Shown here: positions 1 to 64,000 of the stretch, in pieces | Layout: each line of letters opens with the position of its first letter | How positions within the stretch are numbered: position 1 is the first letter of the stretch | NCBI RefSeq assembly: GCF_041956535.1 | Contig: NW_027192211.1 | Coordinates: 74,044 to 138,043, forward strand | Reading direction: 5' to 3' | DNA from: Calcarisporiella thermophila CBS 279.70 | Taxonomy: Eukaryota; Fungi; Calcarisporiellomycota | Length of the DNA: 64,000 nt | Notes under the pieces: model-generated | Databases searched by the model: none | What the model was told of the DNA's origin: nothing | Seen by the model: only the letters and a program-made list of their open reading frames with translations | Translations under genes and position numbers: made by a program

Positions 1-367
1 GGTCCAGGTTGTTGGCGGAGTTGTCGAGGATACCACGACGCCAGTGGTGGTGATGATGGTGGTGGTAGTGGTCGTCGTAGCAATTGTCGTCGTGGCAGTA
101 GCCGTGGCCGCCCTTGTAGTAGATGCCCTCACCGCCCTGCTTGGAGAGGTTGGAGTTGTCTCCGGGCCCGCTGGCCTTGGTGTTGGCGTTACGGTTCTCC
201 GAATCCTGAGGGTTCGAGTTGACAGTGGAGTCGATGGCCTCTACGTGGTCAATGAGGTCCAAATTGTTGGCGGTATTGTCGAGAATACCACGCTTGTGTA
301 GAGGAAGAGCAGTGGAGAGGGAGGCCAGTCCCACGACTGTAAAAGCAAGAATGATGGGTGCCTTCAT
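1..367 (-). CDS. Secreted Kex2-processed repeat protein (KEP) precursor, His-rich; 3' truncated by window edge
   Basis: Manual translation from ATG 367: MKAPIILAFTVVGLASLSTALPLHKR|GILDNTANNLD...CHDDNCYDDDHYHHHHHHHWRR|GILDNSANNLD. Signal peptide, dibasic sites, repeated N-terminal motif, frame open to base 1. Absent from the ORF track. Confidence 0.85.
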   Translation of the reverse strand, partial: MKAPIILAFTVVGLASLSTALPLHKRGILDNTANNLDLIDHVEAIDSTVNSNPQDSENRNANTKASGPGDNSNLSKQGGEGIYYKGGHGYCHDDNCYDDHYHHHHHHHWRRGILDNSANNLD

Positions 368-850
368 GGCTTTTTCTTATGTAGAAGATCTATGGAGGTA
401 GATTGGATGTGAAGAGGGAAGGGGGAAGAGGACGATGAACAGTAGCCGTGCAAGGGGGTATTGAGGAAGAGGGAGAGGGGGTGGGTATGTTTTGGAGTGG
501 TTATAGAGAGGGTATCCCAAAGAGAATGTCGGTGAGCTCTTTGGAACTGGTTTGCAGGAGGGGTTTATATATTGAATCTAGTTTACATTCCCTGCCTCCA
601 TCGGATTATTTACGCGATTTCCTTTTTGCTCGCGGCTCTGGCCGTGTTTTTCCTTTTCGGCGCATACCTGTGTAATGACTTCGAGGGAGGGCGCGACGAA
701 GAAAGGGCTGCTTGGGATTTGCTAACATTCTTTGCGGTTTTGCCACCCGCCTGCGCACATTTTTCAGCTACAAAACGGAAAGGGCCTCTAAACGCATCCC
801 ACACGGGGAGCTGAAGAAAATGCGATAACGAATTCTCGCGTTCTTCGGTG

Positions 851-886
851 AAAATTCCTGCCCATTTCGAAATGGGCAGGAATTTT
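851..886. repeat. Perfect 36-bp palindrome
   Basis: aaaattcctgcccatttc|gaaatgggcaggaatttt is its own reverse complement. Confidence 0.95.
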
Positions 887-2028
887 TCCCCTCCCTGGGC
901 AAGATCCGCAGAGATGCGTTTTTTTTTCTCGCTATTTTTCCTTCTTGGGCCGCCGGCCCCTCAGGAGCACGAGCGCTCCATTTTACCGTCTTAAACGCAA
1001 TGGCCCTCTATCCTCCACAGCAATCGGCAATCTACCGTTCGCGATGGGTCCTTGGGTAACCGATGGGCCGTGACCGTGTCCCATTTCAAACGTAACGAAT
1101 TTGTGGGAGAATGACGCGCCCCTCTGCGTTGCGGGCGGAAAGGGAAAGAAGAGGTTAGAAATGGCACCATTGAATCCAATGCTAGATAGCCCAAGCAAAA
1201 GAGCATCTTGGGAAGGTTCCTTTTGAGAAGACGAAAAGGCAAACTTCATTACCATTTTTATCTCCCTGCAAATGGGGACGTCAAGGCCGTGCAGGACCGG
1301 CTCCTGAGCCCCTCATCCTATCTTTGTATTGCATTTCACAGAGATGCTCTTCGCATCATCGATAACTATTCCGCTTCACTTACAAAAAAAATGAAGCGGC
1401 AAATATGTGTTCACATTCAGCCTAAATCAAATAATAATTTTTTTTTGTATGAGAATGACCAAATTATGTTTACAAGCTATACTACTCAAATGCTTCATCC
1501 TGAACTATATGGTACCAAATTCTCAAAATACTCAGGGCTCAGGTATGAAAGCCATCAAACACCACGCTTAAATCTTCAACCTTTGCTTCGCTTTCGGGAT
1601 TCGAGACAAAGATGGGTTCCAAAGGTGCGCAATGCGAGTACTCCCAAAACTTATGGCGAACCTCTTACATATAGTTACTTTTCAAATTGAATTTGACAAT
1701 GAGATTAAAGAGAGAGATATAGTATTTTTTTCGTGGAGAGTGAGTGAAGCTCAATTTGGTTTCAACCGGCTAGTACTTGCTCGTCTTGAGCCGGGTGGAG
1801 TTTGTAGGATTGTTATGGAGGCCAAACGCCTGGTATTGACCGTAAGGCTTTTCCGTTGTGCGCGTAAGATTGAATAGCTCCTAACTGTTCGGATCTATCT
1901 CAGAATGACCCGTGGAGAACTCGTCATTCAACTCGGGATCCAAATGGTCGTAATCGGCATCAGCGTGTCAAGATCCCGCCCTTATAGCACGTTTGTACCC
2001 GCGGTAGCCGCCAAGTTGGGCTAGTCTT

Positions 2029-3123
2029 TGTGACACGACCAACCTCCAACCCCTTTTTACACAACATTCATTTAATATTTTCTTTTTTTACATAGACTCG
2101 TTTTTATTTATACGCATAGACTCATTTTTTATTTACTTAATTACAATCCAGTTCAGTTCTGCAGTTTTGTATTCCTTTGGATGTTTTCTCTATATACCCT
2201 TCTCTTCCTTAATTTTCAGTTCCTCGCCTTTTCCATTCTTTATATAAGGGAATCGTATTTCTAACTATTGCTGTTACATTAATGGAGAACTGGGATTTTC
2301 AGGATTGATATCGATTATGAGGGGTTCAGGGTGTTCATCTGGCGCGCTCGACACCGCCAGAGACGGAACTCTGGTCAAAAATGCGTGAGGTCCGTGTTCG
2401 AGGTTGCAACTATGTGTTTGAGTAGCGGACTTAAGTCTCATTAGGCGAGGTGTCTTTGTTTTGTTGCTCGGTTGAGGCTGTTGGTTGCGTTTCCTCGCTG
2501 TAAGCTTGTTTTACATTTGGGTGCGACAGTTTGTGCGTTGGAAGATTAGTTGGGTGAGGGTTTGTCCTTTTTTCCGGTTGATTTCCTTTTAGTTTGGAAC
2601 AATCGAACCACCAGTGATCGCCTCTGCAGTCCGAGCAAGGGTACGGAGGTTTGCTTCTCCAGAACAGCTTGTTTGCACTTGTTTGGATGGTTTCTCATTA
2701 TCGCGCGGATTGAGCCTCTGTATTAGGTGACAAATGCGTCTTTGCAAGGTTTCTAACGTCTGTTGGCAGTCCGCTGAGGATCTTGCAAATCATTATTTGA
2801 TTGCTGCTCTCCCCGTAAACTCGTCGCGACAACGAGCATTTATCCCGATAGTAATTCATAATTTGTTCCTTGTCGTTAAAGGTGTTAGAAATACGATTCC
2901 CTTAGTTAGAGATTGGGAAAGGTGAGGAACTGAAAAAATTTAGGGAATTGAAGGTTATATAGAGAAAGAATCCAAAGGAAAACAAAACTGCAGAACTGAA
3001 CTGGTTGTAATTGAGTAAATAAAAATATGAGTCGATGCGTATAAATAAAAACGAATCTATGTAAATAAGAAAAACACTAAATGAATGTTGTGTAAAAAGG
3101 GGTCGGAACCTGGTCGCATTACA
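2029..3123. mobile_element. Non-autonomous LTR-retrotransposon-derived element with inverted ~250-bp arms, gag remnant and 5-bp TSD
   Basis: Termini TGT...ACA. Arm 2029-2278 is an imperfect inverted copy of ~2884-3123. GTCTT lies directly on both sides (2024-2028, 3124-3128). Interior (minus) translates to a gag-like fragment. Confidence 0.85.
2440..2880 (-). pseudogene. Ty3/gypsy-like gag remnant with zinc knuckle
   Basis: FNDKEQIMNYYRDKCSLSRRVYG...MICKILSGLPTDVR...**...PPYPCSDCRGDHWWFDC (C-x2-C-x3-H-x4-C); in-frame stops. Confidence 0.7.
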
Positions 3124-3995
3124 GTCTTGGAATTATCGCTGTAACCGAAGACATGTTAAATGAAGCTAGTTGGAGCGTTTATATAAAGAGGATCCGAATC
3201 AAGCTCAACATCAGGGGTAGAAGTAGGTGCGTGGCCAGAAACTGGACTAAACCTTTATATTGCACCTGGAGATATGCTTTGGAGGAGGGCTTGCTGCATT
3301 TAACGGGCTCCCTACTGTTTGTCCTTTTTCTTATGGAAAGCATTGCGGTGACCATTGGGCGTTAAATTGTGAAGAGCTAAACCCAGACTTCTCGAGTTGA
3401 GAAATAGGTTGCTCGCCTCTCTTTATTTCCAATATCCATGGCAAAATGCCTCGAATGTTTATACTAGTAGCGAGATATTCCTGGCCAATTTCTCTTCCGA
3501 TGCTATTATTCGCCATGGTTTTTCCGAGATATTAGGTTAGAGTATGTGAACCACCACCACGATCCCCTTCACCTCTAGATGGTGAAGGGGACATTGCTAG
3601 GGCAGACCACGTTCAACATTTATCTCGAGAACGGGAACGCGTAACCGAAACTGACAACTCCGATTCCGAACTAATAAGTTCTCTTTAATTTGTTCACAAG
3701 GAAAGCCGGCCCTGGCCAGGTGGCCCACGAGAATTTATAGGAAAATTTTGAAACTCCAGATTATGGTAAACAAGTAATGGCAATTTAAACCAGCCTACGG
3801 GGCCGCGAGATGGGACATCACATAGGGTGGCTTGGTCAAATTTTCTTCCAATCATCGATCGACGCGCTTCTCCTCTCTTCCCTTTTGTCGAATCTCCCTC
3901 ATCCTCATTAAAGCGATCGTCGCATTTTCTCTTTTCTGTGTCTATTTTTTTTCTTTTTGTTCTTGGAGAGAAGCTCAATCAACCATTCTCTCGAC

Positions 3996-4913
3996 ATGGC
4001 GCGCTTAGCTATTCTAGCTCAGCTCGGTGCCCTCTTAGTTTTATTGCTGGCCGCCGGTCGTGCCAGCGCTATCAAATTCGATCTCCCCGCACGAACCCCA
4101 GAATACGCGAGTGAACACCGTAAATGTCTCTTCACCTATGTGCCCCACGACACACTTGTAGTAGTGACGGTGAAAGTGGGCGATGGTTACAATCAAAAAG
4201 TGGACATGGAGGTAATTCTAAATCTCGCTCTATTAAGCTCTTTTTAATCCCTGCTTGCCATCGTGTGTATCCTAATGATGTTATGATGATGCCCTTGAAT
4301 AGATTTTTGATCATAGCCCTCAGCATAATGAATATGGAAGGCGACGAGACCTAACCGATGCCCGAGTTGCATTCAACACTCATGCCGATTCCGAAGTGTC
4401 CGTATGTTTCACGAACACCTTGGATGAGGGTAAAGTTATTGCCATTTTTCTTTTCTTTGCTCCCTATGGTCTAATGACGTCGCATCGTTTTTTCTATTGT
4501 AAAATGTAGGTTTCAAGGAGGATCCCAAATACAAGCGGTCGATTGACCTGGTAATCGATGTCGGCGCAGAGGCAGTTGAATCCGAGAAACTCGCCAAGGC
4601 TGAGAAACTGAGGCCCATGGAGGTGGAGCTCCGAAAACTCGAAACCGTTGCTCAGGAGATTGTAGACGAGATGGAGTATCTCAAGTCCCGGGAGGCAGCG
4701 CGTCGCGATACAAACGGTAAGCCCGAAATTCCGGGTTATTCTTCAGGAGAAGGGTGCTGACTCATTCCCATCTTAATCTACGGATGAATAGAATCCACCA
4801 ACTCGCGTGTCAAATGGTTCAGTATCCTCAGCATTGCTACTCTGATTAGCCTTGGGACGTGGCAGATCCTATACCTTCGTCGCTTCTTCAAGAGAAAGCG
4901 CCTCATTGACTAG
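3996..4913 (+). CDS. ERV25: p24 family delta subunit (emp24/gp25L, TMED10/Erv25)
   Basis: Signal peptide, GOLD domain, [12 protein letters not shown] coiled coil, [16 protein letters not shown]-terminal FFKRKRLID*. Exons 3996-4211, 4303-4429, 4510-4716, 4792-4913. Confidence 0.92.
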
Positions 4914-5689
4914 TCCACGTGGCAGCGCACAAAAGAGAAGGAGGAGGGGTGTGATGGCTTGTTTTTCCTCTTCTTCTAATGTTTGTTTTGGAGAAACGCA
5001 CAAAATCGACCTATGCTTCTTTCTTTTTCCTATTGAATGTATTAGTGCTTTTCTTTTTTCGCCCTTGTTTCTCGCTTGGAGATTTTTTTTAATTTTGATG
5101 GGAGGCTTATTCAATATATTTGGATTTATCTAATGGAAACCCCACTTGTCGTTTTGAATGATCCATGGCTCACGTTTCATTTCTCAATGGCCGTTTTGAT
5201 ATTTCAGTACACCGAGCGGCCACTTGTACTCTGAGCAAAAAGCAAAAAAAAAACAAAAACAAATCAAACTACTCGCTGACGTGCATTTTCAAGAGTGGGC
5301 TGGATAGAGAGGAATGCTAGAAAAATGAGTCCTTTATCAATCCTAAATAGCAGGTAGAAATGATAGCACGATACAGATATAACGATATACAATTTCAATA
5401 TATATATATATAATTAAGTAGTTCTCACGCAGAGAGGAGAGCAGGACGAGGAGAGGCGATATGGAGACAGAGGAGACGATAGGAGAGAAGGCGTGCAGTG
5501 AGTATAGAAATACAACAGTGTGGTTAATGAATGGGATAGGTGATCAGATGGATAAAGAGATGGGGTGGTATTTTAAAATTATATGAAGGCATATATGTAA
5601 AGTAAAGACTAATATATAAATAGTAGGCACAGTATGAATAAGAAATGCGATTTGATTGTGTACAGAATAGAGGGAGCGTCCAATGCAGC

Positions 5690-6606
5690 CTACACAAGAC
5701 ATAGCTCGAGAGTCCATGTTCTTCGCATCCACACCCGCAACGATGTGGATTCCAGCTCAATGGTGGTCCCATCCCACCACGTCTTCTTCTACAACAGGAC
5801 AAAGACGAGCGTTAGTTCAAAAGGGGGTTCTGCCGATAAACACTACTTACGGCGGGCTTCTTCCAGAACAGGAAGAGCTTCTGCGTCGTCGATTTTTCGG
5901 TCATGTCCGCGCGCAAAACTGCCATCTTCAGGCTGCAAATGCTCGTCCTCGTCGGCTCCTGGCTGCGGTAGTCCCATTGACTCTCGTGCGAGAAGCCCGA
6001 CACGCACAACAAATCGATGAGATGCTGCTCCGCAGAGTTGCCCTCCTTTTTGTACATGTTTCGCTCTAGCGCGTCGAAGACGCGGCGATTCTCCAGAAGA
6101 ACGCTGCCGACGTGGCGCTTGAGATTGGAGCTATTACACTGTGCGTTTCCAATGATATAGTAATCGAGCTCCTCGCGCAGGATGAGAATCGGAATTCGAT
6201 CGGGAAGCGGCACCTGTTGCTGAGGCGCGAGCCTACGACCCGTCCGTGCGCGCTCATAAAACTGGAGGATCTGCTTCAAGTAGGCCGGATCGAAATCAAT
6301 ATAATAGGCCTGGGGATCCTGCTGTTTTTGCAGCTGCCGCGGCTGCGTTGGCTCATGCTGGTTACTTATGATATCCTCGTACTCGAAATCGTCAAGATTG
6401 TGGGGCGGGAGAATGCTGTCGGGGAACATGATAAGAAGGATGGATTCCGGTAGGGACATGAGAGTCTGCCTGTCAAATTCAAGGCGAGTCCCGCGCAATT
6501 CGAATATCAATTTGCGCGAGCCGCTGGCGGGCGAGGGGACAAGGGGAGGAGATATGTCAAAAGAATTGGCGACGGGTTCAGGGGATGCGGTGATTTGGGA
6601 TGCCAT
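5690..6606 (-). CDS. WHI2: Whi2-like BTB/POZ general stress / amino-acid response protein
   Basis: LREELDYY, AEQHLIDLLCVSGF, KLFLFWKKPA|KKTWWDG...VWMRRTWTLELCLV*. One intron 5850-5789. Confidence 0.88.
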
Positions 6607-7818
6607 GGCGGTCGTTGTCCTTTGGAGGCGAGGAGGAGTGGCGGGGCATAAGATTTGGTGGGGACCTCAAAGTCAACTAATGACCTCCCCTATCTCCCCA
6701 CTGTGTCACCCTCTTGGCCAATCAGCGCCACCTTTCCCATCTGAAAGGCTTTTCCCGGCTTCGTTGTCCATATTAAAAAACAGCCTTTACATTTTACTAC
6801 GATTTCTTCAACGGCCTTTGATTACCTTCTATCCACATGGCCTCGATCTGACCGCGCGTGAGTCAGGCCATGGCACTCTCTCTGCTTTACCGCTTCTGTC
6901 CTGTGCTTTGTTCCCCGCCCCCCTGATCATTGGACTAGCGACTGGTTTTGCTTCGTCCGATTCGATCCAAATTGATTTGCTCCAGGGGAATAGGAAATGA
7001 GCCGTATCTTCGCTGTAGGGCCCAAGTTGGAAGGAATACGGATACGAAGCAGTGACGAGCTTAGAGAGTGAAATCAATCCATGAACCTGCAAGCTATCCT
7101 TCCGAAAGTTTGTTTTTTTTTACGGCGCCAGAAAGCTTCAAGATGCGCAGGCGTCATGCTAGGGCAAATGCGGCTAATTTTGCCTCTTAGAGCTTTCATT
7201 AAAGGCACCACTCAGGATATTGCACTACTCTTTTGCTTTACCTCGAGGACCAGTTCATTTGAGTGGAGCTATCATTAACGGACTTACGGCTGTGAGAGCC
7301 GTCTACTCTGGTAGCCCTCGACGAAATCTCGACAACCCTAGTGTTGGGCCAACTTCTGCAGAAATGTGCGAGGATAGGCCTTAATGGTTTGGGGATCGCT
7401 GGCTTCTCAGCCGCCAATGCTGCCCAATCTACTTCAATTGGGTATCCCGCATCAAAAAAGCTGACGCTGCTGGTGATGACGATGTATAGATTTTTTCAGA
7501 GTTTTGTGCCAAAATATCGTTATGGACAGCGCAAAGTTTCTTCTTGACGGGGCTTTTATAATTAAAGCAACCGTTCCGCCTCACTCTACTAAGGAGTGCA
7601 TGTCCATCCATTTATGGATCAAGAGAATCTGGAACCCCTCCTACCAGCTCTCCTCTAATTGTCGGGTCCTTTGCACTCTGTTTTGCTATTGACATAAAGA
7701 CAAAGGCACCCTCATTAGCACCATATGCAGAGTGCATAGCTTTATTTTTTTTTTGGAAATAGATAATAGTTGCAAGGATGTGTCTTGAGTTTCTACGTGG
7801 GTTGAATAGAGCCGTGCT

Positions 7819-8853
<1,035 letters not shown>

Positions 8854-9574
8854 GGCGGCTTTTGTTTTCGCAATTGCTTAGAGCAGTCAGCAACCTAAAT
8901 TTATACCCTCTCCCCTCTCTGGCTGCGCCATATTCCAGTAGCGGAGCTCAGCCTGATCGGGCAAGGGAGGGAGTAGGCCAAGATAGGCGATCACCCTGTT
9001 TTGGCGGATGATAAGCCACCCAAAACCTGGAATGCGTGCCCTATCCAATCCTTATCGGATGGGCTAGTGGGGCCCGCGGGAGCCTTGGGCGGCCAACACG
9101 GAGGGGAGGCATTCTTACTCTGACCAGGAAAACCACCTCTTTACCGTCTTGGGCTTGAAGGGGCCCCCTTGGACCCACTGCAAGCAGGATGCAAAGCAAA
9201 GCTTCCAAGCGAAGTTCAAAGTCAGCTCTTCTCCAAACACACACGAAATCAAAATGTATTATGGCATGAAAGTGAGCATCGCATTTTTTTTAGGGGGAAA
9301 GGGGGAAGGGGGAGGGAGGAGAGGAGCCGAGGGGAAGGCAAAGGGGATAAGGGGAGTTGAAATGGAGCGGCCCAAGCCTAACACGACCGTCAATAGAGGA
9401 AAAAGAGCCCAATGTTCACCGATGAAACCCAGGAGAAATAGAAGAGAAATGGCAGAAGGATTAAGCACATAAACATAGAATAGAACGCGTCCCGATGCCC
9501 CGATGGTGTTGTATGGATGTATAGGCTGCGAGGAGGATGGAGGATCTAGAGAGGTGTCAGTGTCTAACAAGATT

Positions 9575-9700
9575 TTAGCTTGGGCAAGCGGCGTAGGCGG
9601 GGTGCCGCTTGCCGCACTTTTCGCAGAGACAGTAGGGCGGGTTGATGTCGCGCTGGGTGCGCCCCCGCGAGGACAGGAGGGAGCTGGAACAAGCGGCCAT
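9575..9700 (-). CDS. Putative 41-aa Cys/His microprotein
   Basis: MAACSSSLLSSRGRTQRDINPPYCLCEKCGKRHPAYAACPS*, preceded by a long CT-rich leader like those of neighbouring real genes. Confidence 0.4.
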   Translation of the reverse strand: MAACSSSLLSSRGRTQRDINPPYCLCEKCGKRHPAYAACPS

Positions 9701-11248
9701 GGGGGAGCGATGGGGAGCGGGATGGCGAAATGGATGGCGATTCGGATCGCGATGGAGAGAGAAGGACGGGAGAAGGGCGAAAGTCAAAACGGGACAAGAA
9801 ATGCGAATGTGTGAAAAAAAGCGGTTGTGTGCTCCAACTCTAATGCACGGACCGTTACAAGATTTAGAAATTGGTGAAGCTTAACCTGCTTCTATTTTGC
9901 ACAGGCCCCCTCCCTCGATTTCTGCGGCTCTGGTAACCGGGGCCGCCTCTTATACGTCAGGGGCGTGCAACCCTACCGGGTGCCCAGCAACCCTAAGCAA
10001 GCGCCCTAGCTGCTTCGGGCAACTCCTCCCTCCGCCACGTGCCCGCGACGGCGATTAAGCTGCAGGCAAGAAAAGGTTTATTGGAGGGGAGAAGGTTGCA
10101 TGGGCGCAGCTGCGCGGTGCTAGCCTGGCCCTTGAGTCTGCGAGGTGACAAGTGCGCCTCACCCGAATGCTGCGTTAGAGTTCGCGGCTGGCCGGAAGAT
10201 CGAGCCTGGGCGGGGGGCGGGCCCAGGAACAACACTTTCCCGGGCGAGGGCGGCCCGCAGGTTCTCCCGCCGTCGGGCCCAGGGGGTGGGGAAAAAGGTT
10301 CTCAGTTCTAAGCTCAGCCATGCTGAAGGGGGAAATAAGGTCGCGCCATCTAGATTTTGCGATTCGGAGGGCAGAGTAAACTCGCAAAGTGCACATGAAA
10401 TTCAAGCTTATTTGAGATCGGTGTGGGTTTGGCCAGTCCTCAAGCGAGCCCGCCCTAATTACGTACGCATGCGCGGGAGAGGTGCAAGCCCAGGCCAATT
10501 CGCAATAAGGTCCTTCCATCTCGAAGCTAATCTTCCCGGCCTCCAGCGTCGCCTTGTCGCTCCCCCCGCGCCCCTCCCGACTTCCTTGCCCGGGCTAGAT
10601 GGCGCTACGCCTGATTATGGTAATGTGCAAACGGGATTGGCACTGCGCCGGCTCAGCCAGCTTTTCGCCACTGCCAAACGTTGAGGAGAAGGAGGGCTCT
10701 CTTCTAACGAAAAAAAAAAAACTCTATCGCAGTAGCAAATACAAGCATGCACTCCCTTCTCGCCATTCTGTTTAGAATTGAGAAGCCACCCGATATGGCC
10801 GCTTATCTTGCGGTCCGAATGGGAACGCAATCAACCGAAAGGCCGGCCGGCGCGGTGGAGCTAAAATTTGCTGCTCGGAGGGAGGGCGGCAGGGCCGGCC
10901 GCGGTCGCATTCGCAAATTCGAGTTTCGCAGCCGCTCAATTTTGGACAAAATCCAAGACGATATAAAAGTACTCACCCTCACGTGAGCTCACCCCTCTAG
11001 CCCTCCTCCCCCTCCTCGAAAAGGCATCGAATGACGAAATCGCGATGTGACGTCCCAGAGACGAAATTTTTGTTTTCATTCGTTTTGCTGTCCCACTTTT
11101 TCGCTCACTAGCTCGTTAGAACCCCCCTCCTCTCCCCCCCCCCCATTTCCAACTCCATAGACATCGTATACAATCCAATAAAAGATATACCTCTCATTTG
11201 AACATCACGACTCATCTAATCTGGCACATGTACTTTTAAACCACTTGA

Positions 11249-13775
11249 ATGGTATCGTTATTATCCCCAACTCTCCATCCAACCGAGCAAAATATGCCCG
11301 TCTCAGCAACTAGATCCGGCCCGGTGCGGCCACCCAAATCGGAGCCCGCTTCCGAAACAAAGGCGGAAGATCTCCTGCCCAGAGCACAAAAATCTCTCGA
11401 AGACGAAGAAGGCTATCGACGAGGCCTTGTCATGATGACAGCTTATATCACAAATGCAATCAAACAGAAGGATAAGGTAATCTAGAAACAGCTAGGCTCG
11501 GTCGCCACCAATGCGAGCTTTACTGATCTCTTCTGATGCATTGCTTAGGGGCTATCCACTCCCTATGAAGAAATCATTCGCGAGCTCAGCATTAAACCCT
11601 CCGCCGACGACGCACCCACCCCCCTCAAGCTCCGGCAATGGATCCATGCTCTCTCGGGAAGCATCTCGCTACTCAACCGATCATGTTACTCATTAGTCCG
11701 CGCGATACTGGCCATCAACTGGTGCATGCGCGACAACAGTTTTGTGCGGGCGTATATCTCATTCTTGGGCGACTTGGTGTCGTCCCATGCCTACTACGTG
11801 GTCCCTGTGCAAAAGATGTTGGTGAAAAATTTGGCCTGGGGTAATAACATGGTCTTTTTTTTTCCGTCCAAGAACTCTAGAAACTTATTTTTTTTTTGAA
11901 TCTTTTATTTCCGGTGGCGAATATGCAGTGCCTCCTTCGTCCTGTCAGATCAAAGACACTGACGAAACCCTCTCTCGCACTGCCGTCTATGATCGTGTAC
12001 ATGCTGCTCTGCAATATGTCCTCACCCTGGTACCCACCGGCACCTCCACCCTGATGCCTATCCTGGTCGACGAGTTCCCACACAAGCGACAGTCCTTGCT
12101 GACGCATCTGTGCTACCTGAAAAACCTGTTCCGCATCCTCGAGTATTCGCCGATCTTGCACCCCCAGGTGATGAATCTCATAATAGATCGGATCATCCAG
12201 GTGGACGTGGAGATCCAGGTGGAGCAGGAGGAGCTGGACGACGACGAGGCGAACGGCGACGAGGTGGAGGTGTTTGAGTTGGACTTGGAAAAGGACGAGG
12301 ACGAGGACGCGGAAGACTCCGACAACGAAACCGACGAGGAGGAGGGCGCGGAGGGAGCAGACGACTCGGATGCCGACGACGACTCCGAGGGCGGCTCGGT
12401 GCTGGGGGAGGAGGGCGTGACCGTGCTCGACATCGAGAAGATGGTCCAGAAGCTAGACGGGATGCTTCTCCTGGTGTTCGACTACCTGACCCGGTGGTGG
12501 CGGGATGCACCGCTCGCCAAGCGCGACCAGATCTCGGACATGCTCCTGGAGATCTTCGACACCACCATCCTGCCCACATTCAAATCGCGCTACACCCAGT
12601 TCCTGTTCTTCTACTTCTTCTCCTTCGACCCGGCCTACCCCGACTACTTCCTCGGAAACCTGATGCAGATCGTGCACAACGACTCGCAGCCCCAGGTGAT
12701 CCGCATCTCTGCCGCCGCCTACATCTCCTCCTTCGTGGCTCGGGCCAAGTACCTGAACCCAAACACCGTGCGCTTTGTGGTGTACTCGCTGTGCAACTAC
12801 TGCTCCTACTTCTTGGCCAAGAACGAGTCCTCCGTCACCTTCCCAGACGCAAACCGCTACGGGGCGTTCTACGCCGTCGTGCAGGCCATCATGTACATCT
12901 TCTGCTTCCGATGGCGAATCCTGCGGAACGACGGGGTGGACGAGCAGGCCCATGCCCCCTCCACCCTGGCGATGAACACCGGCATGTCATGGCCCGTCCA
13001 GGAGGGGGGGGAGAGCGTCGTTCCGGCATTGAGTGCGGAGGACGGCGAGGAATTCGCGACCCCGACCCAGAAGATCTCCCAGCAGTGGTGTCCTGGCCTG
13101 CCCGATTTGCATCACATCCTGCTCTCACGGTTTAATCCTCTTAAGGTAGTTTCAGAATAACACCCCCTCTTACCAACCTTGTTTTCTGGGAAATTAGATT
13201 TGAACGATTTTTTTTATCTTCTCCATTTCTATCAGGTGTGCTCGCCTAATGTCGTCAAAATCTTTGCCAAACTGGCGCACGAAACCAACTTCCTCTACGT
13301 GTATCCAATCATCGAGAAGAACAAGCGTATGATCCTTCCCACCGCACCCTCAAGCTCGCCCTCCTACTCCTCCTCCAACCACTCCTCCCGCCCCTCCTCG
13401 GCAGCCTCCTCCGAACCCTATGCCTCCACCCCCCACTCCTCCAACAATTCCGCATCAAGGCGGCCCTCACCCGCCCACGACCTCGAGACATTTTTCCCCT
13501 TTGATCCATTCAGGCTAAAACGAAGCAGCCAGTTTGTGAACCGGCTCTATCAGGAGTGGCAGGATGACGACGACGAGGACGACGAGGATGAGGACGATGA
13601 GGAAGAGGAGGAGGAAGAAGGTCTGGTGGCAAAAAGTGCGGAGATGGGCGTGTCCGTGACAACAGAGGGGGAGGGAGAGGAGGAGATGCGCGGCGGATTT
13701 ATGGCCATGAGCATTAGTCCGGCCAAGATGTCGTTGGGAAGCCCGGGGGTACTTGGGGCCGTTTTCCGTTCTTGA
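11249..13775 (+). CDS. RRN3: RNA polymerase I transcription initiation factor RRN3/TIF-IA
   Basis: FPHKR, YLKNLFRILEY, IIQVDVEIQ, acidic loop, KLDGML, ILPTFKSRYTQF, FYAVVQAIMYIFCFRWR, FNPLK|VCSPNVV, FFPFDPF. Four exons. Confidence 0.95.
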
Positions 13776-14276
13776 GGATTGTGTTATTTTGTTTTTATTC
13801 TCGATCTTGCAATTTATTGTCTGCACTTTTTCTTTTGATTCTATTTTATATAGTCCATGGATCTCTTTTATGATTGAACTATTACAGACCCTGTCCTCTT
13901 TTGTACTATCTTATTACTTTTATAAAGTTGGTTCGATTTTCCTAAAGTTTATTGTTCCAAGATAATCCGTGTAGAAGAGGGGGAAGAGGGGTGGAATGCA
14001 GAGTCGGGGTATTCGAAATAATAACTAAATCGTTTAAACACAAATAGCTCCTAAAAATAATCACTACAAATTAGTATGGAGAGCTGGCACAAAACTATAT
14101 AAATAAAATGGAGAGGGTAGAAAGTTCACTATTATTATTAGGGGAGAATGAGGTCGGTAATGTAATCAGAAACGGCTCTTGTTAGCAAATAACGGTGATG
14201 AAAGCCTATATCCAGTCGCATGCATGAACAAACAAATGCGCTATGAGTAAAACAGGGGTCCTATTAGAGAGGGCGC

Positions 14277-15290
14277 TTAATCACGCTTGAGCGGCATGAC
14301 GGGGAGCTGGAAGAGCGACTGCTTCTCGCTATTAAGCAGTGCCGAGAGAGCATTGTACCCTGAGAGGGGAATGGTGAGTACCGGTAAAATCCATGTGACT
14401 GCGAAAGAGTCGGCAAGTCACTTACAGGCTATAATGGCGGTCACCACACCAAACCCGCCGCCGGCAACCTTGCAAGGGGCGCTGTTTTGAAAATCGGCAA
14501 TCGTGAGCAGAAGGAAGGTGATGAAGAGGAAGAAGAAGAGGGTGACAAGGCCGGCGCTACTGCGGTGGGATGCGACCAACATGATGCCAGTCTAGTAAGA
14601 AGGGGAGGGGAAGAAAGAGGTGAGGCTAGAAAAAGGACAGCGTCGGGAGCGAAGCTACGTACAAAGATGGTCCAGCCAAGAAGGTACTAGCGGTGAGGAG
14701 AGCAGGGGGAGAAAGGGAGAGATGGAGGTTAGCCAAAACATCACAACAAATCGAGTAAGAGGAATGGTTACAATCGCCTGAGCATGCTTGAGTTCGGAGG
14801 CGGGCACGTCGGCATACGCTCCCAAAATGCCGGAACCAGGGATCAGCATGGTGGCAAAGCTGAGCCAGAAAGCACCATAGGAGCTAGTAGGAGGGGGGGA
14901 GAGGGAGGAAAAAATAAAAGGCGTCCAAATTAGATCGGCCTGTCGCGGCTAAACATAAAAGGTAGTCAAATCAGGAGGAGGGGAAGAGATAGCTTGCCTG
15001 AACGCGGTTGCACCAAAAGTGTTCCCGGCCTTAAACTCCCACATCCCCGCAAGAAGCTGGGCGATCCCGCCGTAGAAGAGAGCCAAACCCACCACGACGT
15101 TGGGTGGCGTGGCGGCCGAGACCCCGGCGGATGCATTGTAGAGACTGAGCACAAACGTGGTGAGCGCAAAGCCGCAGAGGCCGAGGGGGGCAGGGTTGGC
15201 AATGGCCGGGGCGGCGGCCACGGGCGAGGTGGGGATCGAGGCGACGTCGTCCTTAGCGTAGTGGTTTTCGAGCTGGGACATGCTTGCCAT
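14277..15290 (-). CDS. ADY2: GPR1/FUN34/YaaH (AceTr) acetate/ammonia transporter
   Basis: Signature [39 protein letters not shown]|SYGAFW across a GC-AG intron. Ends PLKRD*. Confidence 0.93.
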
Positions 15291-16211
15291 GAGCTTGAGA
15301 TGAGACGGTTGAAATGGGCACAGAATTCGAGAGTGCGGAACGGAGATGCTCGGGTGAAAGCGGGCTAGTTAGGCAATGGGTGCGAAGGTAAAAAGAAGGC
15401 AGGTGGGAAATCGAGAAGGGGGAGGAGACGAAATGTTGGGAAGAAAGCGGGCCTCTCCATTTGAAACTGAGATTATAAATCACCTACAAAGCAGGTCCCC
15501 CGCAATAAGCTGGAAATTAGCCCGTCTTTTGTTCTTCCGACCCTGTGACACGCAATTCAAATGTTGGTCCAAAAAGAGTTAAGAGTAATGTCGAGATCAT
15601 ATCCCTGCATGGATTAGGAAACCCTAGTGGCCCTGCCAAGCCCCGATGACTTCAACTCTGGAACAGGCTTCATTTGGCCGCCTGAAGTAAAAATAACTTG
15701 GGTTTGGGTGCTTGCTGGGAAAGCTTCCCCCTCTCTCATCCTCTCGGCCCCGCATTCAAACCGGTTGGCATCGCCTTCATCGCTTTCCGTACCACCGGCT
15801 TGCGGGTTGGAAAGAAGCCGGAGACAAGGAATGCGCAGCGCAGGCCAGGATGCTTGCGACGATTTCAAGTGTGCTTGGAACCCCCCCCCCCCAAATTTGT
15901 TGGGAAGCTTGCCCAGAATATTGTGGAAGGGTCACTTGTGGGCCGACCGCAGTCCTTGCAGTGATAACGCGGCAAAAAAATTTTTTTTCACTTTTATTGT
16001 TCGGGGTTCAACGAAACAAGCATACGAGAGAGAGATGTACGGGAGGTGTAACGGGCACACAAAAGCTAATCCCCGACTTGGTGAAAAATAAAAATTAAAA
16101 AAAATAAAGCAAACAAAGCACATGAACATGGACAATGAAATAATAAAAAAATAAAAATAAAATGGACAAAATAAAATAAAAAAAAGAACTACACAGCCAC
16201 CCAGCCCTCCT

Positions 16212-19200
16212 CTAGTGTCGAGGCGCAGTGGGGGCGTTGTCGGCAAATTTCGTAAAGTCCACCAAAGGCTCGAAGCGAAGCACGCTGTTGGCGTCCTCGC
16301 CAGGACCAGGCGTTAATGAGCGCTGCTCCCGCGCGGCATTGGCGGCGGCTTGGGTGGCGGCGATCGCCCGCTCGCGCATTCGCTTGATTTCCCGCACGCG
16401 CGACCGCCAGTTCACGGAGTAATCCCCCAGCCCCGCCTGCTCCAGGAACACCTGCGAGAAAATGCTCGCATGCAGCGCGACCTGGCGCACAAACGCCGCC
16501 AGAGCGTCCCCCGACACCATCTTAAAGTCGGACGCGGGCCCGATTTCGGGCATGTCCGGCCGACGCTGGACTTGCACCTTGAAGAACGTGTTGGCGCCCG
16601 TGTCCATCCTCTCCGTGCCTAGGTGGTGTCGCTGCGAGCCGTCGGTCGAGTGGGGCGAGATCACGACGTTGATGAGGTTGAACTCGCTTGGGATGGTGTC
16701 GAGGCGGAACTCCGTTCCCGAATCGTTGTACACGATGCGGACGCAGTTGTTCCCGATATGAAGCTTCTTCTGCAAGCAGATCGGGTCTGCCTCCAGGTTC
16801 GTGGGCATCAGGGTGGCGACGTGGAAGATGATCTCGGTGATGTCGTCGTACCAGTAGTAGGTGTACTCGCCGTCGCGCTCGTAGTTCAGGCCCCCGGTGT
16901 TGCGCCCCCTCCACTCGCGCAGACTGATCAATTCGCCAAGGGAATCGAGGAAGCGCACATACTCCGGCGACCCGTGCACATTGGCCAATATATCCACCTC
17001 GTCAGTCTGCCCAGGGCCAACGTACAGCACGCCGATCTTGTGGAAGTCGACCACCGATGCTCGGTCGAGCGAGTTGAGGAGCCGCTGGGTCGTCTCATCG
17101 TCGGGAAGGGGGCGAGGAATGTCGGTGTTCACCGAGAGCTCGGGATGGGTCGACAGCTGCAAAAACAGGTAGCCAGGGTCGAGGGCCGAATCGTCCTTGC
17201 GGAAGAGCGTGCTTGCCTTATCGCTCAGCTCCGGATCCGGGTCCGAAAGGATCGCCGCCATGAAGCCGTCGAGTTCCTCTTCATTGGTGTCGTCCTCTTC
17301 GCAGGGCTCCCGACCTTGCCGTACGCGGTCTCCATAGGAACTGCGACGCACCGGAGAGGATGCAGCGGACACCACGCGCGCCCCCTCCGGTTTGAGGGTT
17401 GAGCTTCCCTGGGGTTGTGATCGAGTGTGCAGCACATCGGCTATACTGCCACTGTATGCTCGCGGACGAGACCCAATAGTTTGATGAGAGATGCTTGAAA
17501 ATAGATGTTCTAGTCGTGTTCGTGAGCTTGCCTCATCAGCTCCCGATCTGACCTTCACAGATTCATCAGCCTCTTCGGTTTTCCCATCACTATTGGGTCC
17601 AGAGCCGGCCTCACTGCTGGACTGGCCGTCGACATTCTCGTCTTTGGCTCCCGCACCTGTTCCATCCGAGCTCTCAAGCGAACCCTTCTCCCTGGCATCT
17701 GCGCTGGACACTAAGCCAGGCTTATTAAACTTTTTCGGGTTTCGATGCAACATCAATAGTGCAGGCAACGTCTTGAATTCAGTGGTGGTGCTCCGTTGGG
17801 GATTGCCTACTTTCAGAAGGAAGGTGGACGCGCCCGACGCACGTCTTACGGTTACTTCCGCCCAGCCGAGCGTGCGTGCCGTGCGAATCGTGATGACCGC
17901 CTGGTCCTTCACCCATGTACGACTGATTACATCTGATTTCGAACTCTCAGCTAGCAACAGTTGCGTCACCGGATTCTTTTCGGGTCGAGGCGCATAGTTC
18001 GCGTAAGTGTATCGCTGCAACATGTCGAAGCAAGCCTGGGTATAGTCATCAACGCGTTTGGAGATTTCTCCCGCGTTGAGTAACCCGCGCACAATGAAGG
18101 GAACATATTTCCGGCGCTCTGATTGCCTCAAGGACATGAACCAGATGCTGATCACATGGTATGCCATGACCATTTCGTATTCGACGAGAGCGCTTGCACC
18201 CACGGACCGCGGTTGGCCTAAACTCCCCCCCGTGCTTCTTGAGTTTCCGGAAGGCGAGCTAATGGAAGGGGTAGCCGAGGGAGAAGGGGTGGTGTGAGCA
18301 GAGGAGGTATATGCAGCGGCAATTGCGTGGCTGTCCTGAATATATTGGATGGCGATGGCGAAGATACGCCGGAAATCGGCCTCGGTCAGATTTGCATAGA
18401 GTCGGGGTAGGCGGGCCAGTGCCGACAAAAATTCCAAGATGTGAACACTGATCTTCGCGCTCGTGATGATCTGTGCTAATTTGGTGAGCGTGGCCGGAAG
18501 TTGAGTTGCCATAGACATGGGCAACTCTACGCAGCAGATCATGAGAGCGTGAATGCACGGTTTCGCAGCTAGCGGTCGTTTCTGTAAACCCTCTTGGAAT
18601 GCATGCACGAGCTCGAGCTTGTGCGATTTCGAAAAATGCCGTCGGTAACTAATCAGCGTGGTGAGTGTTTGGTAGGCGACGACGTGCAATTCATCCTTTT
18701 TTATTGTCAGCGGTAGATCGACAATCCCCTCGGTGACACGGTCATTGCGAATCCAGTTGTAAAATGCCGCGCGCAGCTTCAGCACTGATTCGATGGCACC
18801 ACAGAAGAGATGCTTGTTGCTGAGCTGTACGGGCAGGTGATATAGAATGTACACATATACAACCCAACTTCGCTCGTCACTTAATCGCTTAATAAGCGCT
18901 TCAAGGTACAATCCTATAGGAAGCACCGCCTTTGGAATCGATTTAGGTGAGGCTTCCAGTTTGTCTCCGGCCTGGCCTTCGTGGTCACCCTCGCCTACGT
19001 TCCCATCTCCTTTTCCATCTACCTCACTAGGTGGTTCAACTTCACCAAGAAGAGTTTTCGAATTTGGTGCTTGTGATGACAGTGGTGCCGCGGCGGGTTC
19101 GTATGAGACAAAATACGGACTCGCTCGTGACATCACTAGTGAGCACCGATTGCTTCTCCAAGCTACCCACTGCTCAATCGCGGGGGACTCTGGAGCATCC

Positions 19201-21747
19201 TCTTCGATCATGTTTCCCGCTTTCCACGATATTGTTCCACCCGAACTCACTGATCTCGCGCTATGATGTCGCTCAAGGCCAGTGGTTCGAATTGAAGGCG
19301 GAGGAGAGCGAGTAGAGGTTATTGTCGCACCTTGGAAATCAGGGCTCAACGTATGGCTTGGGTTTTCTCGAAGACTTGTTGTACGTTCTAGCGTAGTACT
19401 GAGCTGCTGCGTGCTCACAGCTCCCCTTTCGGGTTTTGAGCCGGTACTACTGGTCCGGGAGATGCCATCTGCTCCTCTTGGAGAAACTGGTACACTGGAG
19501 CTAGTGCCAGGCCCGAAACGGTCCAGCAAAGAATCCGGTAAGATCCCCTCGTCTGGATGCCTTGCAAGATATAATCGATGGTTAATATCTACACGGATTG
19601 CCATCGCGGCATCAAGTAGAGCAAGTCTTGAACTCTGGTGGGCAAGTGGCGATTCAATCAACTTGATAAGGGTGGTGAACAACTGCATACCCCGCTCGAT
19701 CTTCGGTGAATACAGACAGCTTTCGAATAAGCGGATGAACCCAGTAGAGGCGGTGAGAGAGTGGCATAAAGAGTTTTTCGGGTACATAGAGGAGTGTGAA
19801 ATCAGGGTAGAATACGAGAATCTCCGTGGTATCGAGGGGGAAGACGGTCCCGAGGAAGAGCGCTGCACATGGCTGTGTGGCATTGGCGAAACTACGCATT
19901 TACAATGGATACACTGCAGCAAAATATCAAGCAGTTTCGGGAACCAGACATCATTGCAGCCACAGCAGACATCTACAAGGAAATCAACAGCCTTGGAGGC
20001 GATCTCCGGGTCTTTCTCGGTAGTTAGGCAGGAAAGTACTGGCAGAAGCACCACCTCCGTGAGCTCATCTTCAAACACATCTTTGGACACCTCGTACACG
20101 TCGACCATGAGGCTAAATATGCGGGAACGTACGCTGAATCGAGTTCGCTCATCAATGAAAAATGCCTGCACTGCCTCGGTTAGAGTCTGAAGCCAGTTTA
20201 CTTCGACTGGATATATAAGCTGTTCATGTTGATAGTGTTCTAATAGGGAAAGGACAGAGCCCTCTGAAAGATATCGGCGCAGCTTGTGCACGAGTTGCAT
20301 AAAGCGGTCGTAAGGGCCATCATAGGTCGATAGTGTGTGCATAAATTGAACATGGTGGATAAGTCGTGCAAGTCCATGCAGGAATACAAGCCATGGGTCG
20401 CTTTCTTCAAGAAGCTCATCCGATGTGTTTAGAACAACATTGGCAGGGGTGGGGGCGAGGTTGCGACCGGATTTGTCTGCGTCGAAGAGGTAGTGCAGAA
20501 CATTCTCTGCAATATCATAGATTATTTCCCAGTCGATCAACTTAAGCTTCCCTTCGTGTTGCTCGATAAGTAAATTGATACTTTTGAGGATCTGAGCATC
20601 AACCTGGAGGCGGCGATATTTCGTCGCATAGCGAAGCGAGATCAAGAGTGTGTTCAGAGAGAAGTAGAGCTCGGAGACTTGGTAGGCATCGCTTGAGACC
20701 TGGGTTAAAAGCATCACTGCGGTCCGAGCGAGTGTGTCCGGAACCTCAGTGGGGTCACACTCGATTGTTTTGCACAAACACCGAATAGCATTCAGACCTC
20801 CGTGGTTCTTTAAAAGATTCTTCATCACAGCCCAACTCTGTTTGGTAAAATGTTCAAAACTCGAGAGATGGCAGAGCATGCGCACAAAGCTCGTCATTGC
20901 TGGCACGGGAACAAATCCAAAAGGCATGACAATCTCTGCAAATTCAAGGCACACAGTTCGGTCGTGGTCATTTTTAGTTCGTAGACACGCCTCTGCTACA
21001 CCATCAATTAACGCCTTCATGTCTGTATCCTCACAGCAAGCAGCATTGAACTTCACAATGTTTGCGATAAGTTTGACAATGGGCTGAAGGTATGGGATTG
21101 TATTTGAGTCCGAGACGGGGGGCATACTTGTAGTCGTACCTGTCAGCGACTCTAGTTGAGGGAGATAGGACATGGACGTTAGTTTAGCTAGCTAAATAGG
21201 GTATATTATAACCATACTTACTTCTCTCAGAGTCAAGGCGCAGAGCAGCGGCTAACCAATCGCAGAGTAATTTGGGAATATTTTTCTCAAATCCAGATAC
21301 ATCCCTTCCGTTTCGCGTCAGCTCCCGCAAGGCTGCGAATCGATCCTCAAAGTCATCCCACGAGAAATTCTTCCGAATATCGCGATAAAACACGGCTCGA
21401 GTCACGGAATTCAACTCATTGGCATTCCCCTGATGGCAGGCAACGATAAATTTAAAGCATATTTGTCGAGCGTTTGCGGGGCTTTCAGGAGATAGCATGC
21501 TCGCTAGTGCGGACCAAACGGCGTCTATATCCACAATTGGATATTTCTTCACTATTTCACATAATTCTTCAACCACTTGTATGCGCTTCGTGGGCGATGT
21601 TGTAGCATTGAGTGCCTGAATAATGTTCTTGGCGTATAGCGGTCTACTTGAAGATGCTTGTGAGATGCCAAGCGTCTCAGAGAGCGAGGTGTGTGATGAT
21701 GGACGCGGGAAAAAACCCAAGAACAATTTACGCGACCTCTCCGACAT
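16212..21747 (-). CDS. TSC2: Tuberin (Rheb GAP)
   Basis: N-terminal HEAT-like region, tuberin domain (VHILEFLSALARLP, MAYHVISIWF), C-terminal Rap-GAP domain (HKIGVLYV, IIFHVATLMP, KKLHIGNN). One intron ~21221-21152. Confidence 0.95.
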
Positions 21748-23089
21748 TGGCTAATCACGCAATTGAATTTAACGTGATAGGTTAAAAGCAAATTACGTCT
21801 GAAGCAGATGGCGTATGAACCTACTTGTGTCCTTTAGACAAAATCTGGATTAAAGGAGAAATAAATTAATAATCTGTACACAAAATAGTACATCATCTTT
21901 CCCTAGTGTGTTTATTGCAAATATTTTTGGTCATTAAATACCTTTGAAAATCAGTGTAGATTGAACATTGGACAGGTATATGTGGATCGATTTGGTTTTT
22001 TTTTTCCGCTGATCTCTTTTTCACCTAAAGCGACTGTCTTTCCTATACACCATGTTTAGTGATTAAAATTGGAATTTTGTGACTGTCTTCTCGAACCTTG
22101 ATAAATCAAGCTAAATTAGGACAGGAGTAATGGTGGGTCGTAATGATCTAATTGAATTAAGACCTGTTCTGATATAAATCGAACAATGGATAGATCTTTA
22201 GTACTTAATAAATTTCATCTAATCCTCCCTTAATAGAGCCAACGTTGGTATCAATTATTCTACTTGTAAGCCTATATAACAGTTCTTACATGACGTAATC
22301 ATTAATAGAACAATTAAATTATCTTAATCACAAATACTTTTTGCATGAAAGTTATACGAGCATGTGAATATTTTACTAAACCACAATAAAATCTAAGGGT
22401 GGCATCTATACTGTAATCTTTACACCAATATCGAATAAGGGTCATCTTATTCGCTATAATTCCATTCTATATTCTTATTAGTTAAAGTATTTATAAAAAT
22501 ACTGTTTAGGGCTATCTGGTTTAGAGTAGGTTAAAGAGATAATTTCACGGTCCATTTCTTAATTTTGCTCCCTATAACGTACCTATTAAGGACTAAAAGA
22601 GATACAGAGTATCCAATTGCTAAAGACCTGAACATCCTAAAATTTGTTCATATATAATCCATCTCATGCTATTTCAAAGTCTGTATGGATTTGATAAAAC
22701 TAGGCGTCATTGCTTTAGTTATGACATAGCCTTGTTAGATGGAATAGCCTGAAAACTAGTATTTGACCTTGCTATGGCCTCGATTACAAATCCATTATTA
22801 CTCGCTTTGGTGTTGTCACTCACCGTTAAATTATTTTTATCAGTAGGCAGGTTTATTTCGAACTGCTCTGCTTGAGAGCCGATCTTCAATTCTCTCCAAT
22901 AAGAATCGATCCCCCTACTTTTTTTCAGTCCTATGTGTAGGCAATTTCAGGTGCTTCATCTATATTGAAATAATAGGAATCTATATACTTTCACCTTTCT
23001 CTTCCAAAAAAAAGTATACCCTATGATAGTTTCTTTAACACCTTTTTATTTTTCTTTAGTTTGTACTTGGCCGATTCTTTTTTATATTA

Positions 23090-25193
23090 ATGGCTTGCCT
23101 AGATATTGCATATCAAAATATCCAAAAATCACATTCTAAAGGTTATCCACTACTTCCTTCGCCAAAGGAAAGGAAGTTGGAAGAGATTTCTCGCTTTGAC
23201 CTTGGTGATAACCCCCCATCTCCAAGCCCTCTTATAAGCACCTCTGCCAGGTCGTTCATCATTAGTTCTAGTCTCAACCTCGATATACCCCGGAATAGAA
23301 GAGCAAAAGCATGGTACGGTTTGATAGTAATTGTATTAGTAAATTCTTGTGGGAGTATATCTTGGATGACCTTCTCTGTGGTTTCACGGCCCACGATGAG
23401 TATCTTCGATATATCTTACACGGCATTCAACTGGTTGAGCAATTCTTCAGCAATCGTGTTTGTCTTGCTTTCCTTCTTCACCAGTTTTTTCTATGATCGA
23501 TTTGGGATCAAGAAAGTGGTAAGGGATTGTTAATATAACTACAAAATTTTTGGTTCATATCAATTCAAAATCTTGTAAGATTATATGGGCGAGCCTCCTT
23601 AGCATTCTCGGGTGCGCTATCCGATATTTTTCTACCTATATTCAAGATCGAATACTTCGATATGTGGTACTGATTATCGGTCATGTAAGCTCTATCGTAA
23701 AATTCAACTTTTGAGGCGTTATTAATAAAATACACCCTTAATTCTAACGATAGGTGATATGCAGCTGCACAAGCCCTTTATCATTGAACGCATCTACAAA
23801 AGTAACATATCAAGTGATTTTTTTTGGAATATATAGTATTTATTATACCATTTTATAACAGTATGCAGGCTATTGGTTTGATGCTAAATCTCGAGTGACA
23901 GCAAATATGCTCACAAGTATATACAAACTTATTCACCTTTCACGGATCTTATCTAAAATTTCACCAAAATAGCGCTTCCTGTCGGATCAATGGCTGGCTC
24001 TCTCCTTATTCCTCAGTTGGTACCTAATCCAGAGTCAGTGCCGCTAATGGTAATTAATTTGAACGAGTTAGCTATGATAGTTAAGTTGATATTGTCTCAC
24101 CAGTATTTTTATTTTAGCTGTTAATTCTCACATTGACATCATTGATCGTAGCGCTATTCACTTTCTTCATGCCGGTTACACCGCCTACCGTTAACAGTGC
24201 CTCCGGCAAATCACAGCGCCTTAACTTTTACAGTGGACTTCGTCAAATAGCCCGAAACAAACAGTTTTGGCTTCTGGTTTTCATATTCAGCGTGAATCAA
24301 GGACTTATCAATGCATTCTCAACTCTATTGAACCAAATATTATCACCATATGATTACTCTGACAAAACAACCGGAATGATGGGATGCTTATTAATAGGAA
24401 TCGGTTCAGTCGGAATGAGTAATTTTACCTTATATATGACTATCAATCTTTCTGCTAAAGTTTAGCCCAAATTGATAGTGCTGTCAGGATTTATCGTTGA
24501 CCGTACCGGTGCACACAAGAAATTCTTAAGAACCTTCACACCACTCATGGCTGTTACTTACTTTGGATATTGTTGGACAATTAAGCCAGATGCCTTTTGG
24601 TCAATCATAATTAATATTTCTCTCAACGGCATCGCATCATTAATTCCGGTGCCGATAACACTAGAGCTTGGAGCAGAATGTGAGTACACCTGTTCATATA
24701 TCTCTCAGCAAGTGTACTTATCTTGCATTTCAAAGGCACTTATCCATGCTCTGAATCAACATCAACTTCCATTCTATGGCAGGTTTCGCAGATATTTGCC
24801 ATTATTTTTGTTACCATCGAAGACAGACTTCGAGATCCAAACGGAATCCCACCCAACAACTATAGTGCAGCGCTAACTTTCCAAGCCTTTGTCGCATCAA
24901 CGGCCGGGATTCTGGTGTTTTTTTACGATGCTAGGAATTTGCGCTCAGAAAACGAAGCCGAGTTGAAACTAGAGCTATCCGAACCATCTACTCTAGTAAA
25001 TTCAATAAATGGGGTAAATATGTCGGAGCTTGCAAAAAAAGAGGATGCCAGACCTTCTCCTGTAACCCCTCATTCCAGAATACCAGTATTTACATATGAG
25101 CCTGCACCAAACCCGTCCGAGAGGTTTAGTTCGGTACCTCAAAGATCAGCATCCCTACAGCCCTGCCAAGCGTTACTTAAAACACCGACATAA
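23090..25193 (+). CDS. MFS transporter, SLC49 (FLVCR/MFSD7/DIRC2)-like
   Basis: Multi-exon hydrophobic protein. WYGLIVIVL...SWMTFS, YDRFGIKK, WFDAKSRVTAN, FSTLLNQIL, ELGAE|CTYPCSES. Confidence 0.8.
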
Positions 25194-25506
25194 TGTAAAT
25201 CCATATTTTTTTTTTCGCCTACCACCATTTTATCTTATTGTGGGCTGTAATTTTCAGATATAAACGCACTTAGCGTGTCTATATAGCTATGCTTGATTTA
25301 TATATATTCGAGTATTTACTCTATATATATTACGAGACTTCATTGGGTTATCTCAACTTAAAACTGCTTTCCACGCGATTATTATTGTAAATATGAAATA
25401 AACGAATCCTGAGAGAGCAGGGACCTTTATTATAATGGTAATATTATACACAATTTATAGCTGGAATTATGCTGATTTACAATATAAATAAATTAGCGGT
25501 AGTGTT

Positions 25507-26813
25507 CTAGTATTCTACCACCGGTATGTAAAATGTCAATACACCCGTCTCCACTCGATCTCTTTGTGAAGTTTGTCCAGGAGTTGCCAAATGTTGATGA
25601 TTCACATATACATAAAACACAATAGCGTGATGTTCAATTATGCAGCACACCACATTGCTAGGAGAAACATGGTAAGTGTTAAGGAATTTAACGAAATTTT
25701 TTACATCAATTCGGGCGGATGCGAACTGGTTTTTGTCACGCGTCTGGGAAGGAACGCGAGCAGCTTCGCTCTCGGAATATTCTATATGTTCATAACCGAA
25801 AGGATTGAAAAATTAATGCATGTGTGAATATACCAGACAAGAATTGAATAGCAAGATGTAACGTACCCAGCTCAGGATTAAAGAGTCCCTTATAATAAGT
25901 TTCCATTGTCACCATATTGGCTTCACATTTAAGGGTAAATTCGCCGTTCATGTTCGCCGAAATTACGACATAGTCGCTTAGTGATTTCATGCGCTCTGCT
26001 ATAGTCCGAACTGAAAGTAAAGGAGGCATCATTATGTGAACCTTAAGAAACCAGACCGCTCGAAAGTCAGGATATATACAAAAACCAGCAAGCTCAATTT
26101 CCAATCTTATACCTGAGGATCAGGGCACATTGGCTCTCTAACCATCTCCATCTGCTGCGGAGAGAGAACTCGCACAGGTATATCTTGAGTCAAAGACTGC
26201 TTCCGCCCCATTCGTGTCTATTCAAATAAAAAGTCAAGTTAAAGTGTAAGAATACACTCTAAAGAAGTATTAGCGACATACTTGACTTGTAATCGCGAGT
26301 GAGAGCATAGGAATATTCTCTTTTTTAGTCAGCTTCATCATGATTTCCAGCGCTCCTTGCGTGGATTTTAGTGCACGAATCAAATACTCGATGTAAAAAT
26401 CCAAATAAATCTCATTATTAGAAGCGGACTGAATTCTATAATTCTCGAAAATAGAAGCCTAGAGAATAATAAATGGGATGAAAATTCCGATATATGCGTG
26501 TTGATTACATACAGCATCGAGTTGTCTAAAAAAATACGTTGGTATTCAATAATCAAAGAGGAATTCAGTCAAATATCACTAATACATACGACCACACTTG
26601 AACTCCACTATCAGGATCAGTAATAATAATAAAATGCAACTTTGCCGGCGTAAATTTCAGTAGACAAGTCTTTCCTAATTTCTCAATGCTTTGAGCAACC
26701 TCTGCAGCAAAACATACCAAACCAGGTTAAATAATCGTATTATGATGTAGATAATTGAAGCTTTACTTACTTGCCAGCAGATTTGGATTTGAAATATTCG
26801 TGCGCATCCTCAT
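25507..26813 (-). CDS. HUS1: 9-1-1 checkpoint clamp subunit Hus1
   Basis: Spliced: MRMRTNI...SGVQVWS, YRIQSASNNEIYL, LTQDIPVRVLS, VHIMMPPLLSVRTIAERMKSLSDYVVISANMNGE, LTFYIP. Confidence 0.92.
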
Positions 26814-26941
26814 GGTGAGTAGTTTAATATCCTATTTCTAATTGTGTCAACCGCGTTCAATTAATTTATTTTCAAGCCACCAAGTGCTACTTTACGTGTT
26901 TTTCGCGATTTTTCTTTGTCGCGAAATGAAAAGTTGACATT
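26814..26941. promoter_or_regulatory. Bidirectional HUS1/DPB2 promoter with CGCGAAA (SBF/E2F-type) elements
   Basis: 128-bp head-to-head gap. TTTCGCG at 26901-26907, CGCGAAA at 26920-26926, CGCGTT at 26852-26857. Confidence 0.6.
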
Positions 26942-29393
26942 ATGGCGCCGAAAATAAGTCGACAGATCTACCGTGCGTTCACCAAATCGTATGGGCTTAC
27001 ACTAAAAGCAGAAGCGGCTCGTTATCTCGAAGAAATACTTAGCGATACCCCCGCTGATGAGATAAATGACACTCTCGACCATATAGTGCGAACTTTTACT
27101 AAATATAATCAAGGTAATACTTGTGCAATAAATATTCATGCTAATATCAAATTTATATTCGTATACAAATATATGTATAGAATGCATAATTGTTGAGCGG
27201 ATCGCTCTGGAGAAGATAATCGAACATCTTCAAACTTCAGCACCGGGAAACCCTTATTTAGATAAGGTGCATGTCGACGACACACCACAAGTTCCAGCAG
27301 ATGAGCCATTCATAGATGAAGAAGAAGAACAGGACGAATTTGATCCTTCGCAATATTTAAATGTCATTAATGCATTCAACATGCCAAAAATACGATATCG
27401 CGCAGATATCAAGGGATTCTCAAGGTGAGTCCAAGTATATTATTAGAAGCAAGAAAGTTGACATATTTTTTATTGTATCAGTGATGCAGGCGGAGCTTCT
27501 CTATTTGCAGATGCATCTGCAAAGGCCAGAGTATTTCGAGAGCGATATGAAGTTATAAGACAGCGAGTTTTGCGAAATGAGACATTTTCTCCAGCCTCAT
27601 TTTCCACAAGGAGAATGAAGGAAAGCCTACAGGTAATTTATCCTACTATAGCCTGAGTAGAATGTGAAACTAATTTCACTCAATTCAATTTTACAAAAGT
27701 TAACCGCTATCAAAGCACTTCTTGGAAGACAAGGCGGCTCTTTTCTCCTTCTTGGAATGCTCACTCGTATGAGTGATGGCAATTTTTATCTAGAAGATCC
27801 AGACGCAACCGTCCTGCTAGATATGAGCGAATGTGTTTGTATTTTTTACCATGTTATTATTTTGCATTTTATGGCTCATTTTACCTTTTAAACTGATAGA
27901 CAACCGGGATTGGACTCTTTACCGAATCCTGCTTTGTTCTTATCGAAGGAGTTTACACTGATGACGAGGTATTCAAAGTATCATCGATGGGCCTTCCCCC
28001 ACCAGAACGAAGAGAGGCGAGCTTGTAAATTACTTTTCCATTTATTTCCATAAAGAATATAACTTAATTGCCTTGATTCCTTTAGAGCGGCGCATGGAAA
28101 TATTGACTTTCTAGGCTCAACAACCCCATTCATTGATCTTGTAAATAGAAAACTTCCTACACGCATTTAATGCAAAACTTAATAACTTTTCTCTCATGAA
28201 TTAGCCCTTATTAGAACGAAAAGAAAAATACTTTAAGAACATCAGTTTTGTTATCTTGTCGGATGTATGGCTCGACCATCCCAAGGTAATGGTTACAACC
28301 ATTTCTAGCTTATATATACACTTTTAATTTTTTTTTTGTATTTAGACACTTTCCAATATTCGTACCATGTTCCAAGGTTATTCCGCATACGTTATTCCGT
28401 TGGCATTTATATTCATTGGGAATTTTACTTCGAAGCCTTTTCTTTATTCTGGAAAAGAGTCAACGAAATACAAAGGTAAGCTCAAGCATGTCAGTAGATT
28501 TAATCACGCCTGGCTAAGATAAAAATGTAATAATTTTTGCATATTAGAATGCTTTACAGCTCTTGCGGATCTCATTGCTGAATTTCCCACATTAGCTACC
28601 TTTTGCTATTTCATATTTGTGCCAGGCCCACAAGATCCATGGGGAGGTAATACACTTCCTCGCCCGCCAATTCCAGAAGTGTTTACCGCAAAACTTCGAA
28701 ATAAGGTTAAAAGAGCTGTTTTTACTACAAACCCGTGTCGGTAAGGCATAAAAACTATAGCCAACCTCATATTCTAGCAATTTATTTACATAGCTGATTG
28801 TTTGAAATTAGTATAAAATACTGCACTCAGGAAATAGTAATTCTTAGAGAGGATATTCTAAATAGATTTCGACGAAATTGTGTGGTAACGCCAAACACTG
28901 CGCTGGAAGAAGATGAGACAAGACACGTAATTGTTTTCTATTTATGTTATGTTCCTTTCTCTGATCTTCTTTATATTTATACATGGCTCTGCTCAATTTT
29001 GCTATATAGCTCGTAAAAACTCTAATCGATCAATCGCACCTTTGCCCTCTTCCCCTCCATGTTCGACCAACCTATTGGGACTATGATCATTCACTTCGAC
29101 TTTTTCCAATACCTAATTTGGTATGCTATAAATCAATAATAGGGTCAAGTTTAATGGTTTTAATAATCTCTCGAGAATAGCTTGTCCTAGCTGACCGTTG
29201 CGAGCAGTATGGAGTTACATATGAGGGCTGTCATTGTGTCAATCCTGGCTCATTTGTTTCTTCGGACTTTTCTTGGAGGATGTATTATCCTGCAACGAGA
29301 ATATCAGAGAGATGGTAAGCTTGTTTCCCATATGCTTAGCAATTATGTTCATTCACGAGCATTATTTAAAATAGCGCACTTCCATCAAGGTAG
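26942..29393 (+). CDS. DPB2: DNA polymerase epsilon subunit B
   Basis: [80 protein letters not shown]. Many short introns. Confidence 0.95.
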
Positions 29394-29633
29394 TCCCAAC
29401 AAGTATAATTGTACTAGTTTGTATTTATTTTTCATACGCACAAAGCTTGGGTGTAGTGCCATTAAATTGTTCAAAAAATTAAACTGAATTAAAATGCTTA
29501 TTAAAATAACAAAACTACACCTTTTGGCACAGAAAAAATTAGCAAGATGTGAATCCAATCTTGCTAAAGAATCAATCTCGTCCATTTATTAAGTATATCT
29601 CAGAGGACATTTCTCCCATGACTTTACGATATT

Positions 29634-31047
29634 TTATTGAGCTGTAATTGATTCCTGTTGTGATTGCAATTGCGATGGATGTGTCGGTCCTGACGTATCT
29701 TTCAACGCCATGAGTTGCTTAGAGCGAAATGCCTCATAATGTATCTGAGCCGTAGTCTCAATAAGATCTTGAAGATGGGTGCGCGTTAGGAAGTTGCGTA
29801 GATGGACAAATTCACAATGTGTCTCATCCTCTACGTTAATGATACCCCATTTAGTGCGGCGACCCCGTACGAACTTGCCTTCGACTTCAACGCTGAGCTC
29901 GGAGCCAACAATTGCGAAGGGAATTATTGACTAAACTTTAAAAGTCAAGAAACTGTGAAAAAAAAATCTCTTAAAAATTAAATAGTCACCTTAATACTTT
30001 CATTAAGAGTGCGTTCTTGTTCATAATCCTCGTCACTTTCGAATGGGTATAGGTTGATGTTGTGAAAAGCCATTTCCTGTTTAATCTATTATAAAAGAAT
30101 GCGCAATAAATCAATCAAATACTCTCCATCATATTTTGATAAATGTGGGGGCTTACCCTCTTTTTGAATGCTATTCTTTCCTCCATCGTCAAAGAGTCCG
30201 CCTTTAGCAAACAATAATAAAATCATTAATATCCTCTCACTTTCTCTAAAAAAAGTGTCATAGATATGCTATTATACCTTGGCAATTACAGGCACTACAT
30301 TGACTACCTCGGAAAGTTTTTTAAGAACGACGATGTCAATGGGTTTGAGTGAATGACCGGTTGGCATAATGAAAAAAAGACAGCAATGAATACGCGTATC
30401 TTGGATGTAGCGGCCACGCTGTGCAGTAAGTTCCTTGCGCAGATAGGCAGAATGCTGGTCTTTAATGTATCTGATAATTGGATCCCAGCTAAAAATTATT
30501 AAATCTGTTGATTATTATTCGGCTCAACTGAAGTACTCCCCAAAGAATGTACGTGCCAATTCTCATTATTGACTTGGTCCCCATAGCCAGGTGTATCGAC
30601 GATATTTAGTTTAAGGCGTACTCCGTTTTCCTCAATTATATGAGAAACCACTTGGGTCTCTGTGGTCTGTCGGGGAGGTTCTGAAGCATTAGTTCTGCCT
30701 TTGGTATCGATCAAATGAGCAGCAAATATTGTGTTGACCAGCGTTGATTTACCGAGGCCCGATTGTCCTTAAATAAATGCGTATAAGTAAAGCAATATTG
30801 AATTTATTTTGTTACAAACTATTCACAATACCTACCACAAACCATAATATTGAATTCGAATCCGCGCTTCAGAAGCTTCTTTTCAATCTGCTGTGTGATC
30901 GTGTCAAATCCCACATATCCATTGAGGTTGGCCTATAGGTTAATAATATTAGAAATGCGTCAGGGCAGATTGCACATCTATTGTCGAGGTATTTTCAACC
31001 AGCCAATATATATTAAAATAACTCTTTATTGAACGAACCTTTTGCAT
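29634..31047 (-). CDS. CDC10: Septin Cdc10/AspD
   Basis: YVGFDTITQQIEKKLLKRGFEFNIMVV, P-loop GQSGLGKST, DTPGYGD, AKAD, RRTKWG, THLQDLIETTAQIHYEAFR; no C-terminal coiled coil. Start exon ATGCAAAAG|gt is inferred. Confidence 0.93.
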
Positions 31048-31778
31048 CGCTGAAACTAACATTTATACTGTAGTGATGTTTTGTAGGAATATGCCTGTTA
31101 GTGAGTGGAAATTTGGAAAATATGGACAGAGAGTATTGATAGTATTGAAGGAACTGGTGAGATATACTACCGAAATGTGGGATGTTTGATAAATATACTT
31201 TAAAATTCAAATATGAAAACCAGTTCACTTTTTATTCGGAACTCGAATTACGATCGATAGTTATAAACATGGCAAAAACTTAATATCACGAATTCGGATA
31301 GCGGATGCCTTTTTTACCATACGACTATAGGCCCAAATGTTGAAGAGATGTGAATGATCATGAGAAATATTGAGTATAGCTGACCCCATCCTCTCACTCC
31401 AATTAACGCCAATGTAATTGTGGGTTAAGGATCATAACCAGTTGTAGTCTGCCGAGTTTATAGCAACTCTAGTTATATTTACTATAACTGAATAAAGGAA
31501 GCAGATAAGTATCTATTGTTATTTTGGATTGATAGAAATAAATGAAGGGCTTTTAACGAAATCATGCCATTACTAAACATGTCGTGCTCTTGTTACTTAA
31601 TAACAAATTTAATAAAGAAGTAAATTTTAACCTGATTTTTACGCGTAGTTTGTACACAGTACAATTTATAGTAAATGATTTCACATGATATAAAATGGCT
31701 ATTCAGAAACCTACAAAATTGCAAAATTTATTAAATTAACAGTTCATAAATAATAGCGCGCTTATTGAAATTGAAATA

Positions 31779-32791
31779 ATGTCTTCTCCTGTTCAAGTTT
31801 ATCGTCGCCCTGGTGGATTTCCTGTGACAATTGTAGTTTTGAATCGACCCGAAGCGCGAAATGCCGTTGATCGTCCTACAGCGGAGGCATTATCCCAGGC
31901 TTTTCGTGAATTTGACAAAGATGAAAATGTACGATATAATGTTTAGTCCTAGCATTATCAAATATTCATTCTATCTTTTTCATTCTTGTAAAGTCGAATG
32001 TCGCAATTCTTCATGGTTCTAATTCCAATTTTTGCGCGGGCGCAGATTTAAGAGCAATGGCTGAATCTAACGGAGAAAGAGTGAATAGACTCTCTGATGA
32101 TATGCACGAAGATGGGCCGATGGGAATTACGAGAATGCGATTGTCCAAGCCAGTTATTGCGAGTGTAGAGGGTTATTGCGTGGCAGGAGGATTCGAACTC
32201 GCCTGTTGGTGCGATCTCAGGGTTGCAAATCCAGACGCACAGTTTGGTGTTCTATGCCGATTAAGAGGAGTCCCACTTATTGATGGCGGGACATTGAGGT
32301 AGCTATTTTTCTCATCTTATTATGGCTTACCCACTAATTACTCAATCAATGCTTATTCTCTTCCTTATTTACGAATTTCCCTCATATCTAACCTACTAAA
32401 CACACCCGTAAACTAAAGGCTTCCTGAGCTAATCGGCCGTTCCCGAGCTCTTGATCTCATCCTCACTGGTCGACTTATTTCGGCAAAAGAAGCGTTGGAT
32501 ATAGGCCTGGTTAATCGTATTGCAGCGTCCACTTCACGCAACCTTCCCGATAGTCTTCCACTAGAATTACGAAATTCGCTATCTCTACGTTCTGCATTTG
32601 ATCTTGCCCTTCTTCTTTCTTCTCATCCACAAACCTGCCTTCGTAACGATCGTCTCAGCGTTTACCGAGCTTACGGCAAGGAAGAACTTGAGGCATTGAA
32701 AATCGAATTTGAACATGGCATGAATACACTAAGCAGTGGTGAATTTCTATCGGGTTCGAGGGAATTTATACAAAAGAAGAGTAAACTATAG
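31779..32791 (+). CDS. Crotonase/enoyl-CoA hydratase family protein
   Basis: LNRPEARNAVD, FCAGADL, GPMGITR, KPVIASVEGYCVAGGFELA, GVPLIDGGT, LILTGR. Ends SKL*. Three exons. Confidence 0.92.
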
Positions 32792-33436
32792 TGCGCTCGA
32801 GGGCCTTTATTTATGCCGTTGAAATTTCAGTAGTTCGATTTGTTTTATTTTATTTGTCGGTATTACGATTATATTTACGATTGGAACAGGACGAGAGTGC
32901 GTTTATAGTATTGGCATTACCAACAAAAGATGAGGCTTGAAAATGAAACATAGATAGCGACATCCCAACACTGTTCTTCCGCAGCTGTATCCTAAAATAT
33001 TTGGTAGTATTTGACTTTTTTCCCTAGCCATCTTCCATTGTCAAACATTATAAATATAGTGTATATCTTTCGACTGCGCCTATGGCATAGTGTAAACTAA
33101 TATAACGTAATATAAGTGTTCTCTCAACTCTTCTTTAAATCATCAAATAAATCTAGAGAAATATATTTTACTATGTCTAATATTTCCATCAACTATGGTT
33201 TTTTGGTAAAGAATCGTATCGGAGTTTCAAATGTTTGAAATGAAAAGCGTTCATCGATACTCTTTGAATCCTCCTCTTTCTCGTTGCGAGCATACGGGTA
33301 AGTTATAGTTAAATATGTGAAGAATACAGCTTTATACGAGTTGGATGGATGGATGACTGGATGGATGTTCTTCAGAGGATAAAAATAGATATAACCAGTT
33401 TGGAGGATATCGTATTACAATTTGGGTGCTGATTGA

Positions 33437-34283
<847 letters not shown>

Positions 34284-34459
34284 TTTCGTTTCAAAGTTTT
34301 GTTTTAATTATTACTTGTTTTTTCTCTATTTCCTTTTTCTATATAAATCTTTTTTGCAAATAGTTTCATATTTCCGTTGAACAACCAAGTTTTGAAAAGT
34401 CTAAAATACGATATATTTTAGAAGAAGGGTTCACTATGTATATTACAGTCAAAATATGT

Positions 34460-36164
34460 CTAAGAAGTCTCTCCCTTCTCCGCATCCTGCTCCAACCACT
34501 TGGCAAATTTCTCCAACCGTTCACTCTCTTCCTCCTCCTCATTAGCATCTTTCATTCCGCTGCGTAGATATCTCGTTTTGCCGTCGTAAATTTCGGCTGT
34601 AATCTGGCGACCAGCGAAATAGCGACCATTCATAAGCTAATAGTGAAAAAAAAAATAATTACATGAATATTTGAAGACGATCTGAAGTGTACAAGTATTA
34701 ACAAGCATTACCTCGACACATGCTAAAGCACCTTCTTTTTCTTTATATCTCACCGATATTATCCCGCCTGGAGATTTCTAAGTTTATCCATATATGAAAG
34801 CTAGTTCATCTAAAGAGAATTGCAAGGAGCTTACGTCGTAAAGGATAACATTAGTAACTTCTCCCAATTTCTCGCATTCTTCTCGTACATCTTCCTTCAA
34901 GTCCAACATTAAAGAAGGATCTTTCTATATATAGTAGGCAGGTTGTTTACTGGTGTTGACTCTTGGCTTCAAGTTAGAAATACAATCTACCTCGATCTCT
35001 TCCATACTGAACATGTTTTTCAGCACTACAATCTTTGCAAATCGCTCAGCTCTTTTCCCGCCTCCTTCTTCAAACCAGTCCAGCTTTCTAAAAATAGACA
35101 AGAAAATATATTGGCTTTGGGAATTTGCAATTAGGTCGAAGTTGATGAAAATAATGTACTTCTCTAATTGCCGCATTCGCTTCTGCTTCTTTTTCTTTTC
35201 ATCTTTGCTAATATTATTTTTTCCTGTTGTTTCAGCAGCAGGCTTCGGCTTAAATTCAGCCTAGCTCATAATATTTTAAAAGCAAGAAAGTTTATGATGA
35301 AAAGTTTGCCTAATTCACCTGTTGTACTCTGATTTTAGTCGCTGGCTGCCCCGGTCTAAGCTCACTCTCATCTAGCAGTGTGATAGCAAGGGATACGGAC
35401 TCTTCCTTAAAGAATGTCACCAGACCGTCGCCTTTAGGTCTTCCCTTGTCATCCTTGTATATTTTGATTTTCTTATCGCCTAGTAATAGAGTGGCATGAA
35501 CTATGGCCTAGAAGAAAACGTTCTACCAAACAATTCTCACCTGTGTTTATATCCTCCATAATAATTCCACATTTCGAGAAAACTTCGGCAATCTCTTCTA
35601 GAGTTGCGTCTTCGGGAAGTCCTGTCACATAGACAGATGTGTTTACTGACTTCTTGGGCTGGTCTGATTTAGCGCGCTTTTCGCGTCCTTTTGCTTCCTA
35701 ACAGACGCAAGAGTTTAGCTGCATTTCTTATATTGTTACTTCAACTATATGAATGCACCTTATTATTTGGCTTCCGCTTGCCATGCTGTGTCATAAAACC
35801 AGAATTCTCCTAACATATTCAATATATTATATTTATCAAAGTTGTAAATGGAGATACATTGATACACAAAAAGCTCACCTCCTGATCAACTCCTTCCACG
35901 CTATATGCAGCCTGTTGTGATTCGAGTAATTTTTGGTCCAACTAATGGAGGCAATCTTAGTCTGATACCATATTAGCAGCCGAACAAAGAAATACTCACG
36001 TATGGGAACCAAGCGCGCTGTTCCTCGATATAGTCATATATAACACCATCTTCCCCCTCATAAGTCCAGCAGCCTCGTATTTCGTCGTACTTCATTTTTG
36101 GATCCGTAGTGGACTCACCGGCCGCACCTGGTGGTATATTTGGCATCTTGGTTTGTTGATCCAT
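34460..36164 (-). CDS. HTATSF1: Splicing factor Tat-SF1/Cus2/Uap2 (RRM + UHM)
   Basis: AWFP N-terminus, VNTSVYVTGLP, KCGIIMED, KIKIYKD..KGDGLVTF, KLDWF, IVVLKNMF, DVREECEKLGEVTNV, MNGRYFAGRQI. Confidence 0.9.
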
Positions 36165-36292
36165 GGATTCTTACATCGGCATAGTACAAAAGTCTAAAGG
36201 AGGAATTTTATATAAATTGAGGTCTGCGCCTCATTTAACTTCGTGACGAGTTCGCCACCATTACTTTGATCACTATCATCGCATAAAAAACA

Positions 36293-37735
36293 ATGCTAGC
36301 TGATACGGTCGCTACACCTGCGGATCTTGAGAATCGGCTTGCTCACATCACAGCTATAACATCCCAAAAAGAAAAGGCCAGCGAATATCAGTCGCTCCTT
36401 TCTCAGTTAGAAGGCGCAACAAGTTTTAAAATTTTTGTGCAAGCTTTAGTGCATGAGGATGTTGGCCTGGTAGTATCACGGCAAGTTTTGAATGCATTTG
36501 CTCAAGAGTTAGAGAGACTACAGTTGGACGAAAAGCGAGAAGTACTGAATTATTCACTCGAACAATTGCAGCCTCGAGCCGTGTCATTTGAAGAACAGGT
36601 TGGATTATTCTCACAATATTTTATTTTATGGTTTACTTTTCTTTTATATATATGCTTTTGCATTATTTTTTTTTGCCAATAGATATCCGTAATAAGGGAA
36701 AAACTTGCTGATGTGTGTGAAATAGAAGAAGATTGGGCACAAGCTGCGCAGCACCTCCGTGGAATCCCGCTCGATTCTGGACATCGGTAAGTCTCTTTAA
36801 AACCAAATCCAATTCAATCGGTCCTATTATATTACCGCTCCCTTCATTAGTGCAATTTCAGAAGATTACAAACTTCGTATCTATATGCGTATAGTCCGTT
36901 TGCTGCTCGAGGAAGATGATGCGGTTACCGCAGAAATCTATCTAAATCGAGCCGCACTTTTGATACCTAATTGCACGAATCTAGAAACCAATTTACAATT
37001 TAAGTTAGCACAGGCTCGTATTCTCGATTTCAAGCGTCGCTTCCTTAGGGCAAGCTCCAAGTATCACGAACTTAGCTACGCTACCGAGATAGATGCGGAG
37101 GATCGCAATCGTTGTTTGTAAGTTTTTATATGTAACTCTAGATAACATAAAGTGATTTTGACGCGTGGGCTTTAAATAGATCGGCTGCTGTAGTTTGCGC
37201 CTTGTTGGCAGGGGCTGGCCCACAACGCTCGCGTATGCTCGCTACTCTATATAAGGATGATCGCACCCATCAGCTCCCGCATTTTGTGATACTTGAAAAA
37301 ATGTATCTAGATCGCTTGTTACGGCCTGAGGAAGTGCAAGGTTTCGCTGCAACCCTGCAACCACACCAACTCGCCCGCCTTGCGGACGACACTACCGTCA
37401 TGGATCGTGCGGTGATAGAACATAATGTACTCTCTGCTTCAAAAATATACAACAACATAACCTTTGAGGAGCTGGGCACCCTTCTAGGGACAACACCCGA
37501 TCGCGCCGAAAATGTTGCTAGCCGTATGATCAGTGAAGGACGGATGCAAGGCACTGTAGACCAAATAGACAGGCTGATTTTCTTTGAAAGTGGTGGAGGC
37601 GGAGAGATGCGGGCACAGCCGATAACATATAAATGGGATCAGGCAATACAAAATCTATGTCATCATGTAGAAGAGACAATTACGCTGATTGTTTCGAAAT
37701 ACCCTAAGTTTGTAGAGAGTAAGGCTGTCAATTAA
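36293..37735 (+). CDS. CSN4: COP9 signalosome subunit 4
   Basis: [70 protein letters not shown] domain. Confidence 0.96.
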
Positions 37736-37906
37736 TCATCTTATTCATGTATAATTGTACTCGGTATTTGAAAAAGAGCATTATCATCTTTATTCGTGAT
37801 TTATTTACAATCAAATTGAAATGGAGACATAAGATATATTATTATATATTTGAAAAATCCAAAAAGATAAATTCAAACCGTTATATATTATACAATGCAA
37901 TCGGAT

Positions 37907-39466
37907 CTAACTCCATTGCGTCATGATGTTGAGGAGAGGTTTACCGTTCTCTTTGCGCCGCTTTCTCTCATTCGAAATTTGTGCTGTGAAACTCGAGGAT
38001 TTAGAGCAATCTGGTGAACCGGCAACAAACAGGGATGCTTCACTACACATGTTTTTATCCAAAATTCCCAGGAGCCCCGAGTCCTCTTCGGCATATTCCA
38101 TCTCCTCTTCACCCAACATTTCCTTCCGTAGCGTCATCCACGACGTCACGTCCACGTGCGCTCTTAGTCGCCTTACCGCTTCGTGGTGGTCCGCCTGCAC
38201 TTCATGCTGTTTCCAGGTGGTAGAATGCATCCGACCCTCGAGAGGATAGTCGGTAGCCAGATAAACAGTGGAGACATTGTGCTGCTGTTGGAGTTGATGC
38301 AATAGATCGGTGAGCCTTTGAGCACACTTGGGTAGGCCTCGAGAATTAACGGTTTCCATTCCTAAATGCAGAGTAAATTAAAATCGGCTCCAATTTATGT
38401 CGCTGAGACCTATGCACTTACTCCAGTGAACCGCAATAAACGGTTTGATAGATTCGGCGATTTTGGATGCTTTCTCGAACCATCGGGGATTGTATCGCAG
38501 CCCTTCTGAGGCAGAAAGAAAAGGCAATCTGACATTGTGCCGCACAAGTAAAACATCCACATCAAGATTGGAAACCTTGTCCACAACCAAGCGTTCGGTA
38601 TCTTCAAGCTTCAGCTTGGTCCGCGAATTCTTGGAATCCGGCACCATGACGCTAGCTGAAGTCCTTAATCTCAAATTCATTCCACCAATGCAATCTTCCT
38701 TTGCCAAATCAGCTGACTCGTCTAATTTTCTTCGTTTCCAGCGTTTTTTCCGATCGAGTGTTACGAATTGGGCCGTTGGATTGCGCAACTTTGCCCACTG
38801 CTCGAATTCGGCCTGCGTTACAAAAGGAAATGAGAGTGTGGTATTGTCATAGTAATGGGAGAAAGGAAAGCGCCGGCATGCTCCAAGTCGACCCGATCCC
38901 GCATTCGGGAGCACCACGGTGCGATTCAATCGGATGGCCAGGGTTGCCAGTTGCTGGAAATGGATGCGAGCTTTGGATTCTTGTTCGCCTATGCGAGTTG
39001 GAAATAGAAAGCGGCAAGGCGAGTAGCCGCACAGGGCACGGTCAACCTCGTAGGAGTTCTCGGGAGGAGCACGGCTGTGAGAGGAGGATATGGAAATATG
39101 AAGGGTTCGCAACAGGAGGATATAGCAAAAAGTGGCGATAAGGACGGCTGTGAGCAGGAGCCAGTGAAAGCGGCGTGACAAGGACAGACGTGAGGGAAAC
39201 GAGAATACACTGTTTGAGACCTCGCATTTCTCCCGGGTAAGAAGGGGTGTTATATCGGTAGAAAGAGGGTGGCCTTCATAAGAGGCCTTCAGAGGAAGTT
39301 CCGGGGCAACAGTCTTTGTTGTTGGGGAGAAGCAGTCGACTTCGGATTCAGGGCAAGATTCAAGAGTCGAGGAAATACGCCGACGGTGGCCTCTTGGTTG
39401 CGTAGGGGGTTGCAGTGAGACGGTCGACGTCCCACTGAGCGGTGTAGTGCGTACTAGAGATGGCAT
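37907..39466 (-). CDS. GDP-fucose O-fucosyltransferase family (O-FucT) type II membrane protein
   Basis: N-terminal TM, EQESKA..H..QL..LA..LNRTVVLPN, FIAVHWR|MET, VYLATDYP, LGILDK, SSSFT. One intron. Confidence 0.75.
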
Positions 39467-39816
39467 AACTTATAGAGATGGATAGGCATATTTCAAGAGA
39501 TATGAGAGATCTTCTGAAGAACTGTAGGAAAGGAGAAAGGAAGATTTGGAAAAAAGAGAATTTCTCCGCTGATTTGCTTGGACTAATTGGCGTTAATATA
39601 ATTGGCAAGGGTTTTAGAGTTTTACGTTGGATAGAAAAATCGGTTACAGTGGTTGATCCATTCCGTGTAACCGCGTTCGGCAATTTTTATTCATCTGAAA
39701 CATGCACCATAGGCACTGTGCCTGCATCTGAAATATAATGCACGGTTATCTTTTATTCTAAGGGAAACTATAGGACGTATTCGTTAGTGATATTTCAATA
39801 TCCTCTGGATATCTGA

Positions 39817-42686
39817 TTACAGGTGCCCATCGTCCACACGCTCAGGGAAGCTATGGGCAACTACACCTAGGTGCAGGATACGGCTGCCAGATTGACATAC
39901 TATCAGTTTCACATCAAATGGAGTTAGTTAGCTCGTATCATATTTTTGACATGAATCCGAAGCGTGATTGAGCCACATTTATTGAAAAGAAGGAATGATT
40001 TACCTGGATCCACACTCTTTCCAACCACAACACCATCCTCAGGAGCATAGTATGTCTTCTCCAGCTTCCCAAAAATCGAGTGCAGTGTCGCGATGGGGTC
40101 GCCCTTCTTAAGCCACGTATAGATATCGGGTATTACTAAAGGGGGAAAAGTGGATAGACCTCTGAGTTTACAGAATCTGTACGGAGAATGGAGAAACTTT
40201 AAGTTTTACCATTAAGAACACCCCCACCATCCGCAAAGATCCAGTAGCTTTTTGAACATATTACAGGGTCAAACTCTGGCAAGTCATGGTCATCAGGTAT
40301 CATTTTTAGGTGGGATAAGATATTCGTTACGCCTAGAAGTGCATTACGCACAAATCGTTTCTGTAGGAATGAAAGGGTTAAGTGAAAAGATGAAACAGAG
40401 TCTGAAGCAAAAATAAAATACTTGAAAACGGGAGGGGTCTCCGATTTCCACCGTGATCGCAGGAATACCCCTCTCCATCGCCGCACCTCGCAGCGAACCG
40501 TCAGGGCTGGTATTGTGTACAATAATTTGTGGGTGTTGTAGGCGCGCCATGCGACGAGTTCGAGGATTCGTCATATCCGCGCGGCAGTAGAGAGAGTTTA
40601 CACGTCCTTTTGAAGCCTAGACCCAACATATTATATAAACAAAGAGAGTTTTCACGGAAAAAAATTGGACCATACTGTATGCAAATCAAGTAAGTATTCA
40701 AACTTTGATATGACCCTCTCCATTAACTGGTAGGCGTATACTTGTGAAGTTGACCCGTTCTTCTTCCCAGGCATCAGACGATTTAAATCCTGCCCATCGC
40801 TAAATGTGCGAATTCCGGCAAGATATCCCGGAACATTTGCTACTGGTACAGCAACGACGATGCCATGCAGAGACGAACATTTGATATCCTGAGATAGGAG
40901 TCGATGTATTAAAGGAATACCATTCAGTTCGTTGCCGTGAAGGGCTGCAGTTCTATATAGGTCAAAGGCTAACTGAGTATGCTTTCAACTAATATCAAAA
41001 CAAGGAAAATATCTACAGCCCAACAACTGGCCCTGGCTTATTTCCTTTCGCCACAATAACTGGGATCTTGATATGAGCACTTAATCCATCCGACGCAAGT
41101 GCGACCCAAACACGCGATATTTTGCCCATGGGCAACGCATCCAAGTCTAGGTCAGTGATGGTGGGAACATCACTCTCTATTAAGCTAAGTGAGCAGTCAT
41201 GATCGGTCGGAGAGGAAAGCGGAACCCTTTTGCGCCATATCTTAAAGAAAAAGATAAAATATAGGTTGGTGAATGCAATTAACGCAATAGAATGTATACA
41301 ATGTTATGTAAACCTGTCGGGCTCGGTGCAGAAGATTTTCATCCCTTTCACTCTTCACAAATTTGCAGGCTGTAACTAGCGCCCACAGCTCCTTTCCAAC
41401 GGGGCTCCAAGCAATGCTGCGATTGAGAGAGGAATTCGATACCATGACACTCCCATCAGGAGTGATGCTCAGTAGGGCGCTTGTCCCGTTCAGCACACCA
41501 TTGACCACAGTGGGATGAGCTTGAAAGTGCTTGTCGTATTTCTTAAGGATTTTTTGAAATCCGGTTATATTGATCTTGGTATATTCTAAATGAAAATAAA
41601 TTTAAATTAAGTTATAGTTTTGCGCCCCGAGTGAAAGTTCACTTGACAATGGTTCGCACCAACTAAGTCTTCAAGCATATGCAGTAATGCCGTCATCTCT
41701 TCACGCCATACTCGTATTTCAGATTCTCCCCAATCTGGACGCCACTATTTTTAAATAGAGGGGGGGGGGGGCGCACATCAAATACCATAAAAAATAATAT
41801 AAAAAAAATAACACACGAACAGACGCGATATCGCGAGAGTTTCGAGCGGTCAATACGTCAAAATACGATAATAGACAAATCCTTTCACCAAATGTATAGG
41901 GAAACAAGGAATATCTAGCCATGCCCCAATTCTACACCCCAATTCTACTTCACCTGTTATATTAATTGCTCTAGTTTATGTTAGAAAAGGCTTGTATTGA
42001 ATACAAAACCAAAAGGTGGTGTTATTTGCAAGACTAGCAGAAAGCAAGTGTAAAATTAAACAGCTCGTTTTTAAAGTAGGACGGCGAAGAATGTCAATTT
42101 ACAATCGGAAGTGCATAAGTGATAAGCCAATACAAGTTTTTGCTACAAACTTGATGTATATAGCTTGTATAGCAGACATCCATTCCGGAGCTAACACCAA
42201 CTTATGCAAGGTGTTAACCTGTGGTGTCTAATAAAAGAGAACTTACCCAGCAAAATTTTCATTCCATAAATCTCACCCAGGAGGCCAAACAATGGTATGG
42301 GATAAGTAGAAGTTGGGGTGAAGAAAAGGGGCCATGTCCAAGAGTAAATCAAGTATTGAGAAACACTCGAAACTTACCTTAAGGTTTAATGCCTCAAGAT
42401 GCTCTGCTCCCGCATTGGACCTCACATCGTATATGCCTTCCACACGAGATAGCTCAGCCTCAAGAAGTTCACGGAAACGTTTATTAACCTTGTTAAGAAT
42501 GGCGGGATCATTGTTGTTTTCTATGTAAAATAAAGATATACAGTGAGTTTACGTAGCCAAATTTAGAAAGGGCACAGAGGTATTACCATGATACTCGTCG
42601 AATCCAACTCGAATGGCATGCTTGAGTCCTTTGTAGTCGAGAGCGTCTGGAATACCGCGAAGACAGAGTTGTTTAGCAAATTTCAT
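39817..42686 (-). CDS. SPX domain fused to AstE/AspA (succinylglutamate desuccinylase/aspartoacylase, M14) zinc hydrolase
   Basis: Hand-spliced in frame: MKFAKQL...LDYKGLKHAI...ELSRVE...|WRPDW...|EYTKINITGFQKILKKYDKH (SPX), then IPVIVAKG..PGPVVG|LTAALHGNELNG, DLNRLMPG, LLDLHT, AITVEIG, YAPEDGVVVG...RILHLG. Confidence 0.85.
41915..42343. mobile_element. Degenerate MITE-like insert in intron 2 of the SPX-deacylase gene
   Basis: Imperfect ~35-bp inverted repeats (catgccccaattctacaccccaattctactt ... aagtagaagttggggtgaagaaaaggggccatg). Host intron is 633 nt versus ~50-110 nt elsewhere. No clear TSD. Confidence 0.5.
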
Positions 42687-43565
42687 TTTGGGTTTTAAGA
42701 GTGAAGTTCAAAAAGCTCTATATCTTTAGTTGAGTATAGCGATAATGCTGGATATCTTATGAATCTAGCATATAACAAAGGAAGAAAAATGGGTTTCGAA
42801 GCTGAATATGAAAGAAAATTAATAGGGGGTCGTTCATCGATTTTATCGGACCACTACCTCACGTTAGATCTTGAATTTTGATTGGTTATGCTATACTGTA
42901 ATTGTACATGTAGAATGACAAAACATTCTCTCAATACAAACTTGAGACTCTCCCGCAGAAAACAATAAGAGTTACTTTGCACAGGCCTGTTTTCAACGAT
43001 CCCCAATATATTAAAATGATTCCAGATGGTAATCAGAATTTGATGTGATGACTTGGTCCCTCTTATCCAACAGCCCCTTCTATTATTACTCACAAATTCA
43101 TAATCTTTTGTTTTTCTTTATAGCACCAAACAATACGCCTCCTGTTTTCCCGCTCGATTGCTAAAACAGACAAAAAGCACTCCTTCTCCTTCTTATGGAC
43201 TCCCAACTTTCATCTGTTTATTGGATTATCTTTACGAATTCCAATATTCCAAATATGGCATATTGGTTTATTTAAAAATTACTAAACCATCTGGCGGCGG
43301 AATATTCTATGCCGTTTTTTGCAAAGTCGCAGCCGACAGCTGGCACTGCGTATAGGACTTCAAATTCAATTGATATGGAGTCGCACTGTTTACGTTTGCC
43401 ATAATATAGGCATCCAACGCCAACAACATAAAAGTCTCCCGTATTTATCTAATTATTTTCCGAATGCTCCACCATCACTATATGGGAATACGCCTATCAT
43501 ATGCATAATATCAGTTAAGTGTTTGTAAAATGGGCCTTTTCAGGGAGCCATCAGCGTGTAGGAGT

Positions 43566-44668
43566 CTAACCATCTTCAAAATACCCCACTCGCAATCGCC
43601 ACGCACTGATCTCACTTTTAAGCTTAGGGCAGGAGTGAACTTGATCAGCACTAAGCGGTAAACCTGTGAATGGATCTGTTGAATATTTCTGCAGGTGTCT
43701 CAAAAGGGTCGAGCGATCAATGATCTTCCCACTAGGTAATTCAACGGGATCAAGCATAATCTCATCCGTGATCGGATCGAAATAACGGTTGTCTATATCT
43801 TTAGAGTCTTTTGAATGAGGTAATGTGGGAGAAGGGATTGTGTGGTATGGGTGACATAGTCTATATATTTCTTCCTTTTGAGTAGGAGAAAGATAACGGA
43901 AGGGTATTCCCCAAAACTCAATGCGCTTCAGTCCAGGAAACTGCGATCCATAAACTAATATATAATAATACATCATGTTAATATGGAGTAGAATATATGA
44001 TTACTGTCTCTTACCTCTTAAAATACTTATTCTTAAAGAATAGATGGGAGAGGACCTCACGACCCGTGATAATGATATATATGTCGAATCTTCTTCCACC
44101 TATATCATAGCAAAATAATTCAAGTAAACAGCAAGAGAAGGAAAAATCAATTGTGATATGATAATACTAGTGATCCCTGCTTTTTTATCTGTTCAACAAC
44201 GTCATTCGTCTTCATTTTGGGGTTAATCCCACATATACTCTGTTTTGGAAAATACGTGTTTGAATTCCATTCTTACAATTAACTAGTTTTTATACCCTTA
44301 CATTGCCTCTTGATGCAAATTCTGCTCTCCCTATATTTTCCCACTCACCTCCTTCACGTGTCTTCCCAGCTAAACCACACACTTGAGCAACATTCTTATT
44401 CTGATGAGGAACGAGTAGGATAGCTGCTATTTCAACAGGGTATCTACGTGCATGATATAACTCAGACTACTGGTGAATAAGAGTCAATGTACTAAAAAAA
44501 TTACAAAAATGTAAATTCTAGATGGATCGGTGGAGTTGCAAATCTTTCCGCTAGATAGCCAGATGAATTGTCTTGTAATAGAGAATTGGGATCATGGCCA
44601 TCACGAGATGGAGTAGAAGCATTAACTTTTACAATGAGTGATAAATTTAATAGGTGTTGGCGATACAT
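43566..44668 (-). CDS. UBOX5: U-box E3 ligase, UBOX5/RNF37-like
   Basis: N-terminal DGHDPNSLL..GYLAERFATPPIHLEFTF|LYPVEI, LKRIEFWG, C-terminal U-box YFDPITDEIMLDPVELPSGKIIDRSTLLRHL..DPFTG. Confidence 0.75.
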
Positions 44669-44804
44669 AAGCGATACTAAGGAAATTTTAAATATTCGAT
44701 AATCTTTATTAAGGCAGTCAATGCAGGGGGAAGTAATAAAAAAGACTACATTATATTTATACACAAAAATAGGAAAGAAAAATAAACACTAAATTCAACT
44801 GCTA

Positions 44805-46243
44805 TTATTTATGCAATAAACATAGTTGTGCACGATCAAAATCTAAACTGGATACAAGCACATTAGCAGTTTTGAATGTACTAAGATAGAGCAGATTTAT
44901 GCCTGCTTTTGTTAAAGGAGTGGAGATTGAGTGGATAATGCCATATTTCTCAAGTGTATATTTGCCAAGATCTATCTGAATTAGTCGATACGGTGCCTCG
45001 CTAGAATCCATCTGCAGCACATAGTCATCAAAGCAGCGCAACAAATGCTGGTCTATAACCAGTGAAACGCCCTCTACACTGGCTGTGTAAGAAAAAAATC
45101 TCGGTGATGCACTAAAATAATAATGAGAAATATTAGAACAAAGCTTTGGGATAATATGCGAGAGTTATTTGCAAAATCATATATACTCATAGCCTTCAAT
45201 CATATCGGGATATAATAAGCATTTAATTAAAACTAACGCCCACTGTGACATATATTCTGAGCTCAATCCTACGCACCGCAGCTCCGCTGGAAGCACAACG
45301 TTGGAACACTGCACTCCTGCAAGAGTGGTAGTGTCGGGGTAGGCTGGGCGAGATGAAGGCGGTAGTGGCTGCAAGGTCGCAATTGTAGACGAAGTTTCGC
45401 TTGCCTCATCGTTGTCTAAAGCATCACTGTCAACCGTAGCTGCAGCAGTGCTAATAGTAGTGACAGGGGTGTGGGGTGGAGTTATCTGGTGCTGCTGCTG
45501 TTCTGGGGACGGAGCCTCGGCTGAGAAAGAGAAAGTGAAACCACGCTCTCTCAGCGTGGCAATAACCGAATGTAGCCTCGACTGCTTTACTATATTTTAT
45601 ATGAAGTGTTAACGCAATCTATATAGTAATATTGCATTAAAGTATAGATTACAAATAACGAAATCCGTCTGATAGGTTGAAAAATAGAATATTGATATAG
45701 AAGAATTTGCTAATGGTTCAGAAATATCGTTAACCCTCTTTCCAGCATTATCTATTTAGATAATAAAAATGTACATCAGTTAAACCAACAAAAATTAGCA
45801 CGATAAAAGTACATATATACTTACCGAATCCTGTATTATTGTCCACTTGTAACACACGGTACACTTCATCGCTCACCTCTACGTTACAAACCGGGAGTAG
45901 TAGTGGAAGAAACTCATCGTCAATGATGTTTGCTTCAGCAACAATTGAAATCTCAAATGAGTTCTCAGTGAAGTTAAAGAAGAACTCAGAGCTGTAAAGA
46001 GAGGGAGGAGGGGGGGGAAATGTCAAAATAAGGCAGTTAATATGTATGAAAATTCATTTATAGATGTATGCCTGATAGAACAAAAATGATATCAGCTCAA
46101 GGTAAATCCCTATCATCGCACACTTACGGTCCATAGTTGAAGAAGCATGATCGTATAATAGCCGCTGCACAATGGTTCAGGTAGGCTTTAGGGAAATGAA
46201 GGAGCTTTAAACGATTGGAAAATATATGAATGTTTGCATTCAT
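44805..46243 (-). CDS. CASTOR: CASTOR/GATS-like tandem ACT-domain protein
   Basis: FFNFTEN..EISIV, ISEPLANSSISIFYFSTYQTDFVI, FFSYTASVEGVSLVID, YGIIHSISTPLTKAGINLLYLSTFKTANVLV: four ACT repeats matching CASTOR motifs. Confidence 0.85.
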
Positions 46244-46568
46244 CGCTTCTTCTTTAAGAGTATATCAATTGTAATGCAAGCCAAAGAGAAATATTATCAA
46301 ATGTGACTTGGTCGGTGCGTATCTCGAAAATGGGAAATCATTAGAATAATTAAAAAGCACAAAGATCGTAATCGAGATAATAAGAAATTGGAAAATAGCA
46401 AAATAGCAAATATATTTAAATTTTGTAAAGACTATGCCTGCACCTGGAATAATGGGTGGATGATAGAAAAGGTACAAGGAAAGGTACGTATATACTTTGT
46501 TAAAATTGGAAATAAAATGTGTATAAATATATATATAAATTACAACTATAATATATCGAGCAAACAAA

Positions 46569-49179
46569 TTAAGCGTTTACTACAGCTAACCGTCGCTTAG
46601 GTATCGTCATTACCACTACTTCCCGGTTGTTCATCTCATTTTCCACTCCCTCGTACACTTCGCCTTCTTCGTCAATATTTTCATCGCTATATCCGTCTCT
46701 ATTGCTCTCGCCACTCAGGTATCCTCGCCGAGGACCAATATACCCTCTCCGGGTGTAAGGCCCATCAAGGCTTTTAATCTCATCGCGTCTTCTTGCACCG
46801 GCGTATTTACTTCTGCCGTTGTAACGAGAAAGTATCCTTACCAAAACCGAGCCATTTGGGTACCCATACCAAGCGGCAACAACCCACCCAAGTAGTAAGA
46901 ACAACATTGCAATGAGATAAACGTAGAAGAGAAAACGCAGTGATGTCGGAAGAGTATATAATATGAAAGATTCAAATGAAACCAGGAGAACCAAAGCAAT
47001 AGAGCCTAACCACCGCGCAACCAACTGGAACAAGATGACCCATTGTGGAGCTATCTCGTTTGTCGATAAGCTTGAGCTGCCACGAAATGTGCTACTGTAC
47101 CGAGAGGAGGCAGAGGAGGGGTTGAATTTATCCTCCCACATTACAGAATCAATCGCTCCTCCACTACTTAGTGTTTCTCTCCTTCTTCTTCCATCAGCTG
47201 TTGCAAGAACATTTCCCTCCTGGTATTCACGCTCCCTTGTTGCAGAGTTTGCGTTATTATCTTCTTCTTCCAAAACCGGAGATCGTAGCGAGCGTGCAGG
47301 GCGCAATACCTCAAAGGGCTTTTGTGGCATAAGACTTTTATCTGACTTAGATCTCCACCAATGTACCTGAGGTATTATCATAAACAGCGGTACAAAGCCA
47401 ATAGCGAATATTACTAAAGCTAGTTCAATAGGGAATCGCAATATCTCAAGAGGTGGGTTTTGTAGATCTGAAAGAGAGGGTCCATGCAAACCGGCAATGG
47501 ACGTCCCAAGGGCGCCTGAATATAACAATATAAACCCAGCGGTGTACGTTTGTTTCGTCGGGAATCTCGCGAGAGAAATGGCAAAAGGGGCGGCTATACA
47601 TGCAACGGATATCAAAATTACGTGACGAATTAAGGAAGGATCAGTGGAGAAGGCTCCTTCTGGCGTTTTTGATCCATTGGGGGTGGATAGAGGGGGAATT
47701 TTGGGAGTAGTGGAGCCGGAGCCGTTTTCTTGTGAGATGCTCACGCATTTTAAAAATGCTACCGAGACTCCCTCTCCTGTTGCATTTACACCACCGGTCG
47801 TCGGAGTGCCTGTATTGCTCTGCATGGGATCTGCATTTTCACCATAGATTCGTAACATCCAGGTATCTTTCGGGAACCTACTCGTGGTTTGGCCAGTTTC
47901 GTCTAATTCTTCCCCACCAAAGAGTAGCAAGTTTACAGCCCCCTTCCTAGCATCTTGGATCTCTGGTTTGATTGGGATAAGCCCGGCTCCCACGCGTCTT
48001 GTGGGATATTTCTTTGAAGATAATGGATCAAAAGACGGGATTAGAATATTCCACGTGCCCCCCTCTGCATCTACCACTGCGATCTCCCCAGGCTGCCCAT
48101 TGCCCAATGAAGATAGGCCTGCCCCACCAAATACAAAGGATTGAGTAGCAAACTGTGGCGCGTTTACGCTCGGATTTTGAGCCATAGAAGCTCCAAAACG
48201 AGGAGCGTTACATAAACTAAACGGGTGCCATTGACCACTGTAATCAATGATGTGTATTGCGTATCCATCCTGGAGGGCGCAAGTATTAGTATCCGATGTA
48301 TTGCAACCGCCATATAGCATTAAACGGTTATCAGTTACAACAGTGCCTGCGCTGTCATGACGACCTAACATATCATATTTATAAAACACAAACTTAATAG
48401 AACTCTGTGTTCATGTTACTTACCGGATGGAGTGGGCCCTTGCACATCGACCTTTTTCCATGTAGCTAGCATGTTTTGCGCTTCATACACGTAGCTACCC
48501 GAGATGGTCAATCCCCAGGTATCTGTGAACAACTCCTTTCCATCAGTTCCATGGGATATGTAGAGTGTTTGATTTTCGTTGTTTGTCTTAGAAATATCTA
48601 TTCCTGATGCCACTCCCCACCTTGGGCTTGGAGATTCACCGGGACTAATTTTCAGTTGGTACCATCTCTCATAAACGAGATTAAATATCCACACATCACT
48701 TAATGCCTTCTCTCCAATTCCTTGACCAAGAGCAATTGCCAAATTGTATTGGTAGTCATTTTTCGTGCTGTCGGAGCCAAAAGCCATACAGCAACGAGCT
48801 GGTGGAGATTCATTATTCGCAGAGTATGAATTGGGTTTACGCCAAATATAAGTGTTGACTTCAAATATCCAAGTATCACTTAGTATTTGGCCGTCAGACG
48901 TTCTTAATTTTGGAGAAAGTAGAGTAAAACATCATTAAGAGAATTTCTATTTATAAACTTTTAAGATTACCTTCCACCGAAAAGGATTACCAAGCTATAT
49001 TTAGAGATATGGGCCATGGCAAAATCTCTACGTGGCAAGGGCATAATACTTTGGTCCGGTAAGCTTAACCATTGAAGTTTTGGCACAGTCATGTTTGACT
49101 GGCCACATGTGCAAGTAAGTAAAGAGATTAGAGAAACAATAGTTGGCCACCAAATCCATCGGCTTAAAGAAGATCGCAT
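46569..49179 (-). CDS. Signal-peptide kelch beta-propeller with C-terminal multi-pass TM domain
   Basis: Signal peptide; kelch repeats (PRRDFAM..LFGG, PSPRWG, GRHDSAG..LYGG, PRFGAS..VFGG, LLFGG); ~5 hydrophobic helices. Three exons. Confidence 0.8.
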
Positions 49180-49784
49180 TTATTAAGAGAGCTAGCAGCG
49201 CGTAAGTTACTAGAAGAATTAATTCCAGGAAATACACTTTTTGTGGGAAAGAAGAAAGGGCAATGGGGAAATGGCCTCGGAGGATGGGTATTTGAGGGCT
49301 TGAAGGGCGCGAGCATGGCGAAGCAATTAAAGTTTTCTTCTGAGTTGTATTAAAGCAAAGCCACGTTTGATTGGATAGTGGGAAGGCCGGAGGTGTAGAG
49401 GCGCAGTCACAGGGCCCGTTTGAGCCCTTGCCCGCACCCTTCTTGCCGATGTACCTCGCTCACGCTCTGGCCTCGAGTCCAGAGTGGCCGAACAGAAAAA
49501 TTGCTTGAATTCAAGCCCAAACGCTCCGGTGGCAAAGTCCGTGCAATTGGCTCGGAAGTATTAATCCATGGAACACTACGGTCGGACTTAAGCCCCGAGA
49601 TATTTGAAATGATTAGAAATGCCTACACTGCTGCTTTTCAACCTTTCTTCCATCAAGTGCGGTGGGATTTTGTGCTTATAGAACTTTTCCATTTCTTCTT
49701 TCCCCTTTGCCTGCTGCTCATTCATATAAATAGAACTAGACTTATTTATAAAGTGCTAATCACTTTTGTTTCCAACACAATTTG

Positions 49785-50738
49785 ATGTCAAATCCTGATT
49801 CTCCCGGCACTTACAAATCATGCCTTGTCAAATTCTTTCACTTACACCCTCCAGACCCAATAGATCGGTTCACAACTTCCTACTGGGTTCGCCCTTATGT
49901 TTTGCTCATCACTCGCACTCTTTCCCTTAGTTATGCGCTTGCTACATTCATTGGCAGGTTCATTCTTTTACAGAATCGCCTTTATTCGTATATCTTTTAC
50001 TTCACCAACCTCTCATATATTGGACTTCTTCTCTATTTTATGATTGCTTTCATTCTCAGCGTAATGTATATACGGGGTAGCGAGCTACAGTTTCTAAGGG
50101 GGGTTTGGGGCCTAATTGTTTGGATAATTTATGAATTATTTGCTACATTCCATTTACTTGTTCCGATTGTATTCTGGGCAATACTATTTCCAGCCGCCTT
50201 TGAAGAAGGTATAAAATGCATTTAGTAGGCTTAATTTAATGAAAAATAAGCTAACACTATGTATATTATCCAATACTCATATATAGCTCGTGATGCGAAA
50301 ATATCCCCTGGCTATACCTGGTCAACCATCTCTGTACATGCCCTCGACCTAATTCTACTCATCCCGGAGGTCGTGCTTAATAGAATTCCTATTGCTGTTG
50401 CGCACATGATTTTTGTAGTGATAATACTACTTCTATACATGTTTGAAACGTGGATCGTACACGCGCAAACTGGCAAATGGGTTTACCCTTTTTTGAACTG
50501 GGATCCACCTGGAAGGGCGGCAGGGTATTATCTAGGCGTACTTGTTCTCACGCTACTGATCTTTTTGGTGCAATATGCTGTGTACCGGCTGAAAGAATGG
50601 ACTGCACGGAGAATAGACAGTCGAAAGAAAGAAAAAAATAGAGCGAGAGAAAATGGAGACGTTGAATCGAATGCAATGTCTGAATTGAGCCCAACCCTTG
50701 ATTCTATAGAAATGAAGGAGAATCATCGTGGACACTAA
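49785..50738 (+). CDS. Multi-pass membrane protein, rolling stone / FAR-17a-AIG1-like
   Basis: YFTNLSY, VPIVFWAIL, ISVHALD, WVYPFLNW; six TM helices. One intron ~50209-50286. Confidence 0.7.
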
Positions 50739-51049
50739 GGAATATTAATTCAACTCTGTATGTAATTTCATTTTCTTTAGTAGCTGTATAATATATTCTA
50801 TTTACTTTTGCGACTATCTTAAAATATTGAATTCTGATAAAAATGAGAATGAAAGTGTAAACAATAAATCCTAGCGCGCAAGGGAAAAAAAAAACAATCA
50901 AGAAAAGAAAATATCTACATTAAAATTTACAACATACCAGGAAACATGGGGAAGCGATTTCAACAATATAAAAAGAAAGACAAAAACATGTTAAAAATGA
51001 ATAACTTGATACACATCTATGGTCGACGTCTATTGAATAGAAACCAGTT

Positions 51050-52789
51050 TCATTTATTTGACATTCGTGAATCTCCTTTACGTTGCTGTCTTTTTGTTAA
51101 GAGAGTAGCTCTATCCATGCACAATTCAAATAGCATTGATTTTACCCCGTTTTCGGAACCACATGCGAGACGATAGGGAGCTTGAAGAGTCTGTGGCACA
51201 ACACTGTGAAGTTCGTCTAGGTTTAATTTATTCAAATTGTCTCCAAGTTGCACGTCGAATGGGTCTCCTTTCTTATGTATTTTTTGAGTATCTCCAGCTT
51301 TAAGGACTTCCTCGTGGAGGTTAGGGCATAGACTGCTATTCTTGATTACAGACCGAGATTGAGATTCGTCTTCTCTTCTCTGAAATTCATAAGTAATGTC
51401 AAAAAATTCCTTCATAGCCGCTATTCCTGGTGAACGCTCATTAGGCAAGGTCATTTCCTTTGATGTGTATAAATTACAGCTGGCCTCGGTGATTCTCTTG
51501 GATATATTCTTTTTTATCTTTGGCTTTTCGGAGAATGGTTCACCTCGGATCCAGCAATGCTCAAAAAACTCGTCAATATTGTATCGTTTGTTTGGGTCGA
51601 CGCATAAAAGCCGGCTCACTAAATCCTTAGCTGCATCGCTCACATTGTCCCACCATGGAGAGAGGAATTCGTACTCTCCACGCGCAACTCTATCTAAAAG
51701 TGACTGTGCGTCACACTCCTCTTCATCGCCATAAAAGGGTGGAAACCCACAGAGCAATGTATATAACACGCAACCCAGAGCCCACATGTCCACTGACTTA
51801 CTATAGTCTTTGTCATTAATAATCTCTGGAGCCGTATAGCCTATTGTTCCACAAGGGGTGCTCGTTGAACCTTCCCATAATATCTTAGAGAGCCCAAAAT
51901 CTGCAATCTTTACACTTCCTATGCCACCTCCACCGATACCAGGGATAAACTCTCCTTCATCTTCCTTTTTCTCATCTGGCAAGAGAGGAGAACGAGGCAA
52001 TTTGCTAGGCACAATAGGAATAGGCTTAAAGAGTAGGTTCTCTGGTTTGATATCGCTAAGGATTAAAATATTCAATCAAGTCATTTAAAATATTATTGAT
52101 CAAAGGCAAACTTTTAAAACTTATATACCGGTGAGCAATTCCCTTTTCTCCATGCAAGTACTTAATCCCTTCTGCGACCTGAATAATAACATGTCTGGCA
52201 AGCTCCTCTGAAAAATACGTGAGTTCCACGATACGATTGAATAATTCTCCTCCCTCCAGCAATTCCAAAATCAGATAATAGAAGTCAGAGGTTTCGAGAA
52301 AATCGTGCAACTCGACTATGGAAGGATGATGAAGTCCGCGCATTATTTGGACTTCCTTAAGAACACTCTCCCTCTAGTGAAATTAAATGCAAAAATGTTA
52401 GACTGCTTTAAAATCATATAACATAATCATTCCATTACCTGTGAGACATTTAGTTCAAATTTTCTTACGATCTTAATTGCCCACCATCTTCCCGTCTCCA
52501 CGTCAATAGCCTTATAGACCAATGAGAAAGCTCCTCTATTTCATGGTGCAATGGGTGAGAGTAGTTAAAAAGAAAAAATGATTTCGCATACTCACTCCCC
52601 CATTTTTTCTACTAACTTGTATTGCTCCAGCCCAGGGTATCTGTCTCGGGTAGAGTTTGATTCGTGCAGTATCGCTATATCCTTGGAGTTGAACGGTGTT
52701 GTGGAAAGTGTTTGAGAAAGTGTCGTAGGTGATGGGGAGGGTAGAGGAGAAAAGAGAAAAAAACTTTTTAACTGTTCATAAAACGGCAT
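51050..52789 (-). CDS. RCK2: MAPK-activated CAMK-type kinase (Rck2/Srk1 family)
   Basis: KMGE|GAFSLV, AIKIVRK, HR|DIKPENLLF, family insert EDEGEFIPGIGGGGIGSVKIADFGLSK, TPCGTIGYTAPE. Confidence 0.9.
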
Positions 52790-53206
52790 ATCGAAGAGGT
52801 TTTAATAAGAATAAAAATGAAAAAAGATATAAAAAAGCGCTAGTTCATAATATTGATCTCAGCTTCTGATTTTGATCCAATTAAAATTGTCGATGCGTGC
52901 AATGTTTAAATCTCTCGAGCTCATTTACTAAGATATATATCATAATGTTAAATGGATAAAATGTTATTCATCTAGATTGTCACCTCTGTTTCTCCTCGAC
53001 TCTTCTTCTTGGACTCAAGTTCAATAAATACTATTTCTTTTTAGGGCCATACTTAGGGGGTAATAATACGCAAAAGACCAAATCTAGATGTGAACCCTTG
53101 GAAATTCATCGAAGCCACTGTGATAAAATATTCCAGTCACATTAATTCATAAACAGTCTACATCCTTTGTAACCATTATTCGCATACAACACACTCCATA
53201 TTAACA

Positions 53207-54783
53207 ATGTCTTTATCGTCTTCCTCGACGATTATGGACAAAATTTCCAGCATCTTCTCAAGCAAACCTGTGCAATTCGCACTCACAGCTATTCTTGCAT
53301 CTGGCCTCACGGGATTCGGAATTCTTTATTACCAGTCAGCAGCACGTCGAGACCGCGCGAAGAAAATTAAACAAGAATTACTACATTCTCACGAGCCTCG
53401 GGATCTTTCTTCATCTACTCGATTAACAGAGTATGGAACTGCACAATCTAAATTTTCGAATGAGTCAGAGGATCTTATTAGAGAGCAGCTCTCTCGTAAC
53501 ATTTCATTTTTGGGAGAAGAGGGTATGCAGAAATTGCGTGGAGCATTTGTAGTCGTGGTCGGTGCAGGCGGTGTAGGCTCTTGGGCGGCATTAATGCTGG
53601 CGAGATCTGGAATAGGAAAACTACGACTAGTGGATTTCGATCAAGTAACACTTAGTTCTTTAAACAGACACGCAGTTGCCACTCGAGCGGATGTTGGAAT
53701 TCCAAAGGTTGAGGCATTGCAAAAGCGAATTGCGGAGATCGCTCCATTTGTTTCAATAGAAGCGCGGGTAGAACTATTTAATAAAAATAATGCCGAGGAT
53801 ATATTTTCTGGTATTGTTATCTTTATATATCCGTTAAGCCTTAAATCATTATAACCATTTACTTTTAATAGGCAATCCGGACTATATCATTGATGCAATT
53901 GATAATATCGATACCAAGTTAGATTTGATTAAGTATTGTTATGATCACAAGCTTACTGTAATTAGCTCTATGGGTGCTGGTGCCAAGGCAGATCCGTCGC
54001 GAATTCAAATTACAGACATTAGTGAAACACTGGAGGATCCACTGGCAAGATCAGTGCGTAGACGACTGCGTAAGATGGGTGTAGAAAGTGGGATTCCAGT
54101 AGTATATTCGACTGAGAAACCTCATCATGTCCGGCTTTTGCCACTTGGTAAGTTCAGGTATTGTGAAAACGTTGCAACTTGTGTGCTTATTTGATGCTAC
54201 CGTGTTTAGACGAAAACATGGTAGAAGATGCGGATGAGTTTGCTACTCTCCCAGATTTTCGCGTACGTATTCTTCCTGTCCTTGGCACTCTCCCGAGTAT
54301 GTTCGGGATGGCTCTTGCAACCTATATCATCCTCAAGTTGGCAAATTTCCCCGTTGAGCCACTCTCAATTAAACTTCGGGATGCTCTATACCAGCGATTG
54401 CATCGGGATCTGAAAGTGCGTGAAGAGAAGATGCATAAAGAACAGTAAGTTATCTATTAGATTATTTCCAACCTTTAATAAGCGCATATTTAAATATCTA
54501 TATTCTCAGGGGTATCCCACTTGACTTGCGCGACGTTGGTTATATATTCGAAGAGATTTGGAGAGGTCGTAGTGCTGTTTCTGGCTCTATGGAAAAACTT
54601 GCTCTCACAAGATGGAATCATAATCTGCCACTTTCTCTCCAGAATTGCGTTTGCATGACAAAACGAGAGGCCGATATACATGATAAACTCACGACACCAC
54701 CAGAAGAATATTATCCTACTGAAGTGCTGGAACTTGTAAAACGGCGGTTTGCAGAGGAAAGAGCGGTTGGAACGTATCGATAA
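53207..54783 (+). CDS. TCD1/TCD2: tRNA threonylcarbamoyladenosine dehydratase (ThiF/E1-like)
   Basis: N-terminal TM, EQLSRN, VVVGAGGVGSW, DFDQVTLSSLNRH, DAIDN, MGAGAKADP, EDPLAR, VYSTEKP, RVRILPVLG. Confidence 0.93.
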
Positions 54784-56638
54784 TTTAAAAATTACTGGTT
54801 TTTTGTGGTTCCTGTAGATTATCCTTCAATAGATATGCTTTTTCTATAATTAAATCATACGAAGGATCTTATGAATGTTTATAGCATTACGATAAGACAC
54901 CAATTAGGTTAGGATTAAAAAATGAAAAAACTAACATATATGTATGACTCGTCCCGAGAAGTGAATCCAAGTTTCCTCTATAATTGTTATCAAATTAACA
55001 CAATGTCGCGGGGAAATAGTTCGCTAGCCATCGAGCTCATAAAAAATCGTAGGCATTAGATGAGCTTATTACATTTATAATTTTTTTTATTTCTCCATTT
55101 GCTGAACTTGTTATGCTTTCATTAAATCGAATGTAAAATTTTTAGAGAGAGTCGAGAAGCAAGCCGCTTGTATTATGAGTGCTTGACTACAAATAAATAT
55201 GGGCAAGAGTATCTCGATCCCGAAAAATGCGAGGCTAATAATTGGGATCCGATAAAGTAAGATAGTTGCAATTGTGATTGACCAAATGCTTACTTATTCT
55301 ATAATAGAGCCTCTAATGAGGAAGCTATGAGAATCAAACTCCTTGTGAAATATTGTAACGATATTAGTAATATGCTTGATAGACGTGAAGCAGATAAAGT
55401 GATAGCATCCCTCAAATAAGTAAGCGATGTAATAATTGTGATCGCAATAAGGAAAGAGAAGTACCATGTGCGACCGTTATATATTATGCGAAATGAAGCC
55501 TTCTTGCATTTTAGTCCAGAGAATAATAAAAAATATCACACCGAACATTCTTCAGAGGCCTTTCACATTCCGAGACAGGCTCAAATACGGGTTGAAAAGC
55601 GATCGAGAAAAGTAAGGGATCCAAGATTAATTTTTTGAGGTTAATGACTACCTACGCTCTAATTAAATTCATTGCAGAAAATTGTGTCCTCGGTTTCCAA
55701 AGCGGCTCAATGTATTATTCCAAAAAATCTCCATAAGCAGGCTGGAAAGCAGTTAAAGAGTGTATTATATATAAATCCGAATTTCAATGCTGTGACTAGT
55801 TGAGTTTCATTGATATTCGTGCAGGAACTCTTTTCTTTGCTCAGCGAGGCAGCACAGCTTGTTGGCAGTGAGGTCAGTATCGGCGATACCTATGTCAAGG
55901 TAATTGCAGTCAAGATGACAGAGAAATCTGTAGCTTTGGAAGTAAATGAAGAGGTGGCATAGGGCATATGGGATGAATACGAAATTGAGTATGATTCAGA
56001 TATGAAGCTCCGCTGAGATTCTTTTAATATACAGAAATCATTCGTAGTTTATGTACAGTATATACAATGCTTGTTATCATTTATTTTTGTCAATTAATGG
56101 GAATAGAATGTTAATGTCCCCAATATCCACGAGGGACTATTCCCAAATGGCGAGTACATAGTAGATTTTCGCTAGACGCGAGTGTTGAAAGGGGAGGGAG
56201 GATTCTAATGCACTGTAGCTAATTGGCGAGGGAACGGCTATTCAACGTTGATTGTTATAGCCTATCAAGGTCCTATTCATCAGCCTAACATTCTTTTGCA
56301 TACACTCATAGAGTCAAATTACCAAAAGATAAGCTAATATATGCTAGTCTAACTTCACTTTATGCTCAAATGATAGGTATTGCAAGCATTTCCCCGCCAT
56401 TCTCTTAATGGGAGCTCACATTTAATAGTATTCGCGTATTGGTTCAAAACTCTGATTTTTTGGATTTTACCTACTTTGATGTCAAGTCCTTTGCTGGATT
56501 TGTTAGAATCCTAGCTTCAGAAAGGATGCTTGCGATTAATTCCAATTTGGTCAATTGTGACTACTCCCTACTTTATCCTTGGCAACGCATCGCGTTGAAT
56601 TTGCTTCCATTGTCTCATCATTCTCTATTACTCTTACC

Positions 56639-58941
56639 ATGGTCTCATTATTTTTTGGAAATAACCAGTTTGAAGAACTCATTGGTAAGTAAGATTATTA
56701 AAAAAATTAAAATAATACATCATGCTGGTTATATCAACCATGATACTAATATAAAATGTCTACTTCAATTTCCGTAAGATCGCGCTACATCTGAACTTCT
56801 TCCAGCTGGCCATGAAGATCTAGCGCTTAATCTCGAAATTTGCGATCAGATTCGCAGCAAACAAGTTAATGCACGAGAGGCAATGCGCAGTTTAAAGCGT
56901 CGCATTGAGCATAAAAACCCAAACGTTCAGCTACTCGCCTTGACTGTAGTTCTTCTTATTTTATAGTCATTAGACTTATTTAATCTAATTTATCAATTGA
57001 TTAGCTGACTGATACATGCGTTAAGAATGGTGGACTTCATTTTCTAGTAGAAATAGCATCACGAGAGTTCATGGATTGTATCGGTGGAATTGTTAGATCT
57101 TTGGTTTGTATCGGATATATTAAATGACTCATTCTTGTACTTATGCACCTCTTATAATAGTCATGCAATGCAGAAGTTAAACAGAAAATTCTATCCTGTG
57201 TACAAAACTGGGGAATTGCGGCGAAAGAAAAACCGCAACTCAGTTACATTTCAGAGATCTATCAAACTCTCAAACATGAGGGATTTGTATTCCCACCACC
57301 ATCACAAGCTGATGCAATAATGTTGGATTCCGAAGCGGTAAGTGCCAGGTTTTTTCGGCCATTCAAGCCTAATATTTATACAACATTTACGTCGTAGCCA
57401 CCTGAGTGGTCCGATAGCGATGTGTGCGAGCGTTGCAGAACGCCTTTTACTTTTACTAATCGTAAAGTAATTTTCTTTGTTTACTTACTACATATATCGG
57501 ATACACTTGCTTAAAATAGCTTGTTTTATAGCACCATTGTCGTGCCTGTGGTAAGACAATATGTCATCAATGCTCGACACACAATTTGGCACTCCCCCAC
57601 CTTGGAATTACTCAAGAGGTGCGAGTGTGCGATACTTGCTATGCAAAAAAGAAGATTGGACGACAAAGCTACCAGAGACATTCGCCACAAATACAAATTC
57701 AATCGTCGTCATCTACTAGAAATCAAGCTACCCCCGCACCTGCGAGCGAAGAAGATGAGGACTTAAAGCGCGCAATCGAGTTGAGTTTAAAAGAGGCTGA
57801 GCGAAAGAAAGGATACACTCCATCTCCGTCGCGAGTCGATTCTAAACCTTCTCAACCGAATAAAGCAGAAGAAGAAAGCGACCCGGATCTTGCTGCTGCT
57901 ATTGCTGCCTCACTTCAAGATATGAATGCTCAGCCACAATACAAATCAACTTCATCCTACTCTCCCTCCTTTCACAACGGGCCAAGTCAATTGCCATCTA
58001 ACGATTTACAGGCTATTGAAAGAGAGAACTTGGAGCTCTTTTGTACAGTGGTTGATCGGATAAAAGAGTCAGGCGGAGATATAATGAGTGATTATCACGT
58101 ACAGGCACTCTATGACCAGATGGGATCAATGAGGACTAAATTGGCGATGAGTTTGGATGAAGCGGTAAAAAAACATGGTAAATTTTATGGGTTCTCAGTT
58201 TGATACCAGTAGAATTGCTGAAATATTTAATATTCTCTTTTAGGGCGGTTTGTTCAACTCCATGAACGTGTTAATAAGGCAGTTAAGCTATATGATAACC
58301 TCCTGGAACAGCGTTTAACAAATGCATATAATCGCCACTCATTGTCACACAGCGTACACCCACTACCTTCTCCTCCTGTAGTTGGGGGCGACTCTATGTA
58401 TTCGAAGCTTGTGGGAGGGTCACAAATATTAAATGAAAGTATTTATCCAAGAATTGATGCTTCTGCCCCTTATGTTTTCAATCAGCCTACTGGCTATCCC
58501 CAACCTCAACCACAACCCCAACCCCAACAGTCATCAACCCCATCCTCTGCATGGCCTTCATCCTATGCACCTAACCCGTGGCCAGGTCCGACGCCTCAGC
58601 AGCAGCCGCAACAGTCGCAGCCACAGCTACCACACCCTCACTCTGGAAGCTATTATCCCTCCACGGCTCCTTCGGCTTTACCCCCACAAAATCAACAGCA
58701 GCTACAACCGCAAACGCAGACTCAGATCTCACATCCTACGCAAACAGAATACCAGCAGTCGTACTCATCCCCAGGTTATGACAACAGTGCCGCTTATAAT
58801 CCACCTCAATACGCTCAAGCACCACAATCCCAGCAACAGCTGCAATCTCAGTTGCAATCAAGCAACCACTATCCTCATCCTGCTCAGCATAGTGCCCAAG
58901 TAGAGACAGCTAAAGAAGAGGCACCACTAATTGAATTGTGA
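56639..58941 (+). CDS. VPS27: ESCRT-0 subunit Vps27/Hrs
   Basis: VHS ([31 protein letters not shown]), FYVE ([12 protein letters not shown]|HHCRACG..VRVCDTC), two UIMs ([25 protein letters not shown]), ends LIEL*. Confidence 0.96.
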
Positions 58942-60062
58942 TTGGTTATATATTATATGAAATTGGCTATAGTGATTTTTGTTATAAAATAAAGCCTATG
59001 ATTTAAGTATATAACTTTATCTACTATTAACATTATCTTTCCTATAGAATATATCCATCATATTTTGTGTAGGAAAATATGATTTTTTTATGGGCATAGA
59101 TATACAATGATTATTTCCTAAACTCTACATCAATAAATGATGGCCAGTAAAGCTAAACTTGTAAAGTAAAGATATAATAAAAATCGAATTTTTGAGGGTA
59201 AAGCAGTATATAAGGCGGAAAAAAGTGCATACTCAGTGCTATTATTTTTTTTTTCGCACAATATTGGAATAGAGTAAATAAGGATTTACACTAAAACTTG
59301 CAAGCTATTAAGCTAAAAAAGAATTGTCCAAGGCCTCTATATTCTAAGTTTTAAAACTATTTTTCTGGGGGGTGTCAAATGTAAATAGTGGACACATGAT
59401 TGCAGTAAGTGCCAACTAATAACTAATAGTAACATAAATGTCTAGAAGTCAACCCTAGCTATAAATACCCAACACCATATAAACTGACTATCCGCAATGT
59501 ATGTGTTAGTAGGCTCAGCTCTAATTCATGAGATACATGATATTGACAACTCATATTCTTAGGCGGTACTTAGTATTAATTTTGGTCAAATATTCATATG
59601 TATGAGAGTTAAGTCCTTAAAATATACTTCACATATTGCTTAAATTTATTTGCGTTACTGACTAATATATACCTAACCCAATCAACTTTTCTGGCACGTG
59701 GAGTCTAGAGGAAAGAGCAATCAACTTAGCTCAATATTTTGTCCATGTCAATGCGTGCGCATGAGTTTTCACCAAAATTCATTTTCGAAAGCATTTTCAC
59801 TACCATTTTCTACTATATATACTAAATCTCTCAAATTGACGGTAGTATCACCTATATTTTATAAAAATTAAATTATGGTTTATTCTTTGTTATCCATGTA
59901 TAATGCTCCTTATTACGATGCTTCCTCAAGACGCTATTTGTCTGGAAAATGATACTCTTAGTGATATTAAATTAGTGACTGCAATTTAATTTTGATTCTC
60001 CGTGGCTCATATTGTTTACCATTTCTCCAACATAAGCGTTTTCTCATTCAATACTCGACAGA

Positions 60063-61690
60063 ATGCAAACGCGTTCAGGATCAAAGACCGCCAAAGTAAC
60101 AATTGCAGATGCCAATGTCTCCAGTGTAAATGTGACTAAACAAAAAAAGATTCATGCAGAAACCGAAAAAAACCAAGATATGCCTGTAAAAAAAAAGCAA
60201 GAAAACCTCTGGCGGAATCGCTCAATCAAAAAAAAGCAAAAGGGAGAGAGGTGATATAAAAAGAAACAAGATTGAAGAGGAAGAGAATGAGAGCGTTGCG
60301 TATCCCAAGCAGAAAAAGCTTGATACAAGAAATAAAGTGAAGGCAAGCATAGAGAAGAATGTAAGCGCCTTGATCTTTATACTTACATACATTCCATCTA
60401 ATTCAAGTATATTTAAGTATAAAACAGATGAATCGATTACAGCCAAGAAGCTGCATTTAAATACACAAGTACTTGTGTGTGATTTTTTAATACCCTCGAT
60501 CATATTATTTACTCTCTATTCTATATCTTCATAGGTTGTGATCGACGATAATAAAGAAGTAGACCGGTTCAGCGAAGGCCAAAAAAATACAGAGAAACTT
60601 CGAGAGAATACAATTAATCAAACTGACGCACAAACTAATGTTAAGGGGAAACACCATCAAATTGATCAAGGAGTAAATACTATGGAACCACAGGTGGGTC
60701 CATTTTTGCGCACAGATTTTCGCAAGAAATAGATTTAAAAAAAATCATTTTTTAGAGTAAAGCTGAATTCGATAATCGGATACCGCATGATTCAAATAAG
60801 ATGGTATTATTACCAGCTTCTTTATTATATTTCCTTAACTAACCTTGTTTTTCCTTTACCATAGGGACAAATAGTAGAAAATAAGGCTGATACAGACGAT
60901 GGTCAAACAAAATCAAGAGGGAAGAAAAGAAGAAGAAAAGAGAAAAAGATTTCCTCAGCTCAAGTAAGATTTGTATCGCCTTTCTAATTTGTAAATTTGC
61001 TCTAACGAGAAGAGATGAATTATGTGCAGAATGATGAGGTTGGAGAGGCTGCTAAGGAGGTTGGTATCTATATCCCAGACGTGAGGAGAATTCATTAACC
61101 ACTTGTGTTAATCATTTTGAATTGTTTTGATTCTTCACAAAAGAGCGACGAAATGGGTCGTCATGCAACACAACTCAATACAAAGAGAAAAAAATTTGCG
61201 GAGGATAAGGTATATTTCCTCATGATTCCTTTTATTTATTGGAATAGCTCTAAGTATTCTATTGCAAATTTCAGAATACTATGCTAAAAATGGTATTAGA
61301 TGCCGCCAATAAAGAAGATAAAAGGATTGAACAAAAGCTGAACAAAAGGGTAATTTGTATATATTGGCCTTGCTATACTATAGATTATAGATTAACACTT
61401 ATTTCATTTCAAGGCGAAGATTGAAGAGAAGCTAGAGGAGAAAGAAAAGAAGAAAGAAAAGAAGAAATCAATCAGAGAAAAGCAGCTGGTATTTATATAT
61501 TATGATTGGATTGATTTGAAAAGTATCTTCTTAATTCTAATGATAATTATACTAATAGTTGGAGGTCAAAGAGAAGATTCTAAACCGAAAAGCTAAACGC
61601 CGACTAGATCGCAAAAAGACGAAGGCACAAGAGAGAGCAATGCAAGAGGAATCAATAGGGAAAAAGAAAAAAAAGGTTTCTTTTGCTTAG
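60063..61690 (+). CDS. LOC1: Loc1-like 60S assembly/export factor; apparent frameshift in exon 1
   Basis: Lys-rich multi-exon gene. KKFAEDK|NTMLKMV..EDKRIEQKL, ends KKKKVSFA*. A9 run at 60188-60196 breaks the frame. Confidence 0.6.
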
Positions 61691-62210
61691 TATTCTATTT
61701 CGATTTCATTTTAATTATAATAAAAATATCTGTGGTTGAATTTCAATTATGAACATTTTTGGGAGGAGGACGTGATTAAAATCTTTGGGGCCTTTTTATT
61801 GCAACTCTCTCTTCTCCATTCCATCTGCTCCTTCTCTTTTTTTTTTCTTGTTCCTTTTCTTTGTGTCATTGCTCATTAGGTTAGATCTTTTCCCCCCTTT
61901 TACCTCCTGTCTTCGCCAATTTCATCTCTTTCCCTTCTCTTTCCTTTTTTTATCGGCTTTCTTTGTAGGTTTTTCTTTGGTGTTTTTTTTTTTTTCTTTT
62001 CCTTTTGTCTTTTAGCTTGCTAGCCTTTGTTCTTTATTCTAATTATTTTTCTTATTGTTTAGAAGGACATAAGTCCTATGTTATAAGCACATTTCTGACT
62101 TTTTTTTCTTCTGTTAAATAGTTTTTGCGCCTTTACCTTTTTGCCTTCCTTTTTTTTTTTGCTTTCTCTAAATATTCGTGTAAAAATCTTTATCGGACGT
62201 CGCTTCAACA

Positions 62211-63146
62211 ATGACGCTCAGTAAACGCCCTCTTTCTTTCCCGTCCTCTCTTTCCAATCATATATCCGCGCACCAGTTAACACCTCTTCGCGCCCCACGA
62301 ACACGCCCTCAAAGTCAGCTCACGAATCAGAGCCCAATTGCAACACAAACGAAGACGGACCCTAAACGCGGCAAACGTAGTAGCAGTAGCAATAAGAAAA
62401 AAGGGCACTTGGACACAACGCCCAAACAAGCTTCCCCTTTTCTCTCCACTAAAAAGCGATACCACCGCCGCTCTGCTCAGCGATCAACAGAGACCAGTAA
62501 ATCGTGTCAGGTGAATGATGAAGAGGTGCTCTTTGCTGCTGCTTCCGCTACTGCTGTTTCTGGGGATGATGGATCGACGCTAAGGAGAGAAAAGCACTAC
62601 TCCCTACCGCCCCCTCCGCCTCGCCCTAACTTTTTCCCAACAAAACCGTCCTCAAATCGATGGAATGCTAAGAAAGAGGAAAAACAAGCTAATGTACGAG
62701 TGCGACGCCGTTCTAATACAACTGTAGTATCGACTTTGTACGCAGGGCCTACTTTCCACAACTCGCCTGCCCCAAGCACACTACCCGTTCCTGCATTCAA
62801 GAAATTGGCTCCAATTCAGTGGCATGAAGAAGATGAAGAGAAAACGGAGCCCAGTGAATATGAACGTGCGGAAGCTTTACGTGTGAAGTCTCGTGAGCTC
62901 ATGAACCTGCTCTCGGGTTCCCCTACTCGCACGCCAACCCTTACCCCTTCTTCCTCTACTTCATCGCTCTCCTCTGCTTCAATTCCATCTCCTTCGCGCA
63001 ATTCCGTCGTTGTCGAGAGTTCTACGCTGGTTCCCGATCGTATGGCCACGGCGCATCCTATCACCTATCCCTCCCCTTCCTCCCCTAGGGGTGAACTTCG
63101 AATGATGACGCAAACGCTGCGTACTCTTTTGAAGATGAAGGGATGA
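62211..63146 (+). CDS. Disordered protein with PNRC/Edc1-type decapping-activator motif
   Basis: YAGPTFHNSPAPSTLPVP = YAGxxF + LPxP motif within low-complexity sequence. Confidence 0.8.
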   Translation: MTLSKRPLSFPSSLSNHISAHQLTPLRAPRTRPQSQLTNQSPIATQTKTDPKRGKRSSSSNKKKGHLDTTPKQASPFLSTKKRYHRRSAQRSTETSKSCQVNDEEVLFAAASATAVSGDDGSTLRREKHYSLPPPPPRPNFFPTKPSSNRWNAKKEEKQANVRVRRRSNTTVVSTLYAGPTFHNSPAPSTLPVPAFKKLAPIQWHEEDEEKTEPSEYERAEALRVKSRELMNLLSGSPTRTPTLTPSSSTSSLSSASIPSPSRNSVVVESSTLVPDRMATAHPITYPSPSSPRGELRMMTQTLRTLLKMKG

Positions 63147-63729
63147 TCTGATAATTTCCATTCCTTTTTTCCTCCATTTCCCCTTTTTCCCTTTTTCCTC
63201 TAATATTTCGCTCCTGAACGTGCGTTGTGAAATCAAGTGCTTGTGATATGTTTGGTATAGTCGAAGAATGAGTTGGTGACGTTTTTTTCGTGCTGGTGTT
63301 TTATAATAAAGTCCAAATCATAGGCCCAAGTCCCTGATATGCCCCTGTTCTACTAAGCGTCTGTTATATGAAGATCAAGGCTATTTTGCCCAGCATTTGC
63401 TCTCCGTAGACTTTCCTACTAACAATCCCCACAAGCTACATGAATTATGGATTAAATTAGGAAGCGAATTCTGATTGGATGACGATTTACACCTGCGACC
63501 GATCATTTTTATTTCTCAGCCTTCCACATGTTCATTCCTTTTTTTTTCTCGTCCTCTTTTTTTTTTATTTTTTTTCCTTCGAATCATAGTGGTAAATGTC
63601 ACGTAAACTAAAAAGGTTCATGCTTAGAAATTTAACTAACATATTTATAAATGCAGCAGTAGCTGCATTTGAATCACCTACTCTCTATATTTAGCATCTT
63701 TTATCAATTCATTTCAAGTTCTATTCAAG

Positions 63730-64000
63730 ATGGGTATGTATATCCGTCATAACTCTCATCTTTCCTTATACTTGTTATATTGTTAATGTTTCTCACTTCC
63801 TCAATCTATATATTATATTCGGAATTACTCTTTTTGAATTTCTCACTTCATAACAATATTTATTATGAGCCTAATATTTTACTGTTTTCATCATCATCTA
63901 TTTAGCTGATGTTACCCGTCAGGAAAGCGCGGCTAAACTGGAGAAATTCCTAACCAAGCGCCCAGAAGCCTCAGATTTGGTGGAACGTAATGTGCTCAAA
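63730..64000 (+). CDS. RPEL-repeat protein (5' part; truncated at window edge)
   Basis: ATGG|gt...ag|CT gives MADVTRQESAAKLEKFLTKRPEASDLVERNVLK, matching the RPEL consensus. Confidence 0.75.

What the first reader, a model, noticed from the sequence alone, without database searches (positions are those of the whole stretch)
39817..42686. SPX-AstE/AspA fusion: candidate inositol-pyrophosphate-gated zinc deacylase/peptidase
Seen: short exons splice in frame with canonical GT-AG junctions into one protein. The N-terminal SPX domain retains MKF, YKxLK and the lysine cluster GFQKILKKYDK (~41530-41560). The C-terminal M14-type hydrolase has Zn ligands HGNE (40939-40928) and DLH, the DLNR substrate motif, catalytic Glu (TVEIG) and the beta-sandwich tail. 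Established: SPX domains bind InsP7/InsP8 through those Tyr/Lys residues. Known fungal SPX partners are VTC, EXS, CitMHS transporters, ANK/GDPD and RING; I know of no characterised SPX-M14 fusion. Inference: an enzyme linking phosphate status to hydrolysis of N-acyl-Glu/Asp or glutamyl-peptide substrates. The catalytic domain looks bacterial-type, so an old transfer followed by intron gain and SPX capture is possible. The ORF track shows only fragments, so automated annotation could split it.
Basis: partly seen in the sequence, partly recalled or inferred. Interest (0 to 1): 0.9.

Follow-up and report, generated by a model that had tools for sequence, protein, structure and literature searches.

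The report
SPX sensor fused to zinc deacylase
This fungal gene really does join an intact phosphate-signal (SPX) sensor domain to an intact zinc amidohydrolase. The fusion is an old, widely conserved and already annotated eukaryotic protein family, but I found no paper that studies it.

Summary
A 10-exon, all GT-AG, minus-strand gene (42686-39817) encodes 553 aa. Exon by exon it is identical to the deposited protein VTP21DRAFT_5107 of Calcarisporiella thermophila, so it is already annotated as one gene.

Residues 1-205 form a complete SPX domain. Pfam scores it 34 bits against a cut-off of 27.8, and the AlphaFold model matches XPR1, Gde1 and Vtc4 SPX structures (TM 0.80). All six inositol-polyphosphate contact residues are present: Y18, K22, K125, K121, K124 and K128. 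They are kept in 44-48 of 50 orthologues.

Residues 223-553 form a complete AstE/AspA-family zinc deacylase. It resembles DoeB in fold (TM 0.83) but scores far below the DoeB, AstE and ASPA equivalog cut-offs. Zn ligands H280, E283 and H366 and base E424 are invariant.

The SPX+AstE_AspA architecture occurs in over 100 public proteins. These come from Mucoromycota, Zoopagomycota, chytrids, Saitoella, Pneumocystis, Balamuthia and plasmodiophorids. They form one clade, sister to a HutD-fused paralogue that this genome also carries. The nearest bacterial relatives (Bacteroidota) sit beside a glutathione-synthetase-like ATP-grasp ligase.

Six literature searches found no paper on the fusion. The substrate and the effect of inositol pyrophosphates are untested. 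No RNA data were available for this species. The scan had noted the HutD fusion before, on another contig of this genome.

The parts
39817..42686 (-). Whole coding region of the SPX-deacylase gene: 10 exons, 553 codons plus stop. It equals Calcarisporiella thermophila VTP21DRAFT_5107 (P0154).
   Evidence: Exon translations are found in order in P0154, and all introns are GT-AG. P0154 is named.
42587..42686 (-). Exon 1. It holds the start codon and SPX helices alpha1-alpha2 (MKF...), with Y18 at 42635-42633 and K22 at 42623-42621.
   Evidence: Y18 and K22 align with ScVtc4 Y22 and K26.
42378..42520 (-). Exon 2, encoding the long SPX helix alpha3.
   Evidence: helix 39-81, pLDDT above 95.
41745..42377 (-). 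Intron 2, 633 nt and unusually long. No hidden exon is needed, and the sequence is unique in the genome.
   Evidence: The helix runs continuously across the exon 2/3 junction. The intron matches only itself in the genome. It holds one weak 18-nt inverted repeat.
41660..41744 (-). Exon 3, encoding the start of SPX helix alpha4.
41314..41585 (-). Exon 4. It encodes the end of SPX helix alpha4 with the lysine cluster (K121 at 41553-41551, K124 at 41544-41542, K125 at 41541-41539, K128 at 41532-41530). It also encodes a disordered insert (residues 134-166) and SPX helices alpha5 and alpha6.
   Evidence: Pfam SPX hit on this exon. The HMMER alignment to Vtc4 has an offset of +8. The PBC/KSC residue numbers come from PMC9911596.
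41017..41240 (-). Exon 5. It encodes the end of SPX helix alpha6 (to residue 205, 41228-41226), a short flexible linker (208-222) and the first beta strands of the deacylase (from residue 223, 41174).
   Evidence: The conserved motif AR-x-[LI]-WRKR-x-P spans the exon 4/5 junction.
40676..40952 (-). Exon 6, the N-terminal half of the catalytic domain. It holds Zn ligands H280 (40939-40937) and E283 (40930-40928), R323, DLNR (40789-40778) and Zn ligand H366 (40681-40679).
   Evidence: Pfam AstE_AspA_cat, E 2.7e-19. Alignment to 3cdx and 6twl. Invariance.
40422..40616 (-). Exon 7, the second half of the catalytic domain. It holds R372, Y377, H401, R410 and the catalytic E424 (40448-40446).
   Evidence: Pfam AstE_AspA_cat, E 2.3e-4. 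Invariance.
39817..40360 (-). Exons 8-10 (40360-40210, 40135-40004, 39899-39817). They encode the C-terminal beta-rich domain of the deacylase and a clade-specific tail ending in DDGHL, followed by the stop codon at 39819-39817.
   Evidence: (the alignment to DoeB runs to residue 540).

Best explanation
The locus is one gene for a 553-aa protein with no transmembrane partner domain, so it is presumably cytosolic. Its N-terminal part is a complete SPX domain (residues 1-205, six helices). The basic surface that binds InsP6, InsP7 and InsP8 in Vtc4, XPR1, Gde1 and plant SPX proteins is present. A flexible linker of about 17 residues joins it to a complete, catalytically competent zinc amidohydrolase of the AstE/AspA family. 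This hydrolase belongs to the DoeB-like 'predicted deacylase' branch.

Most likely mechanism: the SPX domain reports cellular phosphate status by binding inositol pyrophosphates. That binding changes the activity of the attached hydrolase, either by relieving or imposing an intramolecular block or by changing its oligomeric state. The hydrolase cleaves an amide bond next to a free alpha-carboxylate. Candidate substrates are an N-acyl amino acid or a small isopeptide of the kind made by ATP-grasp ligases.

Shown here: gene structure, both folds, all ligand and catalytic residues, conservation of the fusion, and phylogeny. Inferred: InsP binding, coupling to catalysis, and substrate class. Unknown: the exact substrate and the sign of the regulation.
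For: One gene: the exons equal P0154. A conserved motif spans the exon 4/5 junction between the two domains. The same two-domain architecture appears in more than 100 independent gene models across fungi, Amoebozoa and Rhizaria. It also appears in a complete ORF predicted from a transcriptome-assembly record, P0249.

SPX: Pfam scores 34 bits against a cut-off of 27.8. Sequence hits to Vtc4 and XPR1 SPX structures. The model of residues 1-212 has pLDDT 87, and 41 of its 42 best Foldseek hits are SPX domains, the best with TM 0.80. The six Vtc4 contact residues (PMC9911596) are present and kept in 44-48 of 50 orthologues.

Hydrolase: Pfam E 1.7e-33. The fold matches DoeB 6twm, 3cdx and 3na6 with TM 0.80-0.84 by target length. 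H280, E283, H366, E424, R323, R333, R372 and R410 are kept in 49-50 of 50 orthologues.

Substrate class: the same pocket residues occur in the nearest bacterial clade. The genes examined from that clade (five loci, two proteins) sit next to a glutathione-synthetase/RimK-like ATP-grasp ligase. Solved relatives hydrolyse N-acetyl-diaminobutyrate (DoeB) and beta-Asp-Arg (CphZ).

Sensor-plus-enzyme logic: the sister paralogue carries a different N-terminal small-molecule-binding-type domain, HutD, on the same catalytic module.
Against: There is no transcript evidence for this species, because no RNA run was listed. No binding or activity data exist. The Calcarisporiella SPX lacks four residues of the alpha1-alpha2 hairpin that orthologues keep, and its first 10 residues are modelled with low confidence. 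The full-length model has pTM of only 0.64, so the relative position of the two domains is not defined. The interface test was not run by the tool. No RimK-type ligase was found in this genome, so the bacterial ligase context may not carry over. The phosphate-responsive promoter motif CACGTG is absent from the roughly 880 bp between this gene's start codon and the next gene upstream.
Confidence: 0.6

Rival explanations
1. The SPX domain does not gate catalysis allosterically. Instead it works as an inositol-pyrophosphate-dependent docking module, as in plant SPX-PHR or yeast Pho81. It would bring the hydrolase to a partner or target protein. The enzyme would then act as a peptidase on a protein C-terminus or side-chain amino-acid tag, analogous to M14 deglutamylases.
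For: The nearest bacterial relatives are linked to ATP-grasp ligases related to RimK and glutathione synthetase, enzymes that add amino acids to carboxylates. The fold belongs to the carboxypeptidase clan, and distant hits include carboxypeptidases M, D and B. The poorly defined domain arrangement (pTM 0.64) would fit an SPX that faces outward.
Against: The closest solved relatives with known substrates act on small molecules (DoeB, CphZ, AstE, ACY3). No RimK-type ligase was found in this genome. No partner protein is known.
Confidence: 0.2
2. The SPX domain is a structural relic, or a stabilising or oligomerising module, without ligand control. The enzyme would then be a constitutive housekeeping deacylase.
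For: Calcarisporiella has a 4-residue deletion in the SPX hairpin, and the N-terminus is modelled with low confidence. The Pfam score is only modestly above the cut-off. A few orthologues have substitutions in the lysine cluster.
Against: The six ligand-contact residues are kept in 44-48 of 50 orthologues from fungi, Amoebozoa and Rhizaria, which argues for selection on the binding surface. The full six-helix SPX fold is predicted with pLDDT above 90.
Confidence: 0.15
3. Gene-model artefact: two adjacent genes (SPX protein and deacylase) wrongly merged.
For: There is no RNA evidence for this species. Some database entries hold only the deacylase part.
Against: Only a 73-nt GT-AG intron separates the SPX exon from the next exon, which leaves no room for a terminator and promoter. 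A conserved motif spans that junction. The fusion recurs in more than 100 species and in a complete ORF predicted from a transcriptome-assembly record. Of the nine short or SPX-less entries inside the SPX clade, two are marked partial, three more have close relatives of the same genus or a neighbouring genus that carry the SPX domain, and the other four are unnamed ENA/JGI entries.
Confidence: 0.03

Closest known systems
SPX-domain effector fusions (Vtc4 polyphosphate polymerase, Gde1 SPX-ANK-GDPD, Pho81, XPR1/Syg1 SPX-EXS, Pho87/90/91, SPX-RING ligases)
   Same: N-terminal position of the SPX domain. Six-helix fold, with TM up to 0.80 to XPR1, CtGde1 and Vtc4 SPX. Conserved Tyr/Lys phosphate-binding cluster and lysine surface cluster. 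The logic of a sensor domain in front of an output domain.
   Different: The output domain is a zinc amidohydrolase of the AstE/AspA family. None of six literature searches returned a paper that names SPX together with this hydrolase family. The SPX domain is minimal (about 135 aa plus two late helices). In Calcarisporiella it lacks four hairpin residues.
DoeB/EutE N-acetyl-L-2,4-diaminobutyrate deacetylase (PDB 6twl, 6twm) and structural-genomics relatives 3cdx and 3na6
   Same: Best structural and sequence match in the PDB: TM 0.83 and E about 1e-16 to 1e-25. The Zn ligands, catalytic Glu and C-terminal beta domain are the same.
   Different: Only about 22% identity in the Foldseek alignment. 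The score is 69.6 bits against the equivalog cut-off of 402.7. R372 and R410, invariant in this family, are not matched in the DoeB alignment. DoeB has no SPX domain.
Bacteroidota 'predicted deacylase' in a cassette of unknown 487-508-aa protein, GSH-synthetase-like ATP-grasp and deacylase
   Same: Closest non-eukaryotic sequences, about 50% identical over the catalytic domain. They share the same pocket residues.
   Different: They are single-domain proteins of about 324 aa that end right after the HLGI strand and are encoded in an operon with a ligase. No such ligase was found in the fungal genome.
HutD-AstE/AspA fusion (Calcarisporiella VTP21DRAFT_10774, chytrids, Mucorales, Acanthamoeba)
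   Same: Sister clade of the catalytic domain (support 91/94), with the same catalytic residues. It also carries an N-terminal putative ligand-binding domain.
   Different: The sensor is a HutD/Ves cupin instead of SPX. The conserved C-terminal tail is different (KENY versus DDGH[LM]). The taxon range differs: Mucorales have the HutD form, and none appears among the SPX hits listed.
AstE succinylglutamate desuccinylase and ASPA/ACY3 aspartoacylases
   Same: Same Pfam catalytic domain and the same H-E-H zinc site with a Glu base.
   Different: Scores of 15-22 bits against cut-offs of 170-306, and weaker structural matches (TM 0.55-0.60). The protein should not be named after either enzyme.

Membership tests
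SPX domain (Pfam PF03105) | Profile match above the curated cut-off | tested here: met
   P0154 scores 34.0 bits against the cut-off of 27.8, E 4.3e-8. Orthologues score up to 63.9 bits. Exon 4 alone scores 26.1 bits.
SPX domain (Pfam PF03105) | N-terminal helical hairpin plus long three-helix bundle and two short C-terminal helices | tested here: met
   The AF2 model of residues 1-212 has pLDDT 87 and helices at 3-11, 18-34, 39-81, 88-131, 171-187 and 190-205. In Foldseek, 41 of the 42 best hits are SPX structures. The best is 8tyu, with TM 0.80 and rmsd 3.1 over 208 columns.
SPX domain (Pfam PF03105) | Phosphate-binding cluster (Vtc4 Y22, K26, K133) and lysine surface cluster (K129, K132, K136) | tested here: met
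   These correspond to Y18, K22, K125 and K121, K124, K128. They are conserved in 44-48 of 50 orthologues.
SPX domain (Pfam PF03105) | Binds InsP6 and inositol pyrophosphates | not testable with these tools
   This needs ITC or a similar assay with recombinant protein.
AstE/AspA zinc deacylases (Pfam PF24827) | Profile match over the whole catalytic domain | tested here: met
   116.3 bits, E 1.7e-33, residues 269-450 covering profile positions 1-192 of 192.
AstE/AspA zinc deacylases (Pfam PF24827) | His-Glu-His zinc ligands, catalytic Glu, and Arg of the DLNR motif | tested here: met
   H280, E283, H366, E424 and R333 align with the same residues of 3cdx and 6twl. They are invariant in 49-50 of 50 orthologues.
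AstE/AspA zinc deacylases (Pfam PF24827) | Two-domain fold (alpha/beta catalytic domain plus C-terminal beta domain) | tested here: met
   Foldseek gives 6twm TM 0.83, 3cdx 0.84 and 3na6 0.80, normalised by target length.
DoeB/EutE (NCBIfam TIGR02994, equivalog) | Score above the equivalog cut-off | tested here: not met
   69.6-71.1 bits against 402.7.
AstE (TIGR03242 / NF003706) and aspartoacylase (NF002601) | Score above the curated cut-off | tested here: not met
   15.4-21.9 bits against cut-offs of 170-306.
Peptidase M14 proper (carboxypeptidase A/B type) | Match to an M14 profile | tested here: not met
   No M14 family appears among the Pfam hits of P0154 at E up to 0.1. The only link is distant structural similarity, with TM about 0.4 by target.

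The most novel reading that the evidence does not exclude
This is a new output branch of inositol-pyrophosphate signalling. An ancient eukaryotic deacylase would have its activity set by phosphate status through SPX. Its sister paralogue would run the same chemistry under a different small-molecule sensor, HutD. That would make a sensor-swapped enzyme pair acting on an as yet unidentified N-acyl amino acid or isopeptide metabolite. The clade-specific C-terminal tails (DDGH[LM] versus KENY) might be part of the gating mechanism.
Probability: 0.35. Interest if true: 0.75.

Novelty: new variant of a known kind. Interest (0 to 1): 0.55.

Why it matters
Known SPX outputs handle phosphate directly: transport, polyphosphate synthesis, phosphodiester breakdown, CDK inhibition, ubiquitin ligation and PHR sequestration. 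An SPX-controlled amidohydrolase would link phosphate and inositol-pyrophosphate status to amino-acid-derived metabolism.

The family is conserved across early-diverging fungi, and Pneumocystis retains it. It is also present in Balamuthia and in the plasmodiophorid crop pathogens. None of the three protein searches, each listing only its best 87-150 hits, listed a Saccharomycotina, Schizosaccharomyces, plant or animal member. That could explain why it has not been studied.

It gives a soluble, single-chain system for asking how an SPX domain transmits ligand binding to an enzyme. Comparison with the HutD paralogue provides a natural control.

Tried and rejected
- RNA evidence: the look-up of sequencing runs listed no RNA run for the 3.1-kb stretch. 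Splice junctions rest on GT-AG sites, conservation and the identical deposited model.
Exons were searched one by one by reference. Full-length work used the database protein P0154 after I showed that it is identical exon by exon.
- Interface test: complex prediction of the SPX part against the catalytic part came back NOT FOLDED under a tool rule.
- Functional partner: neither Pfam RimK (PF08443) nor the Saprospiraceae ATP-grasp protein found a match in the own genome. This means 'not found with these queries', not absence.
- The 487-508-aa first gene of the bacterial cassette has no Pfam or NCBIfam hit.
- Pho4-type CACGTG motif: there are 7 in the window against 6 expected, and none upstream of this gene.
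- MITE idea for intron 2: the intron matches only itself in the genome and has one weak 18-nt inverted repeat.
- Peroxisomal PTS1 reading of the C-terminal GHL: rejected. The conserved part is DGH, and several orthologues end differently.
- Other long N-terminal extensions in more distant homologues showed no Pfam domain.
- The DoeB structure paper was not in the searchable library, so I made no residue-by-residue comparison of the substrate pocket with published data.
Full report
**Gene model.** On the minus strand between 42686 and 39817 I built ten exons from the raw sequence. They are 42686-42587, 42520-42378, 41744-41660, 41585-41314, 41240-41017, 40952-40676, 40616-40422, 40360-40210, 40135-40004 and 39899-39817. 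All nine introns are GT-AG, and the exons add up to 1662 nt. Each exon was searched on its own by reference.

Exon 4 hits Pfam SPX (E 1.1e-5). Exons 6 and 7 hit AstE_AspA_cat (E 2.7e-19 and 2.3e-4). A search of 1.84 billion representative proteins with exon 6, followed by a named search, returned P0154. This is 'uncharacterized protein VTP21DRAFT_5107 [Calcarisporiella thermophila]', 553 aa. Every exon translation is found in P0154 in order, and the five residues left over are the five split codons.

The window is therefore Calcarisporiella thermophila, and the gene is already deposited as one gene with exactly this structure. From here on, P0154 served as the full-length reference.

**Is the fusion real without RNA data?** No RNA run was listed, so the evidence is comparative.
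- The SPX exon 4 and exon 5 are separated only by a 73-nt intron. The family-wide motif AR-x-[LI]-WRKR-x-P spans that junction.
- The architecture PF03105 + PF24827 is precomputed for more than 100 proteins of independent genome projects. These include Glomeromycotina (Ambispora, Geosiphon, Paraglomus), Mortierellomycotina, Endogonales, Basidiobolus, Entomophthorales, Kickxellomycotina and many chytrids. They also include Saitoella and five Pneumocystis entries (P. jirovecii, P. oryctolagi and P. canis). Outside fungi they include Balamuthia mandrillaris, Spongospora subterranea and Plasmodiophora brassicae.
- One member, P0249, is a complete ORF predicted from a record with a transcriptome-shotgun-assembly-style accession.

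I put the two-gene artefact at about 3%.

**SPX domain.**
- P0154 scores 34 bits on Pfam SPX against a cut-off of 27.8. It matches the SPX sequences of Vtc4, Chaetomium Vtc4 and XPR1 in the PDB.
- An AlphaFold model of residues 1-212, built on 44 orthologues, has mean pLDDT 87 and pTM 0.79. It has six helices and a disordered insert at 132-170.
- In Foldseek, 41 of its 42 best PDB matches are SPX domains (XPR1 8tyu with TM 0.80, CtGde1 5ijj, Vtc4, rice SPX1).
- In yeast Vtc4 the InsP6 contacts are Y22, K26, K133 (phosphate-binding cluster) and K129, K132, K136 (lysine surface cluster) (PMC9911596). The HMMER alignment has an offset of +8, and the N-terminal alignment places these at Y18, K22, K125 and K121, K124, K128.
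- Across 50 orthologues these positions are conserved in 44, 47, 48, 47, 47 and 46 sequences.
- One peculiarity: Calcarisporiella lacks four residues of the alpha1-alpha2 hairpin (the W-x-x-Y-Y stretch of the orthologues), and residues 1-10 have low confidence.

**Hydrolase domain.**
- Pfam AstE_AspA_cat covers residues 269-450 (E 1.7e-33).
- The full-length model has pLDDT 86 and pTM 0.64. It matches DoeB/EutE 6twm (TM 0.83), 3cdx and 3na6. Weaker matches follow to CphZ, AstE and ACY3, and distant ones to true M14 carboxypeptidases.
- NCBIfam scores are far below every equivalog cut-off: DoeB 69.6 against 402.7, and AstE and ASPA about 20 against 170-306. The protein is therefore a member of the family but not of any named enzyme.
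- Zn ligands H280, E283 and H366, base E424, and R323, N332, R333, R372, Y377, H401 and R410 are invariant or nearly so.

**Relatives and history.**
- A second AstE/AspA locus in the same genome (contig C7) is a HutD-AstE/AspA fusion, deposited as VTP21DRAFT_10774. This form is widespread in chytrids, Mucorales, Umbelopsis and Bifiguratus. It is also present in Acanthamoeba, and Rozella has the catalytic domain alone.
- In a maximum-likelihood tree of 72 catalytic domains, the SPX-fused proteins plus Fonticula form a clade (UFBoot/SH-aLRT 96/90). The HutD-fused proteins plus Rozella form another (100/100). The two are sisters (91/94), and fungal SPX proteins form a clade (100/99) whose branching broadly follows taxonomy.
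- Both fusions are therefore older than fungi and are inherited mainly vertically.
- With a Saitoella query, no Dikarya other than Saitoella and Pneumocystis appear in the best 120 hits. This suggests loss in most Dikarya, although only the top 120 are listed.
- The nearest prokaryotic clade is about 50% identical and consists of Saprospiraceae, Lewinellaceae and Kordia, with a few Gammaproteobacteria. But the tree is unrooted and the event, if any, is ancient, so I leave the direction open.

**Clues to the substrate.**
- For the two proteins of that bacterial clade that I looked up (five loci), the deacylase gene follows a glutathione-synthetase/RimK-like ATP-grasp ligase. Before the ligase lies an unannotated gene of 487-508 aa.
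- The pocket residues are the same in the bacterial, HutD and SPX clades. The chemistry is therefore probably shared: hydrolysis of an amide of the kind such ligases make, next to a free carboxylate. This is inference.
- No RimK-type ligase was found in the fungal genome.
- Each eukaryotic paralogue has its own conserved C-terminal tail that the bacterial proteins lack: DDGH[LM] in the SPX form and KENY in the HutD form.

**Mechanism.** I commit to an inositol-pyrophosphate-gated zinc amidohydrolase. SPX binds InsP7/InsP8 on the conserved basic surface. Through the short linker (residues 208-222) it alters access to, or the geometry of, the active site or the oligomeric state. My confidence by step:
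- One gene with two intact domains: about 0.95.
- InsP binding: about 0.7.
- Coupling to catalysis: about 0.5.
- Substrate: unknown.

**Novelty.** Six full-text searches combined SPX or RimK with succinylglutamate desuccinylase, AstE_AspA, aspartoacylase, deacylase or the Pfam accessions. They returned no relevant paper. The one hit concerned GPI inositol deacylase. The architecture is visible in databases as 'SPX domain-containing protein', but it appears to be undescribed and uncharacterised. I class it as a new variant of a known kind (SPX-effector fusions), with interest 0.55. The scan's first stage had also noted the HutD fusion on another contig of this genome.

Noticed in passing
G000:C7:1163283-1165926 (L009:6283-8926, minus strand): The same genome holds a paralogous HutD-AstE/AspA fusion, deposited as VTP21DRAFT_10774 (681 aa). 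This architecture is widespread in chytrids and Mucorales and is present in Acanthamoeba.
   Followed up: yes
L003:3535-6975, L006:3051-6975: Saprospiraceae and related Bacteroidota carry a conserved three-gene cassette. It consists of a 487-508-aa protein with no Pfam or NCBIfam hit, a glutathione-synthetase/RimK-like ATP-grasp ligase, and the deacylase closest to the eukaryotic enzymes. Its product is unknown.
   Followed up: partly
window 41745-42377: Intron 2 is 633 nt, far longer than the other eight introns (58-82 nt). It matches nothing else in the 28-Mb genome and has only one weak 18-nt inverted repeat, so there is no sign of a multi-copy element.
   Followed up: yes
window 42644-42636 (around residues 15-17 of exon 1): Calcarisporiella lacks four residues of the SPX alpha1-alpha2 hairpin (the W-x-x-Y-Y stretch) that most of the other aligned orthologues keep. 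The effect on ligand binding is unknown.
   Followed up: partly
window 39858-39820 (last 13 codons): There are clade-specific conserved C-terminal tails. The SPX paralogues end in DDGH[LM], the HutD paralogues end in KENY, and the bacterial homologues stop just after the HLGI strand. The tails may be a regulatory or active-site element.
   Followed up: partly
P0246 (Fonticula alba, 771 aa); P0360-P0363 (Balamuthia): Fonticula's protein falls inside the SPX clade but shows no Pfam SPX hit in its 480-aa N-terminal part. Balamuthia has annotated shorter isoform variants (345-437 aa) of its SPX-deacylase gene.
   Followed up: no
G000, loci: About nine other loci in the genome hit Pfam SPX on contigs C1, C4, C6, C12, C15, C21 (two) and C23. 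Their partner domains were not examined.
   Followed up: no
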